Below are positions 1 to 64,000 of a DNA stretch of 64,000 nucleotides, piece after piece. The notes beneath the pieces are model-generated. The model did not search any database and had not been told where the DNA came from. It worked only from the letters and a program-made list of their open reading frames with translations. The position numbers and the translations under genes are program-made. The stretch spans positions 992,001 through 1,056,000 of the forward strand of contig OX337229.1 of assembly GCA_946965045.2 (NCBI GenBank). Direction: 5' to 3'. Every line of letters begins with the position of its first letter. The first letter of the stretch is position 1. The DNA comes from Epithemia pelagica (lineage: Eukaryota > Protista > Bacillariophyta).

Positions 1-318
1 GCCGCTTTTGGTGTCGGACCAGGTCAGACCACAGGGAACTCAATTGCCGACACTGGTGATGGAATCACCTCCAAGGATAGCGGCCTCGCCGTAGAGCCCG
101 AAGGAGGATCGGATACTGTTATCAAGGACAACGGAGTCAACAGTGACGGCCTTTATACACCTGCAAATACATTGGCTCTGAGCATGCTGGGAATGGCTTC
201 CGCTATTGTTATTTTTGTGGGATTCTTGTTCAGTGAGCGATCCACCCGCTTCCTCGTTCGATCGAATGACTCGAACGCTATGACAGACAGTAGCACATCG
301 TCAACCGTGTTTGTTTAG
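1..318 (+). CDS. 3' end of a membrane-anchored protein (runs off the window start)
   Basis: Frame 1 is open from base 1 to TAG at 316-318. It reads AAFGVGPGQTTG...LALSMLGMASAIVIFVGFLF..TVFV*, with a hydrophobic segment near the C-terminus. Not in the ORF track; translated by hand. Confidence 0.6.
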   Translation, partial: AAFGVGPGQTTGNSIADTGDGITSKDSGLAVEPEGGSDTVIKDNGVNSDGLYTPANTLALSMLGMASAIVIFVGFLFSERSTRFLVRSNDSNAMTDSSTSSTVFV

Positions 319-965
319 ACGAGGGTTTCGGTGACCGAGTTAGACGCACAGCCTCATATTCTCTGATCTTGCCATTCAACAAAGTCGAAAGACTCATACA
401 TAGACTCATTAAGAACAACTAGGGCTCGATCCATTTTCATGGTTTCATGTTTCCTTTTAGTTTGTTGAGGATTTGCGTTGATCAGAAGGAAAGATGTGTT
501 CATATTTCCATGATGGTTCCGAGATCTACCCCCGAAATGGTCCCATAGATTAGATTCACCAGTTGTTGTTCTCTCTCATAGGGTGCACCTTCCAATTTCA
601 ATCTCTCAGCATGGTCTTCCCTTTTTTGTCGCCTAGTGCGCGGGACGATCAAACATAGCCTATTGCTTTGTACCTTGTCTATGTTTTGTGAGTAACTCAT
701 GTTGTAAATATCATCGTTAATAATCTTCCATCGATATTGACTTTTCGATTTCATTCAAGTAATCGGTAGCCTTTCAATAACTCAGTTTTACCCATTGCTC
801 TATCCCTTCAAATCCCAATAACATTGACTCCACAGCAGACAAACACCGTTCACGATCGGTTTGACGTTCACCGCTCGCTGGTAAACCTTTTTGTCTCTCT
901 GGAGCAAACCAGGTTCGGTTCCTCTTGTTCTTGATCTCTGTCATTTATCCCATTACACACACATC

Positions 966-2435
966 TTACTTCTTTGGTGCAACTCCCTTGGTCTTACCGG
1001 GTGGTGACGATGATACTCCACGCTTGGCGGATGCCGTTGTGGCTGTCTTTGCCTTGTTGACCAACGGTTTTGTGGGTGCCGTCGTCTTGGCCACTGGAGT
1101 CTTTGCTGCTGTTACGGCTCCCTTGGCAACGGGAGCTTTGGTTGGTGCCGGTTCGGTAGTTTTCTTGACCATGGCGGCTGGTTCGGACTTCTTGACGGCA
1201 GGTGTTTCGGTCGATACTGGATCCGTAGAAGCGGGTGGGTCGACTGATTTGGTGCCTTTGGAGTTGAGATCCTTTGTGATATTCGTCGAATCTATCTTGG
1301 ATGATGATTCTGGAGTCGCACCAGCATCATTCGTCTTGCTGGTCTCCGACTTGGGACCAAGAGTCGTCCAGGTTCGTTCAATCAGTGTTTGAAGAATTAC
1401 ATCCGAAGACGATTCCTGCTTCTTCATCAAGTACCACTTATTTACATTGGGCCAGTTTCGACAAACCTTGTGTACAGTGGAACCCAAGCGATTCCATTCG
1501 GAGAGTGTATACTTGCTTTCAGTAGTTTCCATTGACTGGTAACGGCTGCTGTCAATGAACACCAAGCTTACAGGAGGAGGCGTTTGTTGCGGGTATCGAG
1601 TGCCGCGACGAAAGGTAATATTGCGATCCAACCACACTTTCCAAAGATTGAGCGTTTCCTCGTTTGCCTTATCATCTGACGAACGGCTCAACAAATCCAA
1701 AACCAAAACGACATGATGAACGGATGGCAATAGGGAATAGTTCCAACTAGCCGGAGGCTGATCCTTGGCGGTACAATCCACATTGAACACGTGCAAACGA
1801 ACCGTCTCATTGACACTGGCAGAAGACTCGAAGGAATAATCCTTGGAGGAGTAATTCATGGCAAAGGGCGACGACGAAGTTGCCTCGGGCGAGGTAGGGA
1901 TTCCAGTCATCCACTGTGTTTTCCCAGCTGTTGCAGGTCCCACGACCAACACTTTCATGTACTTGGTCGGTTCGGGTGGGTCCACTGAGGGAGGACTAGG
2001 GATTTTGGTACCTTCTTTCGTAGTGTCTGCTCGCTGAATCTCCACATCCTGTCGTCGGCGTTTGTTGCTACTCGACGTGATACCGTTTGCAGCTTCAGGC
2101 GAGTCCTTACTGCTGTCAACCAAGGAGCGATCTCGCTTCTTGTTGCTGCTGTCAATCGCATCATTGTTCTTGGCAGTCGCACGAGGCGGCGAATGATGAT
2201 CGGGAGATACAATCGCAGGTGCTACAACCGGAGTTCCTGTCGACGAAGTCTTTTTGATCAAGGAAGCTGCAGGCGTTGCCGCAGTGCTTGTTTTGGTCGA
2301 ACTGGTGGCTGTTTTCGGAGCCGAGGACTTGGCCGCAGGTGGAGAGGACTTGCGAGTAGCCGAGGATTTGTTCATGGTTTGCGCCGGAGCTGATCGAGCG
2401 GCTGGATTGACTTTCTTCTTAACGTTCGCTGGCAT
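966..2435 (-). CDS. Degenerate Ras/Rab-like small GTPase domain flanked by Lys/Ala/Pro/Thr-rich low-complexity tails
   Basis: KVLVVGPATAGKT is P-loop-like, followed by 'VRLHVFNVD' and 'HHVVLVLDL' strands in small-GTPase order. DxxG and NKxD motifs are not canonical. Likely ATG at 2435 (MPANVKKK). Confidence 0.6.
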   Translation of the reverse strand: MPANVKKKVNPAARSAPAQTMNKSSATRKSSPPAAKSSAPKTATSSTKTSTAATPAASLIKKTSSTGTPVVAPAIVSPDHHSPPRATAKNNDAIDSSNKKRDRSLVDSSKDSPEAANGITSSSNKRRRQDVEIQRADTTKEGTKIPSPPSVDPPEPTKYMKVLVVGPATAGKTQWMTGIPTSPEATSSSPFAMNYSSKDYSFESSASVNETVRLHVFNVDCTAKDQPPASWNYSLLPSVHHVVLVLDLLSRSSDDKANEETLNLWKVWLDRNITFRRGTRYPQQTPPPVSLVFIDSSRYQSMETTESKYTLSEWNRLGSTVHKVCRNWPNVNKWYLMKKQESSSDVILQTLIERTWTTLGPKSETSKTNDAGATPESSSKIDSTNITKDLNSKGTKSVDPPASTDPVSTETPAVKKSEPAAMVKKTTEPAPTKAPVAKGAVTAAKTPVAKTTAPTKPLVNKAKTATTASAKRGVSSSPPGKTKGVAPKK

Positions 2436-3004
2436 TGTTGTTGTTAGTCCTAAGGAGACGAGAGAAGGAATCAATGTCGTTCAATCAATCAATGTGGAAA
2501 GGTGTGGATCCACTTTCGATTCGAAAAGTTGTTGTGGCGATGCAAGATGGCAATTGAAATGCCACCAACCGCCAAAAAGGTGCGGAGCAGATTTCAGATT
2601 TCGGCAGTGATGGTACTAAGCCTCCGCGCGTCAAATCATTCGTGGTACTTTATTCAATACAGTTTGATAATTCCGATAGCGCTATAGATTGTATCTCGTT
2701 GTGCACCCTCGAGCTCGCCGTCTCGCTGACACCTACACAAACAATCATAGTGTTTTGAGTGCTGCTCCGCTCGAAAGATTTTGGCGGTTGATGGTCCATG
2801 GCCTTTTGGGTCTTGGGTACGACTTTTACGGGATCTACCTACTCTGGTGTCTCGCGACTGACATCCATTTCAGGCGTCTGTTCCGCGTCCTCTTTGATGT
2901 CTCAAGATCTGACGCATCAGCGTGGATCGTTCCATCCATCAGAGGCAATGGAATAGAGAGTCACGTTGCCGGCATTCGAGTACCAAGAGAAACAAAAGTG
3001 CAGC

Positions 3005-3703
3005 ATGTTACGATCCTCCTGGCATCTCTTCTGTTTGGCAGTATGCACAAGCAACCTATCCGTTCTTGCTTGGACCATCCTGGATGGAGAATCTAGTCCA
3101 CTGTCTCGTCGAACCGTGCTACAGCATGCCAAAGGATTCATGATTGCCAGTGTCACCGGCAGTGCCACCTCGTCTTTCTTCTTGGACCAAGCCGCTCATG
3201 CCGCTGGAACCGATTTAAAGGAAGATTATCGTCAAGGTACAGCTGCATTGGCCGATATGGACGATGCGGCTCCGGTGCCACGAGAGGCCTACAAAAAGCT
3301 CGAGTCTGGGGTCATTTATGCCGATCTCTTGCCAGGACGACCCGATGGACCCACGGTAGGACTGTCAAGTCGCGTCAATTTGCAGTGGGTCTTGCGTCGC
3401 TCCAATGGTTACTTTGTCGATTCGAGTCAAGTGCAAGACTCGGTACCCTTCATTTTTACCGTGGGCGATGGCAAGGCCATTGCTGGTGTGGATGAAGGTG
3501 TTCGAGGGATGAAAGAAGGAGGTGTACGCCGCATCTTGATTCCTCCCTCCTTGGCCTATGTGGAGGGCTTGGAGGATGGTAAGCCGGGACCTTTGCCGGC
3601 CGGATATGGACCACGACAACAAATGCGCCGTGTCCAGTTGGTGAGAAAAGATGTACCCGGAGAATACGTGTTCTTGGAAGTACAAGCTACTCGAGTGCGA
3701 TAA
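3005..3703 (+). CDS. FKBP-type peptidyl-prolyl isomerase, probably thylakoid lumen
   Basis: FKBP core PFIFTVGDGKAIAGVDEGVRGMKEGGVRRILIPPSLAY. The N-terminus has a signal peptide, a twin-Arg motif (SRRTVL) and an AHA cleavage site, consistent with Tat import. Confidence 0.88.
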   Translation: MLRSSWHLFCLAVCTSNLSVLAWTILDGESSPLSRRTVLQHAKGFMIASVTGSATSSFFLDQAAHAAGTDLKEDYRQGTAALADMDDAAPVPREAYKKLESGVIYADLLPGRPDGPTVGLSSRVNLQWVLRRSNGYFVDSSQVQDSVPFIFTVGDGKAIAGVDEGVRGMKEGGVRRILIPPSLAYVEGLEDGKPGPLPAGYGPRQQMRRVQLVRKDVPGEYVFLEVQATRVR

Positions 3704-4634
3704 GATGTATGATGACGAATGAAAATGGTCCAGGCAGATGAACCAACAATTGGTTTGATGGACGGGGTGGCGATCGGTGGAGTCAAAGCTACTGTTGGCA
3801 CAGACAGCCGGAGGTTTCGTTCTACCTAGTAGATGAATCCTAGTAGATATGTAGCTCGAATTTGGATCTTTCCCCGTTCTAACCATCCCATGTTTGCGGA
3901 AGCAGTCCTGTTATTGAAAATTTTGGGAGTATGTAGTGATAGGGTCGACACTTTCCTGGATGGGATTCAAAAATTTTCTCTCGTTCTAGTCGACTACATA
4001 AAACATGAGATGTTGTGGGTGGTGGGACTTGGACAAGTATGAAATTCAGATTTCTCCATCTCGTATTCTCTCCAACTCCCAAAGAATGTTGTTGGAGTCG
4101 AGACAGAGGGCATGGGAATCTGGGAATGGGACGACTCGCGCTCCCGCGTTCTGTCGGCGGAGTTGGAGAACTCGAAAGTCGAAAATGTGAGAAAGCGACA
4201 TGCGAATGGATCCCACAAGATACGAAGTGGTCTCTTGAATTTTCTAAGCCCCAAAATCTGGCGAGGATATCTATCCATTTCCACGTAAGAACCTACCAGC
4301 CGGCGTGTCACACAAGTCTATCTATCTGTATCTAGACCGCGCGTGACAATCTGTGTGACAGGAGAAAGTGACAAACCATACAGTATTTAGCCCCTTTTCT
4401 ACACTATTACGCAATTGCTTAAAGCTGGCGCGAAATTTCTTGCATAGCCCTTACTCCGAGCGTGCCGACATTCTCTTCTTGGTCCAGCGCATGAATGATG
4501 AGTGATGAGTGTAACCCTGTAACCTCTGCGCCACACAAGATCGACTTGAGCTTGTCTCGACCAGCCGTAGATCAAAGGAATCGCTAGTGAGAGCTTATAA
4601 AGAGGGATATCGTTGTCGAGCTTAGCGTGTGAAG

Positions 4635-6191
4635 ATGTCAACAACCATTTTATACGCTTCTCGTGTCGGCGTTGAGGAAGTCGCGCTCAATGATGTTCCT
4701 TCCATCGTAAGCGACGGAGATAGCTACACTCGATCATCCAAAGAAGCTCCAGGCACAAGCAAACTCCACTACAGTCCAACGACGCCCTTACTGATGAAGC
4801 GTTCCATGTTTGATAGCCCGGAAGACTATGATATTTCATCACCAAGTGAATCACCTGTAACAGTCGCCGTGGAGCCATTTCAATGGAAATCTACCATTTC
4901 GTTTGGCGACACCGGGGCTGAAGTAACACTCGAAGAAGAACAGGAGAATGGACTGGACAGCGATGGTTTCAATCAGTTTTGCAGAAAAATGGATGCTGCA
5001 GCCACACCTGCCAAAGGGAGTCGAATGGACGAATCACTCCTCGATAACATGTCGGCATGCACTCCTGGAAGTCCAGAAACTCCCTTGAAAACTCCATTTT
5101 GTGGGTTGTATGGATGTCTTCCTCAATCAGTTGCGTCACGGTGTAGAAATGATATGCACTGTGACGATCAAAGTCTTCGACTCCAAGGTTGTATTCTCAC
5201 GAGTCTAGGTTCTCAAGCAGAAGGAGAAAGTTGGCATCATCTTGCTCCTCCGCTGACCTACGACACCGTGATCGAAGAAGACGAGCATCTCCACGAATTT
5301 AATAAGAGCTGCCCTTCACCACATCAACTACGCGTCATGCACAATCGTGCCATGCATTCAAAACTCAAATCGGATAGACTCAAAAAACTTCGCCGTGATC
5401 TCCATCCGTTCGGTCAGACTCATCAGAATCGGGCGTTGAATCGCGTGAACTCACTTACAACACCCATTCGACCAAAGCAGAAGAAAGGAAAAGCTTCTGA
5501 AACTAACCTCACTTCTGCATGGCACTGGAGCTGCCACTCAGATTATGCGGTTCACCCGTCATCTCCTCGTACTTTGGTTGAAGTTGATCAAAAGGACTGC
5601 TACGATAGCGACCCTGAAGACTATCAAGAAACCAGAGTGCGACGGAACGTATCGTTTCATTCCGAGGATGATACAAACTTCAGTGGTGCGCGTAATGACG
5701 ATGACGTTGCTTTGCTTTCATTGGTTCAACATATTTTCAAGAAACGGTGGACTCTTATTCATCATCAAGAAGGAGGAAAACCTCTGGGTGTCGAAGCTTG
5801 GCTGGAACGTGGGCAGCGTCTTCACAGAGTCACATTACCACCCAAGATAGTATGGCTACCTTTGGAAGAGAAATCCAATAAGGTGTCGACGAACCAAGGA
5901 GCTGAGTTCACAGGAATTGACCTCTTGGATATTCAACGTATTCTGGAAGTATCGCGTGTTGACAGGGAGGCTTTTCCGTTTGCTAATCCTCGACGATCCT
6001 TCATTATCAAAACACTTCACGGTCGCTCCTGCTTGGAAGCACGCTCTGTGACTGATCGAGACCGCATCGTCCGCCAACTGAAAATGACAGTTGCACGATT
6101 CGGTTCGCAATTGGTTTCGGGAGACCCCCGTGTGGAAGATTTCTTTGTACCGCTTTCGCATGCTCGTCCAGTTGAGCCCAACATTATGTGA
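4635..6191 (+). CDS. Hypothetical protein: disordered N-terminus and C-terminal PH-like globular domain
   Basis: Intronless ORF of ~518 aa. The C-terminal segment (IDLLDIQRIL...RSFIIKT...LEARSVTDRDRIVRQLK) has a PH-like pattern of strands followed by a helix. Confidence 0.6.
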   Translation: MSTTILYASRVGVEEVALNDVPSIVSDGDSYTRSSKEAPGTSKLHYSPTTPLLMKRSMFDSPEDYDISSPSESPVTVAVEPFQWKSTISFGDTGAEVTLEEEQENGLDSDGFNQFCRKMDAAATPAKGSRMDESLLDNMSACTPGSPETPLKTPFCGLYGCLPQSVASRCRNDMHCDDQSLRLQGCILTSLGSQAEGESWHHLAPPLTYDTVIEEDEHLHEFNKSCPSPHQLRVMHNRAMHSKLKSDRLKKLRRDLHPFGQTHQNRALNRVNSLTTPIRPKQKKGKASETNLTSAWHWSCHSDYAVHPSSPRTLVEVDQKDCYDSDPEDYQETRVRRNVSFHSEDDTNFSGARNDDDVALLSLVQHIFKKRWTLIHHQEGGKPLGVEAWLERGQRLHRVTLPPKIVWLPLEEKSNKVSTNQGAEFTGIDLLDIQRILEVSRVDREAFPFANPRRSFIIKTLHGRSCLEARSVTDRDRIVRQLKMTVARFGSQLVSGDPRVEDFFVPLSHARPVEPNIM

Positions 6192-6312
6192 AGAATTGGC
6201 TTTTACATAGGTTTCCCTGAAGATAAGGGATTGCCACAACCTGCACATGCTATAATCCTTTTCACCTGTTAATTACTAGCTTACCGTTTGGGTACGTGGA
6301 CATGAATTAGTT

Positions 6313-9291
6313 TTATCTCACTACAAGAGAAGTTTTGGATTCCGTCGTTGTACCATCCGTCGGATTCTTGTCTTCAACGTAGTATTTTGGATACACACGT
6401 TTGTATAAGGGGAGGCATACGGTATCATGCTGTTTAATGGGCGCGTTGAAAAGACATTTCATTGTTCCATGTTCGCCAACACTTTGTATAATGTTCCCTC
6501 TCAGTCCATGTTTCGTGTGTAGCTCCGCCGGCTTGAACCACTTGACATCATCGGGATTGTAAAACATGTATTTCACAGTTGCATGTCGTTTGTGGACACG
6601 AACAGGGTATCCAGTCAGAACTATGCGTTTGACGACAATCCGATCTGCATCAGCGTTCATCATGGTACCAGCAACCACCAAATCCACTCGACCACCTTGT
6701 CCGTCGTCCTGTTGTTGAATCTGCCGACCGTCTCGAAATACCAATACTGGACAGGGTGTGTACGTAACTGGCCCAAAAACACTTGCGGCAAAGTAGGCAC
6801 CACCTGTAGGAAGAAACCGTTCAAACTTGTGTTTGTTACAATTCAGATTGTTTTGGCTGAATATAGGCCGCGCTTGCCACGTACGCCAGCCACATCGAAA
6901 GGTCAATGTATCTTTGCTCTTGATCGGAACGCTCTCATTCTCATCGCCATCACCGTCCTCGAGGTTTGATGCCATTTTTGCTGTTTGGCAAAGTCCCATG
7001 TGCAAAACCGAAACCTTGTTTTCGTGTTCCAATAGTGCAACTGCCGTTAGGAGTGACTTTGGAGAAACGCGAGACATTGATTCTTTTGCAATGCCACCCA
7101 GAGTTACTTTTACATAAGTCCCGGAAGGAACACACCCCTCCAGCGGATCAAAGGATTCCTCGTCGCTGTTCTCGCTCACCATATGCTCATCTTCATCTGT
7201 CGGTTCACGCGGCGATTTACCAAAAAAGTTGCCTAGTGTTGAGTCAGCAGCGCGAATGGTTTCCTTCATGTCATTCATTACAGTTCGTTGCGTTGCTTTG
7301 AAGCTGGAGATGTGATAGACTGTTGCATAGGATTCGGGGAGACTTTCTTTGGGATCCCAGATCGACTTTTTAAAACTCTTCAGAGACCGATAACGAGCAA
7401 ATCGTTCGCACGCCTTGTCATCTTCTCCTACCTGCACCTCATCCGGAAACTCTTCATGCTCCGTCTGTTCCTTCTTTCGCTGTTCTATTAAAGACTGTCT
7501 CTCTGTCTGGGAAATATCATTGGCATCCTCCAAGTCGATATCATTCATACCAACCGATGCGTCCGTTTTCTTCAAATTTAATTCCTCCGCCAACTCTCCA
7601 CGGTCTTTTGCTTCCGCTTCGTCCTCATCTTCTACGGCATCTAACCAAGCCGACTGATAGTCAGACCATCCGGCTGGCCTGGAAATTGGACCGTCTTCTT
7701 CCTCATCTTTTTCTTCCATATCTTCGTCATCAAACCCAATCAAGTTTTGTTCGCCAGTCAGAGCATCCGGAGTAGCAAACATGTTCAAGCTGTCTTGTTG
7801 CTCTGCGTCAGCTACTAATATATTGTTACTTTGATCCTCCATGGACACATCGGTAGCAATATTGCTCTTTTTGTGTTTTTGTCGTCGTTGGAGTACGATT
7901 GGAGGCTCTTGTTTGGAAATGGAAACAGGCGCAAATGTGCCCAAACAAGGAATATGGAGCAAGGAATGAACATCCATGGGAGCAATGCCACGAAGGTAAC
8001 CTTTGATAGACAGTTCCTTGGATGCTTCATTGTATTCGAAACAATCGGAAAGTAGGTATGTGCGTGGAGAATTGGCAACCCATTTGGAAGGCGAACAGGA
8101 CATGCTGCACACAGTGCGAATGAAACTGGCCGGTGAGGAGAGGGCTGAAGTTGTCAAGGCTGTACTGGTGTCTTGTACACGGTTCACAGCAGGTATATCC
8201 TCCTCCATAGTCCCTACTTGGCTTTGTGAAGACGAAAAGGACGACAAATCGACTTCAACCACCTTATCATTGCCACTGCCAAATTCAGTGGTCGCAAACC
8301 GACTCACATACTTCTTCAGGTCCAGTCGTCTCTTGACACTGGATCGTCGTACACTCTTGACACTTTGAAAGGTCATTTGATCATGATCATTCATTTCGTG
8401 CTGCTGTTGTTCCATGGTTTGCAGAGCATCGGGTTGAGTGTGTGCCAAGACGGTCAAAATAGTGGGTAACCCTTGAGCCTTGAGTGCCGTCAATATGCGG
8501 TCCCCTCGATCACTAATCAAATGATCCCATTTCGTGCTACCACTGGTTGTCGTGGTTCTGCCACCACCAGTCGTCGTGGACCTTGCATCGCCGCCCATAC
8601 CAATTTGCATATCCAAAATGGGGTCGTCATCCACAAAGTGTTTGGATCCATGTGGAAGTATTGGGCCATTGCCGTCTACAACAAATACAAGCAAATCGGC
8701 AATCCGAGCCAAATCCAAGGCAGCCAGGACAGATGCACCATCGTCATTGTCTTCTTTGGTGTCGGAAGATTCTTGGTAATGAGAGGCAAAGGCTGTCTGA
8801 CACGTCAAGAGTGTGAGCAACCCATCCTTTTTATGAACATTGTGTTTGACGGTCCAAGTGGCTTGTTCGTTTCCATCATGCGTTCGAACTTGATGATCTG
8901 AACCTTGGGCAAGAAAGTGTCGAAGTCGTTCTTCAAGATGCAATGAAGCGTCGGAAGAGACGTTAACTCCCAGAGCTATAATGCCCACCACACGTGCAGG
9001 GGGTCCCCCCGTAATGGCACCACTTGCATGAGTCGTTGTCGACGCTGCTGTTATTCCTCGTCGTTTTCGCAATATCTCGTCTCGTTTATTGCGACGAATC
9101 TGTTCTTGCCGGTGTCGACGATCTGTTTTGGATTGCTGAATTTGACGTTCGAGCAAGGAAGTGGAGCCACTCTTACCATTGGCCACCTTGCCCCCAGCCG
9201 ATCGCGCTAGACTTCGTTTCGACGATTTGGATCGTTTATTCTTTTTGTTGCTTTGTTTCAGAGCACCTGCTCGATGATGATGACCCGGCAT
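6313..9291 (-). CDS. TSR1: Pre-rRNA-processing protein TSR1 (BMS1/TSR1 family)
   Basis: 992 aa. N-terminal HRAGALKQSNKKNK; RFARYRSLKSF..SIWDPKESLP; C-terminal RIVVKRIVLTGYPVRVHKRHATVKYMFYNPDDVKWFKP...TVCLPLYKRVYPK. Confidence 0.95.
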   Translation of the reverse strand: MPGHHHRAGALKQSNKKNKRSKSSKRSLARSAGGKVANGKSGSTSLLERQIQQSKTDRRHRQEQIRRNKRDEILRKRRGITAASTTTHASGAITGGPPARVVGIIALGVNVSSDASLHLEERLRHFLAQGSDHQVRTHDGNEQATWTVKHNVHKKDGLLTLLTCQTAFASHYQESSDTKEDNDDGASVLAALDLARIADLLVFVVDGNGPILPHGSKHFVDDDPILDMQIGMGGDARSTTTGGGRTTTTSGSTKWDHLISDRGDRILTALKAQGLPTILTVLAHTQPDALQTMEQQQHEMNDHDQMTFQSVKSVRRSSVKRRLDLKKYVSRFATTEFGSGNDKVVEVDLSSFSSSQSQVGTMEEDIPAVNRVQDTSTALTTSALSSPASFIRTVCSMSCSPSKWVANSPRTYLLSDCFEYNEASKELSIKGYLRGIAPMDVHSLLHIPCLGTFAPVSISKQEPPIVLQRRQKHKKSNIATDVSMEDQSNNILVADAEQQDSLNMFATPDALTGEQNLIGFDDEDMEEKDEEEDGPISRPAGWSDYQSAWLDAVEDEDEAEAKDRGELAEELNLKKTDASVGMNDIDLEDANDISQTERQSLIEQRKKEQTEHEEFPDEVQVGEDDKACERFARYRSLKSFKKSIWDPKESLPESYATVYHISSFKATQRTVMNDMKETIRAADSTLGNFFGKSPREPTDEDEHMVSENSDEESFDPLEGCVPSGTYVKVTLGGIAKESMSRVSPKSLLTAVALLEHENKVSVLHMGLCQTAKMASNLEDGDGDENESVPIKSKDTLTFRCGWRTWQARPIFSQNNLNCNKHKFERFLPTGGAYFAASVFGPVTYTPCPVLVFRDGRQIQQQDDGQGGRVDLVVAGTMMNADADRIVVKRIVLTGYPVRVHKRHATVKYMFYNPDDVKWFKPAELHTKHGLRGNIIQSVGEHGTMKCLFNAPIKQHDTVCLPLYKRVYPKYYVEDKNPTDGTTTESKTSLVVR

Positions 9292-9699
9292 TGCTCTCCA
9301 ATCGTTCTCCCACTTTCTGTCTTTGCCTCAAGAGGGAGGATCAACTCCATCGTTTTCTTTTCTCGTTCCGAATTGGTGGATGGAGATGGAGATGGAGAGG
9401 TACGAACGTACATAGGCCAGACATTATAAGGACTCAGTCGCCCTTCTTTCCCCGTCACCAAAATCCTCCGCGACCCCAAATACCTTCTTTCAAAAGAAGA
9501 TCCAAAATAGAAAAGGTTGTGGAGGTTGAGAGCATTATTGTCAACCAGAGCTTCTCTCTTGTCGAAAGGAGACTGTCTCTGATACTCAAGTCCGTTGGTG
9601 GAGAGGTTTCCGTTTCTTCGTTGATATTTATCGATGCAAATTCCGTCTTCGTTGGTTCACTGCGCAGCGAGTACTTGCCGGGCGTTGCCAGGCCGGTCC

Positions 9700-10563
9700 A
9701 TGCTGTCTTCTCGCTTGCAAACTGCTGTACATGATGGTAAAACAACATGTCGAAGCAGTATAACCATTCTTTTCTTGACCAAACGTCATGGTTCATCCTT
9801 CTTGGCATCTTCGTCGTCGTCGTCCGTGTACCCACCCAGGTATCCACAACACGAACGACTCGCACAGTTTCCTGGTACACCTACAATTTATCCAAGGATT
9901 ACTCGTCGTTGGATGGGAAGCAAAGTTGGGGGTGGCGGACCTCCCGGTGAAATTCTCGTGGAAAATGAACAGTCGGAACTCAAGGGAGTGGATGTGATTC
10001 AACTCGAAAAAACCATTGAACGAATCCGGCTTTGGCTGGGATATGAGACCTATGATGTGAATTTGTTCTTAATTGATGATGAAGAAATGCAAGAAACCAA
10101 TTTCAACACTCGAAAAATCGATGAAGCAACCGATATCCTGTCCTATCCTCTCCATTCCGCCTCAAAGCCTGGTAAACTTATCAAGCCATCTCAAAATTTT
10201 GCTCATTTATATTCCTTGGGAGAAATGCTTATCGACGTTCCCTATGTGATGCGTCGATGCAAGGAAGATGAAGAGTACTTTGCTGAATATGGAAAATTTG
10301 AATACGAAGACGACGGAAGCTTGTTTTACGACGATCGAGGTGTCTCGGCTGCCATGTCCTATGTGTTTGATCCAGAACTTCGATTGCACATGTTACTCGT
10401 CCATGGTATGCTTCACCTGGTTGGATACGATCACATCAAAGATAAGGACTACAAACTCATGGTTCGCGAAGAAGAGAAATTGCTGAGACATTTGGGGTTG
10501 CCGACGGCAACCAACAACTCATTGTGCTCTCCGCACGGCAACCATAGCACCATTGCGCTCTAG
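9700..10563 (+). CDS. ybeY: YbeY/UPF0054 metal-dependent endoribonuclease with N-terminal organellar-targeting extension
   Basis: Signature HGMLHLVGYDH, ATDILSYP, LGEMLIDVPYV and LMVREEEKLL. Ser-rich N-terminal extension; the start codon is uncertain. Confidence 0.9.
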   Translation: MLSSRLQTAVHDGKTTCRSSITILFLTKRHGSSFLASSSSSSVYPPRYPQHERLAQFPGTPTIYPRITRRWMGSKVGGGGPPGEILVENEQSELKGVDVIQLEKTIERIRLWLGYETYDVNLFLIDDEEMQETNFNTRKIDEATDILSYPLHSASKPGKLIKPSQNFAHLYSLGEMLIDVPYVMRRCKEDEEYFAEYGKFEYEDDGSLFYDDRGVSAAMSYVFDPELRLHMLLVHGMLHLVGYDHIKDKDYKLMVREEEKLLRHLGLPTATNNSLCSPHGNHSTIAL

Positions 10564-10897
10564 GTAGTTGCACTAACTTTAAATCAAGACTCTCACGCGT
10601 CACGTGAAACGACGATGGTTGCTGTGTTGGGAAGCCTAGACGGACTGTCAGTTTGCTTTTCAGAGAAAATACTCGAGGCGATAAGCTGGCGAGTGCTCGG
10701 TGAACACAACATCCTGACATGATCGGCAAGGCATCCATGTACCATTTTGCTTCGACTATTTTGGTCTTGTCTGTTTGGGAAAAGCCAGCAACCCGCGACT
10801 TTGAAAAGAGCGAGTCATTTGGTTACGTTGCGACTGGTCAATTTGTGAGACGATCGTTGGCCGAGAGACCACCAACTACCGCGACCCAGTAAACCTG

Positions 10898-10924
10898 GAA
10901 CACCACCGATATCTGCAGCCTAGG
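10898..10924 (+). repeat. Left terminal inverted repeat
   Basis: GAACACCACCGATATCTGCAGCCTAGG; the reverse complement of 16037-16063 is GAACACCACCGATATTCGTAGCCTAGG. Confidence 0.88.
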
Positions 10925-11128
10925 TTCATTTTTCGGGTCAGCCTTGATGGGTAAGAAGGTTTCAACGCATCTCGTCACGCCGGCATAATCACTGAAATTC
11001 ACTATTGTAAATATTGTAGGATACCGTTTCGTGTACGTTATTATAAATCTTGAATCTACTTATGTATTCGAACATCCACAAGACTATTTAGGAACGAGAA
11101 AAATCTAGCGAGCGAGCCTGAGTCGTGG

Positions 11129-11181
11129 TTTTTGTATCCATCGGATACAAAAAATGTATAAGATGTATCCGATGGATACAT
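11129..11181. promoter_or_regulatory. Two subterminal palindromes TGTATCC-N3-GGATACA
   Basis: TTTTTGTATCC-ATC-GGATACAAAAA (11129-11153, 11-bp arms) and ATGTATCC-GAT-GGATACAT (11163-11181). A one-mismatch copy lies at 15825-15841. Confidence 0.6.
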
Positions 11182-11277
11182 GGGTACAAAAAGGTACAAA
11201 CGAGATACGAAAAGCACAATCATCATCTTTTGGACACATCGCTTGGAAAGCAAACAAAAACCAACAAACAATCAAAC

Positions 11278-11973
11278 ATGCCTCCAATCAAGAAGGAAGG
11301 ATGGATTGATTGGCGGAAGAGCCCAGCTAGAGCGATGATCTTGCGGGATTTGGAGCCAGGAGGAATGCTTGATGGACTGAGCAATGTAGACGCCGTGGAA
11401 GCATTCAAGATCTACCGGCAGAAGCCGGAGTTCCAAGGTGTGGTCTTTGACCAATTCAAGGCAAGGCTGGCGGATCACTTGAAGCAGGCAGTGAAGGGAC
11501 GGAATATGGCCAAGCGCGATGACTTAGCCTGTCAGCATGACCGCAAGGTATTGCCACGGAAAAACAAGACGGCAGGAGGAGGAAAACAATTCGACAATCA
11601 TCCTGCAAAAGCAATGCTGCGAGCAGACATGGACCAAGGGCTCCATATAGAGTTGGGGCCATCAGGCCTCCACCAAAGCCGCACAATCTACAAAGAGTTC
11701 CCGTACAAAACTTTCAAGCACCACATTTACCAAGAGAAGCGAAGACGCAAGTTTCTACGGCATCTAGAACTTGAACGAGAAAAGAAGGTGGAAGTAAAGA
11801 AGAAAGAGACAAAAGAAGAAAAAAAGAAAAGGAAAAAGAAAGAAAAGGAAGAAGCTCAGAAGGGTGGGGTTGCCGAAGGGATAGGGATGCCACCAACAGT
11901 CAAGGCAGCAGCCACGAAGAGATCCAAGAAGGAGGCGTCATCAACAAATGCAACAACTAAAAGGAGGAAATAA
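11278..11973 (+). CDS. Transposon ORF A: basic protein with an internally duplicated helical domain and Lys-rich tail
   Basis: ATG at 11278 in AAAC context. Two related units: WRKSPARAMILRDLEPG...EFQGVVFDQFKARL and FDNHPAKAMLRADMDQG...EFPYKTFKHHIYQE. The tail is NLS-like. Confidence 0.75.
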   Translation: MPPIKKEGWIDWRKSPARAMILRDLEPGGMLDGLSNVDAVEAFKIYRQKPEFQGVVFDQFKARLADHLKQAVKGRNMAKRDDLACQHDRKVLPRKNKTAGGGKQFDNHPAKAMLRADMDQGLHIELGPSGLHQSRTIYKEFPYKTFKHHIYQEKRRRKFLRHLELEREKKVEVKKKETKEEKKKRKKKEKEEAQKGGVAEGIGMPPTVKAAATKRSKKEASSTNATTKRRK

Positions 11974-12078
11974 GCACAAATAATTAACTCCAAGCAAAGT
12001 AATTGTCCTCGGTCAATCTGGTAGTCCTATGGTTTAATTGTTCTCTACGGAATAGAAAGTTGGGTGAATTTGTTCTCG

Positions 12079-13005
12079 TCATGGATCAAACAGGTAAGAC
12101 ACACCGTTATCCAGTTCATACTGGATGGTGACTGCAATGGCACGAAAAGCCAAGCCATGCTGCTTATCGGTATGTCGCCATGTCTGGTTCATTGTCGCGT
12201 AGACTGACATCTTGCCGTTGAATGTCTCATGACGAAGTCGAATGCGGCTTTTGAGATTGTTTGCTAGCTTCGAGTCGTGTGGGTTGGGCCAAGCAACTTT
12301 CGTCTTGAACGCATCCTTAATGTAACCACGATCGCAGACGGCCAGCTTTCCGTTGCCGAGCCGCTCCAGCACTTGCGAGCGCTCTAGCATCTCTTTGTCA
12401 CCCATACCACCGCGCACTGGTCCAAAAATGTGGACGCACTGCTGGCGCTGCGCACAGAGGGTGATCTGGTATTTGAGACCTCCGTGAGCGTGTTTCTGCG
12501 TATAATTTCGCCGATCAAACGGAAGAAATTCCGTTGCATGAGGTCTCTCCCACGTTTTTTTATCCACACCGTCTATGGAAAGCGCGAGTTTTTCTGAGTC
12601 GGGATCGTTTAAATCGTTAGGCCAATAGATTACATGTTTGGCGAGGGCGGCAATGCGCTCAATCCAAATCCAGAGGTGCTTGCCCGAACAGTATTCGGCA
12701 CACATCGAAAACCGATCCCCCAGCTGATCCGCATTCCTCGTGTAGTTGAAAAGGAAGAAGTGAGCAACAAGAAACATCTTGAAGCCACGGTTGACCTCCT
12801 TCGTGGTCATCTTCAATTCCTCATCATCCAAACGATGCACCAAATCATACCACTGGGCTGCAAGAGCAAGAGGGTGAGATCCATAGTTCTTTTTAAATTT
12901 AGTTAGTTTTTTATCGTGCGTCCACTTCCTTTTTTCCACGCCGATGTCCAAGAACATCAACCCTTGCCGAAGCACCTGGCGTGGCCCCATCAGCTGTTGC
13001 TCCAT
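12079..13005 (-). CDS. DDE transposase, PIF/Harbinger-ISL2EU-like (DDE_Tnp_4-type)
   Basis: Putative catalytic triad in LSIDGVD, AVCDRGY and RLRHETFNGKM. Also YTQKHAHGGLKYQI and HIFGPVRGG. Frame is uninterrupted; likely start MEQQLM at 13005. Confidence 0.87.
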   Translation of the reverse strand: MEQQLMGPRQVLRQGLMFLDIGVEKRKWTHDKKLTKFKKNYGSHPLALAAQWYDLVHRLDDEELKMTTKEVNRGFKMFLVAHFFLFNYTRNADQLGDRFSMCAEYCSGKHLWIWIERIAALAKHVIYWPNDLNDPDSEKLALSIDGVDKKTWERPHATEFLPFDRRNYTQKHAHGGLKYQITLCAQRQQCVHIFGPVRGGMGDKEMLERSQVLERLGNGKLAVCDRGYIKDAFKTKVAWPNPHDSKLANNLKSRIRLRHETFNGKMSVYATMNQTWRHTDKQHGLAFRAIAVTIQYELDNGVSYLFDP

Positions 13006-13047
13006 GGCGGCTAAATTTTTGTGTGTTGGTGTGCACAATGTGGAGTA

Positions 13048-13156
13048 CAAGTATAGGAGTAGAGCTCGGAGCACAAGTATAGGAGTACAAGTAGAGCTCG
13101 TCTCGTGACAAATTTCTCAAGTATAGGAGTAGAGCTCGTCTCGTGACAAATTTCTC
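13048..13156. repeat. Compound short tandem repeats upstream of the transposase
   Basis: CAAGTATAGGAGTA occurs three times (13048, 13074, 13118). GTAGAGCTCGTCTCGTGACAAATTTCTC occurs twice (13091, 13129; 38-bp period). Confidence 0.85.
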
Positions 13157-13217
13157 TACCTACTACCTAATTGCATTGTTACTCGTCTCACATGAAAGAA
13201 GTCACGAATGTGACCAG

Positions 13218-13295
13218 ATTTGAACCCACGGAATGGTTTTGGAGGGCTTTGAAACCATTTGAACCCACGGAAAAGTTTTTGAGGGCTTTGAAAAC
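13218..13295. repeat. 39-bp tandem duplication in the divergent intergenic region
   Basis: ATTTGAACCCACGGAATGGTTTTGGAGGGCTTTGAAACC followed by ATTTGAACCCACGGAAAAGTTTTTGAGGGCTTTGAAAAC. Confidence 0.85.
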
Positions 13296-13441
13296 GCCTA
13301 AGTACATCTTATTAGAACATTACCTGACGTATGTTTCTCTTTTTTTATCACACTTGATTGTTGTTTGATTCTTGTGACACGGAGTAGAACACACGAGCAC
13401 CAACTCCTCTGTGTGCAACAAAGAGGCTACAAAAACAGATC

Positions 13442-15001
13442 ATGAACGAAACAAGCTCACAATCAAAGCCACCAGCAGACGAGGAAGCATCTGCAGGCAC
13501 CAGGCCACCGCCTCTTCCTCCCTTGAGCCACTTCCTCAACGTCCTTTTGCTCAAGGACATTGAAGATTCCAACACCCCACGGCAACAGATCGACCTCACC
13601 GCCATCTGCAACGCTCGCGAAGACGCTTTTGGTGCTCGTGGTAGCACAACTCGCCGACAAGTCCAGCTCCGTTGGCAGAAGCTGAAGAACCGTGGAATCA
13701 AGAGCTACGTCCGCCTCTTGGAACAATACGGAGTCAAACCGGGCCTGGCCACCCAAGTCGAGTTAGACGCACCCACGGACCAAGACACCGCTACCACCAC
13801 CACCGAAGCCGCAAACCAATCGACGAAGACAACAACCAAAACCGACGAATCCGTCGCCCAAGCCACCAAGAAAAGGTCCCACAGTTCCAAGTCGAAGAAG
13901 AACAAGAAGATGGGGAAGTCCGGCGACGACTCTGCAACAGTCCCTTCAACTGTTGAAATGGTGGAGGAGCAGGAACAAGAAGAGAGTGACGATGAATCCT
14001 CTGTCTCGTCGTCGTCCAGTTCGGACTCCAGTAATAGCAGCAGCGACGACTCATCTGCCAAAAAGAAGAAAAAGAAATCCAGAAAGAAATCAAGGAAGCA
14101 TATCAAAAAGAAGAAAAGTAAGAAGAGTAGCCGCAGCGTCAGGTCGAGTCGCAGCAAGAAGCAAGCTGAGGAGAGCAATGGCGACAAGAAGCCTGCAGCA
14201 CGAGGCAACGCACAGTCCTCGATGAACTTTATGTCTCCTCCTCGCGTCTCCTCCCGTGCCAGTGCCAACGACAACGAGAGCACCTACACCTTTGGCGAGA
14301 CAACAAGTAATCTTGGTACTGGGAGTTTGGTCAACAATGGGGCTCTCCCATACCACCACTACTGCAACCAGCAAGGAACCATGAAGCAGCCATGGATTGT
14401 CATTGTGGATTACAACCGCCCGGAACGCAACATGGGTTTCGACATTCAGTGGATTGAAGGCATCCCCCACATGGGCTGGAAGCGAGACGGGTATCACATT
14501 CGTCGAGCGATTTGTCCGCTTGATATTGACAAATGGGAAGCAACGATTCCAGAGACTTCTGGGGGACTCGGACCTGCGTTCGATGACCGTTTGGTTCTTG
14601 TCAAGGGCCCTTCCCAAGACTACTGGTTTCGGGATACAAACCTCTACCACTTCGGGCCCAAGGAAAAGATGCGCGTTAACTGTAAAGTCACTGCTGACGC
14701 ACACCAGATGACCCAGACTGCTATCACGGCTGACAAAAAATCCGATTCCAACATACGCATGTGGGTTTATTACCTCCTCATCTTTCCCCCAGCCCCTAAC
14801 AGGAAGTTGGCCAATCAGATTTTCTCCCATGACGAAGATATTGTGCCGAAGAAAACCGTGCCTCTCAAAGTGGATAAAAACCACAAGGACAATGACATCG
14901 AGAAAGATGTGTATGGTATTGTCATGTACTGGAGGATTGCGGTTCGTGGTGGCGTCAAAATTACCGAGATTGAACAGAAAAAAGAGAGCCTTTATGATTA
15001 G
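13442..15001 (+). CDS. Transposon ORF C: N-terminal Myb/SANT/trihelix-like helical domain, Ser/Lys-rich linker and C-terminal globular domain
   Basis: 519 aa, intact. The helical block LLLKDIED..DLTAICN..FGARGSTTRRQVQLRWQKLK..YVRLLEQYGV fits the position and character of the Harbinger accessory DNA-binding protein (inference). Confidence 0.7.
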   Translation: MNETSSQSKPPADEEASAGTRPPPLPPLSHFLNVLLLKDIEDSNTPRQQIDLTAICNAREDAFGARGSTTRRQVQLRWQKLKNRGIKSYVRLLEQYGVKPGLATQVELDAPTDQDTATTTTEAANQSTKTTTKTDESVAQATKKRSHSSKSKKNKKMGKSGDDSATVPSTVEMVEEQEQEESDDESSVSSSSSSDSSNSSSDDSSAKKKKKKSRKKSRKHIKKKKSKKSSRSVRSSRSKKQAEESNGDKKPAARGNAQSSMNFMSPPRVSSRASANDNESTYTFGETTSNLGTGSLVNNGALPYHHYCNQQGTMKQPWIVIVDYNRPERNMGFDIQWIEGIPHMGWKRDGYHIRRAICPLDIDKWEATIPETSGGLGPAFDDRLVLVKGPSQDYWFRDTNLYHFGPKEKMRVNCKVTADAHQMTQTAITADKKSDSNIRMWVYYLLIFPPAPNRKLANQIFSHDEDIVPKKTVPLKVDKNHKDNDIEKDVYGIVMYWRIAVRGGVKITEIEQKKESLYD

Positions 15002-15112
15002 AGGCGTAGCAACAAAACGAAAGAAGAACGAAAAGAGAGATACATGATTAGGAGAAATAAGAACTACTAGTGAAACTGTGATTGCATGAATGCATTCTAC
15101 TTCTATGAGTTC

Positions 15113-15544
15113 TTATTTTTTCTTGAAGATGACACGGCGCCAATACTGCTTCTCCACAGGCTTGTCATTCTGGACCTGCATTGCTTCGCGCAGCTTCAAC
15201 AAAAATATCTTGCTGATCTGTTCTCCCCCTTCACCCTTGTAATCAACCGACTCAAACTCTGCCAACTTCTTAGTGAGCTTCCTCATGAGCTCAGCAACAT
15301 CAGAGTACTGGAGCATGATAGCCTCTTCGTAGGATTTTGGCTCTTTCTCGAAATCGGTCTCGAGAGCAAGATTCTCGTGACGGACATAGGTTGCTTTTTC
15401 CGACCCATCCTTCATCTTGATTACAACGTGCGTGTAGTGATCCGTGCAGGTTTTTTTCTTGTTAACCCATCCTCTCTTGCCCCTGTACTTCCCTCCAACG
15501 AAGCGGACGGCAATTCCTTTCTCCACTTTCTTGTTGTCCGACAT
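15113..15544 (-). CDS. Transposon ORF D: small basic protein with a KOW-like motif
   Basis: 143 aa from MSDNKK. AVRFVGGKYRGKRGWV resembles a KOW motif and is followed by beta strands and a helical C-terminus. Confidence 0.65.
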   Translation of the reverse strand: MSDNKKVEKGIAVRFVGGKYRGKRGWVNKKKTCTDHYTHVVIKMKDGSEKATYVRHENLALETDFEKEPKSYEEAIMLQYSDVAELMRKLTKKLAEFESVDYKGEGGEQISKIFLLKLREAMQVQNDKPVEKQYWRRVIFKKK

Positions 15545-16036
15545 GATCCCAAACGCAACAAAATGATCCCAGAAGCAACAAAAGGATACAGAACAATTCA
15601 AGCCTCATAAACCAAGCAATGAGCTAGTTATGGGATGAATGTTTCGTTTGGTTGTTGTATGTGTTGTTGTCGATGGACGGGGATCGCTCATTGGGTTGGC
15701 AATGTGTGTGTTTTCTCGCCATGGTGCTAATGGTGACATGGTTACAACTGGGGGCAAAGGGGATACAATTCGTTCAAAAGGGTACATAGTTCATCCTTCG
15801 CCGAATGTACCCCAGATTTGGTCCTGTATCCGATTGATACAAAGGGATACACATTTTTCATCAAATTTGTTAAATAAGGACCTAACGGTTGACTCACACG
15901 TGTCCATGTTGATTACTTAGACATTTTGTTTTAAATGAGATTTTTATTTATTCTTGGTGGTCGCGGTCATGTTTTCTACCGGACTGCCGGCGCGCGACCA
16001 CTTCTTTCGCCACCTAGCCCACAGACGATTTTTGTT

Positions 16037-16063
16037 CCTAGGCTACGAATATCGGTGGTGTTC
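16037..16063 (-). repeat. Right terminal inverted repeat
   Basis: CCTAGGCTACGAATATCGGTGGTGTTC, followed by CTG at 16064-16066. Confidence 0.88.
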
Positions 16064-16829
16064 CTGGGCAAGGGGGCTGAACGGGAAAGTCTTTCGATCT
16101 TTCCAGTGTCGACCCCCAAAGAGGATGAAAAGGCTCGCCCTCTCTTCTTACTCTTGAATCTGCCAGTTCGTGCTGTTTGTTAACAGGGCGTCGTGCGCGC
16201 GCGGAGAATGGACAAAAGAGCGATTTCAAGACTTGGCACATCTATTTAAGCCTTCTCCCATTTCCGGAGGCCCAATCCTCTATTCCTCAGCACTCCGCAC
16301 CATCGATATTTTGTCAGAAAAAAACGAAAAATCAGTCACAAAACAATCGTAGCACGTACAAAGCTACTCGTCCTGCGAAGGTAGAGAGCAGAAAAAAGAA
16401 AAACAATGACTGAACGGTGTCTTGGGGTTATCAAAGGAAATCTATTTGCCATGTGGTAGGGGAATACCCAATAAATATCATCGGACCTGATCCTTTCCAT
16501 CAGTCATTGTGTGACTTTTGTTCGTGATCGTTGCTCCCGAACTTGTGCGCAATAATCGAACGTTCGTCACGTCCATCAGCCCAACCGCTCTATTGGGGTG
16601 AGTGATAAATATGCCCCAGAATTGCTGAATTGACAACTCCCCCGCCCCTATAGGGTCATAAAAGTTAAAGATTGTCCCTACACATTGCACAATAAACAAC
16701 GACACCGTGGACCCTGATCCTGATCCGCTCCTCCCTCCTCTTGGAACCTCGTGTATTACTTGCGTCGAAGCCTACATCTCTCTCTCTCTCTCTGTCCTTC
16801 ATATTTGAGGCCCGACGTTAGGAATTACC

Positions 16830-18020
16830 ATGACGGCTTCACCAGTGTTAGTTTCTCAAGGGTTTTCGACCGATAGTTTGGATAAGGCAACAGCGCACAG
16901 CGGTCTGAGTTTATCGGACGATGGTGAAGAGGCCGACTACGGATTACCCAGCGATGTCGCAGAACGCCTCGTCAAACGAACTGAAATGAGAGTGCAACAA
17001 GTTCTATCACAATCACAGTTTGTACAAGACAACTGCCGGCTCTATGATATGCCAAGGTTCGAAAGAGAAGACATTGATATTGGTGAAATGATTGCATACG
17101 GTGGCTTTTCAAATGTTCACACAATCAAAGGCTTTCGATGCGAACACGAGCTGGAAAGTGATCGAGAATACATTATAAAGAATCTGAACCCAAAGCTTGC
17201 TTTCAATCCGAAAAAGCTTGTTGTGGGAGCGAAAGACTTGGTCATGGAAGCACACTTTCTTTCTTCATTAGACCACAGAAACATTATCGAACTAAAGGGA
17301 TGGTCAGCAGCAGGTATCGCTGGCTTCTCTGAAACTGGACGCGCCGATGGTTTTTTCCTTGTCTTTGATCGCCTGAAAGAGACATTATCCAAGCGTATTG
17401 CCACATGGAGAGACCGGGCCAAAGAAACCAAGAAGGGAACCATTATGAAGTCAAGAACATCTCTGAGAATGCAGCTCTTTGCTGAACGTATCCAAGTGGC
17501 GATTGATATTGCGGATGCGGTCCAGTATATGCACAGCAAAAGAATTATTTACCGTGACCTCAAGCCCGCTAATATTGGTTTTGATGGCGATGACACTGTG
17601 AAGTTGTTTGATTTTGGACTGGCTGTTGAATTGCCCGAAGGCAGCGATCCCAATTCCACGTTTAACTTGGCTGGCAACACAGGTACAAGTAGATACATGG
17701 CCGTAGAAGTCATCCGGAAACATCCCTACAACGTCAAAGCCGATGTATTTTCGTATTCCATTTTGCTCTGGGAAATCATGGCTCTGTGCAAACCATATGA
17801 TGGCTTGGTGGGTCAACAAGTCAAGGAATGCGTGAGTGTGTTTGGAGAACGACCCGCTATCCCTCGCACATGGCCAACTACACTACGGCGTATTCTCCGA
17901 AGAGGATGGTGCGAAAACCTGCTGGATCGTCCATTTATTGCGGAAGTAATGGATGTTCTCGTCAAGTTACACGAAGCAAGCACCAAGCCCAAACTTTTCA
18001 GTAGTGGCGCCAGCAAGTAA
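16830..18020 (+). CDS. Tyrosine-kinase-like (TKL) Ser/Thr protein kinase
   Basis: IAYGGFSNV, YIIKNL, IIYRDLKPANIGFD, KLFDFGLA, GTSRYMAVE and DVFSYSILLWE. Confidence 0.93.
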   Translation: MTASPVLVSQGFSTDSLDKATAHSGLSLSDDGEEADYGLPSDVAERLVKRTEMRVQQVLSQSQFVQDNCRLYDMPRFEREDIDIGEMIAYGGFSNVHTIKGFRCEHELESDREYIIKNLNPKLAFNPKKLVVGAKDLVMEAHFLSSLDHRNIIELKGWSAAGIAGFSETGRADGFFLVFDRLKETLSKRIATWRDRAKETKKGTIMKSRTSLRMQLFAERIQVAIDIADAVQYMHSKRIIYRDLKPANIGFDGDDTVKLFDFGLAVELPEGSDPNSTFNLAGNTGTSRYMAVEVIRKHPYNVKADVFSYSILLWEIMALCKPYDGLVGQQVKECVSVFGERPAIPRTWPTTLRRILRRGWCENLLDRPFIAEVMDVLVKLHEASTKPKLFSSGASK

Positions 18021-18531
18021 AGAGATCGAAGCAGAACCTTGTCCTTTTCCCTTCTTTTTCGAAGACGTCTTCTTCTCTGTGATTGTCCAATCTATCAAGA
18101 TCGATTAGTCTCCATCGCTACATTGCACTGAATGGGAGAACAAAGATGTTCCATACCACTTAAACTGTCGTTCCACGACAAGGTCTTGGTTGAAACCAAT
18201 GTGCTCTTGTAAAACTAGTAGACTTCATTATATCCTTATAAACGGAAAACTTTTCCAATTGTTCGCTTATGTTTCTTATGATATGCTTCAGTGTAAAGGA
18301 CCTTTGGAAAGTCGCGGTATGGCATCAAATGACGACTACTAAAGAATGGCAATAGGTGTCAGGTGTCACGGAGCTGTCATAGGGCAATGTGCATTTGCCA
18401 TCCTTTTATCACTCAATCACATGCTCAAAACCATGTGTGGTGCAAGTCTTAGATTCGTCATTCGCATCGATTTCACCTCTTTTCGAGAAGAAGCAGATGG
18501 AAAGACATGAGAATCGGCAAACTACATTGAT

Positions 18532-20130
18532 TTAGGATAAACCAAAACGTGACGGAGAACAAAATTCATAGTCCCATTGTTCCATTGATGCTGTTTCGCC
18601 CTTTATTGCATAGTCGACCATCATCTGTCCCAAGGCCGGTACTTGCTTGAAGCCATGCCCCGAAAGGCCAGATACAGCAAAGACCCCTTGATAGGGCGAG
18701 CCGATGATAAAGTGCTTGTCGGGGGTCATGGTATACATGCATGGCTTTGCATCTACCAATTGGGGGCTGGTCGTCGTCTCAAATGGCCCCGTCGCTCCAT
18801 TCCTCCAAGAACGGGGATTGATGGTAGCTTGTGTAGCCAATCGTAGCTCGTCCCATTCTGTGGGAGAAAGAGTGATGGGATTCTTGGATGGATTGGACAG
18901 TGGATCGTCACGTCCATGAATCCCAATCTTGATCCATCCACGCATACTTGGATTTGTGTGACACACGTCTGCCGGAACACCATAGAGGGGCAAGGGATAT
19001 TGATTGGTCACCATGATCCATGTCGGCATTTGGTCATGACCAAATAAGAGTGGTGAACAAGGCTCGTCCTCCGTTCCGGTTTCAGAAGAGGTATCGATCC
19101 AGCCTTGCAACTGTCGATGTGGTTGCAAATAGGGTGCCCATTGGGGAATCAGTTGACTGGTCCAGGCACCCGCAGCCACTAGTAAGCACGGTGTCGTGAC
19201 GACCCATTCTTCCAACTCTGGTCGTCCGTGATCCGACGACTCGAGGTTGTTGGAATCTGCTGCCACCCATGCCTGCGTGCCTTGGTGTTGTCGAATACGT
19301 ACTTCCATCAAGGGTTGGCCACTGCTGGTTGTAGCTCCCGGTAGATAGTTCCATCCTACCACCTTGGCATGTTGCACAACGTCCACCGAGGAGGAGGAGG
19401 AAGAAGAAGATTGAAGAATTTGATGCCATGCCGTCTGCAAGATGGATTCAGGTCGCAAGTAACCACCTCTTGGTTCATAGAGACCCACCATCTGGTCACT
19501 ATCACCACTATTCGTATGTGGACCATATTGAAATTGAGGAAAGCGTTCTTGCAATGCAGAGGTACTGGTAAACTCTTGGACAGGGATTCCATGACGCTGG
19601 GCAGCCTCTAACGAATTGTGACAGAGACTCTGAGAGGACGATGACGACGATGATGAACCATGGAAATCTTGGGCTGGCTCCAACAACAAGGTTCCACATT
19701 CTTGGACGAGGGGTAGTTGCGTCAAGGATGCGACTGTACCCTTTAGTTTGCCACCGCTTTCGTCCGACTTTGATTCGCCGGTTGCCGATTGCTGTTGCTT
19801 TCGTTGTTCGTCCAAGGTTTTGAACTCTTGCAACGAATATTGTAACCATGGCACGTAGTTGACATGTTCAAAATAAGCTTGTCGATAGATGCGCGATTCT
19901 CCATGCGACGATCCCTTGTCATGACCTCCACCCGTAAACTGTTCAATGCCCAAGAATTTGCCTCCACCATCCGCATTCACCAATCCACGCAAGGCAAACG
20001 ACCCCACACCACCCAGACCAATCACAATCGCATCGTACCGATTGCTCGTAGTACTACGAGCACTGCCACTGCTGTAACAGCGAGTAACAGTCGTCGAAAC
20101 TGATCTTACTCGAGAGGACGAGAATACCAT
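18532..20130 (-). CDS. Sarcosine oxidase / PIPOX-like FAD-dependent oxidoreductase
   Basis: IVIGLGGVGS, GSSHGESRIYRQAY, CMYTMTPDKHFIIG (includes the covalent-FAD Cys motif) and GLSGHGFK. Possible N-terminal mitochondrial presequence. Confidence 0.88.
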   Translation of the reverse strand: MVFSSSRVRSVSTTVTRCYSSGSARSTTSNRYDAIVIGLGGVGSFALRGLVNADGGGKFLGIEQFTGGGHDKGSSHGESRIYRQAYFEHVNYVPWLQYSLQEFKTLDEQRKQQQSATGESKSDESGGKLKGTVASLTQLPLVQECGTLLLEPAQDFHGSSSSSSSSQSLCHNSLEAAQRHGIPVQEFTSTSALQERFPQFQYGPHTNSGDSDQMVGLYEPRGGYLRPESILQTAWHQILQSSSSSSSSVDVVQHAKVVGWNYLPGATTSSGQPLMEVRIRQHQGTQAWVAADSNNLESSDHGRPELEEWVVTTPCLLVAAGAWTSQLIPQWAPYLQPHRQLQGWIDTSSETGTEDEPCSPLLFGHDQMPTWIMVTNQYPLPLYGVPADVCHTNPSMRGWIKIGIHGRDDPLSNPSKNPITLSPTEWDELRLATQATINPRSWRNGATGPFETTTSPQLVDAKPCMYTMTPDKHFIIGSPYQGVFAVSGLSGHGFKQVPALGQMMVDYAIKGETASMEQWDYEFCSPSRFGLS

Positions 20131-20514
20131 TGCATAGTGCTTCGTCCTTGTGGGATCTTCTCACCATGGGTCGGAAGTCGGAAAAGAAAAAGAGAAGAGA
20201 AATGACAATCCCCCATGATCCCCCATGACCATCGGGTAGTTGGGTAGTTTGACCCGGAATCACACGGGCTCGAACTCGAAAGCCACGACCACAGAGCTAT
20301 GGCGCATTTGTAGGGCTACCTAGGTAGATAGCCGAGTCTCGGGGTCACTCTCGCAAAGTCTTTTCATTTCTTGTTTCGTGCGTGACGACAAAGAGAGGGG
20401 AAGACAAGACAACCAAAACCATCTCCGAGCCTTGAAGAGAGTCGTTTGTCCTGTCCAAACAACGAGAGACAGAGTTGATATCGTGAATAACATCATTGAA
20501 GAAAAGGCATCATC

Positions 20515-21798
20515 ATGAGTGATGATCGAACGTCTGAATTTCAGGCCTTGGCCCGGAGCCTCCCCGCATCAGACCTTCGTCGAGGAACTAACACGAGCGG
20601 TAGTCTTTTGAGCAACCACGTGGGCGGCGGAAGTGCCATGACTTCGTCTTCCTCCATCAAAGACGTCTCTTCAACAGCCGCCATGAGTGCTGGTGACAAG
20701 GGCGCCGCGGCCAAAAATAATCCAGCCTATGCCGAGTTGCGCAGTTTTCAATTAACAGCTGGAGGAATCAGCAAGGATATTGCCGGCACCAGTGCTTGGC
20801 TAACCGAATTGACAGAGTTAGTGAGGAACCAATCGTCAATTTTAACCGATCCGGCTGATACAGAACGTATCAATGAATTGGTTCTTCGAATCAAGGGCTC
20901 GATCGAGAATTTAAACAGTCGTTTGGATCAGGCAGCGCAAGTCATTGCACGACAAAAACGCCGATTGGGACAATCCAGTCAAGCGGGACAACAAGCGTCG
21001 AATTTAGTGGATGAACTCAAAACGGAATTTGCACAAGCGGCTTCGGGCTTCAAAAAGGTCTTGCAACAAAGAACGGATTCCATGAAAGAAACAGACTATT
21101 TACAACGACAGGTCTATGCCAGTGGACAACCAGGTGATCAAGAGGACGACAATCCAATCCCAAACATGTCCTTGGCACCCCCACCCGTGTTTGGAGACTC
21201 GTCGTCCTTCTCGAACAATGCCAACTACGCTGGCGGTCCAGCTGGTGGAGCGAGTTTTCCGACACTGGACTTGACAAGCGGTATGATGTCAACCGGCGAA
21301 GCGACTGGATCGGCCTTGCCACGACCTCATGGTATTTCCTACGGAGGCAACGGCATGACAACTCCCTCCTATCATACCAACACAACAAGTCAAGGGGGTT
21401 TGTTTTTCGACGAAGATGAGTCCAATCAAGGTGGCGGTGGTGGAATGCCCATGACACCGTTGGACATTCAACGCATGGAACAAGAATCTGGTTTGCAAAC
21501 ACAATTGATCCCCGATCAACAATACTTGCAAAACCGCGCCGAAGCCATGTCGGCGGTGGAAGCACACATTGTCGAATTGGGAACCGTCTATAATAAATTG
21601 GCAGGCATGGTAGCCGAGCATCGAGAAATGGTCCATCGAGTCGAAGACAATGTGGAGGATGCCAATACAAACATTTCTCTCAGTCTCAATGTCTTGACCG
21701 ACACCTTGACGTCCCTACGAACCAACAAGGGCTTGGCTCTACGCGTGCTGGCAGTCCTTGTGACCTTTATCATTATGTTTGTAGTCTTTTTTGCCTAA
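20515..21798 (+). CDS. STX5: Syntaxin-5 / Sed5 Qa-SNARE
   Basis: N-peptide DRTSEF, Habc region (RINELVLRIKGSI), SNARE motif YLQNRAEAMSAVEAHIVELGTVYNKLAGMVAEHREMVHRVEDNV and a C-terminal TM helix. Confidence 0.92.
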   Translation: MSDDRTSEFQALARSLPASDLRRGTNTSGSLLSNHVGGGSAMTSSSSIKDVSSTAAMSAGDKGAAAKNNPAYAELRSFQLTAGGISKDIAGTSAWLTELTELVRNQSSILTDPADTERINELVLRIKGSIENLNSRLDQAAQVIARQKRRLGQSSQAGQQASNLVDELKTEFAQAASGFKKVLQQRTDSMKETDYLQRQVYASGQPGDQEDDNPIPNMSLAPPPVFGDSSSFSNNANYAGGPAGGASFPTLDLTSGMMSTGEATGSALPRPHGISYGGNGMTTPSYHTNTTSQGGLFFDEDESNQGGGGGMPMTPLDIQRMEQESGLQTQLIPDQQYLQNRAEAMSAVEAHIVELGTVYNKLAGMVAEHREMVHRVEDNVEDANTNISLSLNVLTDTLTSLRTNKGLALRVLAVLVTFIIMFVVFFA

Positions 21799-23190
21799 AA
21801 CGGATAAGCACAAACATAGACACATTGCTCTACATCGATCAAGATAGAGTGTAACGTTCTGGCTCCACAGAAACCGCAAAAGCCAATGCTTTTGGGGGTA
21901 TAGTTGTTCGGAAAAAAGGCTCTAAAAATACTTACATAAAATGGAACTCTAGTTGGCAAAAGATTCTCCTGTCCGCGAGAGGGAAGGGTGTGCTAATAAA
22001 GGCTTCAGCAAGTTGGGGACGTCGTGTGCGAGGACGAAAGACAGCAACACAATAGCGGACGGATAGTGAGGCGGTAGAGGGGACTTCCGGCAAGTGATCA
22101 ATCCGCCGTGTTTCTGCCCAGCCTATGTTAAATCACCGATCCATCTCCCCGATCTTCTTTATCATCGAGCGAAGTTTGGTTCTCATCCCTCTCGTCGCCT
22201 GTATGGCTTAGAGCGGTAGAAAATTTCAAAAAACCAAGCAGATTGGAAGAGTCGGAAGGGATGCTGCGGAGTAAAAGTCTTTGGTGTGTTTCATTGCTTG
22301 CTTTTGTAAATGCCCCTGTTTCGGATGAAGATGCGTCGACACAAAAATATCTTCGATGATTGGTTGTAAACATATCAGTAGAAAAATGACTGGAGGTTGT
22401 CTGGTTTGGTCCCAACGCACAGAACAAGAGCAATGACGCATGTCCATTCTGCAGCAAAACCCATTCCAACTTGCACCATTCCTTGGAAAGTGTCGTGCTT
22501 CAAAGAAGCTGCACTAGAAAGAACACTTAAATCATCGACATGCCGTCTTGGTGCCGAAGCGCACAATCAAGCTCCGCGATGATATGAAATGGGAATGACT
22601 TGATGGTTCTGGTAGGTGGTTGCTTTAGGAGGAGGGTTCATTGGTTTGTCACGAGAATCCAACCCAAAACCGAGGCACAACTTGCTTGCTCATTCTTCGG
22701 TGAATGGCGTTCATCACCTTTGGATGCTACCAAGTCGCTTCTGTTGCGCAACTTTGTTTTGTGACCGTTGTCGATACTGAGCGCATTAATGCGAAGCGCA
22801 CTGTCACATTTTAGAAAAAGATTTGAGAGTCGCATTGTCAATTGTCAATGGCCAAGGGAGGAGAGATTGAGAGATTGTATCCGTATTTGTAATGTGTATG
22901 GGTGATGGAGTGAAAGATATCTTCGAAGCTCGCATCATATCGACACGAGCAACATCGAAGCTTGAAGATGTTATGGAAAGAAGCCATAGAATGGGTGAAG
23001 AATAGGCCCCTTCGGTTCTCAGAACGCCGGCCACCCCTCAAATTTAATTTTCCTTCGTCGAACATCGACGTGATCGTACATGGTTCGGGTATCATCAACT
23101 GCAACCATCTTCTCTACCAGAGAACATTTCCACATCTCACTTCGAGAGATTGATAATTGATAAGGCGAGATCAGAGACACCCGTGCTAAC

Positions 23191-25403
23191 TGCTAACCGC
23201 CGATTGTAACTCGTAACCTAAGTGGTAGAAAATGGAGACAAGAGAGTTGGTAGGAGTAGTTAAACTCGTCACGGTTGCTCTAACCGGCAGTGCATCCGAA
23301 GGAGAGTGGGTGTGGGTAGTGGGTGGGCAGAAAAGTTATATGCAGAGAAAGCATATTGTGTTTTGTCGAGAGGACTTGACAAGCTGTACTGATACATCAG
23401 GTTAGAGTTTGCCTTCTAACTCCGCTCATGTATCCACAACGTCAAAAAGTGTCACACACGGTTTAGCCATTGCTTCCGCTTTGCTTATTCGTCCCACATC
23501 CCCACTCAACGTCCATACTCCACCCCTTCTTCCAAGTGTCACTATCGCCATGTTTCTCTCAGCTTCTTGAAATAGGGAATATGGTCCAAACCTTTGGACG
23601 TATTTGCTTCCCGTTTCAATCGATCGGAAAAGATGCCAATTTCTTCGTGACAGTCGTCTGCATAAAGAACGTTGTAAAAGCCTTTAGCCGAGTTGTGCAC
23701 CGCACTTATTTCGCCCCACATCCATTCACCATATCCTTGAAAATTAGCTTTTACAACTTCGCCCAACCTGAAAATTTCATGTGTCTCGTTCATGTGGACA
23801 TCGTACACTACGGGAGTTGCACCAGGCAAAGGATCGAGTTTCCCAACATCCTTTAGAAGACGCACTGCCTCGGCATGTCCAACTGATTTGACAAAGCCTT
23901 TCAGCCAAGGCCGGGCCTGGTCCGTCTCTCGGGTACCAACCTTTTCATTCATATCCTCATAGAGCGCCAAGCGATATCCAGTTCCTGGAAAAATATCACC
24001 CAAAAGTACGCGGAAAGGGTGAGTCGGTGAACATCACATGACCACAAGGCTATCGGTGCAACAAAAGATTTCAGTGTCCATAGCAATGTTTTTTTCAGCC
24101 AAGGCACGTACCTCGACTGTCCCGTTTCCGATACAACCACTGATCAATGGTCGCCATGTAGTGATGTGTCATGACAGGAGTTTGATGGACTTCCAAGTAG
24201 ATGTCGCTGGGACACATTTTTAGTGGTATGTGAGGATTGCCTGAATTGTCGGGATTGTCGGTAATATCTGCCAATCGCAGTCGACCAAGATCCACCAAGA
24301 CTTTGTTGGGCAACCAGCGACGTCGCGTACAGTTCACTCCCCATTTCGTCAGATAGGGCATTTCATTGTAGCCGTACTTGCGCCAGCGCAAAGTTTGAAA
24401 AGAATGGGCATCAAAGCCAGAAGGTACCATCCGTTGGACTTGCATGTCCGTGCTTTCGCGAGCGGAGAATGGCTGCCGAAAGACAGGGATACACGGACTA
24501 TCAAGTTCGGCAAATTGCGGGTGGGGAATGACAAGTCGGTTCAAAAGCTCGAGAGTACTGCCGGGAGTCTCCACGGATGAAAACGACCGATTGTCGAGTT
24601 TATGAAGCGCCTTGAAAGAAGGCATCAGATATTCGTCCGTGTCAATCATTAAGGTCCAACCACGGTTAGCCTTTTTGAGAGTTTTGAGGCAAGCCACGTT
24701 AAAATGGGCCTGTCGAAACCGGTGAAGCTCCAAGATCTCCCTGCCAGGTGCGCTGCCTCTCATAACGTCCTCCTTCCAGTCTAGAGGCAAGAAGTCTTCG
24801 TCCCACCATTCTTCAATTATCATTCTGTCTCGCCATCGATCCAGTACGTGCGTAGGTTGTGTCAAACTGTTGGGGTCAACGGCAACAATGACATGGGTCA
24901 AGTTGAGCGTGTGATAATGAAATGCCAGCCATTCTGCTCGTGGTAATTGTAATGATGATTTTTGGGTCAGTAGTGACCATCAAAATTATACAAAACGAGG
25001 GGGGTGAGGTAGGGCAGTCTTTCGAAAACAGGTGCGTGAAGGCAACCACTCACAACTCACACGTACCCTTCAATAAGTGATTGTCGTCCATAACACAGAG
25101 ACAAGCGGCCGCTCCCATTGTACTGGAATCTGTTGTACCCAATGTGTGAAACGACTGCACAATGTCTTCTGCTTTGTAAGTTCCCTGCGGATGAATGGCC
25201 TGTCGACTGTTGAACGGCATAACATGATTCATCGGATCCAACTCTATGAAAAAGCTGATCCACATGCATGAGACTGCAGCGCAGACCGACATTGCCCCAA
25301 AGGTAGCTGCCAAAAAGTCCCATCGCCGAATTCTAAAGATCCTTTTCATAGTACTGGTGTTGGGCATTCTATGTTTAACCGCCATGCTCACAAGGGATTC
25401 ATG
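23191..25403. repeat. Segmental direct repeat, copy A (~2.2 kb)
   Basis: Aligns by eye with 28981-31148 across the 3' flank, exons and introns. Boundaries are approximate. Confidence 0.9.
23542..25385 (-). CDS. GT-A fold glycosyltransferase (GT92/GT2-like) with N-terminal anchor and C-terminal Tudor/SH3-like domain, copy A
   Basis: Exons 25385-25067, 24933-24112 and 23984-23542 (1,584 nt, GT-AG introns, 527 aa). The spliced sequence reads AACLCVMDDNHLLK/EWLAFHYHTL..VAVDP and has a DxD motif in WTLMIDTDEY. Confidence 0.82.
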
Positions 25404-26295
25404 AGAGACTGTGATTGTTGAAACCAGTTGACCTAGCGTGCTGTACAGGCAACAAAAGGAACCAAAGAAAAGATTTAAAAAAAAAGGAAAAAATGAGAGT
25501 TTTGGTGTTGTTCTGCTCTCCTGGCTCCTGGGATGACCGCGCCCATAGCAATTCGTCTGAGATCATTCGGGTGAGCCTCAAGCCGGGTCTGGGGTTGGAA
25601 ATTCCTGAATGAACAGCTGTACGAAAAACGCAAGGAGAGTGAAGTAAAAAGTACAATTAAATTAAATTGCAACGAATACTCGTATTTTAAAATGGTGAGT
25701 CACGAGCTACGGTATGATTTGGAGGTGCACCGCGGCTCACCCTTGACGTATCCATTATTAATACTATAGATCTATGACCACTACGAGCACTTTTTGTGTC
25801 GAAGCCTGTAATTTGTAATTTGTAATTTGACGTTGAATGACGTTCCGACCTCCAATCGCCAAGTTTCCCCATCGAATACACCATGAGGAACAGTCGACCA
25901 CCGCAACAGCAAACAAGGAAAAGAGGTAGTAGTACCAAAGGGGAACTGGACATGGTAGGGAAACGTCCCAGGGAAGAGGACGGCGATACAACGATTGCCA
26001 TCCCCGTGCCGCCACAAGAGTGGTTGCCTCGTCCCAAGGATCCTCACAATCGTCCACCCAGTCTTGTCATTATCAACATCAACAGTATTGTCAGTGGGGC
26101 AACGCAAAAACAGAGTAGGGAATTCCTCTGGTACAAAAGAGGAAAGCTCCTCTCGACCCAGCAGCCGAGGCCATCGCAAACCAACCGCCACCACGAACCC
26201 CGCCAAACCCAAACCGACTGTGGATGATATTGGCCAATCACACGACAAAACCCACTCCACCATGATCCTCCAAGCCAAAACCACGACAACCTCTA

Positions 26296-27523
26296 TTGGA
26301 CTATGACGAAGACTATGAGGATCAACTGTTGGCGTCCGAAAAGGTCTTTTGTCCACGACTCTTCGTGGCATCCACCGTCCACGACAACGACAAGAACAAC
26401 AACAAGGACGTCAAGATTCCGACCGACACCACAAAACAGGACGACCATAAAATCCCATCGTCTAGGGACGAAACATCTCTCATGTTGTCGTCACTTTCCA
26501 AGAAAAAGAAGAAGAAGAAGAAGATTGCATTGCAATTCCATCACAACAGTAAGGATCCTGACACTGCCGACGATCAAACCACTACCACCGATTCAGTTTC
26601 TACCAGAAAAACAACCACAACAACAACAATGGCCTCTGGAACATGGTGTGTTGGATCGGATCAATGGCTCCTGGTCGTTGTCATTGTCATCACACGGTAG
26701 AGATGAATGTTCGACCACCGCAACCGAGAGGGGCAGTTTGGCAGTGCCAACCAGTTCCCAAAGCCCACGTCGTCGTCGTCGTCGTCGTCGTCGTCGAAAA
26801 GGGCCACAAGAGGAACAGCAAGAATCCGAACGCCCTCCACAACAACAACAATACGATTGCGACACGGCTTCTACGAGTGCCTCCTTGACGTTGTCGTCCT
26901 CACCTCATGATGGCGATCCAAGTTGTGGTAGTAGCGTCACGGACAGTGGTCGATGGGGCATGGCACCTTTGTACTGGGACGCACCAAAAGTGCTCGACTC
27001 AAACTGCGACAACAACAAGAAGAACAGCTGCAGCAGCGGAAACCAAACAAAGCAGGTCCACAGCACCAGGAGGATGATACGAATGGCGTTCCCCACTAGT
27101 CACGGAGAAAGACAGGGTTGTGGACTGCCTTGTGTGACAATGACCCACGTTGGAATGCTACAACCAATGAATCGAGCAGCAGCAGTCCCGTTCCATCCTA
27201 TTCGTCCCTTTCCTACACCTCCTCGTACACGACATCTCATAGTAGACGAACGACACGACGGCGCTATGTCAATGCCCCCACCACACTCCACGACGACAAC
27301 GAGACGGTTGCGATCAAAACATCCAGGACCCGTGGAGGAACCACTGGCCGACAACAACGAGAGCATGGCCGAGTCGCCCACAACCAGACGCAAGCTAGCC
27401 AAACGAGTAGAATACCAGCGCCAACAGCACCCAACGCAACAATCCACTCCTAGTCTCGGCCGAACGACAACAACACCCAACGCAACCCAAACGCAACAAT
27501 CAAAAGCTGACAACAAGAGATGA
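26296..27523 (+). pseudogene. Low-complexity, probably frameshifted or decaying hypothetical gene
   Basis: Overlapping ORFs 26296-26700 and 26303-27523 switch protein-like quality near the ACA repeat at ~26610-26630. Contains poly-K, poly-R and poly-T tracts and no recognisable domain. Confidence 0.3.
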
Positions 27524-27673
27524 GGATGGAGGAACGACAGACCCATGGACCAACCAACGCAGCAATCAACATCTTTGACGAGCAGCGACAACCACAACAA
27601 GCAACGACAAGGAAGAGCAACAAGACCAAGAGAAATGACTATACGAGTACGACGATGCACAAACAAGCTACTA

Positions 27674-28106
27674 CCGTAATTTGCGGATTCCTGTCCCCCC
27701 GGAATGTACAAAAATTAAGAGGAGGGGGACAGGACTACGCAATTTCGGATAATTTTTCTTAAGATTCCATTCACACACTACAATTAATTTCTTAGTATAT
27801 TAATTTTCAACCTCGGGGTTGTAGTGAACGTTTGGTCGCACAATTCCAGTCAGGGGAAAGACCGTGCTTCAATGCGTAGCCTTAACCCTAGTCGTAATAC
27901 CCATCATGCTTTATCTCTTCTTTCTCCTCTTTTATTCACTCCCATGTAATGTCAGGCAGAGCGATCGAAAGCTCGGAACGTGAGGAATGTGGGGGTAACC
28001 CATAAGCCCAGAAAGAACCTACAGATAAAAAGTTAGGGGGCCATGTACGTTTAAGGGGAGTGGGGGGGACAGGACTATAGGGGGGACAGGAATCCGCAAA
28101 TTACGG
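27674..28106. mobile_element. Non-autonomous MITE, Tc1/mariner (pogo-like) type, 433 bp
   Basis: Perfect 27-bp TIRs CCGTAATTTGCGGATTCCTGTCCCCCC (27674-27700 and 28080-28106). TA flanks both ends (27672-27673, 28107-28108). Extra internal GGGGGACAGGA motifs; no ORF. Confidence 0.9.
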
Positions 28107-28980
28107 TAGTCTAGACTTCCTACTGTGAAAGCGAGCAGCGCACATGGAAACCAATCCCCCGCCACGATAACCTCGACCGACGATCCTCCCACAGCAGCAG
28201 CACCATAGTATCCGTTTTTGCATACAATTCCAGCAGCAGGCTTGGCCGAGGCTGGGTCACAGGTGGTAACGGAGCCATTGGATTTGATTCGAATTTGCGA
28301 TCAAATTGCTCCACCAGGTGGAGAAGAGACGTAGGATAGGATTTATTCGACGTATCAAAGGGTCTGGGAGGCTCGCTGCTGCAGCCAGAATGAAAATAAT
28401 ATGAACGAAAGCAAAATGGAGAAGGAAAGCAACAATCAACTACGGTCAATAGGATGAGAAAAACATGCAACAATCAAACCAGTTCCCTTTCTGATTCCAC
28501 TTTCCCGTCGCGTTCAAAATTCTTCCTCTCTCGAACGCATGTGGCACAACATCAGCAAACCAGTCCTGGTCTGGATGTATATCCTGGGTAATTTTTGGAT
28601 CCGAGTGGCGATGACGCTCATCATGTTCGTCAAAAGAGTGATTGTCTCCAATCCAGTTCCTGTTCCATCCTCGTTGTCAGTTAGTGAACAACAACACGGG
28701 TTTATGAAATGAATGTCTCTTACTTAAAAAAAAACCGTTGGAAGCAGACAAATGCACCGGAATGTCTGCTTAGTGATAAGAGTTTCATGTTCATTTCAGG
28801 CCCCCCAGGAATCCACCAGAAACACGTCTTTAATTCACTCGTACTCCTTAATAATTAATAATAGACCTATGGCCGCTACCCATCATGTAGAGAAACCTTC
28901 TGCTCACTGTGGAATACGGATACTGAACTCAGCCGTCCTATACCGCCTTGGCGGTTTCAATATTGGAAAATGGAATGTCG

Positions 28981-31148
28981 TGCTAACCGCCTAACCTACT
29001 ACTGGTAGAAAATGAAAACAAGAATAGTTCAACTCGTCACGGTTGCTCCCGAAGGAGAGTGGGCAGTCAGAAAAGCTATATGCAGAGAAAGCATATTGTG
29101 TTTTGTCGAGAGGACTTGACACGCTGTACTGATACATCAGGAGTTAGAGTTTGCCTTCTCACTCCGCTCTTGTGTCCACAACGTCAAAAGTGTCACGCAA
29201 GGTTTAGCCATTGCTTCAGCTTTGCTTATTCGTTCCACATCCCCACTCAATGTCCATCCACCCCGTCTTCCAAGTGTCATCATCGCCATGTTTCTCTCAG
29301 CTTCTTGAAATAGGGAATATGGTCCAAACCTTTGGAAGTATTTGCTTCCCGTTTCAATCGATCGGAAAAGATGCCAATTTCTTCGTGACAGTCGTCTGCA
29401 TAAAGAACGTTGTAAAAGCCTTTAGCCGAGTTGTGCACCGCACTTATTTCGCCCCACATCCAGTCACCATATCCTTGAAAATTAGCTTTTACAACTTCGC
29501 CCAACCTGAAAATTTCATGTGTCTCGTTCATGTGGACATCGTACACTACGGGAGTTGCACCAGGCAAAGGATCGAGTTTCCCAACATCCTTTAGAAGACG
29601 CACTGCCTCGGCATGTCCAACTGATTTGACAAAGCCTTTCAGCCAAGGCCGGGCCTGGTCCGTCTCTCGGGTACCAACCTTTTCATTCATATCCTCATAT
29701 AGCGCCAAGCGATATCCAGTTCCTGGAAAAATATCACCCAAAAGTACGCGGAAAGGGTGAGTCGGTGAACATCACATGACCACAAGGCTATTGGTGCAAC
29801 AAAACTTCAGTGTGCATAGCAATGTTTTTTTGTTTTTTTCAGCCAATGGACGTACCTCGACTGTCCCGTTGCCGATATAACCACTGATCGATGGTCGCCA
29901 TGTAGTGATGTGCCATGACAGGAGTTTGATGGACTTCCAAGTAGATGTCGCTGGGACACATTTTTAGCGGTATGTGAGGATTGCCTGAATTGTCGGGATT
30001 GTCGGTAATATCTGCCAATCGCAGTCGACCAAGATCCACCAAGACTTTGTTGGGCAACCAGCGACGTCGCGTACAGTTCACTCCCCATTTCGTCAGATAG
30101 GGCATTTCATTGTAGCCGTACTTGCGCCAGCGCAAAGTTTGAAAAGAATGGGCATCAAAGCCAGAAGGTACCATCCGTCGGATATGCTTGTCCGTGCTTT
30201 CGCGAGCGGAGAATTGCTGCCGAAAGACAGGGATACACGGACTATCAAGTTCGGCAAATTGCGGGTGGGGAATGACAAGTCGGTTCAAAAGCTCGAGAGT
30301 ACTGCCGGGAGTCTCCACGGATGAAAACGACCGATTGTCGAGTTTATGAAGCGCCTTGAAAGAAGGCACCAGATACTCGTCTGTGTCGATCATTAAGGTC
30401 CAACCACGGTTAGCCTTTTTGAGAGTTTTGAGGCAAGCCACGTTAAAATGGGCCTGTCGAAACCGGTGGCGCTCCAAGATCTCCCTACCAGGTGGGCTGT
30501 CTTTCATGACGCCCTCCTGCCAGTCTGAAGGCAAAAAGTCTTCGTCCCGCCATTCTTCAATTATCATTCTGTCTCGCCATCGATCCAGTACGTGCGTAGG
30601 TTGTGTCAAACTATCGGGGTCAACGGCAACAATGACATGGGTCAAGTTGAGCGTGTGATAATGAAATGCCAGCCATTCTGCTCGTGGTAATTGTAATGAT
30701 GATTTTTGGGTCAGTAGAGACCATCAAAATTATACAAGACGAGGAAGGTGAGGTAGGGCAGTCTTTCGAAAACAGGTGCGTGAAGTCAACTACTCACAAC
30801 TCACACGTACCCTTCAACAAGTGATTGTCGTCCATAACACAGAGACAGGCGGCCGCTCCCAATGTATTGGAATGTGATGTATCAGATGTCTGAGACGACT
30901 GCACGATGTCTTCTGCTGTGTAAGTTCCCTGCGGATGCATGGCCTGTCGAATGTTGAACGGCATAGCGTGATTCATCGGATCCAACTCTATGAAAAAGCT
31001 GATCCACATGCATGAGACTGCAGCGCAGACCGACATTGCCCCAAAGGTAGCTGCCAAAAAGTCCCGTCGCCGCATTCGAAAGATCCTTTTCATAGTACTG
31101 GTGTTGGGCATTCTATGTTTAACCGCCATGCTCACAAGGGATTCATGA
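28981..31148. repeat. Segmental direct repeat, copy B (~2.2 kb)
   Basis: Paralog of 23191-25403 with scattered substitutions and small indels in the flank and introns. Confidence 0.9.
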
Positions 31149-31153
31149 TTCAT
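29280..31153 (-). CDS. GT-A fold glycosyltransferase with C-terminal Tudor/SH3-like domain, copy B
   Basis: Exons 31129 (or 31153)-30811, 30677-29856 and 29722-29280. Intron phases are identical to copy A and the frame is intact. Confidence 0.82.
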
Positions 31154-31564
31154 GCGAGACGGTGATGGAGAAGGGAGAATGGATCAGCTCCGGCTAAAAA
31201 ATGAGGGCTCGGTAAGCGTTGCGCACCGGCTCAGGCTCAACCGTCCGATGTACAGTAATAAATACGTAGGGCATATATCTTCATTATTTTCTAGTGTACC
31301 GGCATAAGCGTGAGAATTGAGAATGGAAGCATCTTTCCATTCCCATATACGAGTAGGGTTAGAATTAGTGGGAGCAGTGGGATACAATAGAGTTGGGAGT
31401 CGGAAATTGAAAACCATAACCATGGGGGTTGCCTATTTCGAAAGAACTCTGTGCCAGTGTTGTTCTATCTGATTCACTATTCTTTACATCATATGCTGCA
31501 CTTCTATCCCATATTCCCAAGTGCTTCCCCATGAGTTTCGAGTTCTAGCGTCCCTTTTGCGTCT

Positions 31565-33931
31565 TTACGGCGTTGCAGTGGCAGCAGCAGGTCCACTAGA
31601 AGGAGCCACGGATGCGGTTGCAGCAGGTCCCGGGGACGCGGTTGGTGCAGCAGTGATGGCAGGTGGAGGAGACTGCGGTGCTTCGGTCGAAGGAAAGTGC
31701 ACAATGGGACTGCCCTTGTCAGTCCCACCTTGTGGTTGCTGCTTCAATGCTGATCGAAGAGGACTAGATGCCACGGTTGATGGCATCACTGGCGCAGACG
31801 ATGAGATTGTGGCTGTCTCACTGCGAGACATTGGTGAGCCCGCCGCTGAGGACATGCGCGAAGAGGAGTTTGACACCATCATTGCAACGCTCCCACTGCG
31901 ACGACCGCGATTGCTCACCACTCGAAAGTTGCCTCCTGAAGGACGAACGGCATGAGGAGCCACGACCCGACGATTCAACGAGGAATTGGGCGTGACGGTA
32001 GCCGGGTAGCGCGAAGAAAGACGCTGTGCAGGAAGACGAGCCGCTCCTCTTCCGGATCGAACGCGGACGGGAGAGTAAGCAGGCAAGGCGGATGGGCCTG
32101 ATGCTTCTGGCATCCATGCAGTCGTCAGCCCAAGATGAGATGGGTATTGATGCCCCACATAGTTATCATCTTGTTGTCTGTAAGGAATGTACAAGTTCGA
32201 CTGGGGTTGGACGGACCAAATTCCACTTGGTGATGTTGTGGCGGTTGTCGGTGCTGGTGCAGCCGAGGCGGCCGTGGACAACTCGTCTCTGCTAGTGGCA
32301 CTGCTACTGCTGTTCTTGAGAGAACTTTTGGTAGCATTGTCAGAAGCTTGCGGTTTCGATTCATGTTCTTCCTCCGCTGGGTTGCCAGCGGCATCTCCAA
32401 GGGAAGGTACTTGTAGAATCGAGGGAGTCCCCGCTGTGCTTCGGCTCTTCTTGCTGCATTCTTCGTCATGGCTGCTTGTGCTCAAACTTCCACTGGACTT
32501 GACTTCTCTTAGTCTTCGAATCTCCTTAGAAAGATGAGGAAAGCCCCTTCGGAAAAGCTGAAACAATCAAGAGAAATTTTGTGTTAGATCATCTTGTTTC
32601 CGAGGCTCTTTGCACCACCAATTCATTGCCATGATAGAACTTACCGTATGTACATATGCCCCTGCATCGTTTCCGTTGCTAACCTCTGTGAAGCCCCAAG
32701 CAGAGATTTCGGACAAGAAAGTATCGACCGATGCACCCCCAAAATGTTTCGGGAGAACAGATTTCCGCAAGGCATCCCATCGTACGATTCTCCAGGCTTT
32801 TCCATTGTTGCACCATTGCAGAACACCCTCGTCTTCGGCCGAAGCGGCATCCAAGAGATCGTACAACTGTGAAGGAAAGTGCCGTACAGTAGTCACCGTT
32901 TTCGGAGGTGCAGTCGCAATGCCGGCAATGGTCTTGCCTTCTGTGATCTTGGCAGTTTCCGGTAAGGCTTGCCCTCCCTTGAGTTGATCATCGGCGTACG
33001 ATGAACCATGACTCGCGTGAGATCGATCCGGAGACCAAGTGTTGGCGCCTGCCGTTTTGCTCCCGTGCGACACTGGGCTGACGTGATAGGATGAATGTTC
33101 CCCGTCCTCTTGTGGCGCGTGTTGTTTGGTGCGAAGCCAAATCTCCGAGACCATTTTTCGCTTCTTGAAGGGTACTTTCGTTGATTCAGTGGTAGGGGCG
33201 CCGTTTCCGCTGGGCGAACCTGTCTCAAGCTCTTCATCCGCCTCACCGTCAGAAGAAGGTGACTGGGGAGCTTTTCTTTTTTCCTTGGAGAGAGTTCTTC
33301 CAGATGCCAACAGCATCACCGAATGTGCCGCGGCGTGTTGACTGTCAAAGGAACCAGCCGTAGAACGGTTGGTTTGTTTCGTAGTTGTTGCAGTCTCGTC
33401 GTCAGATGAAGCTCCATTTGAGTGTTCAGGTGTTGCATAAACCTTGGGTGTGACGGTGCTGCTGTTGCAGCTGCTCGAAAGTGGTACGGTTGTCACAACG
33501 GCAGTGGGAGAGAGGCTACTTGCATCCTCAGCATGGGCCATCGACGGTACCATGTGAACCGAGGGTGTCAAATGAGCCGCCGTCGTTGGTGGAGCAGTCA
33601 TGGGTGCAGCAGCATGGTGAAGGGGGTGCAGTTGATGGGCTGGTAGAGCGTGGTGATGAGGGTGAGTGCCTGCCGGGACATACACAGTGTAAATGGTGCT
33701 TCCAGGAATGGGCATTGCCGTAGGAGCAGCACCACGATGAATTACGGGAGGTCCTTGTGGCAACGCTGTGAAAGGGACAGACAAGGGAGCAGTCCCTCGA
33801 AAATGTGTGGCTAGTACTGCCGATGGCGCAGCCGTGGTTGGTGTCGGTCTGATGATCCTCGCATCCGACAACGGAAATACATGTTCTTGTGGCTGAGGCA
33901 TTGTGCTGGTGCTTGTGTTATTGTGTGGCAT
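31565..33931 (-). CDS. Heat-shock-factor-type transcription factor with a divergent HSF DNA-binding domain
   Basis: Exons 33931-32645 and 32557-31565 (759 aa). Spliced domain: HFPSQLYDLL..VLQWCNNGKAWRIV..VLPKHF..FLSEISAWGF..GAYVHT/LFRRGFPHL. Confidence 0.8.
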
Positions 33932-35013
33932 TGTCTCTCAACTCTTCGAACGATAAAACACACAGGTTCTTCGATGACAGAATCAAACTTCGCGGTGGTT
34001 AGCGTTGAGAGTATGGTTGTTCACTCTTGCCTCTTGTCAAGAAGTCAACGTTGGTAAATATGACACCACAAATGTTTTGGGGATCTTGCTCACCGATCGG
34101 TTGGCTTTTAGTTGGCTTTGAGAGACGACTGCATCCCCATACTATTTGATATTGGTCCGTACACATGGGTCTTGTGGGATGACTGGATTTGGAGATCTTG
34201 TTGTCCAACGGCCTCGACCATCGAAAACGTAGTCTCATCAGGCGTGAATCGTCCCCTAAGTAAATTTTCTCAACGGCCATTACTTAGAGATTGGCGTCTT
34301 GTCCTCTTTGGCATGGCGCACCCATTCACTAAAGCCTTTGCTAGTGCACTCCATCTCTATACAATGGCCGCGTCCCGCTTCAACGGACCAACAGCCTTCG
34401 AAAGTTGTATCTACGTCGCGCCAGCCATTCTTGAGAGGAGCGACCCGTTCGGTCGCAATCTCCAGCGCTAAACACTGATTCTCCGTTTAGTGGGTTATTT
34501 GTTCTATCATTCTTGGAGCGCCTGGTATTTAATCTGGGTCACGGGGGCCGTCCATCAACGGTCAGTCTTGTGGACGGAAAAACTGGATCAAACGGATACA
34601 CGGAAGTGGGGGCATCTCAGACTCAACGGGCAACGGGCGTGCTCCATAGATTCCGTTTACAAGACTTGGTCTTCCCTTCCGCTTTTCTCTTGCGGGGGAG
34701 TTGGGGACTTCGCACTTTGCTATTGCTTTCTGTTGGGGCAATAGGAACCATCTAAGGAAAAAATCGTTTTGGGTACACTCGTGCACGTCAACTGACATTG
34801 TCATAACGCGGGCTCTACGCGACTGCGGATTTTGGGGGACTGATTTCCGTTCAAACAATGGGGCAGCAGAGATCTGCATGGTTGAACGGAAATCAGACAC
34901 CCTTCCCATGGAACAACGGAAGGCGCACATCAATTCAACGGATCCCTTTCCACGAATGTGCAAACATGCCAAAAAGCGCCCCAGGAAAGAGGTCACATGT
35001 CAAATTACAAGGT

Positions 35014-35103
35014 TCCCCCTTTCCCTTTCCCTTTCCCCTTTCGCCAGAATTTGAATCGGGACCCTTGATCCTTCATGGTTATGGTTATGGTTATGGTTAT
35101 GGT
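35014..35103. repeat. Adjacent hexamer microsatellites
   Basis: Imperfect (CCCTTT)~4 at 35014-35041 and (ATGGTT)4.8 at 35075-35103. Confidence 0.8.
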
Positions 35104-36101
35104 CTAATCCCCCAACGAAAATGACCAGATACTGGACTCGGAACTTAACCATTTGATTGCCCTTCCCCCAATAATGGGGATGCCTCAAGAACTGCTATTG
35201 CTATTGGTCTACCTACTTCGAACGCAACGGCCAAAGCACACGCTTTTCAAATAATACAATCCCTTGAACCACACGACTAGCGACTACTACGGATTTCGAA
35301 TTTCGAACCGAGTCTCTCAAGGAAACGGTGCCACAACCAAAAACGCAACAAGAAGGGAGTAGGAAGTAGGACCCAATTTGTGTGTTGCCATTTGCCATCC
35401 GTTATCCGTTGGGCATGCCTGAGTGTATCGTTTGCAAGACAAGGCAATCGTGCTAGACACCAGACGGGTTCGACGTTTGTTGCTCAAGGGATCGAAAAGA
35501 TAGAGATTAAGGTATAGTCTGGCTCTAACCACCAGCATCAAGACAAAGATTCCCATTTTGGCGACAATAGACATAAGTGCCAACCAACATGACCTAGCGA
35601 CGGGGATGGGCAACGGAATGGAAAAGTCTCCTCTCCGAATTGTGTCCCATAAAACATACCGATGACACAATACGCAAAACATTGATACGGCATATTGTCG
35701 AGAACAAAAAGTTTATCTATGGTTATCAAGAAAGGCAAACTTACCTCGTCTGCTAAACGTAGATCCAAAGGTGTTTGGGTGTCTTGTGAAATGAGAGTAA
35801 AAAGTTCGTCCTTGTTTGCTAGAAGTATGCTTCATAGTGTGAAAGCATAGCTTAAACAATCATGGAAATGTTCAAGAAATTTCTTTTTCTTATCCAACAT
35901 CCAACTTTGTTTCTGGAACGGTAGGTAGTCTCTTGAGACCATCTCCGTCACCACCTCGGCACCAGTCCCAACGCCAAAGCCATTGTGCCGATGGAATCCT
36001 AGCTATATGTGCGACTTAGATTCGATTGACGATTGGTATGCGACTGAGTCGCTGTCTGTCTGTGGTCGGGCAAAGAGTTGTTTCTCAACTTTCAACCATT
36101 C

Positions 36102-39100
36102 ATGTCAAGAGTTTTTCGATTCTCGACCATGACACAAGAAGAAGAAGGGGACGTGAATCTGCGCTTGTCCGAGACAGCCAAGAAAGAGGATCATGAATCC
36201 CAAGGAAGTCGTAAATCATCAAGAATCGAAGATGAACTGAAACCGATAAGTTCGGAAGAAGAAGATGATAATGATGTACCAGGACAAACTCCAGGATCCA
36301 GAACCTTGTCGACGGCTCCTCCAGCATGTACATCGTCTCGTTTCTTTTCGCCTTATAGGACGTTGGGTATCGTGAGTAGTGGTAGCCCATTCTTTCTGGT
36401 GCCACATGACCATTCAGGAAATGCAATGGTGGCTTTGCCCATTGGCGATCGATTTCAGTTTATGCGCACGGATCATTTAAGGCCCTCCCTTGTGAGTCAA
36501 TCCGTTCCAAGCAGTTTGACTGGAGGGAAACATAAGAGAAGCGGACGGCAAGAAATTTCTCATATGGTCACCGATGCCACTTTGTCTATATCCGTTGTGG
36601 CCCATGGACGACGACCTGGTGGCTCGAAAAGCACCTTCTTGGACTCTTCATACTATGCCGATCGAATATCCTTGTTTTCGAGAACACAACCGCTAGACAC
36701 CAAGTCTCTTCTTGGAAACAGAAAGGACTGGTGTATTCAAGATCTGGTTCATCTTGGTCGCGTGAAACAACGAATGAGTGGTGAAAAAGAAGGAAAATTG
36801 GAAAATGTTGCAGTGGTCGCAGTCATTCTGGGTCGCTTAGACTCTGCACAGGAGACGATGCAAAGTGTTCCGGTCGTTGGTGATGATGATGATGACGACA
36901 ATTCAACAGAAGAAGGTGGCTCTGATAGCAGCGAAAGTGAAGGTGACGATGATTCCTCATCCAGCGAAGATGATGATGACGACCCTCAATGTCATTGTGA
37001 AGTCGTCGTCGTGGTTGCCTCTCGCAATGACATGACGATCCAAAATCGCATTCCTCTGTCTAGTGCCCCCAATTTTTCTCCCCTCGTCGCAGTTCATCCT
37101 TCAACTTACTTGAACAAAATCGTTGTGGCAGGCTATGATACCGTCAAAAGACGAGCAGCCATGATTCTTTTGAATATACGCTCGGGAAAAATCATACACA
37201 CATTTCAATGTCTGAACTCGTCGTCTAAAGACGGTTCCAGGATTACAACTCTTGCTCAGTCTCCGGCCGTGGATACAGTTGCGGTAGGGACAAATCATGG
37301 AATTGTCCACTTGGTAAACCTCCGTCATGACAAGAAGCTCTTCTCGTTGGAGCACAAAACTAAAAAAAGCAATAAACCAACACAGATTACTTCGGTTTCC
37401 TTCCGAACCGATGCTTCAGCCTTACAGTATTCGACTGCGCCCATGGCTGTCGGACGTCAAGATGGGACCATAACAATTTGGGATTTGACGCCTCCCGAGG
37501 ATCCATCCATGGATCGCAGCATTCTTCATGAAATGCAAAATGTACATCCACCGGGTGGTATCTCAAAATTGCAATTCTTGCCTCAAGAACCGCTGCTTTT
37601 GTCAACTGGAACGCAGTCAAATGCAATTATCATGCACATTTTCGATAACCCAGACCATTCAGGAAGAATACTTCGCATGCGCAAAGGCCATACAGCGCCA
37701 CCGCGCTTTATCCAATACCTGCACCCTGGAACTGGAGCCGGAGGTGGAATCCTAGCCAATGCTTCAGATGGTACTGATGCCGCAGCTTGTCAGATATTGT
37801 CTGGGGGAGGCCGTGACCGAACTCTTCGAGTCTTTTCGACCGCACGAACCGTCTCTGACAAGGAGTATGGTCAAGGACGGGGTTTGGTGAAAAAGGCAAA
37901 GCGATTGGGAATGGAAAGCACGACAGACCTCTTGCTTCCTCCGCTCACGTCCATGGCCACCTCAGAAGCTCGAAGTCGAGATTGGGGTGATCTCGTCACC
38001 ATTCACGAAAATCACTCGTTTGCCTATGTTTGGAATACGCGGAGGGGAGCACAGTCAGGACCGGTTCTCCGACAAGAAAAGTGGAATGTTAGTACAATGA
38101 AAGTCCCGCCTCCGTCCCATACGCATGCCACGAGTGTCGCAATATCGGCCTGTGGTAACTTTGCGCTAGTTGGTTCCCGAGGGGGAAGAGTATACAAGTA
38201 CAACATCCAAAGTGGCATTCCGAGGGGCTCCTATCCGAAACACGGTGACGAAGAAGCTGAAAGAAAGAAAAATCGTTCTTTCGTCCCTGGGGATGTAGGC
38301 CGTGCTGTGAAAGCTCTGGACAAAAGCAAGAAACTCACGAGCCGACCATCCAACCTCGACAAGATGGAGCTGGATGCTGAACAGAGGAAAAAGCAAGAAA
38401 AAAGGCTGCAAAAGAAGCTTAACGATGCCTCTCACTTGGGATTTGCCGTATCAGGATTGGCAGTTGACGCAATCAACAAAACCTTGATATCAGTGGGTAT
38501 GGATGGCAAGCTGATTCTATGGAATTTGGTGACTCATTTGCCCCATAAGAAATCCCCATTTAATCTTGCCTCTCCTGCGACGAAATTGCGTCTAGTGCGA
38601 GATTCCGGTCTTGCAGCTATCGCCTTGAAAGACTTCTCTGTCCTTGTTTTTGACACCTTGACTCAATCCATAATTCGAAGGTTCGGAATCGAAGGATCAC
38701 AATCTGCTCACCAAGGGCCCATAAGTGACGTTGGTTTCAGCCCAGATGGACGAAGTTTGTATACCGCGTCTATGGACTCGACATTGCGGGTTTGGGATGT
38801 GCCAACAGATTCCTGTGTTGATTGGCTACGTTTCAAAACCCCACCGACGTCGATTGCTGTCAGCCCGACCGGAGAATTCATCGCTACCGTGCATACCGGT
38901 AGTATTGGCCTCTCTGTTTGGTGCGACCGTAGCTTTTACGAAATCGTGTACACGGAGGGTGAACCACCCAAAGAGGCAGCCCATATGGACGAACCTACTC
39001 CTCTTGCCGACCAGTGGGATGCATCTCATTCCGATGGACGAGTCGCTCATGTAAGGCCAATCCAAACACGAGAGGAGAGTGCCGTCACGGAATCAAGCGG

Positions 39101-39992
39101 TCCGCCTCAGGCAAAACACGAAGGTATCGTTACTTTGTCGGGACTCGCGCCATCGCACTGGAAGAATCTTTTTAGCTTGGAGCTGGTGAAACAAAGAAAC
39201 AAACCTAAAGAGGCCCCGAAGAAACCTCCTTCTGCTCCATTTTTTCTTCAGTGGCGAGCTGGAGAAGCCGTTGTACCTGGGGAAGATACTAAATCGCAAG
39301 ATGAAGAAGGGGGCGAATCGAAATCCGAGGATTGGGCCGGTGTATGGAGCGATGACGACGGTGATGGTGACGCTGGCAACAATGCTTCCATAACTGAAGC
39401 GCAGTTATCAGAACTGGTTCGTGAGGACAAGAGAAGAATTGGGTCCGATGAAAACGATGATAAACCACCTTCGCAGAAGAGAAGAAAAACAGTTCGGCAC
39501 GCCCGTTCACACCTTTCATCTCTTCTCTTGACATGTAGTGATGAACAAAAAGAAAGTCCCGAAGAACAGAAGAGAAAGTACAGTAGAGTGAGTGAATACA
39601 TCGCTACTCTTGGACCGTCGGCGATTGACGTTGCGCTTTCGACTTTATGTCATGGTCAACATGATCTCGAGGAAGGTCTACCGTTGCTAATTTTAGCTGC
39701 AGAATGGCTTCTGGAAGAGACGCGTACAAGAGAACGTTTTGAAGCCGTTAACGCATATCTTCACCGCTTTCTCCACCTTCACGCTTCAATCGTTGCTGGG
39801 GTTGACGACAGCCCAGGTCCCCGTAGTGACTCAGAAGACGGCAGCAATGTTCACGAACATTCCGAGCAACTGAAGCAATTGAGAATGGTTGTATCTGAAC
39901 TACGGGGGCAGCAGTCTGAATCAACTATCGCGCTACGGAACAAAATGCAGAAGGCAACTTGCATGCTACGTCATTTATCGAGAATGGTTTAA
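36102..39992 (+). CDS. UTP21: U3 snoRNP-associated WD-repeat protein UTP21/WDR36
   Basis: FFSPYRTLGIVS at the N-terminus, HPSTYLNKIV, QSPAVDTVAVG, multiple WD repeats (ITIWD, LRVWD), and C-terminal W..L..LELVKQRNKPKEAPKKPPSAPFFL. Start is 36102 or 36129. Confidence 0.93.
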   Translation: MSRVFRFSTMTQEEEGDVNLRLSETAKKEDHESQGSRKSSRIEDELKPISSEEEDDNDVPGQTPGSRTLSTAPPACTSSRFFSPYRTLGIVSSGSPFFLVPHDHSGNAMVALPIGDRFQFMRTDHLRPSLVSQSVPSSLTGGKHKRSGRQEISHMVTDATLSISVVAHGRRPGGSKSTFLDSSYYADRISLFSRTQPLDTKSLLGNRKDWCIQDLVHLGRVKQRMSGEKEGKLENVAVVAVILGRLDSAQETMQSVPVVGDDDDDDNSTEEGGSDSSESEGDDDSSSSEDDDDDPQCHCEVVVVVASRNDMTIQNRIPLSSAPNFSPLVAVHPSTYLNKIVVAGYDTVKRRAAMILLNIRSGKIIHTFQCLNSSSKDGSRITTLAQSPAVDTVAVGTNHGIVHLVNLRHDKKLFSLEHKTKKSNKPTQITSVSFRTDASALQYSTAPMAVGRQDGTITIWDLTPPEDPSMDRSILHEMQNVHPPGGISKLQFLPQEPLLLSTGTQSNAIIMHIFDNPDHSGRILRMRKGHTAPPRFIQYLHPGTGAGGGILANASDGTDAAACQILSGGGRDRTLRVFSTARTVSDKEYGQGRGLVKKAKRLGMESTTDLLLPPLTSMATSEARSRDWGDLVTIHENHSFAYVWNTRRGAQSGPVLRQEKWNVSTMKVPPPSHTHATSVAISACGNFALVGSRGGRVYKYNIQSGIPRGSYPKHGDEEAERKKNRSFVPGDVGRAVKALDKSKKLTSRPSNLDKMELDAEQRKKQEKRLQKKLNDASHLGFAVSGLAVDAINKTLISVGMDGKLILWNLVTHLPHKKSPFNLASPATKLRLVRDSGLAAIALKDFSVLVFDTLTQSIIRRFGIEGSQSAHQGPISDVGFSPDGRSLYTASMDSTLRVWDVPTDSCVDWLRFKTPPTSIAVSPTGEFIATVHTGSIGLSVWCDRSFYEIVYTEGEPPKEAAHMDEPTPLADQWDASHSDGRVAHVRPIQTREESAVTESSGPPQAKHEGIVTLSGLAPSHWKNLFSLELVKQRNKPKEAPKKPPSAPFFLQWRAGEAVVPGEDTKSQDEEGGESKSEDWAGVWSDDDGDGDAGNNASITEAQLSELVREDKRRIGSDENDDKPPSQKRRKTVRHARSHLSSLLLTCSDEQKESPEEQKRKYSRVSEYIATLGPSAIDVALSTLCHGQHDLEEGLPLLILAAEWLLEETRTRERFEAVNAYLHRFLHLHASIVAGVDDSPGPRSDSEDGSNVHEHSEQLKQLRMVVSELRGQQSESTIALRNKMQKATCMLRHLSRMV

Positions 39993-40114
39993 TGCTATTA
40001 GTAGCTTTGAAGTTTAATCTCGTGCAATGGCATACGACGACTGAGTTGTGGTGTAGCAGATAGGAGCCCTAGCTGTCTATTGTCGTGTGAAGTCCTGAAG
40101 TGTGTGCGAAGTTT

Positions 40115-42868
40115 TTACTGCAAGAAGTACTTTGAGCCAGATCCTGTCTGCACCAAGTTGCCTGGTGCAGCATTGCCTCGGATTGGTGATGTCGTGATCT
40201 TTGTGCCGCTCTTGAAATTCTTGGATCCGCTGATGAACCCTGTAATTGAACCATCAGCGTTCTGCTTCCAACGAGCCAGAGTTGGTACACCAGCAGGCGC
40301 TTTCTTTGGAGCAGCTTTCTTGGGTGCTGCCTTTTTCGCTACTGGAGTAGATTTCCTTCCGGACGAGGGGAAGAGACTCAACGTTCCAGGTCGGTTGGGG
40401 ATGACAGGTTCACTCTTCTTCTTTGGAGCCGCACTTCCCCCACCAAACAAATTCAATGTACCGGAGCGATTTGGAATGACAGGCTCTGGTTTCTTTTCTT
40501 CTTTCTTGGTAGTGCCGAAAACACTGAATGTTCCCGAACGGTCAGCCGGTTGAGGCGGGGGCGACTTTTTCTTCTCGCCACCGCCTCCAAAGAAAAGATT
40601 CAAGGTACCAGGTCTGTCAGCTACAGCTTCGGGAGAACGGGGTTCAGCCTTCGACGCCTTCGCTGGAGTGATAGGAGCAGGTTCAGGAGATCCAAAGAAC
40701 GAAAAGGCGGGCTTAGGAGCTGGAGCTTTGATGGGAGGGAGTTTGACCGGCGCCGGAGTCGGTTTCGGAGCAGATGGTGACCCGAAGAAGGAGAATGCAG
40801 CAGGCGCTGGGGCTGGAGCAGGGGTCGGAGGAGCAACGGGTTGTGGTGCTGGCTTTGGTGACGATGGAGATCCAAAGAAGGAGAATCCAGAGGGCGCAGG
40901 GGCCGGAGAAGCGACTGCTGGAGGAGCAGGCGCGGGAGCAGGAGCCGCTTTCTTTGCTGGAGCAGGAGACCCGAAGAAGGAGAATGGAGTCGACGGCGCG
41001 GCGGGTTTCTTTGCGGCGACTGGAGCGGGAGCGGGAGGTGCAACGGTCGGAGCGGGAGCTTTCTTCTCGGCGGGAGCAGAGAAGAAATCAAACAAAGAGA
41101 AGGATGGTTCAGCAGCTTTAGGTGCGGGAGTAGCGACAGGTGAGGCCTTTTTCACAGCCTTTTTGACGGCGACAGGGGTCGGAGCAGGAGCGACCTTCTT
41201 GACGGTTTTCTTTGGTTCTTGAGAGGAACTTCCGAAAAACGAGAAGACAGGGCTGGGTTCCGCCTTGGGTTTGGGTGCAGCTGGTGCAACTTTCTTGACA
41301 GCTTTCTTGACAGGAGCCTTCTTCGCTGGTTCGGACGCGGAGAAGAAGGGCAGAGGAGAAGCTTTCTTTGCAACTTTCTTCGCCGGTGCTGCCTTGGGCA
41401 TGGAGAGGAGCTGTGTCTTTTTAGGCGCAGGAGGAGCTTGCTTCTTCTTGGGGAGGTTGAGTTCAAACGAAAACGGAGAGAACGATGACTTCTTAGGAGG
41501 GGCGGCCCGTGCAGATGACGAAAGAATTTGCTGTTGTTTACGCTCCCATTCTTGTGCCTTCTTACGGGCAACCTCTGCCGCTTTTTCGGACAAAGCCCGT
41601 CTCTCCGCGACTTGTCTAGCCTCTTTTTCTGCCTGTGCCTTGGCGGCGGCGATGGCGGCCGCTGCCGCAGCACTAGCAGCCTTTTCCGCCTCCCGTTGTT
41701 GAGCCGCCTGACGAGCACTACGTTCTTTTTCCAAAGCCTTGCGACGTTCCTCTTCTTCTTTCAAAGCACGCTTTCTCTCTTCGGCTTGCTTCTTGACCAT
41801 TTCAGCTTTGGCTTGTTGACGCTTCTTTTCGGCTTCCGCCATTTTCGCGCGAGCTGCTTCTTCGGCCTCCTGTTGTTGACGGACTTGTTCGGGGGTCAAC
41901 TTTTCGAACAATTCAAACGATTCAAAGGTCTCAATAAGACGTGGAAGTGGTTTGTTTTGCAAGGCCTTAAACTCCTCTTCGGTGCAGTCAGCAAATTCGT
42001 TCAAGTCCATGGCTTTGCCTGTTTCCTTCGCAAATCTTTCCATGGTCATGTAGTTACGAACAAACGCTTGGTAACGAGTCTCATCTGGTTCTTTGCCAAA
42101 TTCTCGGCACCATTCGAGGTAGGCAGATCTCGCCTTGGCCTCTCCAGCGATATTTTCAGTTTCCAGTTCACCACCATCGGCTGCAATACCTTCCATCGAA
42201 TCCAAGGCCACCTCAAGTTCGTCGACGCTTTCCAAACCGAGTTTCCTTGCGAGAGCCTTGCGACGACACACCACAAAATCAAGGTTAAGAAAACGAATCA
42301 ACACTTTCAACGCTGCAAACCGAACCAATCATTAACGCTAGATGACAAGTCGCCTTACCTCTTCCTCTTCTGCCAAGGCATCTGCCGCATCCTTAAGGGC
42401 ATTGCTGGCTTCCGACTGGGACTGCGCCGCATCGAGCGCTTTGCCGAGCACATCGCCCGTTGTGGTAGCACCTTCCCCAGACATTGCCACCATGTATTCC
42501 TCCTCCGTATAGTCTCCATACTCATTCAATTTCATCAAGGTTGGAATTTCCGAACCTTCTTCACGCGCCTTCTTCTTGGCCACCACATTGGCCACCGTGA
42601 TGGCTTCGTAGTTGGCCTTGAAGACCAGATACCGGTCTTCGTCGTAGTCACCCTTTTCGAACTCGACGCGCCACTCATCGTACGCCAATCGAGCGGCAGC
42701 GTCGTACGGGATTTTAACATCCGTGCCAACGCTATCGGCCACCATCGACATGAATCCAACATGGTTGCGTGGGATGCCCCTCAATTTGTGGTTTTGCTGG
42801 GCAGACGGCACAAAGGCCGAGGCACCGGACACTGCTAACAGCGCAAGTACCGAAGATGCAAATTGCAT
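40115..42868 (-). CDS. Plastid-targeted 883-aa repetitive protein: two I29-like repeats, coiled coil, FSFFGS-repeat linker and C-terminal beta domain (PyShell/Shell-like)
   Basis: Exons 42868-42359 and 42256-40115 (phase-0 GT-AG intron). MQFASSVLALLAVSGASA-FVP is a bipartite plastid signal. See the finding for motif details. Confidence 0.8.
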
Positions 42869-43806
42869 GGTTTTGCTTCTCTTTGTGTCTTCGTTTCTCC
42901 ACGACACTGTGTGCTGCAGTGCTACTATACCACTACAAACTACAAGCCGTTCTTCGAAATGGTGATGTTGGATGAGAGAGGGGATGGTCAATCGTTGGGG
43001 GTGGTGGCTAGTGGACGCATTTCATCAAACCACATTCCAGATCATCACTGACGTCGCGAAAAGATCGCACCGATGAGTTCAACCGTGAGTGGTGTTACAT
43101 AGCGAGAGACGGTAACAGACGGACAGACGTCCTCGTCATACCATAGATCGATGACGTCATGGAAGCGAAAAGTCAGTTGACATTCGGAAGCTCCGATGAG
43201 ATTGTCGGTTGTCGGTTGACCCATGGACCGTGGGCAGTGGTTTCACCGACTCGGAACTTCCCTTCGAAAAGATTCTCCCAAAATGGCGGCCGTCGTACCG
43301 AAGGATCCTAACCCAATATATCAATACAAAAACAGTGAACTCAAGGAGCCATTCATTCGAACCGCTCACAAGGCCTTCCCATTCACAAGGCCACCCCTTC
43401 GGTTCTCTGAAACAAGGAGTCCGTACGAACGAGTCCGTTCCATCACGCTGTGAATGAATCTCCATCATCACTGTGAATGAAAAAATGAATCTCCAAGATG
43501 CGTGTCCACAAAATAACATGGAGACCGATTCTATCCCCAAACATTTGGTGACCGACAAGATGGAAAAGAACCCCGGGAAAGGTATCCATTTGATTAGATG
43601 ATGACGGTGGCTATTCTCGTGAGAATTTCGATTCTCTTAAACATAACAATAATGTGTGCGCTATTGACTCTACAACCAGCATCGGACGACCATTCATCCA
43701 TGAGCTCCCACCGACATAATTTCATAGTTGGACAGAGACGTCACGATTGACTTTATCGTCTCCATTGTACAACATCAATATCACACAACGCTTTGTCAAC
43801 ACGACC

Positions 43807-44984
43807 ATGCAAAACGAATACACAAGTGGACTTTGCGTCGACTCACGGACGATCAGCTTGGAAAGCCTTCCTCGATACAATTTGGAAAGCATGCTTGTGA
43901 CGGATGACAGTCTAGGCGAATCCATTGCGAAAGGTGGCGTTGCAATCCCTTTTCCTTGGCGTTTGTACGAGTGTTTGGATGCCGGTAAGCTCTATTGTCA
44001 TCCGCTCATTCTGTTTCTTCTACTTTGGATTCTCACACGGTGGTGATTGCTATGCAGTGGAACGAGAAGGATTGAATGATATTATTTCCTGGCAACCACA
44101 TGGACGAGCATTCACTGTGATTCAACCCAAAAAGTTTGTAGAACTCATCATGCCACGGTACGTCTCATCTCCTGTACTCTTTCAGGTTGGGAGAGATTTG
44201 ACTCCCAACTCACAGACAGTGACGACGGTTCCAGCTTTTTCAATCAGTCCAAGTATGCATCCTTTCAAAGGCAGCTGAATATGTACGGCTTTTCTCGCTT
44301 TCATCAGGGTAGGGATAAGGGAGCTTATTTCGATTTGTGCTTTGTCCGTGGTCACCGTTCTCTGGTTCGCAACATGACCCGTCGCAAAATCAAAAACAAC
44401 CGGCACGAACCCAGGCCCTTGGTCGAAGACCACGACTTTTACCATGAGGCTTGGACCAATCACTTTGAAGCGTCTGTTCCAGCAGAGTTGTTGTGCGGGC
44501 AATCACAGTCCGACACAATAATGAAAACTGAGAACAACAATGAGTTGTGTGAAAAACAAGAAGAAGGTACCACCTCGTCGCCATCCATTGACGTATCGGC
44601 CGAGTTGGTTGGTCTCAACATTGTTGTTCCATCGCCGACCGAGAGTCCCTCTTGTATACCAGCTCAGGTGGAAATGACAGGAACTACCGCAGACGCTTCT
44701 GTTATCTCCGACGACTTGTCGCTCGCATTGGACGTATCGTCGCTCTTTGGTCAAGATGAAGAATATCGGGATGTGGCATTTTTGAGGGTGGTCTATTTCA
44801 TCTCGTTGAAAACCCATTTGATGCGAGTCACGCTCTGGAACCAATTCCTGTTGTAAAAGTACCTTGTTCTTCCTGCCAATGCTACTGCAGCAGCAATGTT
44901 AGCGGGAACTCCAATACTGCAACCGACACCTCCATGGCGGACCTAAATGATCCTCTCCTTGTGGATGGTCTATTGTCGCTGTAA
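43807..44984 (+). CDS. HSF-type transcription factor, possibly with a 1-nt frameshift near the 3' end
   Basis: Exons 43807-43984, 44058-44157 and 44235-44856 as assembled (44984 if corrected). Spliced domain: PFPWRLYECLDAVEREGLNDIISWQPHGRAFTV..IMPRFFNQSKYASFQRQLNMYGFSRFHQGRDKGAYF. Confidence 0.9.
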
Positions 44985-45585
44985 GAACAACTCCAGACTG
45001 GTCTGACTTTCCCTACAGCTGTTCGACAGCATCCGATCTAAGTCCCCGAACCTCTGATTTGCTGCGCCGCTCTGGTATCGAGAAAGTTGATTGCTTGGTT
45101 TTTCTGCGTCCATTCAAGTCTCCCGGGATGGATCTTTGTTGGACCGTACAGTCGTACGTACACATACAGTCTCTCTGTACAAATGCATAAATCTCCCGAC
45201 GTGTTCGACATCTCGCGTGGAGCACAAGTCTCCCGACATCTTCGAACTCTTGCGTGGACACCTTCATTTAGAACGAGCAATGGCAAGTGGGATGTATAAT
45301 TCTTAATTTAGAAAGAAAACAGTTGACGTCTAGTGCTAACACCATATAAACTGTTTTCTTACATTATCTCTCACCAGAGCGATGAGTTGTCCTGCCGCAG
45401 TTGGATGTTGTCGCAGCCAATAGAAGTAGTATGACGCTTCAAAAAGAATATCGACGACGAGGCCAGTACTGAACAAGAATGTAATGTTTCTGATTGAAGA
45501 AGTGATGAGCTTGGAGTTGTCATCAAAGGACGATGGAGCACAAAGGGTGAAGTGTATCTGATTCATGAATCGTTGGGTTGGGGTT

Positions 45586-46987
45586 CTAACGATAGTTATC
45601 TGTCTCGGTGGGAGAACGATAGTAATCGGTCTCGGTGGGAGAAACATCAATGGTTGTTGATGCTTTTTGAATGGCTTGACTTTTTCCTTTGCCTTCGCCC
45701 CATGCGAACAGTTCTTGAACCGGTTCCGGAAATTTCGTTCGATCGATAGGGCCAACGGACGACAAAAAGGCAAACCACAAGGAGGGTGTCAAGAGAAACT
45801 CTGGCCATGTAAGTGTTGGTTTGGCAATAAAGGGGAAAATTTCCGCAACAGGGTCTTTTGGTATTGGACCCATCCCTCGTAACCTTGTAGCGTAGTGGTA
45901 TTGCGACAGAAAATGAACTTGTCGCAAGCCAACAATCAAATCAAAGGGAAAGAAAAACGGAAAGCACCACCAGACTGAGGGGGAACGTTATCGAAGAAAG
46001 CACGGTTTAGAAACATAACAACATGACGCTCTCAGGCTTCTGGAGTATTGTCACTTACCTGAGAGTGGGGCTTCTTGTCCAATCTCTGTGTACAACTCTG
46101 GAGAGAGAAGGAGGTGGTTAGAAACATCACGAAAAATGTACAAAACAAAATTAAAAACACCATCTCACCGTTGACCCTTGTGTAGAGGAGGAATTGAGTA
46201 TAATAGATGAAGAAAATACCCACATTGCACCACAGCAACCCACCAGGAACGTGGAAAAGGACGGCTAATGGACCTAGCACACTGTCGTGTACCCGGATGG
46301 ACGGTGAGAAATGTCATGTTGTTTGCTTGCACTCGAATCATTGCGTTTTCGTACCTGAAATAGACGAACGGCCCCAATGTTCCATATCCTCCAAATCCCT
46401 TGGGTGTGATACCCTTGTCCAACTCCATTTGAAATAGTTCCTCTTCCACGCAAAACTTATAAAATCCATACCATAACAATCCAGTTGGTACACCTGCAGA
46501 ATGAATCAAAATAGCAGGATTGAGAACACACACGAGGATGAATTCCATTGCATTGGTTTTTTGCCGTCTTACTTCCGAGGATCACGAGCCACAGAGGCCT
46601 GGGGACACCGGGTGATCCAGGAGGCGAGGTTAAGAGTTCGATGAAATCAAAGTCAGTCCGAACAAAGGCCGAATCCTCCAAACGGACATCAAAATTTGCG
46701 CGAATTCCGGGTGGGACTGTTTGCTTAAAAAATTCATTCACTCGAACGTTGAACGGTGTCTCTCCATTGTTGCCTCCCCCAGTAAGCTTCAAATCCGGAG
46801 GCGTCCAGGAGGATGCGCAGACAATCTTGTTCTTCTGTTCGTGATGACGACGGAACTGGCTTGGCACCACCGTTGAAACTAAAGGGACAGTTGTTCTTGG
46901 TGATGGAGTGGTTGTAAATGCCGAAACCTGATCTTGGCATAAGGACAGGACCAGTGCCGACGATAGAACCCAATAGAGGTCTTTCAT
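45586..46987 (-). CDS. Plastid-targeted multi-pass membrane protein of unknown function (5 exons)
   Basis: Exons 46987-46573, 46493-46355, 46281-46169, 46097-46059 and 45974-45586 sum to 1,095 nt (364 aa) with all GT-AG introns. Signal peptide ends VSA-FTT; several hydrophobic helices (…VWWCFPFFFPFDLIVGLRQVHFL…). Confidence 0.8.
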
Positions 46988-47794
46988 TCTCTCTGTTTTC
47001 CGATCTTTTCTCTTGATGTTTCCGACTTCCGACCAAAATGTTGTGTCTGTGATGTTACAGTTGCGGTGGCGGCAGGTGTTGATCCCCATTCTGTAGAAAG
47101 GAGATGTGGAGAATTGGCCACGTACGGCGGTTCTGTCTCTGCGACATGGATGAGACATGAGGATGTCTCTGTCGCATCGCTATTCGCCCTACCTGCAATA
47201 GACGCAATACATCGCTCATTAGCGTCATAAAGGGTTCGGCAGATGTTGCGAGAGGACAAAATGAGACGCTATGATGATTGTAACCAACCTAGTGTGAAAG
47301 GAGATTTCAACGCCTTGATTTGGTTCAATCAATCATCAAATAAAAGATCACTTGAAACCGGGGCGTACGTGGTCAATTTTAGGTGACAATGGGTAGATAC
47401 TGTGTTGTCTTCAATAGAAAAGAAAATGCACCTTGACTGTCCATGTTGTTGCTTTCCTTACTGAAACAGTCTACGCAGTAGATTTTGTCTTTGGAATTCA
47501 TATGTTACGGCAATCCTAATACAGAACATTGTCCTACACATGACAAATTGTTCGTAGAATGCACACTAGAAGTATATTATAAACAGCTAATCTTTCTTCC
47601 TTCTTGGTCGTTGCCAGTTTCCCTCATCCTGTGAGGATTTCCATGCTATTCTTTCGACTCAATTCAACCCTTACTTGAACAATGTCAGATTCCAAAAATC
47701 ATTGTCATTATTGGCATCCAGCTGTCTGGTTCTGGAAACCAGAGAACAAGGATGGTTTCCTTTGCAGGATCACCACCCTTCTCCATTGTCATCT

Positions 47795-48199
47795 TCAGAG
47801 CACATCGGAATCCATGGATCTCACTCTACGAGACTTGCGTCGTTGAGAAAACCTTCTCAATCCAGCCAAGGGTTTGCGTTCTGGAACTTTTTTGGAGTTG
47901 GCCTTGTTGTTGTTCTTCTTGTTGCTGGCAGCTATGCCCGTTCTTGTTGTGGTTGGTGTCTCGGGCAGGGATTCCGAAGCGGTCGATGCATTGGACATGC
48001 TATCATTGCGACTGGCGCTTCGACCGGCTTCGTCTTGGTGGTTGTACGAACAAATGTTGGGAGTCAAGGAATTGCGCCACGCCGAATGAGCGACATGATG
48101 ACGAGGCGAACAAGGATCCCACGCATCCATCATCAACTTGGTGTCGAAGGACGACGTGGTGGTGTTTTCCGTAGGATTCGATCGTGATGGTTGCGCCAT
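47795..48199 (-). CDS. Hypothetical low-complexity protein
   Basis: 134-aa ORF with ATG in ACCATC context. No domain recognised; upstream exons are not resolved. Confidence 0.3.
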   Translation of the reverse strand: MAQPSRSNPTENTTTSSFDTKLMMDAWDPCSPRHHVAHSAWRNSLTPNICSYNHQDEAGRSASRNDSMSNASTASESLPETPTTTRTGIAASNKKNNNKANSKKVPERKPLAGLRRFSQRRKSRRVRSMDSDVL

Positions 48200-50366
48200 G
48201 ATGGTTGTTGTGAGAATGAGATTATTTGTGTGAGTATGTCAACTGCCAACGGGAGATTCGCGTTCAGGTCTTGGATGATAATGTCTGTGTGATCCAGGCG
48301 AGGTGCAATCAATCACTGGATGGCTCTCTTTCTCAAACGAAACAAGACGATGCTTCGCAGGTTTGGGTGTACTCGTTTATTGGTTCGTGCCCCAAGTGGG
48401 AGGGAACAGAACCAGTCCTTTTTGTTGTGGTTGAGCCGCAACAAATCAAACTTCAATTGGTTCGTGGTGTGTGGTGGAAATGTGGCTGCGAGAAACTTCG
48501 TATTTTGTGTGCTCGTTGGTGTGTGGGGGACACTGGGTTGGTGGTAGCCGTTTTGGAGTGAGACACACCACAGGTTTTTGGGGACATGTTGGGGACCCGC
48601 GAAACCAGATTGCCTCCTCGCGTCTTTTGGTACACTCTCTCGCTGACTTTGTCGAATGTACTTTGCGTCCAACAATACCCTCCATTGGAGGCGCCAAGAT
48701 CTTGTGTGGCGAACCTTTGGCGAACCCTCACGACTTGAGAACCCACTGCTTCCAATTCCCAGTATACAATGTGATATGTACTGTCATCATTATTGTATCT
48801 ATATGAGTCGCACCCACTCAGTAGTGGTTGCGAACCTCTGCATCCCTATCGAGAATCGAGGACGACTCTCGTTGATCGCACAAATCCGATCATCGGATTG
48901 ATTTTGTATGTGTGGGCAATACATTCCGACAAAGTAGGGCCTCCCTTGCTCTCGCTGAAAGAAAGTACTCACCGCTTCCCCCTCCTCCTCCTTGGAAAAA
49001 CTAGACAGGCACAAAAGGATTTTTCAGTCATGACAAGTGCGCGAACCAGAATGTTTTTGGTGAGGCATTTGGTCCCGTCCTGTTTGCTTAGAGTCTCTTA
49101 GTCTTCTAGGTTATTATTTGGTTATGTGGATGATGGATCCTCCATGGCTTGCCATGGCTTGGGGGAAAGACACGATCGCGGGGGATGTGGGAATGAAACC
49201 GGGTCTACGTCTCTAGTCTCTACCCTCTACCACAGAAGCAAGCAGTGCGGGAGTGGGATTGGGATTGGGTATTGGGTCTATCCCCATAGTCCATAGTCAT
49301 ATAGAGACCTCCCTCCATCGGTAGACGATGCAAGAGCAAGACTGAATCCAGGATGGGGATAAAGAAGTAGCACAAGTTCACGAGCAAATCATTGGACTCG
49401 ATGGACTCGAAACAATTCTCACTCGCTTTCCTCCTCCCACGAGCCCCACCTCTTTTGGAATGGATTATGGGAATGCTCGTTCGGACGCGACAATAGATAT
49501 GACTCTCAATGCAATCTACCAGTAATAGAGAAGGAACAGAACGTCTCACAAAATTCTGTGAGGATGGGTCAACAGCACATTCTGGGTAGGGATTTGTGAC
49601 GGTAACTTGTTCAGATCTCGGCTAGATCGGCATGACAAACCAGCTGGTCGAACACGCCGGTCGAGCCGGGCACCAGCCAATGAAAGCGCGACAATAATGC
49701 GACTAGATACTATGACCCAAAGAGTAGACTCTCAAAATATCACACAGATGAAGAAGATCTTCCACCGCGAGAAAACCCACCGCCTCCGCCTCATCTTCCA
49801 TTCAACGTTCCTCTCTCTCTAGAGCTCTGGCAAACCAGTCTGGAGGATTGAGGAGATATCGTTTACTTCTGAACGATTCTTACAAAACCAAACTCACTGC
49901 ATCGTCTGCCTTTTTGCCTCATTTGTTGTTGACAGAAGAGCAAGCAAGAAGAAGAAAGAGAGTAGGATTTTTCTCTCTTCTGCGACAGAAGAAATTTTGC
50001 GGGTCGCGGTCGCTGGTACAAAACTCACCCCACAAGTCGTGTCAAGAGAGTGAGGGATCGAATCGACAAAGTCGGTCGTCCTCCCACCATCTCACAAGAC
50101 CGCAACACACGAGTGGAGCAACAAGCGCCATTCGTCACCGGCCGAATCAGAAGAGAGAGAAACATTGTCTTTCTCGCCCTTGGACGCAAGACAAGGAGAG
50201 GAGCCAATCATTGTGTGTTCTGGTATCATCATCATCATCCATCATGAAATCCTTTCGCAACAAGAATTCGTCCACGACGACAAAACAATGCCGAAAGGCA
50301 ACCAGCAGCAGCAAGACGATCCAAACGACCGACACTCCCGAGAATACGACGACGACGACGACAATC

Positions 50367-51539
50367 ATGGCAGCCGCACCCGAGGCTCGTCCCTCCACGA
50401 CGGCATCGGGGGTGGACATTGCGGGAGATGGCATTGTGTGGCGCGAAAGTTTGGCCGTTGTGGAAGGTGTGACACCCGATGGTCATCCCCAATTGACGTT
50501 GCGAAGTTACTTTCGACATCCCGTCACGTTGGAACGCGTCTGGGATGAGCCACCCTCCGGGGCCAGTGCGGTTGACTTTGCCACCTTGGAACAACGACAA
50601 GCCGCCCTGAGACAAATGCAAGAGTTGCAAGCCACACTGGATCTCATTCCTCCCGATCCTTCATCCTTACCGGAAACCAACACCAGCAACACTAAAAATA
50701 AACAGGGAAGAAATGGCCGTAAACAATCACAGCAAAGCGGTAACAATACCAACAACAACCAGGGAGGATGGTTGAGTCGTTTGAAGCGCCGGGGTGATCC
50801 TCCGACCTTGCAGGACGAATCCAAGGATTTGAATTTGCAACGTGCCATTGCGCGAAGCATGGCCGATCAACAACGCAAGGGAAAGAGACGGACCACCAGC
50901 AGTAGCAAAACCAACTCTGCTACAAATCATAATGACGATCCCCGTATTTTGTACGATTCCGAATACAGTGAACGTCGAACGTCAGCCTCCACCTCTCGTA
51001 CCGATGAGAACGATGTGGAGGATGACGACGATTTGGCCATGGCCAAGGCACTGAGTTTGTCCACGGCCGCCAATACATCAACGCCATCTGGAACCCCTGC
51101 CATGACCGAAGACGAAATGCTAAAATGGGCCATTGAACAAAGTCAACAACAAGGAGTGCAAGCCGTACCTCCTTCCTCGACCACCACAACAACCACTCCG
51201 GAACGAAAGGTTGCTTCGGCCCCTGTCACTACCACAACAAAACCCTCGTCCTCCGCGGCGTCATCTCCCGCCCACTCTCCTACACACACGGCCACGACTC
51301 CTACGACTGCCTCCAACTCTCCGGCAGTCGTCGATACCTTTGATCCCTATTCGCGACATCATCTTCCATCCTCATCCTCTCTTGCAGCAGCATCCGACGA
51401 GAAACCACCCGAAGAACCATCCATTCAAAAACTGTCCTTGGAACCAGACCAAAAAACTCCGGCCGCAGCTCGACGATTGTCTCGAAATATCATGATTGGA
51501 AGTCGCAAACGCATGGAATCCAAAGCAGGGGTCTTGTGA
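50367..51539 (+). CDS. Protein with a WW-like module and three ubiquitin-interacting-motif (UIM)-like repeats
   Basis: WRES...RSYFRHPVTLERVWDEPP is WW-like. DLNLQRAIARSM, DDDLAMAKALSLS and EDEMLKWAIEQSQ are UIM-like. Start is 50367 (ACAATCATGG) or 50244. Confidence 0.65.
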   Translation: MAAAPEARPSTTASGVDIAGDGIVWRESLAVVEGVTPDGHPQLTLRSYFRHPVTLERVWDEPPSGASAVDFATLEQRQAALRQMQELQATLDLIPPDPSSLPETNTSNTKNKQGRNGRKQSQQSGNNTNNNQGGWLSRLKRRGDPPTLQDESKDLNLQRAIARSMADQQRKGKRRTTSSSKTNSATNHNDDPRILYDSEYSERRTSASTSRTDENDVEDDDDLAMAKALSLSTAANTSTPSGTPAMTEDEMLKWAIEQSQQQGVQAVPPSSTTTTTTPERKVASAPVTTTTKPSSSAASSPAHSPTHTATTPTTASNSPAVVDTFDPYSRHHLPSSSSLAAASDEKPPEEPSIQKLSLEPDQKTPAAARRLSRNIMIGSRKRMESKAGVL

Positions 51540-51963
51540 GAACAAAAAGCCGCGCCAACGTGCAATCACTAAAAACGTTAAAGAGTTTGCGCTGTTCCAG
51601 AGAATGGGGTAGAGGATACTCGAATGCATCTTTTGGGATACTTCCCATGTCGCTTCCTAGCGAACCGAACTACCTAGCTACATATCAAATCATGGATCGA
51701 CGTGCGCACGATCTATGGACGGAATACCGACGTGGTTGCAAGAATAACATCATTTTGAATACGACACTAAATATTTTCAATCTTTGTAGCGCATCGATTG
51801 GACTGTAGAACTCGTGCTCCAGTGAATGCATCCGACAACATTTTGATTCGTAGCGTCCCAATACTTTCATCTGTTGGTGGCCCAGTCTACAGGTCAACAG
51901 ATGGTGGCCGAATCTCTGTCATTGAGGAAGAAACTGTTTTATACTACACGAGGGCGGATTCGA

Positions 51964-53289
51964 CTACTGGCTCAGGTATTGGAGTCGCTTTTTGATGTGA
52001 CGTGGTAAACGATTGCCGGGGGCTTCTGCCGCGATCTCGCTCCACGTCTTGCCCTCTGTGTTTAATTGAATAAGAAGTGCATCCTCTTCCTCGTTCCAAG
52101 TTGTTTTGGGTCGAGATAACTGCGCAGCAGAGAGAGGCATGTTGCAAGTAAGTTGCGACACTGAGAGATAACATAAAAGGCAGCGAAAAGCACTTACGAT
52201 TTTCCAGCGATATTTGCATTGAATGTGGTTTCGACTTCCCCGAAAGAAGTCTTTGGCGACAACGGTCCAGTCGATGATGATTGGAACCCCCAAGGCTTGA
52301 ACGGCGTTCCGGAGAGCATCATCTTCGGTGCTGCTCCAGCGACCCCTACGCCGTGGGAGCGGCATACTGGAGACATGATCACCCCTACCTTCCTCCTTTG
52401 CACAAGTGTCATTTCGACCCTCCCATTGAATCTCCCCCTTACCAACCTTGAGTTTGGCCTTGAGTGTGGCAATACACTTGCCCACGCCCGGCTTACCAAC
52501 CTTGAGTTTGGCCTTGAGTTTGTCAATACACTTCCCCACGCCCGGCTTACCAACCTTGAGTTTGGCGACAGTATCTGAATTACTATCGTCGGTTTCATCT
52601 GCATGTGATGGCAGAGCAATCGAAATCGAAGACTCTGGAACAATGCAAGCATCTTTATCCGTGTGCTCCGCAGAAACAACATCCCCCTTCGGCTCATTCC
52701 AGTCGTCTCGCCATTCCAGCGGCGGTGTCGGACATGGTTGTTCCGAGAACTTGACAGCTTCTTCTTCATCCCACGGTTCCCCGATAGGTTCACACAGAAT
52801 TTGTTGTTCAAACTCTGAGATGGGAGCTTTTGCATCAACGGGAGGACGTTGTCGTTTTTCGCCGGGTACAGCACTAGTACGTTTGGAGAGGATCGAGATG
52901 TCGTTGGTTTTTTCAGATGCCTCATCTCGCGACTCATTGCATGCCACTTGCGCAACCCTTGACCGCGTTTCAGGGCCATCATCATCACCATCATTCAGCG
53001 GACCATGACAGTTTGGAGTTGTGCTATCGGTCAACTCGCCGAGTGTCCAATTTGCAAGGGTAGGATCCATCCATTCTATATCGTTAGGATCAGGTGCCTG
53101 ATCCCATGCTTCCAGTGCGGCAGTCACGTTGTTGTGTTTCTTGTCGGTTTCCACTGTTTCATGGGGAAACGATTTGCGCTTCTTGGAGCTGGAACTTGCA
53201 TCAGGAAGCTTGGATTCATGGGGGGATCGTTTCTTTGGGACCATGGACGGCCGATCCGAAAGATGGTGATTCGTTTCTGGAGAGACCAT
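51964..53289 (-). CDS. Two-repeat Myb transcription factor
   Basis: GRWSSTEDDALRNAV..DWTVVAKDFF..RNHIQCKYRWK and TWNEEEDALL..KTWSEIAAEAPG. In-frame 78-bp GT-AG intron at 52197-52120. The start codon is uncertain. Confidence 0.82.
   Translation of the reverse strand: MVSPETNHHLSDRPSMVPKKRSPHESKLPDASSSSKKRKSFPHETVETDKKHNNVTAALEAWDQAPDPNDIEWMDPTLANWTLGELTDSTTPNCHGPLNDGDDDGPETRSRVAQVACNESRDEASEKTNDISILSKRTSAVPGEKRQRPPVDAKAPISEFEQQILCEPIGEPWDEEEAVKFSEQPCPTPPLEWRDDWNEPKGDVVSAEHTDKDACIVPESSISIALPSHADETDDSNSDTVAKLKVGKPGVGKCIDKLKAKLKVGKPGVGKCIATLKAKLKVGKGEIQWEGRNDTCAKEEGRGDHVSSMPLPRRRGRWSSTEDDALRNAVQALGVPIIIDWTVVAKDFFRGSRNHIQCKYRWKIVSAFRCLLCYLSVSQLTCNMPLSAAQLSRPKTTWNEEEDALLIQLNTEGKTWSEIAAEAPGNRLPRHIKKRLQYLSQ
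52438..52566. repeat. 54-bp coding tandem repeat (2.4 copies) inside the Myb gene
   Basis: CTTACCAACCTTGAGTTTGGC recurs at 52438, 52492 and 52546, encoding AKLKVGKPGVGKCIxxLK. Confidence 0.9.
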
Positions 53290-53527
53290 GCTTCCCAATG
53301 GTGCAATGGTGCGTTTCTTGCGCCAAAAGCTCAATTGCCTAGAACCTGAGGTGAAGAATACCAACGTCGTTACCGAGTACGGTGGATTCCACAAAAGCTT
53401 TGTTGATCAAAATGTGTTGTTGATGATTGATTGTGTGTATCGACTTTGATACTGCCAGAAGAGTGCTCGATCCAGAGGAAACTGATACGTTGGAATCTTT
53501 GAGCAACAGATTGTCTCTACTTGGAGA

Positions 53528-53917
53528 ATGGACCCAAGTTGGCCACCACAAGGAACCTCATCCTTTGGCAAGCGTTTGAAACGACAAGCGAAACGGCTCA
53601 TATCTCTCGGCATGATTGCTGCACAAAAGGAGGTGCGGCCGGCCGACTACACAAGACGTGTTCCTCATTTATCATCGTTGTCGTGCCAATCGTTGACAAG
53701 CTCATATCATCCTGGAGTAAATAACTTGATTTCAGTCCGAGGAATCACCATCGAAAGAAGCGGCTTTCTCAAGAAGGGCAGCAACAAAGTTCATGGATCT
53801 AAAGAACCACATCCATTGTGGCGTTTGTTGTCTTTTGTTGTCATCGTCATTGGTGTTATTTTTGTGTCATTGGCACTGGTCGCCGAAATTATTTTTCAAT
53901 CGCGTTTGGGTCGATGA
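53528..53917 (+). CDS. Small hypothetical protein with a C-terminal hydrophobic helix
   Basis: 129-aa ORF ending LLSFVVIVIGVIFVSLALVAEIIF; no homology recognised. Confidence 0.3.
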   Translation: MDPSWPPQGTSSFGKRLKRQAKRLISLGMIAAQKEVRPADYTRRVPHLSSLSCQSLTSSYHPGVNNLISVRGITIERSGFLKKGSNKVHGSKEPHPLWRLLSFVVIVIGVIFVSLALVAEIIFQSRLGR

Positions 53918-54403
53918 GTGACGCATGTCGTCTTCACCTGAAAACGCATTCACAGACACGGACGACACTTCTGCTTCATTCTCATTTGATGCCAACAAGA
54001 GAACAAGACGTGTTCATCATCCAAGACACTCGGCGACTGCTCTTTTTGCGCTTCTCTGGCATCTTGCATCTCACATGTCTCTTGATGGTTGTGTGTCTTC
54101 GACTTGCGACGTGCGTATGTGCCATGTCAACTCTAGTAGTAGTAGGTACCTCTAGAGTTCTTCTCTTTCATGTCATCACTTGGTCGGAATGAGGAAGCAC
54201 GTGAGCGAGGGGGGAGGAGTTGAATGAGAAATCCAAACATCAACTCCCCAGCCCTTGTCAGCATTCCGAATCTTGGCCCGTGACAAGTAGATTCCAAAAA
54301 CTGGACGTAGGTACTCTTCTTGAGATCTGGAATCACGTATCCGAGTCAAACGGGACGACGTAAGAACAAGAGGTGAAATAGAAATACGTTCTGATTGAAG
54401 ACA

Positions 54404-56786
54404 ATGGCGATCATGTCGAACAAGTCTTCACGTCATGCAACGACGGCCGTGGCCTTGTCATTTCTCGTTTTGACCGTTGATGCTTTTGTGATTCAACAAG
54501 GACGACAGGGAAGCAGTTCCACTTTTCTTTCCCGAACGACGGAAGAATCGTCCTTGACCCATCCACACAAGACCTTTCGCCTACATGCTTCATGGGCACC
54601 GCCCAGCAGTCCCGTGGCAGTGAATGGTGCATCCACGGCTGCTGCTCCAGTGAATGGCAACCACAGTCCATCCTCAACGATTCCACAACGTTGGCGCAAA
54701 TCGACCAAGCAAGTAGCAACCTTGGGACCTGCCTCGTCCACAGTGGAAATGATTGAACAATTGTTCTTGGCGGGTGCCGACATGTTTCGTCTCAATTTCT
54801 CTCATGGCTCGCAAGAACAAAAGCTCGAACTGCTCCAACTCATTCGACAGGTCGAAGCCAAACACCGCCATCCCATTGCCATCCTAGGAGATTTGCAAGG
54901 ACCGAAATTGCGGGTAGGTACAGATTCATGGTTGAGTTTTCTTTGATATGTGGAGTAACTTGAGATGGTCATTCCAGAATAATGTAGTTGGGGGACGCAC
55001 TTGCCCAGTTTGTCGACATTGTGATCTTGACTGCCAAAACCCGAAACCAAACTCACATGTATTGTCGTATGCTTGATCTCTCGACTTTCCTGTGCATAAA
55101 ATGATTCCCACACAATGTGGTCTCCAGGTTGGTGAATTTGCCAACCCTGATGGTGAAATATTGGAGGCAGGCCAAACATTTCGCCTAGATCTTGATCCGA
55201 CACCTGGTAATCGCCAACGCGTCCAGCTGCCACATCCTGAGATCATCCAAGCGTCCGAAGTTGGACACTCTCTTTTGGTCGATGATGGAAAGGTCAAACT
55301 AGTGGTTAGTGGCAAGGGACAAGGGTTCTTGGATTGCGTGGTCACCGTGGCTGGTCGAATCAAGGATCGCAAGGGTGTCAATACACCCGACTCGGTGCTC
55401 GAAATCAGCCCCCTCACACCCAAGGACCGTTCCGATTTGGAATACCAAATGAAAATCGGATGCGACTGGATTGCCTTGTCCTTTGTACAAACACCCGAGG
55501 ATATTGATGAAATTCGAACCCTCATGGATCAGCACCATCGTGCATCGGGGTCCACCACCATTCAACCCGCTCTCATGGCCAAGATTGAAAAGCCCTCCTG
55601 TTTCGAAGGAGATAACTTGCAACGAATTGTGCAAAAATGCGACGGAATTATGGTTGCTCGAGGTGATTTAGGTGTCGAATGTCCTCCTGAAGATGTCCCA
55701 TTGCTTCAAAAACAAATCATTGACGAGTGTCGTAAGCAGGGCAAACCTGTTGTGGTAGCCACACAAATGTTGGAATCCATGATTGACAATCCCACGCCAA
55801 CGCGAGCCGAAGCTTCTGATGTTTCTACTGCTATTTACGATGGAGCCGACGCCATTATGCTCAGTGCCGAATCGGCAGCAGGAAAATATCCTATTGAATC
55901 CGTTCTTATGCAACAACGTATCATCAATCGCGTGGAAAGTGACTCTCATTATCGCACCCTTTTGCACAGTCGCGACTTTTTCCCCAACAAAACACCTGCC
56001 GATGCTTTGATCACAGCCGCGCGGCAGATTGCCCAAACGATTGATGCCAAGGCCATTGTATCCTTTTCTTTGCGAGGAACCACGGTCTTGCGAGCATCCA
56101 AGACGCGACCTCCCGTACCAATCTTGGCCCTTTGTCCCCTAAAAGAAACAGCCAGACAATTGGCACTAGCATGGTGTGTAGTGATCCATCACGAAATTTG
56201 TTTTCAAGCTCAAACCGTTGATACTCATAAGTATTCTTTTCAATCTTAGGGGAGTTTACCCCGATCTTCCAGAAGAAGGTTCCTATGGATCACATCCTGA
56301 TGTGGCTTTCCCCACCACGACGCCTTCGGCCACTTATGGCACTGCCCCATCACCAGCAACACCTGCCGCCATGACAATGGAACAACTAGCACGGGAATGG
56401 GGGGCCCGCAACCAGGATCAAGACGACAGCACAGTGATGCAACCCGTTATGGCGAACGCAATGCCGCAACAGCCCGAAAATTCATCAGAAGACGATTTCG
56501 ATTTGGTGTTGAGAAACGCTTGCACTGCTGCCTTGCAAAAAGGACTCGCCACCGACCTTGAGGATCTCTTGGTGGTAACTGCTGGTCTCCCTTTTGGAAC
56601 GCCGGGTGCCGCCAATATGTAAGTGTTCACCGTCATGTTGCTTGGAATGTTGGCTTGTAGCGTCCAATACTTACATATCGGACCTTTTTACTTGTGATCA
56701 AATCTGTTTCCGTCTTTGTCCTTCTCAGTCTTCGTATCGTACCTGCTGCGGGACCAACGTGTTGGGACGGAATCTGTAATTTGTAA
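54404..56786 (+). CDS. pyk: Pyruvate kinase, plastid-targeted (4 exons)
   Basis: Exons 54404-54913, 55128-56173, 56250-56618 and 56729-56786 (1,983 nt). Motifs TKQVATLGPAS, RLNFSHG, DLQGPKLR, AKIEKP, MVARGDLGVE and ATQMLESM. Signal peptide ends VDA-FVI. Confidence 0.95.
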
Positions 56787-58255
56787 TGCGACAATCTGAT
56801 TCTAATTTACGGGATGATGTTATCCTAGCGCAGCGAGCATCCACTCAACACCATCATTTTTTCTTCCAGTTACATGTGGACAAGGTATTATGCTTGGTCA
56901 TTCTTCAAAGATTTGCACCACACGAACCCCATCACCAGCGAGATGAACGGCCGCCAAGTAATCCATACACGCACACTCACTGTCAACTGCATCTTGGTAC
57001 CTCGTCGAGTACTCAGGCACACCGTAGTATTTTCATCAGATAACCTCATCAATCAATAAAACCTTTATGGCACATTCATCTGGACTCTTGTCTCCATTCT
57101 TTCTATTCATGCGCGAAGAAACTCGGCTTACCATTGATGTAGGTTGCTCTAAAAGCATCCTGGCCAACATAACGGCCTCTGTCCAATAGACCATCACCTA
57201 CGCCAGAAGATTCTTTTGTGGATTTCCTCTCTCTAGCTTCTCGTTGTTTTGTATTTTGGATGACATCGTCATACCATCATGGCGTCAACGGCAGCAAGTC
57301 GAAGTCCCGTGGGTTCCCCGCTAGCTATAGTCATGATTGCCGTCTCATAGCTTTCAGGATAATCCCTAGCGTCCGTAATGGGTAATTATTTAAATCATTT
57401 TTAACGAAAAGGTCATGATTACCTCTGAGGATTGTTAGATGTCAAAGCGGCAAAAGAGACGAGGCGAGGCGAGTACTTGCTCTAACAACGCGGCAGTAAT
57501 AGACATTCAACCATGGATCCCCTTCCTGTTCCGGCACAGTTGGAAACACAACTTGGAAAATGCAAAAGTGTGAGAACGGCGGATTACTACAAGCCCCGAA
57601 CCAAGACCGATGAGGTAAGCACCCGCTGTGAATGAAATGGGAGAATTGCATTTGGCCCTTGCGCTCTCTGCGCTCTACGTTCCATGGTAATGTCGATAAG
57701 ACGAGGCAGCATTGGTTTGATGCGTTATAACTGACGTTTCTTTGCGCTTTTTTGTGTTTGTTTCACAGGAAATTGAAGCGTCCAAGGCCAAATTGCCGCC
57801 CCTTCCAAACAAGGCTCCCTAACTGGCGTGTACTGTAGTCCCTGTTTGGATGTGGAGTACTTGCACCCATGCGCATCCGTGGAGGCCTTTGATAGGTCAC
57901 GTCCAATGAAAGAGGTAAACACATGAGGTTACAGTTGATTGATGAGGCATATTCTATTTCTACCGAAAGAAAAAGTTTCCAAAAGTGTCGATAGTCAATG
58001 CCTGCTTTCCAGTTGCAGTGATAGACCAAGTAAAACTATAGTAAAACAATAATACAAGAGAAGAACTTTCGTCGACACGTATTGCAAATTTCTGAATAGG
58101 GAGAGATGGATGCAACCGCGTCTTGGCCGTTGTCGGCCGCGTTTAGATTGTCTGGTTGGTGCAAGCGTAAACAGTCGAGTGTCCATGCATCCCTCGTTCG
58201 TACAAGACGAAACGGCTCTCTCGTCCAGGTCCAAAAAGTGTCCATGCTTTTAACT

Positions 58256-60025
58256 TCACAATGACGATGATGACGACGCCGTCATGACCTTTCGTAATTG
58301 GGGTTCTACTTTGAGTAATTCTTGATACCGTTGAAACATGGCTTGATAGGTTTTCACAGCAATGGGATTGGGGACAAAGGAACGGCGTGTTGTTTCGGGA
58401 GTGGCGTCGTCCTCGTTTTGTTTGGACGTTTGGATGGATTCCAAAAAGGTGACCCAGTCGGGTGGAACAGTGCCGCTGGCATGGTCGGCCACAAAGCACA
58501 AATATCGATACTGTGCCATGACACAGGCACCCCACGAACATCCTTCCTCGGCTGCCAACATCATTAATGTGACGGGTAAATTAAAGACATCAGCGACAAT
58601 TTGTCCACAGGCGGAAGTTTTGGTCAATCCTCCCGATAAGACAATTTCTCGCATGGACGAGGATGTCCCGCTGCTGCCAGTGTTGTCGTTGTTGTCGTTG
58701 TTGTCGACCAATGCGTGTGAGACAAATTGTTGAAATCCAGCCTTGAGATTGAAAATTGTGGACAACAAGGCTGCCTTGGCGACATGTCCAGCCTTGGAGT
58801 TATGAGCATTCCATCCGAGAATCAAGGCACTACTGCCTCCCTGACCAATGCCCAAACCAGGTTCATCATCCATAAAGGGCAAGGCTAGCAAACCCCCACA
58901 ATCGTTGGGAGCCGCAATCAAGGCGGGCATGACACGATCAAAGGCCGTTTCTTTGGTGGTCGAGTCCTTGTCGTTGTTGTTGGTGCCATAGGATTCCACA
59001 ATGGTGTTCAAAAAGGTGGTTCCATTGCGCAACAATACCATATGAATGGGTTTGCCATTGGCGGCGGCAAAATGGTCAATGGCCGGAAGGACTGTCGAAG
59101 CCGTCGTGTCGGCCACAAAATTGGCCGCCACCGACGTGCCAAAACTACACGACATGGTTCCCACTTGTCCAATCAAACTTCCTGCCAAGGCGGCGACTTG
59201 ATCGCCTTCGGCCGAGGCCACTGGAATCGGAACCGTTGTCCCTCCTTCGTTTTGATTTGATAACAAGTGACTTTCCAATCCCAACACGGCTGCACCCGAT
59301 TCAGTTAAGAATCCAGCATCTTGTCCGGCACATTTAATGGTCGGCAACAAGTCTTTCAACGGTACAAACTTGTCGGTACCTTGTTCCTTTTCCACCAATT
59401 GTTGGTAGAGTTGTAATTTTTCGTCATCAAACGTTTGAGTCAGTGGATTGACCGGGAACATGCCAGCAGCATCGCCGACTCCCAACACCAATTGCCCCGT
59501 CAAGACCCAGGCCATCCACCCCGCCGGGGTCGTGATGGATCGCGTTTGTGCCGCCTTGGTTGGTTGATTCCGCAACGTCCACAAAAATCGTGCACATGTG
59601 GCACGAAGAGGAACCTTGAAGTGAAACAAGTCTGTCAATTCCTGGCCTTCGGCCGCATTCCGGGCATCGCACCACAATCGCACCGGTTCCAAGACGGTGT
59701 GGTGTTCATCCAACAAGACTTCTCCATGCATTTGACCACCAATTCCAATGGCCAAAATCTGCCACTGTTTGTCGCCAAGTTGATCTTTGACCTGACGCAT
59801 GGAGGTTTGGAGGGCTTGCAACCAATCACTGGTCACTTGTTCGTACCATCCCTGTTGCTGTTGATCCTCTTCACGGCTCGAATAGCCATACGAGGCTTCG
59901 CCCTTGGCCAAAAGCTTTAAATCGGTGGCATTGCAAAATAAGACAGACAATCCTTGAGTTCCAATGTCAATTCCCAGAAACCCAGAAACGACACTGGCAG
60001 TTGATGCCTCTTGCGACGACGCCAT
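58256..60025 (-). CDS. xylB: FGGY-family carbohydrate kinase, xylulokinase-like
   Basis: FLGIDIGTQG, IGIGGQMHG, LWCDARNAAE, EGDQVAALAG, SFGTS and LSGGLTKT..QIVADVFNLPV. Intronless; start MASS at 60025. Confidence 0.85.
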   Translation of the reverse strand: MASSQEASTASVVSGFLGIDIGTQGLSVLFCNATDLKLLAKGEASYGYSSREEDQQQQGWYEQVTSDWLQALQTSMRQVKDQLGDKQWQILAIGIGGQMHGEVLLDEHHTVLEPVRLWCDARNAAEGQELTDLFHFKVPLRATCARFLWTLRNQPTKAAQTRSITTPAGWMAWVLTGQLVLGVGDAAGMFPVNPLTQTFDDEKLQLYQQLVEKEQGTDKFVPLKDLLPTIKCAGQDAGFLTESGAAVLGLESHLLSNQNEGGTTVPIPVASAEGDQVAALAGSLIGQVGTMSCSFGTSVAANFVADTTASTVLPAIDHFAAANGKPIHMVLLRNGTTFLNTIVESYGTNNNDKDSTTKETAFDRVMPALIAAPNDCGGLLALPFMDDEPGLGIGQGGSSALILGWNAHNSKAGHVAKAALLSTIFNLKAGFQQFVSHALVDNNDNNDNTGSSGTSSSMREIVLSGGLTKTSACGQIVADVFNLPVTLMMLAAEEGCSWGACVMAQYRYLCFVADHASGTVPPDWVTFLESIQTSKQNEDDATPETTRRSFVPNPIAVKTYQAMFQRYQELLKVEPQLRKVMTASSSSSL

Positions 60026-60381
60026 GGTCTCAAAAAGATTTTTTTCTTGGATGGGCGAACTGTGGGGTAGCATTCCAGTCGCTGAAAGTGAATGACGCAA
60101 GCCAACAAATTTCCAGCGACCTATACATTTTTGGAGGGCCAAATCAATTAGCAAAAGTTACTTCAAGACATACCTTCAACCGCGAAGGAGTCTTAGGGAT
60201 GCCAACTCTCTTGCTGTGCTCGGTATGCAATCAGTTCTGGTGTCCAACAACTCAGAGTTGACGTCTTTGTCGTTGCTGCTTCAACGAGATTGGGTCAGAG
60301 TCGAAGCAACCAAACACAACACTGACTGAATGGTCTCATTGTGGTACTGCTAGCTACTAGAGGGATGAAGAAGGCAATGAA

Positions 60382-63132
60382 ATGAAGATCAACCAGCGAA
60401 CTGGTGTTGCCTGTCGTGGCAGAACATGGCACTGCAACAGGGTGTTTGTTGGGCTTTTCTTGTTCACGACCATTCTTCCATGGAGGAGTGTTTTGAGGAA
60501 CGACCAGCACTCCAGTTTTGTTCATGGATTTGGTATTGAGAGGAGATCAAGCTCCCACCAGCTTCGAATGGAAACGAGAGCTTTGTTAAGCGGTTTTGCA
60601 GGACGCTGCTTTGCTCCTACGAAAACCAAGCTGGCCGTATCGGCGGAATTCGCTCAAGAAAAGGACGACAGCCAAGATGACAAGGATTTGTATTTGTCCA
60701 TGTCCAAACAACAATCGCTCTTATCGTCATCGGCAACATCTCTCTCCTTTCCTTCGCCAGGTGGCGTAGTGGATGGCACTTTGGGTCTTTCTCGGTTTCA
60801 CCAATCCATCTTGTCTCGTACCAGTTCGATTCGACAATGCTTTGTCACGGGTCGATATCCCTTGACGGTCAGTTTTCGCGAATGCCCCACCCGCAAATGG
60901 TTGCGCTGGGAATCGTCCAATCAAGTCATGGTCAATGGAACCAGCATTGCCAAGTCCTTGGCCTCGTTGGATCGCTTTCAGTGGTTGGATCGGTCCGAAC
61001 GACGGGCCCTCGTGGAGGATTATGACATGATTCGGTTAGAGCTGGCGGCGGAAATTCACATGGACCGACCCGGCTATTTGCAAATTTTGTCGGCGGACAC
61101 GGCCGGTTCCACGGCTGCCTTGGTCCGACAACGCCGCGCCGAGGGACGATCGTCCTTGTTTCAATCACCATCCCACGACACGGCTGCTGCTGATGCTGCA
61201 GCATTGTCCTTTTCCAATGCCGCCTCCAATCCACAACTCACGCGACGACGATTCTTTGACATTGCCGATTGTCCCGTCTTGGACAATGATCGATTGTGGG
61301 TAACAGGGTTTTCCTTGGCGGCACGGAGTGGACACATTTGTTCCATGGAAGCCGATTCGGGAGAGATGGAATCGATCAATGCTCGAACCAAAGATTTGTT
61401 GTTGTGGCCCAACGAAGTGGCCTTGGTCCCCAATCCCATCTGGAAACACCCCCGTCCAGATGTGGTCGACCATGGAAATTCTGTCCCAGCTGTAACCACT
61501 CCTCCGAAACAAGCATCCCCCTCGCCACCGTTCATCATCCAACCACATTCGGCACATGAAGATGCCTTATTGGTTGCAGATGGCTTTTTGGTTCCGGGAA
61601 AAGATCGAGGAGGCTTGTATATTGTGCAACATCCTGGAAACCCGGACGCCGAGTGGACGGTACGACTGACATCTAGTGAAGACCGATGGTTTTATCACCG
61701 GGCTACCTGGATGGACTTGACGGGTGATGGACGGCTCTCCTTATTAACCGCCCGATGTCAAGTTTCGACCCGATTTCCTTCGGCTACCGCTTCGGTGAAC
61801 GATGACGACAGCACGGATCCCAAAAAGAAAAAGAGGAATACCCAAATTCTAGATGGTATTGCCAGCGGTATATCGAAAGAGGGTCAATTGGTCTGGCTGG
61901 AATGTCCCCAACCGCATCGTATTGATCCTGCAACTGGCACACCATTGGAAGCCGATGGAACTGTCTTTGATCCGTTTTCCTCCATTCATTTGCCGTGGAA
62001 GGAGCGAGTGCTGGCCACGGGACCGGACGTGATGTTTGCCGTGGCCGATTTGGATCCCACAGACGATACCATTGAAGTCCTCTGCAGTGAATTTTTTGCC
62101 AAACGTGTGTCACTCAAATCCATTCATATCCCTCGTCATGCAAACAAAGACAAGAAAAAGGCTGGACGCAAAAGCTTGCCCAAAGTTGTCTTTGAACGAA
62201 CGATTGATGAACGATGCGGTGCTGCCTTTGGTTGCATTTGGGCCGATTTAGATGTGGAAGACACACCACAGGGTCAAGCCTCTCCCATGGTTTTGGATTC
62301 GGGAAGTACCGTTCCCTGTCTCAAGCGGGGAGACGACTGCTCTCATTTGTTAGTCACAAGCCACGAGTGTACCTATGCCGAAACGACGGACCGTACCGCA
62401 TGGAACCAAATTTCTGAAACCGGAGAGGAAGAGCTCAATGGATCCGGTGGCCATGCGCAGAACGAAAAGGAGAACACTGTCGATGCAATCAGCAGTGCCC
62501 CGTCTAATGGTGAAGGAGCGTCATCAGTTTCCTCTGCAGAAGATGGAGGATCTCTTTTCGCCTATCGGATTCCTAAAGATACCCCATCTGCATGGAAGAC
62601 ACAGCCATGGATACGCTCTACAGTAGCAACTGGCTTTAAAGTCCAAGGACAACTGGGTAACATGATCAATCCTGGTGCCCCCGGATTTGTGTATACCTTT
62701 CACGCCAAAGAGGAGGTGGAAGCAAAAGGCAGGAGAACTCACCGTCCACGAAAACGGCCCTTGATTGCGGTTGCCGGGGATTGTGCGGAATCAGCTTATA
62801 TCTTCCGGCCGGAAAAGCACCAACAAGAAGACTCATGGAACGATATCGCTTCGGGGAGAACACAAAAAGATAGAGGATCATCCACTCAACAACAACCACA
62901 ACAAAAGCACATGGCCGACCGCGACATGTCAACGAACTACAAACTCATGGCGGAGATTCAATGTCAAGCGACGGTTGGATCGATTGGCATTGGATACGAC
63001 GATTTTCTCTCGTTGCCGACACAGGAAAGTGGATATGCGAAACTTTACATTCCGTGTTTTGAAAAGGATAAGATCCTTGTCTTTGCACTGGGAAGCGGCG
63101 AGGATGTGGATGACGAAGACAATGACTGGTAA
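60382..63132 (+). CDS. Secreted or organelle-targeted 916-aa protein with FG-GAP/VCBS-like beta-propeller motifs
   Basis: N-terminal hydrophobic segment (VFVGLFLFTTIL). Motifs YHRATWMDLTGDGRLSLLTAR, GPDVMFAVADLDPTDDTIEV, NPGAPG and IAVAGD..SAYIF. Confidence 0.65.
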   Translation: MKINQRTGVACRGRTWHCNRVFVGLFLFTTILPWRSVLRNDQHSSFVHGFGIERRSSSHQLRMETRALLSGFAGRCFAPTKTKLAVSAEFAQEKDDSQDDKDLYLSMSKQQSLLSSSATSLSFPSPGGVVDGTLGLSRFHQSILSRTSSIRQCFVTGRYPLTVSFRECPTRKWLRWESSNQVMVNGTSIAKSLASLDRFQWLDRSERRALVEDYDMIRLELAAEIHMDRPGYLQILSADTAGSTAALVRQRRAEGRSSLFQSPSHDTAAADAAALSFSNAASNPQLTRRRFFDIADCPVLDNDRLWVTGFSLAARSGHICSMEADSGEMESINARTKDLLLWPNEVALVPNPIWKHPRPDVVDHGNSVPAVTTPPKQASPSPPFIIQPHSAHEDALLVADGFLVPGKDRGGLYIVQHPGNPDAEWTVRLTSSEDRWFYHRATWMDLTGDGRLSLLTARCQVSTRFPSATASVNDDDSTDPKKKKRNTQILDGIASGISKEGQLVWLECPQPHRIDPATGTPLEADGTVFDPFSSIHLPWKERVLATGPDVMFAVADLDPTDDTIEVLCSEFFAKRVSLKSIHIPRHANKDKKKAGRKSLPKVVFERTIDERCGAAFGCIWADLDVEDTPQGQASPMVLDSGSTVPCLKRGDDCSHLLVTSHECTYAETTDRTAWNQISETGEEELNGSGGHAQNEKENTVDAISSAPSNGEGASSVSSAEDGGSLFAYRIPKDTPSAWKTQPWIRSTVATGFKVQGQLGNMINPGAPGFVYTFHAKEEVEAKGRRTHRPRKRPLIAVAGDCAESAYIFRPEKHQQEDSWNDIASGRTQKDRGSSTQQQPQQKHMADRDMSTNYKLMAEIQCQATVGSIGIGYDDFLSLPTQESGYAKLYIPCFEKDKILVFALGSGEDVDDEDNDW

Positions 63133-64000
63133 GACAAGAGATCATGCTTGAGCACAAATCTTCAGTTCAACATATACAACAAGAAAGCGCTCGTACAGCG
63201 ATTTTCGTTGTGAGCTCCAGTGGTTGAAGCTGCTCATGTATCGTCGCATCAATTTTTGCTCCTTCACGAAATGCTTCAGATGACAAAGATGATGCTTTAA
63301 GTTTTACATTGGGCAGCAGCCCTATAGATGGAGGAATGAGCAACGTTTGTTACCCTCGAAGACACTTGGGCAACAACACAAGCCCCAAGAACATGAAGAG
63401 AGAACCGAAAACCTGTTCGACACTTAACACGTCTGTCTACTTTCAGAGAGCCATTCTCCACTTTTCATCTCCCAGACTCCTATGAACCTTTTCCTCGGTC
63501 TGGTGGGTAGCGTCTTTCCTAAAGAGAAGGAGAAAAACATAGAAGCAGTTTCCCGGAACACTATGCGTTAAGAAAAGCCGCGCCGTACTACAGTTTCTCT
63601 ACAAAAAGATCATTTCCGCAGCATTGCGTATGGTTCAAACTGATATTCTTGCATAAATAGTACGTCTTTCGTTGTTTGGTTCTCTTTGAAGAAAGTAGAC
63701 ACCCTTTCCTCGGACAAGCTTTCCCACAAGACCTCAATCTGAGCACGAGAATGTTTTACCCTCTCCTCTAGGTAGGTACCACTCCTACTCCCATGATCTA
63801 TGATCTATGCGATGGACTCCGTTGGGGTTAGCAGTTACTCCGCTAGAACAACATGAACAAAAGATGAGAGCAGGGGGATTTGGGATTTGCGGTTTTACGA
63901 GAGCCGGCCGTCTATCCGACGGGCGGACATGCCCCACAATAGTTTTTTGTGTATGAATCTTTTGTGACGTATGATCAGACAAAGAAGAGTTCTATGAGCT

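Follow-up and report, generated by a model that had tools for sequence, protein, structure and literature searches.

Harbinger-type elements are the textbook two-protein eukaryotic transposon, so the presence of four uninterrupted open reading frames (genes A to D) between inverted repeats in a 64,000-nucleotide stretch of the diatom Epithemia pelagica genome, hereafter the window, raises the question of what kind of entity occupies this locus. An earlier note on this DNA had described 27-bp terminal inverted repeats (TIRs), a CTG target site duplication (TSD) and the four frames, and we found all of them as claimed (Table 1). We conclude that the locus is a 5.2-kb four-gene cut-and-paste DNA transposon that is real and recently mobile. 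At a probability of roughly 85%, we read it as an autonomous, recently transposed element of the PHIS (PIF/Harbinger-ISL2EU-Spy) superfamily, from a diatom clade with CWG as its insertion target and a dedicated set of four genes.

Table 1. Features of the transposon and its insertion site (window coordinates)
Feature	Position	Strand	Basis
Left TSD copy, CTG	10895-10897		Empty-site contigs retain a single CTG
Left TIR, 27 bp, GAACACCACCGATATCTGCAGCCTAGG, begins GAACACC	10898-10924	+	Terminal GRACACC common to the ends of L001-L006
Two subterminal palindromes, TGTATCC-N3-GGATACA	11133-11149 and 11164-11180		Upstream of gene A; 0 expected by chance
Gene A, 231 aa, predicted tandem pair of three-helix units, lysine-rich tail; matches no Pfam family	11278-11973	+	Uninterrupted ORF; structure model
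Gene B, 308-aa DDE_Tnp_4 transposase, predicted catalytic D145, D225 and E260	12079-13005	-	Uninterrupted ORF; Pfam
Gene C, 519 aa	13442-15001	+	Uninterrupted ORF; helical domain ~24-113, linker 114-315, β-sandwich 316-511
GT..AG intron, 233 nt, antisense to gene C	14055-14287	-	RNA-like run: joined form beside unspliced form
Gene D, 143 aa, N-terminal half weakly KOW/SH3-barrel-like, C-terminal half helical	15113-15544	-	Uninterrupted ORF; profiles
Third subterminal palindrome copy, TGTATCCGATTGATACA	15825-15841		Upstream of gene D
Right TIR, 27 bp	16037-16063	-	Paired with left TIR
Right TSD copy, CTG	16064-16066		Flank sequence; empty-site contigs

Boundaries and target site

The element measures 5166 bp between its TSDs. 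With the right arm reverse-complemented, the two TIR arms match at 24 of 27 positions, all three mismatches lying inside one 4-bp block, and the 64-kb window contains the first 15 nt of the TIR at just two places, inverted relative to each other, where chance would predict 0.11 occurrences. Termini begin with GAA in the window element and its relative L006 and with GGA in L001-L005. Arrays of subterminal motifs are lineage-specific and restricted to both ends in the window element and its relatives, amounting to a total of three motif copies in the former and to long arrays in L002.

In the window copy only, five letters (CCTGG) can be assigned to either side of the joint. The insertion sites of L003 (GCT-CAG-AGC) and L004 (AAT-CTG-GCG) limit the duplication to 3 bp of the form CWG, and on this basis we rejected a 5-bp CCTGG duplication. 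The CCWGG core pointed out in the earlier note is indeed present at the window site, but it is absent at L003 and L004 and was rejected as a general target.

An empty allele and the age of the insertion

In three DNA runs made from this organism (X1-X3), contigs join position 10893 directly to 16063. They thereby skip 5169 bp, the combined length of the element (5166 bp) and one CTG. The empty site AAAC-CTG-GGCAAG, previously only a reconstruction, thus exists as actual DNA, and the insertion occurred precisely at a single CTG that was then duplicated. Over the element, sequencing depth drops to around half of the flank value in two of these runs (X2: 59 against 106; X3: 69.5 against 137), which marks the insertion as heterozygous and recent; in X1, the contig with the joint has a depth of 132 and the element one of 133. 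SNPs of its own and a 7-bp insertion distinguish the empty-allele contig of X3, which is what a contig from the other haplotype should show. The insertion is therefore carried by one haplotype only, and the existence of an empty allele makes it young.

A fourth run, X4, behaves like RNA as judged from its coverage pattern. Its unstranded contigs map onto the four genes, and none lies in the flanks at 15900-16470: one spans 11201-11976 gap-free and covers gene A, another (12016-13034) covers gene B, and contigs spanning 13276-15731 cover gene C, with the contig at 14288-15731 covering gene D. All four ORFs are intact and appear transcribed, and the empty allele agrees with the young age proposed previously. 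The same run contains the joined form of an intron antisense to gene C (joint 14054->14288, ends CT..AC), with a donor reading AGGT/GTAGGT and a polypyrimidine tract followed by a CAG/ acceptor.

Among the alternatives, the one that survives best, though we consider it unlikely, is that the element merely looks intact and is immobile, its polymorphism being an old segregating allele and its transcripts read-through or silenced products. The exact window transposase is a single copy in the protein database, so any activity rests on one polymorphic insertion; the antisense spliced RNA over gene C could feed silencing, and the mismatches between the TIRs point in the same direction. Against this stand the four intact ORFs and the exact excision/insertion boundary. 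In addition, the terminal and subterminal sequences reach about 4-18 times haploid depth in the DNA runs, which suggests that other loci of the genome have nearly identical ends.

The transposase and its three companions

Gene B is a DDE transposase with a conserved D-D-E triad. It matches PF13359 (DDE_Tnp_4) with an E-value of 3.5e-8 and 33.7 bits, above the curated cut-off of 24.8, and has no other Pfam domain, and the same family is recognised in all but 2 of 45 relatives. Across 26 B sequences, D145 and E260 never vary, and at least 90% retain D225; the three residues lie within the motifs SIDGVD, CDRGY and RHETFNG. The nearest Atlas clusters are diatom DDE_Tnp_4 proteins, while the B profile found no significant match among PDB sequences.

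The model of gene A (pLDDT 95.7) bears out the tandem helical architecture suggested earlier. Its second half resembles the Chd1 SANT-SLIDE domain, the Myb-type domains of LUX and ARR1 and homeodomains at Z 5-5.9, values that lie below the bound of ~8 (13 for helical folds) under which, according to the notes of the tool, chance arrangements are common. No Pfam family was recognised in 58 A-family members, Myb/SANT models included, and the latter did not match gene A itself either. Similarly, the A profile had no significant match among PDB sequences, Foldseek against the PDB returned nothing at E ≤0.001 for the model, and a search of the ESM Atlas by shape gave sub-threshold rows only. The family comprises more than 120 clusters.

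Gene C combines an N-terminal helical domain with a disordered linker (residues 114-315) rich in acidic, basic and serine residues and a C-terminal β-sandwich. For the N-terminal domain, the Myb-type domains of PHR2 and Reb1 were matched at Z 4.5-4.9, below the same chance-prone bound. The C-terminal domain is modelled with a pLDDT of only 60-85 from 10 sequences; sHSP and CS domains take up the whole of its 20 best VIA rows (Z 5.0-6.6, again below that bound), and matches annotated as "SHSP domain" in AFDB have probabilities of only 0.28-0.69. From this model, gene C seems to end in a small-heat-shock/CS-like β-sandwich. Pfam recognised nothing in gene C or in 10 C-family members, the HSP20 and Myb/SANT models included, Foldseek against the PDB found nothing for the gene C model at E ≤0.001, and the ESM Atlas feature search with the C-terminal domain gave sub-threshold rows only. 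The single match of the C profile among PDB sequences was to the low-complexity linker, with none significant otherwise, and the profile search for homologues, swamped by low-complexity words, returned 6 proteins.

The earlier note had assigned the role of the Myb/SANT-like DNA-binding partner to gene C. This assignment is not borne out, given the lack of Myb/SANT matches in Pfam and the presence of weak fold matches (Z 4.5-5.9) in A and C alike, and we regard gene A as at least as good a candidate for the partner as gene C.

Gene D had been called KOW-like, and this description stands in a weak form that rests on sequence profiles: PF00467 (KOW) is not found in the window protein itself but matches 7 of 80 family members with a best E-value of 0.0012, and the family profile reaches uL24 at E 0.13. 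Apart from these sporadic KOW matches, Pfam recognised nothing in the 80 members, and Myb/SANT models matched neither these nor gene D. No significant match was found for the D profile among PDB sequences, and the ESM Atlas feature search gave sub-threshold rows only. A metagenome scan with a 4-sequence D alignment did not find true relatives, and the cluster members of ten D-family representatives lie only on contigs shorter than 3.2 kb.

Conservation of the gene set in related elements

The A, B, C and D families recur as a set in at least four further elements of the same genome, the transposases of which are 36-70% identical to B and which have ends starting with GRACACC and CWG duplications. 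L002, L003 and L004 contain all four genes in the same order between ends starting with GGACACC, with CWG duplications at the latter two, while L007 contains them in a different order and with a transposase of only 36% identity to B. Two metagenome contigs (L023 and L029) likewise carry all four genes, in yet other orders, and on 20 of 20 contigs containing A, the neighbours recognised by profiles of the four families are B, C or D only. The families thus travel together despite their shuffled order, which argues that they are dedicated element genes and not captured cargo, and the set is inherited together across the deep divergence of the family. A has a dN/dS of 0.14 and B one of 0.10 in the closest pair, L004 and L005 (dS 0.6); for most other pairs of paralogues, dN/dS is unusable due to saturated dS.

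The competing view of an ordinary two-gene Harbinger element that picked up host genes as passengers, with C and/or D unrelated to transposition, draws on the very large D family (518 clusters at 50% identity), on long proteins of host-like appearance in which A-like domains are joined to SAP domains and on contigs with only A and B (L005 and L008-L010). These A-and-B-only loci are, however, short contigs or truncated by other insertions, and every full-length element examined has four intact ORFs. A linkage that persists down to 36% transposase identity with reshuffled order is not what random capture predicts. On environmental contigs, the identifiable neighbours of A all belong to the set, and we find this view improbable. 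That the locus is an immobile host gene cluster between chance inverted repeats, for which nothing speaks except three of four proteins without known family, can be dismissed for practical purposes, being refuted by the exact empty site that lacks the element and one TSD copy and contradicted by the DDE transposase, by the conserved termini and CWG duplications of paralogous elements at unrelated loci and by the low chance expectation for the TIR.

Taken together, the co-occurrence of A, C and D with the transposase that the earlier note had anticipated was seen both in paralogous elements, where related TIRs enclose the genes, and on environmental contigs. None of the observations that the note had named as speaking against its reading were made, be it A and D as unlinked host genes, a lack of other copies or of an empty site, or ends that are not conserved.

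Relation to known PHIS elements

A published scheme based on TSDs assigns CWG to the NuwaI group of PHIS elements and TWA to PIF/Harbinger sensu stricto (PMC4482050). The earlier classification as Harbinger-like is therefore correct at the level of the PHIS superfamily, with a DDE_Tnp_4 transposase and CWG, but not for PIF/Harbinger in the strict sense, and by the TSD criterion our element fits the NuwaI group. NuwaI was described from 16 animal genomes only and encodes a transposase and a Myb/SANT protein between TIRs of 12-61 bp that usually start with GGG (Han et al. 2015; PMC4482050). The shared features comprise the 3-bp 5'-CWG-3' TSD, short TIRs that begin with G (27 bp here, inside the NuwaI range) and a DDE transposase without other recognisable domains, with autonomous NuwaI elements measuring about 4.5-5 kb (PMC4482050). 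In contrast, our element resides in a diatom and not in animals, has four conserved genes instead of two ORFs and no detectable Myb/SANT domain, and its TIRs start with GRA.

Elements of PIF/Harbinger sensu stricto share the DDE_Tnp_4-type transposase, a 3-bp duplication and short repeated subterminal motifs but have a TWA TSD and two genes (PMC4482050), compared to CTG/CAG and four genes here. They also, as in Harbinger3_DR, require a second element-encoded DNA-binding protein, a role that A and/or C may fill here. The reconstructed zebrafish Harbinger3_DR integrates at AAACACCWGGTCTTT (PMC3016246), a target that has the CWG core in common with ours, whereas the extended consensus is absent at the three sites of the window, L003 and L004. 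Precedents for additional genes are ISL2EU, a case of PHIS elements with a dedicated non-transposase gene (YqaJ protein), and fungal DDE transposons that carry a TET/JBP dioxygenase (PMC12730594). In both cases the extra genes are recognisable enzymes, unlike the three small, non-enzymatic-looking proteins without Pfam family of the diatom element.

A possible division of labour

For an autonomous PHIS element with four dedicated genes, we envisage that B cleaves the element at its GRACACC termini and inserts it at CWG, while A and/or the N-terminus of C would take the partner role of Harbinger "ORF1". This partner may bind the short motifs that cluster, in lineage-specific form, in the two subterminal regions, and recruit B, and it possibly also imports B, with A bearing a KKRKKK-type tail. 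The sHSP/CS-like β-sandwich of C and the KOW-like barrel of D might serve as protein- or nucleic-acid-binding accessory subunits or as regulators of the complex.

A bolder reading, which we put forward tentatively and consider rather doubtful in its full extent, is that of an undescribed diatom clade of CWG-targeting PHIS transposons with a machinery composed of the DDE transposase, two novel helical proteins of DNA-binding type and a KOW-like protein, one of the partners having a chaperone-like sHSP/CS domain. All four proteins would then be needed for mobility or its control. The family would also have retained its activity, and reconstituting it could yield a new multi-component tool for diatom genetics.

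Implications

Four genes kept together through deep divergence and shuffling of their order suggest that transposition of these elements, or its regulation, involves extra steps. PHIS elements that target CWG would range beyond animals into the stramenopiles. Elements of this kind are broken up by standard annotation into unrelated hypothetical proteins, which inflates the counts of diatom "orphan genes". Being intact, apparently transcribed and heterozygous, the window element lends itself in practice to a transposition assay and, should it prove active, to insertional mutagenesis of diatoms.

An intact four-gene element with an allelic empty site

Re-reading of the window confirmed what the earlier note had observed, a Harbinger-type element with terminal inverted repeats (TIRs), CTG directly outside both of them, and an interval between them that is filled by four stop-free ORFs, A to D, whose start codons we chose to agree with those of homologues. 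The three mismatches between the TIRs all lie inside a single 4-bp block, and the first 15 nt of the TIR occur exactly twice in the window, inverted, compared to 0.11 occurrences expected by chance. Two copies of a 17-bp palindrome, TGTATCC-N3-GGATACA, lie close to the left end and a third close to the right end; the rest of the 64 kb contains none, and none is expected by chance.

Features of the window element, of transcript contigs covering it, and of subterminal motifs in the element and three paralogues
Feature	Locus	Coordinates	Strand	Motif	Remark
Left TIR	window	10898-10924			27 bp; inverted match to right TIR at 24/27 positions
Right TIR	window	16037-16063			27 bp; inverted match to left TIR at 24/27 positions
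Gene A ORF	window	11278-11973	+		stop-free
Gene B ORF	window	12079-13005	-		stop-free
Gene C ORF	window	13442-15001	+		stop-free
Gene D ORF	window	15113-15544	-		stop-free
X4 contig over A	window	11201-11976
X4 contig over B	window	12016-13034
X4 contigs over C plus D	window	13276-15731
Subterminal motif	window element			TGTATCCGATGGATACA	3 copies
Subterminal motif	L002			TCCACAAA / TGTGGATCCACA	~24 copies
Subterminal motif	L003			CCGATACA	18 copies
Subterminal motif	L004			CGAAACCA	23 copies

Contigs of four public runs from the same organism (X1 to X4) were placed on window positions 10500-16470. Runs X1 to X3 behave like DNA, one of them evidently being a Hi-C run as judged from its GATC junctions, and each has a contig in which 10893 is joined directly to 16063; the 5169 bp left out correspond to the 5166-bp element plus one CTG. 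The element is covered at a depth of 59 versus 106 for the flank-holding contig in X2 and of 69.5 versus 137 in X3; in X1, depths are 132 for the junction contig and 133 for the element. Compared with the window, the empty-site contig of X3 has SNPs of its own and a 7-bp insertion. Such a pattern is expected if the insertion is heterozygous and the other haplotype bears the empty site, so that the empty site previously only reconstructed from the sequence is real DNA and the element is a recently inserted transposon. Taken by itself, the window copy leaves five letters (CCTGG) that could be assigned to either side of the joint, but the relatives L003 and L004 settle this ambiguity in favor of a 3-bp duplication.

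Depth in the DNA runs rises over the terminal and subterminal regions (10895-11300 and 15700-15900) to ca. 4 to 18 times the haploid depth of the interior, and loose ends diverge after 10943/10946 and at 16040. These observations point to near-identical ends at other places in the genome, belonging to further and perhaps MITE-like elements.

The insertion site is intergenic. The element lies ca. 330 bp downstream of an ORF at 9634-10563, presumably for a YbeY-like metalloprotease by its HGxLHLxGYDH motif, and ca. 760 bp upstream of a presumably protein-kinase-like ORF at 16830-18020 (both names from our reading of the sequence). Farther away, direct repeats of ca. 1.07 kb at 23318-24386 and 29058-30130, 5.74 kb apart and 88-98% identical over aligned blocks, are probably the LTRs of an LTR retrotransposon.

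Transcription

We interpret X4 as an RNA run because its contigs coincide with the genes, with zero coverage on the right flank and the outermost element ends. The A and B ORFs each lie under one uninterrupted contig and C and D under overlapping unspliced contigs, indicating that the ORFs as read need no splicing. Beside the unspliced form, a joined form skips 14055-14287 with ends CT..AC, which on the minus strand reads AGGT|GTAGGT, a polypyrimidine tract and CAG|, a canonical GT..AG intron antisense to gene C. The 60-nt joined contig has a depth of 920 versus 413 for the unspliced form and may represent read-through from gene D.

A linkage group shared with distant relatives

For comparison, we used five paralogous loci from the same ENA assembly (L001 to L005), one locus of Epithemia clementina (L006) and a more distant relative found via protein A (L007), reading their gene content by tblastn and profile searches. 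L002, L003 and L004 contain all four gene families in the order seen in the window. L001, L005 and L006 have A and B, to which the N-terminal part of C is added at L001, beside a Copia-type insertion, and fragments of C at L006. All four genes are also found at L007, in the order D(-) B(+) C(-) A(+) and with a transposase that is only 36% identical. On 20 metagenome contigs, from several samples, that were retrieved with the A profile, the A/B/C/D profiles recognized B as a neighbor of A on 9, C on 5 and D on 4. Of the four longest, two carry the full gene set, arranged C A D B in one and B C D A in the other. Gene order is therefore shuffled while gene content is kept, and the co-occurrence in L002 to L004, L007 and the metagenome contigs establishes A to D as a linkage group maintained through deep divergence and rearrangement, the outcome that the earlier note had proposed to look for. 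For L004/L005, the one pair close enough to be informative (dS 0.6; other pairs are saturated), dN/dS is 0.14 for A and 0.10 for B.

The ends of L003 are GGACACCCGCTAT... inverted repeats flanked by CAG/CAG, those of L004 begin GGACACCCGG... and are flanked by CTG/CTG, and those of L002 begin GGACACCCAGG... and have unlike flanks, CAG and AAG. The A-side ends of L001 to L006 all read GGTGTYC followed by CWG, in a search that itself selected for CWG; it gave a single match at the expected place in each of L001 to L005, while in L006 the match recurs since the end is tandemly repeated, with one additional match upstream. This A-side end of L006 (an N-terminal A fragment plus the right terminus GGTGTTC|CTG) is found three times, at 9058, 11295 and 13531, with a period of 2237 bp. 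At 9789-12354 of L003, directly adjoining the four-gene element, a second, different DDE_Tnp_4 gene (397 aa) lies beside a DUF6818 gene; the two probably represent a separate Harbinger lineage whose partner protein is a different one.

Both subterminal regions carry clusters of a short motif that differs from lineage to lineage and occurs at most once in the body. The Harbinger partner protein binds such subterminal arrays in the Harbinger3_DR and PIF/Ping systems, and the lineage-specific change of motif suggests that the arrays co-evolved with a DNA-binding protein of the element. They may equally well serve as promoters, since they directly precede the terminal genes, which face inward (A and D in the window). 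At L003 (4269-4546 and 8796-8968) and L004 (4228-4420 and 8653-8862), the arrays have mostly the same orientation at both ends, i.e., direct and not inverted.

The transposase and its three partner proteins

ORF B matches Pfam DDE_Tnp_4 with a score over the curated threshold, and an alignment of 26 relatives shows D145 and E260 to be invariant and D225 to be kept in at least 90%. The protein database holds 45 relatives of B, and its closest kin are assigned to Bacillariophyta by Atlas clusters. Together with the allelic empty site and the linked gene set in relatives, this domain supports the core reading as a Harbinger-like transposon.

A Pfam scan returned no family for A, C or D. The A family comprises more than 120 database clusters, and its AlphaFold model (58 sequences, pLDDT 95.7) consists of two similar three-helix units, each ended by a long helix, whose halves align weakly with one another (26% identity over 43 residues, E 0.008). 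Clear structural relatives in AlphaFold DB are limited to three unnamed or SAP-domain proteins, presumably of diatoms judging by their accession ranges. In PDB comparisons, the matches of the first half are to FF domains (Z 6.0-6.4) and those of the second half to the Chd1 SANT-SLIDE, the Myb-type domains of LUX and ARR1, and homeodomains (Z 5-5.9), all under the confidence level of the tools. A few distant, longer proteins of up to 911 aa (P0161 and P0162; K0R5J6 and K0SHM0 in AlphaFold DB) fuse A-like tandem helical domains to SAP domains and may be host versions of gene A, either domesticated or ancestral.

Protein C has a confident helical domain (residues 24-113) with weak matches to Myb-type PHR2 and Reb1 (Z 4.5-4.9), a disordered acidic, basic and serine-rich linker (114-315) and a C-terminal domain (316-511) for which small heat-shock or CS/p23 β-sandwiches fill the first 20 places among PDB matches (Z 5.0-6.6), in agreement with 'SHSP domain' matches in AlphaFold DB. 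The D family forms 518 clusters at 50% identity; 7 of 80 members weakly touch the Pfam KOW model (best E 0.0012), and the family profile weakly matches ribosomal protein uL24 (E 0.13). In some members (P0173, P0174, P0259), the KOW-like N-terminal unit is repeated in tandem, two or three times in all.

Being below the tools' confidence level, these fold matches serve as leads only, and the roles given to A, C and D are unproven candidate assignments. They do show that C is a candidate rather than the established Myb-like partner; as the most conserved partner, with a basic NLS-like tail and a Myb/homeodomain-like second half, A is an equal or better candidate.

Relationship to known Harbinger-type elements

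The PIF/Harbinger-ISL2EU-Spy (PHIS) superfamily has been split by target duplication into PIF/Harbinger (TWA), Pangu (ANT), NuwaII (C|TNA|G) and NuwaI (CWG) (Han et al. 2015, PMC4482050). In that study, NuwaI came from 16 animal genomes only; its two ORFs encode a transposase without other domains and a Myb/SANT protein, and its TIRs measure 12-61 bp, usually with GGG at the start (PMC4482050). The diatom family shares the CWG duplication, TIR length and single-domain transposase of NuwaI as described there but differs in its host, its four genes, the lack of a detectable Myb/SANT domain, and its GRA termini. Zebrafish Harbinger3_DR integrates at a CWG core as well, AAACACCWGGTCTTT (PMC3016246), though its extended target consensus is absent at the three insertion sites seen here (window, L003 and L004). 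Diatom papers mention Harbinger-like elements in passing only (PMC2806351), and we found no account of a multi-gene form. The element is best placed as a member of a four-gene, CWG-targeting PHIS clade of diatoms, the interest of which lies mainly in the window copy that looks active and testable.

Follow-up and report, generated by a model that had tools for sequence, protein, structure and literature searches.

Gene structure and splicing

The window analyzed is a 64-kb stretch of genomic DNA from the diatom Epithemia pelagica (contig OX337229.1, positions 992,001 to 1,056,000). Its minus strand carries, from position 42868 to position 40115, a gene composed of two exons and a single 102-nt intron, with a product of approximately 883 aa. 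The two underlying open reading frames, both on the minus strand (42338..42991 and 40115..42328), together span the extent 40115-42868 attributed to the gene in an earlier note on this DNA; the extent is retained here, but the 102-nt intron went unmentioned there. The gene model is as follows.

42359..42868, minus strand: exon 1, 170 codons, ATG at 42868; supported by an N-terminal alignment to 15 orthologues
42257..42358, minus strand: intron, GT..AG, 102 nt, phase 0; collinear with transcript-derived orthologues
40118..42256, minus strand: exon 2, 713 codons, followed by the stop codon at 40115-40117; 32 homologues, best E 1.6e-148

Homology searches were performed exon by exon, with exon 1 and exon 2 as separate queries. 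The spliced junction reads ...DALAEEEE on the exon 1 side and ALARKLGLESVDELE on the exon 2 side, and is collinear, with zero indels, with transcriptome-derived orthologues such as those of Entomoneis and Amphiprora (MMETSP). An alternative in-frame AG is located 9 nt downstream of the intron acceptor, and it is the first AG that yields a sequence in agreement with the orthologues. The gene is a genuine nuclear diatom gene. Its 32 homologues share the architecture and the conserved presequence, and all the named ones are diatoms: Entomoneis and Amphiprora, which are the nearest named relatives, followed by Amphora, Mayamaea, Cyclotella, Stephanocyclus, Stephanopyxis and Skeletonema. Orthologues of the same architecture are present in both pennate and centric diatoms, and word searches and cluster look-ups returned none by name from P. 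tricornutum or T. pseudonana. From the N- to the C-terminus, the protein consists of a signal peptide and a Phe-initiated transit peptide, two acidic I29 domains with a conserved acidic linker, a charged helix of about 130 aa, a polycationic spacer of about 400 aa in which about a dozen Phe motifs are placed, and a single small beta domain.

Presequence and predicted compartment

The N-terminal presequence is made of two parts.

42815..42868, minus strand: ER signal peptide, residues 1-18, cleavage between ASA and F, read from the sequence
42731..42814, minus strand: transit-peptide-like stretch, Phe-initiated, zero acidic residues, putative targeting function

Plastid targeting in diatoms has a known signature, the ASAFAP rule. 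The present protein shows this signature, as judged from the sequence itself, in its signal peptide, the aromatic residue at +1 and the transit-like stretch. The cleavage context is ...VSGASA followed by FVPS, after which about 28 residues are free of acidic side chains, and the ASAF-type plastid signal described in the earlier note is thereby confirmed. A site of the type [A/G]-x-A followed by F-x-P is found in nearly all full-length orthologues of the N-terminal alignment. These signals make import into the plastid stroma the most likely fate of the protein.

The signal peptide could also serve a secretory or cell-wall (biosilica-associated) protein residing outside the plastid, whose Lys clusters would resemble silaffin or cingulin motifs. 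The Lys-rich KxxK runs of the spacer and the I29 domains, which normally take the secretory route, would fit such a protein. We nevertheless regard this destination as highly improbable: nearly all full-length orthologues, like many members of the domain family, keep the cleavage-site Phe and the acid-free stretch, and Ser-rich silaffin-type regions are absent.

I29 domains and acidic linker

Two domains that the earlier note had overlooked follow the presequence, together with the acidic segment that links them.

42494..42664, minus strand: I29 (cathepsin propeptide) domain 1, Pfam PF08246, E 5e-4, 20.8 bits
42161..42241, minus strand: acidic linker LGLESVDELEVALDSMEGIAADGGELE, highly conserved, with many invariant columns in alignment A5
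41969..42115, minus strand: I29 domain 2, Pfam PF08246, E 1.7e-4

The protein's own I29 domains, at 22.3 and 20.8 bits, fall just short of the Pfam cut-off of 24.4. A precomputed PF08246 match is however available for most orthologues, and relatives reach 63 bits. The orthologue profile of domain 1 (A6) matches the propeptides of papain-like zymogens, namely 5ef4 (E 2.9e-4) and 8zlq, while that of domain 2 (A5) matches the triticain-alpha zymogen 8zlq (E 3.7e-5) and bromelain 6u7d. Comparison of A5 to A6 with hhalign gave a probability of 99.3%. Judged by these profile matches, both N-terminal domains are genuine I29 homologues.

The free-standing I29 proteins CTLA-2 and BCPI are protease inhibitors. 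The gene product could by analogy be mainly a regulator or chaperone of a papain-like cysteine protease, with the I29 pair serving to inhibit or tether a C1A peptidase that the rest of the protein would only position. Such a role would agree with the homology of both domains and with another architecture, that of the paralogues P0165 and P0194, in which I29 again accompanies the beta domain. In real propeptides, the segment that follows the I29 fold fills the protease cleft. The segment located after I29 domain 2 is not conserved in alignment A5, and protease inhibition is therefore doubtful. Moreover, Pfam detected no peptidase C1 domain in this gene, nor in any of the scanned family members, and a protease role would leave over 60% of the protein without an explanation, so that a function centered on a protease is considered decidedly unlikely.

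Predicted charged helix

The disordered spacer is preceded by a segment of strongly biased composition.

41513..41896, minus strand: charged segment of Ala/Glu/Lys/Arg/Gln, predicted from its composition to be helical, either as a single alpha-helix or as a coiled coil

Residues 121-250 of exon 2 (130 aa) contain a single Pro/Gly. Strong hydrophobic residues occupy 13 of the 128 positions in residues 121-248, heptad occupancy is weak, and 21 pairs of opposite charges are spaced i/i+4. The Ala/Glu/Lys coiled coil previously proposed for this area is retained as a charged, putatively helical segment; given the few strong hydrophobics and weak heptads, it may be an ER/K-type single helix rather than a coiled coil.

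Disordered spacer and Phe motifs

The helix is followed by a long disordered region in which short Phe-containing motifs are distributed.

40292..41506, minus strand: disordered polycationic region, rich in Pro, Ala and Lys and bearing 12 Phe stickers, based on composition, motif positions and an AF2 model of its last part
41228..41245, minus strand: FSFFGS motif 1
40967..40984, minus strand: FSFFGS motif 2
40868..40885, minus strand: FSFFGS motif 3
40778..40795, minus strand: FSFFGS motif 4
40688..40705, minus strand: FSFFGS motif 5
40370..40615, minus strand: four R[PS]GT[LF][NS][LV]F motifs (40592-40615, 40517-40540, 40445-40468 and 40370-40393)

The disorder rich in Pro, Ala and Lys, the FSFFGS motifs, their variants and the R[PS]GT motifs reported earlier were all recovered, in a region of about 400 aa. 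The five exact FSFFGS copies are separated by 87, 33, 30 and 30 aa, three variants are present (FSPFSF, PFFSA and FSLFDFFS), and the four R[PS]GT[LF][NS][LV]F motifs follow each other at spacings of 25, 24 and 25. The 12 Phe stickers taken together are placed at intervals of 24-48 aa. When the disordered region was shuffled, at least one FSFFGS appeared by chance in 2 of 20000 shuffles. No DNA tandem repeat underlies the Phe motifs, which are therefore conserved short motifs and not the product of a recent duplication.

Residues 251-655 of exon 2 comprise 90 Pro, 76 Ala, 59 Lys and 30 Phe, no Trp, and a net charge of +48, with AKK/PKK-type and Lys-rich KxxK runs. AF2 assigns no secondary structure to the last part of the spacer (pLDDT 50-65). 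The spacers of the orthologues, conserved in kind and not in sequence, contain 5-11 stickers and 21-31 Phe, and carry net charges of +28 to +74; the sticker-spacer layout recognized earlier is accordingly both present here and kept in orthologues. An interaction in cis between the motifs and the C-terminal domain was also considered and is not supported, since in the AF2 model of the last 174 aa the RxGTxxLF motifs stay unstructured and none is docked on this domain.

C-terminal beta domain and its family

The protein ends with a compact domain.

40118..40291, minus strand: five-strand beta domain of 59 aa at the C-terminus, with SANTA and DNMT1 RFTS as the nearest, weak fold matches of its AF2 model

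The domain sequence quoted in the earlier note is present at this position, and a six-frame HMM scan of the 64-kb window detected this single copy. AF2 predicts five strands with a pLDDT of 93 for the isolated domain and of 93-97 in a longer model. The top Foldseek match, SANTA 9r6h, has a probability of 0.94-0.98 and a weak E value (0.06). VIA returned the same SANTA structure (Z 4.2, 52 aa, 2.7 A) and DNMT1 RFTS (Z 4.1), both of which are weak matches, and Sm/Lsm and ribosomal barrels at a Z of about 2. The SANTA cluster of the Atlas gave a TM of 0.70. Two domain profiles were used for sequence comparisons, one built from 27 orthologues (A1) and the other from 125 diverse copies (A2). The Pfam SANTA model (PF09133) gave no match at E<=10 for the 152 copies they hold, the present copy being included in both.

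Other candidates were set aside. Single-sequence searches with the end domain produced noise, in the form of the designer propeller Scone-R in the PDB and of Colicin_Ia in Pfam (E 0.06). A protein-language search of the Atlas retrieved solely phage hypothetical proteins (0.78-0.83), below the useful level. DNAJB6 possesses Phe/Ser-rich repeats ahead of a small beta domain; a profile match to its C-terminal domain (E 0.32, 23 aa), absent from the fold-search lists, was taken as chance.

The domain belongs to a large family without a Pfam model, for which a profile search collected 1038 clusters at a threshold of E<=1e-3, of which 678 pass E<=1e-10. All named members are diatoms, and the family appears restricted to this group. 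Among the matches listed (149 proteins), a local hmmsearch counted 2-6 domain copies per protein, and in many full-length members an N-terminal signal peptide is directly succeeded by an F, W or Y residue. In the recurrent unit of the family, a charged helix is followed by a GATISLGFxFG motif, a spacer of 20-40 aa and the beta domain. A motif of this type usually precedes the domain; in the family at large, motifs of the same GT-x-S-L-F-G type as the four R[PS]GT motifs are found 20-40 aa ahead of it. I29 was the sole recurring Pfam partner (4 proteins) in the 77 full-length members scanned. Targeted literature searches found no paper on the beta-domain family, and yielded nothing for diatom I29 or SANTA proteins or for the gene identifier.

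The nature of the spacer and of these folds could point to a nucleic-acid-associated scaffold, situated in the plastid nucleoid or in RNA granules, with a histone-H1-like Lys/Ala/Pro tail binding DNA or RNA and the beta domain acting as a chromatin- or Sm-type barrel. The net charge of +48, the AKK/PKK-type runs and the fact that the nearest folds are chromatin modules, followed by Sm/Lsm and ribosomal barrels, are in line with such a scaffold. Every structural match is weak, however, and no nucleic-acid-binding domain was detected in Pfam searches. The conserved Phe motifs would be left unaccounted for, and the spacers of many other family members are Ser/Thr-rich and not basic. A scaffold of this type is therefore judged unlikely.

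PyShell, Rubisco linkers and the pyrenoid

From the resemblance then suspected between the C-terminal domain and PyShell/Shell proteins, and from the sticker design of the spacer, the earlier note had proposed a candidate multivalent tether between the pyrenoid shell and the Rubisco matrix, thylakoids or other partners. In its full form, this model describes a pyrenoid component that links PyShell to the matrix or condenses form ID Rubisco, with Phe stickers binding Rubisco or another partner and an end domain that binds or mimics the shell. A plastid presequence, very basic disorder and regular aromatic motifs are indeed features shared with EPYC1 and PYCO1, regularly spaced aromatic stickers in a disordered region being the design principle of both (PMC13655443). 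In addition, the family occurs in centric diatoms, in which no Rubisco linker is reported in the cited papers (Nam et al.).

The resemblance to PyShell was not recovered, either in sequence or in fold. Profiles A1 and A2 gave nothing at E<=10 against PDB chain sequences, and a two-copy family member (P0163) had no PDB chain match at E<=0.01. The paper on PyShell gives 8WQP as the entry of its model, and the presence of this entry in the PDB search set is assumed from that statement. The PyShell chain is absent from the rows shown in three fold searches (Foldseek, VIA-wide and VIA second look). The HMM and Foldseek comparisons being without a PyShell match, and the domain being limited to five strands in 59 aa, the suggested PyShell/Shell fold is abandoned.

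The PYCO1 stickers (KWSPRGGS and GTGYNP) are absent from the spacer, which is devoid of Trp, and the Phe stickers are 24-48 aa apart where a spacing of about 60 aa is expected (Nam et al.). Proteomic data are available for THAPSDRAFT_4439 of T. pseudonana, a probable relative by its annotation and length in the tables of Nam et al. alone. This protein is depleted in the rbcL co-IP (1 and 3 in the IP versus 7 and 9 in the controls); a second set reads 5, 6, 10 then 4, 2, 1, with an uncertain column assignment. For the BST2 and cbbX baits its AvgP is 0, and DPC3 and DPC4 gave zero counts. With the Shell1 bait, its spectra (11, 5, 5) are slightly above those of the controls (6, 3, 3; 3, 3, 1; 4, 1, 0), which favors the pyrenoid model to some extent, but overall neither Rubisco nor the Shell or DPC baits enrich this protein relative to controls. 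The shell-to-matrix tether is consequently left without direct support, and a pyrenoid component of the kind described above is considered quite unlikely.

Proposed function and significance

The reading that we favor is a plastid multivalent scaffold or adaptor, to which a tentative probability of about 45% is assigned. The gene model, the domains with their conservation, the family size and the lack of PyShell similarity are shown directly, while the plastid location, the disorder-driven multivalency and all binding partners are inferred. A partner common to the whole domain family would be the docking site of the C-terminal domain, and the Phe motifs of the basic spacer would provide many weak contacts, either cohesive and FG-like or directed to an acidic partner. 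The charged helix could act as a spacer or as an oligomeriser, and the I29 pair might hold another partner, possibly a papain-like protease.

In a rather speculative extension of the scaffold reading, which we consider unlikely, the 59-aa domain and the GATISLGFxFG-type motif that usually precedes it would form an address or docking code of the plastid, specific to diatoms. Via this common module, dozens of proteins with no other relationship would attach to one plastid substructure, such as the nucleoid, the penetrating thylakoid or the pyrenoid periphery, and the present I29 protein would be a large multivalent client or organiser.

Diatoms perform about a fifth of global CO2 fixation, and much of their plastid proteome is unannotated. 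In the present protein, which is conserved across diatoms, an FG-like polycationic spacer is joined to papain-propeptide domains, an arrangement absent from the Pfam models and papers searched. The beta-domain family, with more than 1000 sequence clusters, apparently confined to diatoms and often provided with plastid presequences, is likewise accessible to testing, and the partner of this domain could show how diatom plastids organize a substructure. Localisation of the family would also be informative given that no Rubisco linker is known in centric diatoms, although current proteomics argues against a role with Rubisco. The tempting link to PyShell is removed as unsupported.

Comparison with known systems

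Like the I29 inhibitors (PF08246; free-standing CTLA-2 and BCPI), the protein displays two profile-level matches with the W..(F/Y)..(K/R)..Y and LN.(F/Y).D.T.EE(F/Y) signatures. It differs from them by the tandem arrangement, the lack of an attached peptidase, the predicted plastid targeting and the fusion to a long disordered tail. The C-terminal domain is comparable in size to SANTA (M18BP1/KNL2, 9r6h) and to the DNMT1 RFTS beta-barrel, with a W near the start and T.SGS.Y.L at the end; the Z scores are however only about 4, no Pfam SANTA match is obtained, and those modules belong to nuclear chromatin and not to the plastid.

PyShell (TpPyShell1, 8WQP) is likewise a mostly beta diatom protein targeted to the plastid, a location that is predicted here. 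Its two conserved regions each give eight strands to two 16-strand sheets, as described in the PyShell paper, in contrast to the single 59-aa five-strand unit found here, and no similarity is detectable. The Rubisco linkers EPYC1, CsLinker and PYCO1 are also basic disordered plastid proteins (the location being a prediction in the present case) built from repeated short stickers and spacers. No homology exists with these linkers; the present stickers are Phe-based, neither helical nor of the KWSP/GTGYNP type, with the closer spacing given above, and the protein also carries folded domains, namely the I29 pair and the beta domain.

Nucleoporin FG-repeats share FSFG/FxFG-like Phe motifs at regular intervals in a charged disordered spacer, which suggests cohesive multivalent contacts. 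The plastid presequence, the FSFFGS or GTLSLFG motif and the absence of a nucleoporin domain set the present protein apart, and the analogy is mechanistic only. The putative docking code, finally, can be likened to the shared Rubisco-binding motif that organizes the Chlamydomonas pyrenoid.

Gene model and neighbouring reading frames

An ORF scan of the window returned two minus-strand reading frames over the gene, 42338..42991 and 40115..42328, and inspection of the sequence between them located GT (42358-42357) and AG (42258-42257) dinucleotides, which together indicate a phase-0 intron of 102 nt. The resulting junction of the encoded product (hereafter the window protein), ...DALAEEEE/ALARKLGLESVDELE, is matched collinearly, at each residue, by transcriptome-derived orthologues (e.g. 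Entomoneis and Amphiprora MMETSP), and a two-exon model yielding a protein of about 883 aa was therefore retained. Homology searches were performed exon by exon.

Features of the gene and of the overlapping reading frames
42868..42359, minus strand: exon 1, 170 codons
42358..42257, minus strand: intron, GT..AG, 102 nt, phase 0
42256..40118, minus strand: exon 2, 713 codons
40117..40115, minus strand: stop codon
40668..41222, plus strand: overlapping ORF, 184 aa
41152..41718, minus strand: overlapping ORF, 188 aa

The Pro/Ala/Lys-coding stretch (40621-41718) is overlapped on both strands by several long ORFs, lying out of frame or on the plus strand. Their translations are low-complexity strings, Gly/Ala-rich or Arg/Leu-rich, and they look like by-products of a biased coding sequence, not genes. 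The upstream neighbour (36129-39989, plus strand) encodes a WD40 protein of 1287 aa whose Pfam matches are to the WDR36/Utp21 beta-propeller, and which we take to be a nucleolar rRNA-processing factor.

Conservation and predicted targeting

The window protein is conserved and modular, and its location is probably stromal; in it, an acidic pair of I29 domains is followed by a long charged helix, a polycationic spacer carrying Phe stickers and a small beta domain. A word search returned 32 homologues (top E 1.6e-148 at 48% identity) sharing the whole architecture; all those named are diatoms, the pennate genera being Entomoneis, Amphiprora, Amphora and Mayamaea, and the centric ones Cyclotella, Stephanocyclus, Stephanopyxis and Skeletonema. 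Nearly all full-length homologues begin with a signal peptide whose last residues are [A/G]-x-A; F-x-P and then a stretch free of acidic residues come next. This arrangement is the classical plastid presequence of diatoms, so that import into the stroma would be the natural inference; set beside it, a secretory protein acting outside the plastid is highly improbable.

N-terminal modules

Two sub-threshold Pfam matches to I29, the cathepsin propeptide inhibitor domain, were obtained, one per exon (E 5e-4 and 1.7e-4). These predicted domains, absent from the earlier note, are solid at the family level: a PF08246 match is precomputed for most orthologues, and orthologue profiles of each domain match PDB entries of papain-like zymogens at their propeptides, including triticain-alpha (8zlq, E 3.7e-5), bromelain (6u7d) and the cysteine protease 5ef4 (E 2.9e-4). 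The two domains align to each other with an hhalign probability of 99.3%, and the acidic linker between them, LGLES.EELE.ALD...GI..DGGEL, is almost invariant in the orthologue alignment. A regulator of proteases, the role at which such domains would hint, is nevertheless a quite unlikely identity for the whole protein.

The following Ala/Glu/Lys/Arg/Gln segment spans 128 residues with almost no Pro or Gly. The Ala/Glu/Lys-rich composition described earlier was recovered, but the accompanying coiled-coil call appears overstated, as the segment holds 13 strong hydrophobics and shows weak heptad occupancy; it could equally form an ER/K-type single helix. The protein as a whole is a charge dipole, with a pI of about 4.3 for the N-terminal half and above 10.5 for the spacer and end domain.

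C-terminal domain and its family

The end domain was modelled confidently by AF2 (pLDDT 93) as five beta strands over 59 residues, with unchanged confidence in a longer construct. It had been proposed to resemble the PyShell/Shell pyrenoid coat proteins. PDB searches returned no sequence match beyond noise with the single sequence or with profile A1 (27 orthologous copies, mean column identity 70%), no match to PyShell with profile A2 (125 diverse copies), and no match for a two-copy family member of 267 aa. The PyShell chain was likewise absent from the lists of Foldseek, of the all-against-representatives VIA and of the VIA second look. The PyShell fold, whose atomic model is PDB 8WQP, comprises 16 strands over two sheets, eight per conserved region (PyShell paper), in contrast to the five strands predicted here. 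A PyShell-like identity was rejected as not real at any level testable here.

The top fold neighbours were the SANTA domain of M18BP1 (9r6h; Foldseek E 0.06, probability 0.94-0.98; VIA Z 4.2 over 52 residues at 2.7 A) and the beta-barrel of DNMT1 RFTS (Z 4.1), and the ESM Atlas search gave a SANTA cluster at TM 0.70. Since no domain copy tested matched Pfam SANTA by sequence, the predicted fold is called SANTA-like and membership is not claimed. Profile A2 also gave a weak PDB match, 23 residues long at E 0.32, to human DNAJB6 in its C-terminal domain; this protein likewise carries Phe/Ser-rich repeats ahead of a small beta domain. As DNAJB6 occurs in no fold-search list, this match is probably due to chance.

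When 1.84 billion representatives were searched by profile, 1038 clusters were retrieved at E<=1e-3, of which 678 passed the stricter limit of E<=1e-10, and all members with an organism name are diatoms. The family, which is mentioned in none of the papers found by literature search, is large and undescribed. Local hmmsearch counted 2-6 domain copies per protein in 149 listed proteins; a six-frame scan of the window detected no copy besides that of the window protein. In many full-length members, the first residue after an N-terminal signal peptide is aromatic. The end domain is a putative docking-type domain shared with very many diatom proteins, many bearing plastid-type presequences.

The recurrent unit of the family consists of a charged helix, a K-(P/A)-G-A-T-I-S-L-G-F-x-F-G type motif, a Ser/Thr/Pro spacer of 20-40 aa and the domain. 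Of the 323 domain copies, 126 have a strict T[ILVF]S[LIVF] pattern no more than 60 aa upstream, with a peak at 25-38 aa. In the window protein, the four RxGTLxLF motifs belong to this type. All four were unstructured and undocked in an AF2 model of the last 174 residues, and an interaction in cis between motif and domain is thus not supported. Among 77 full-length members scanned, I29 was the sole recurring Pfam domain, occurring in four proteins. I29-bearing members include a second architecture of 1040-1251 aa (P0165, P0193, P0194 and P0197) with two beta-domain copies each by local hmmsearch, which implies that the pairing arose or was kept more than once. A signal peptide ending in ...FSFA before F/Y or in ...VFSY before Y was seen in three of these four. 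The members of a small-protein sub-family (P0163, P0117, P0179 and P0150; 262-293 aa) contain a plastid-type presequence and little besides two domain copies, each preceded by a GT(R/F)(V/S)(I/V) motif, and would represent the simplest constructs for finding the partner of the beta domain.

Phe motifs and proposed role

Every motif listed in the earlier note was found again by scanning. Five exact FSFFGS motifs (gaps of 87, 33, 30 and 30 aa) occur in the spacer together with the variants FSPFSF, PFFSA and FSLFDFFS, and four R[PS]GT[LF][NS][LV]F motifs are separated by 24-25 aa; with every Phe cluster included, the stickers number 12, at intervals of 24-48 aa. As shuffling the disordered region 20000 times produced any FSFFGS in just 2 cases, and a search for a DNA tandem repeat beneath the motifs found none, they are kept as short linear motifs. 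The region contains 90 Pro, 76 Ala, 59 Lys, 30 Phe and 0 Trp, with a net charge of +48. Orthologue spacers conserve this character and not the sequence, with 21-31 Phe and hardly any Trp or Tyr, a net charge of +28 to +74 and 5-11 stickers whose median spacing is mostly 25-48 aa.

Such a basic spacer would favour acidic partners, for instance Rubisco, nucleic acids or the anionic lipids of thylakoids. A scaffold of the nucleoid or of RNA is an unlikely reading, and so is a pyrenoid tether. In their supplementary tables, Nam et al. report a single T. pseudonana protein annotated as 'Inhibitor_I29 domain-containing', THAPSDRAFT_4439 (998 aa), which fits the family as a candidate relative assigned by size and annotation, not by sequence: the Cyclotella orthologue measures 970-995 aa and bears the same UniRef name. 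Its spectral counts in the rbcL co-IP were 7 and 9 in controls and 1 and 3 in the IP, and a second set gave 5, 6, 10 then 4, 2, 1, the order being assumed to be controls then IP (Nam et al.). Counts were at background level with GFP baits, 11, 5, 5 with Shell1 (controls 6, 3, 3; 3, 3, 1; 4, 1, 0) and zero with DPC3 and DPC4, and BST2 and cbbX gave a WD score of about 0.08-0.10 with AvgP 0 (Nam et al.). The four uncharacterised pyrenoid components DPC1-4 have lengths of 188-512 aa and are differently annotated. For this candidate relative, the data speak against Rubisco or the shell as a partner in T. pseudonana.

The more general reading, to which we assign a probability of roughly 45%, is that the window protein serves as a multivalent scaffold or adaptor, whose end domain would most likely bind a partner common to the whole beta-domain family. 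In their design, the regular Phe motifs are like cohesive repeats of the FG type and also like Rubisco-linker stickers, but their sequences differ from both.
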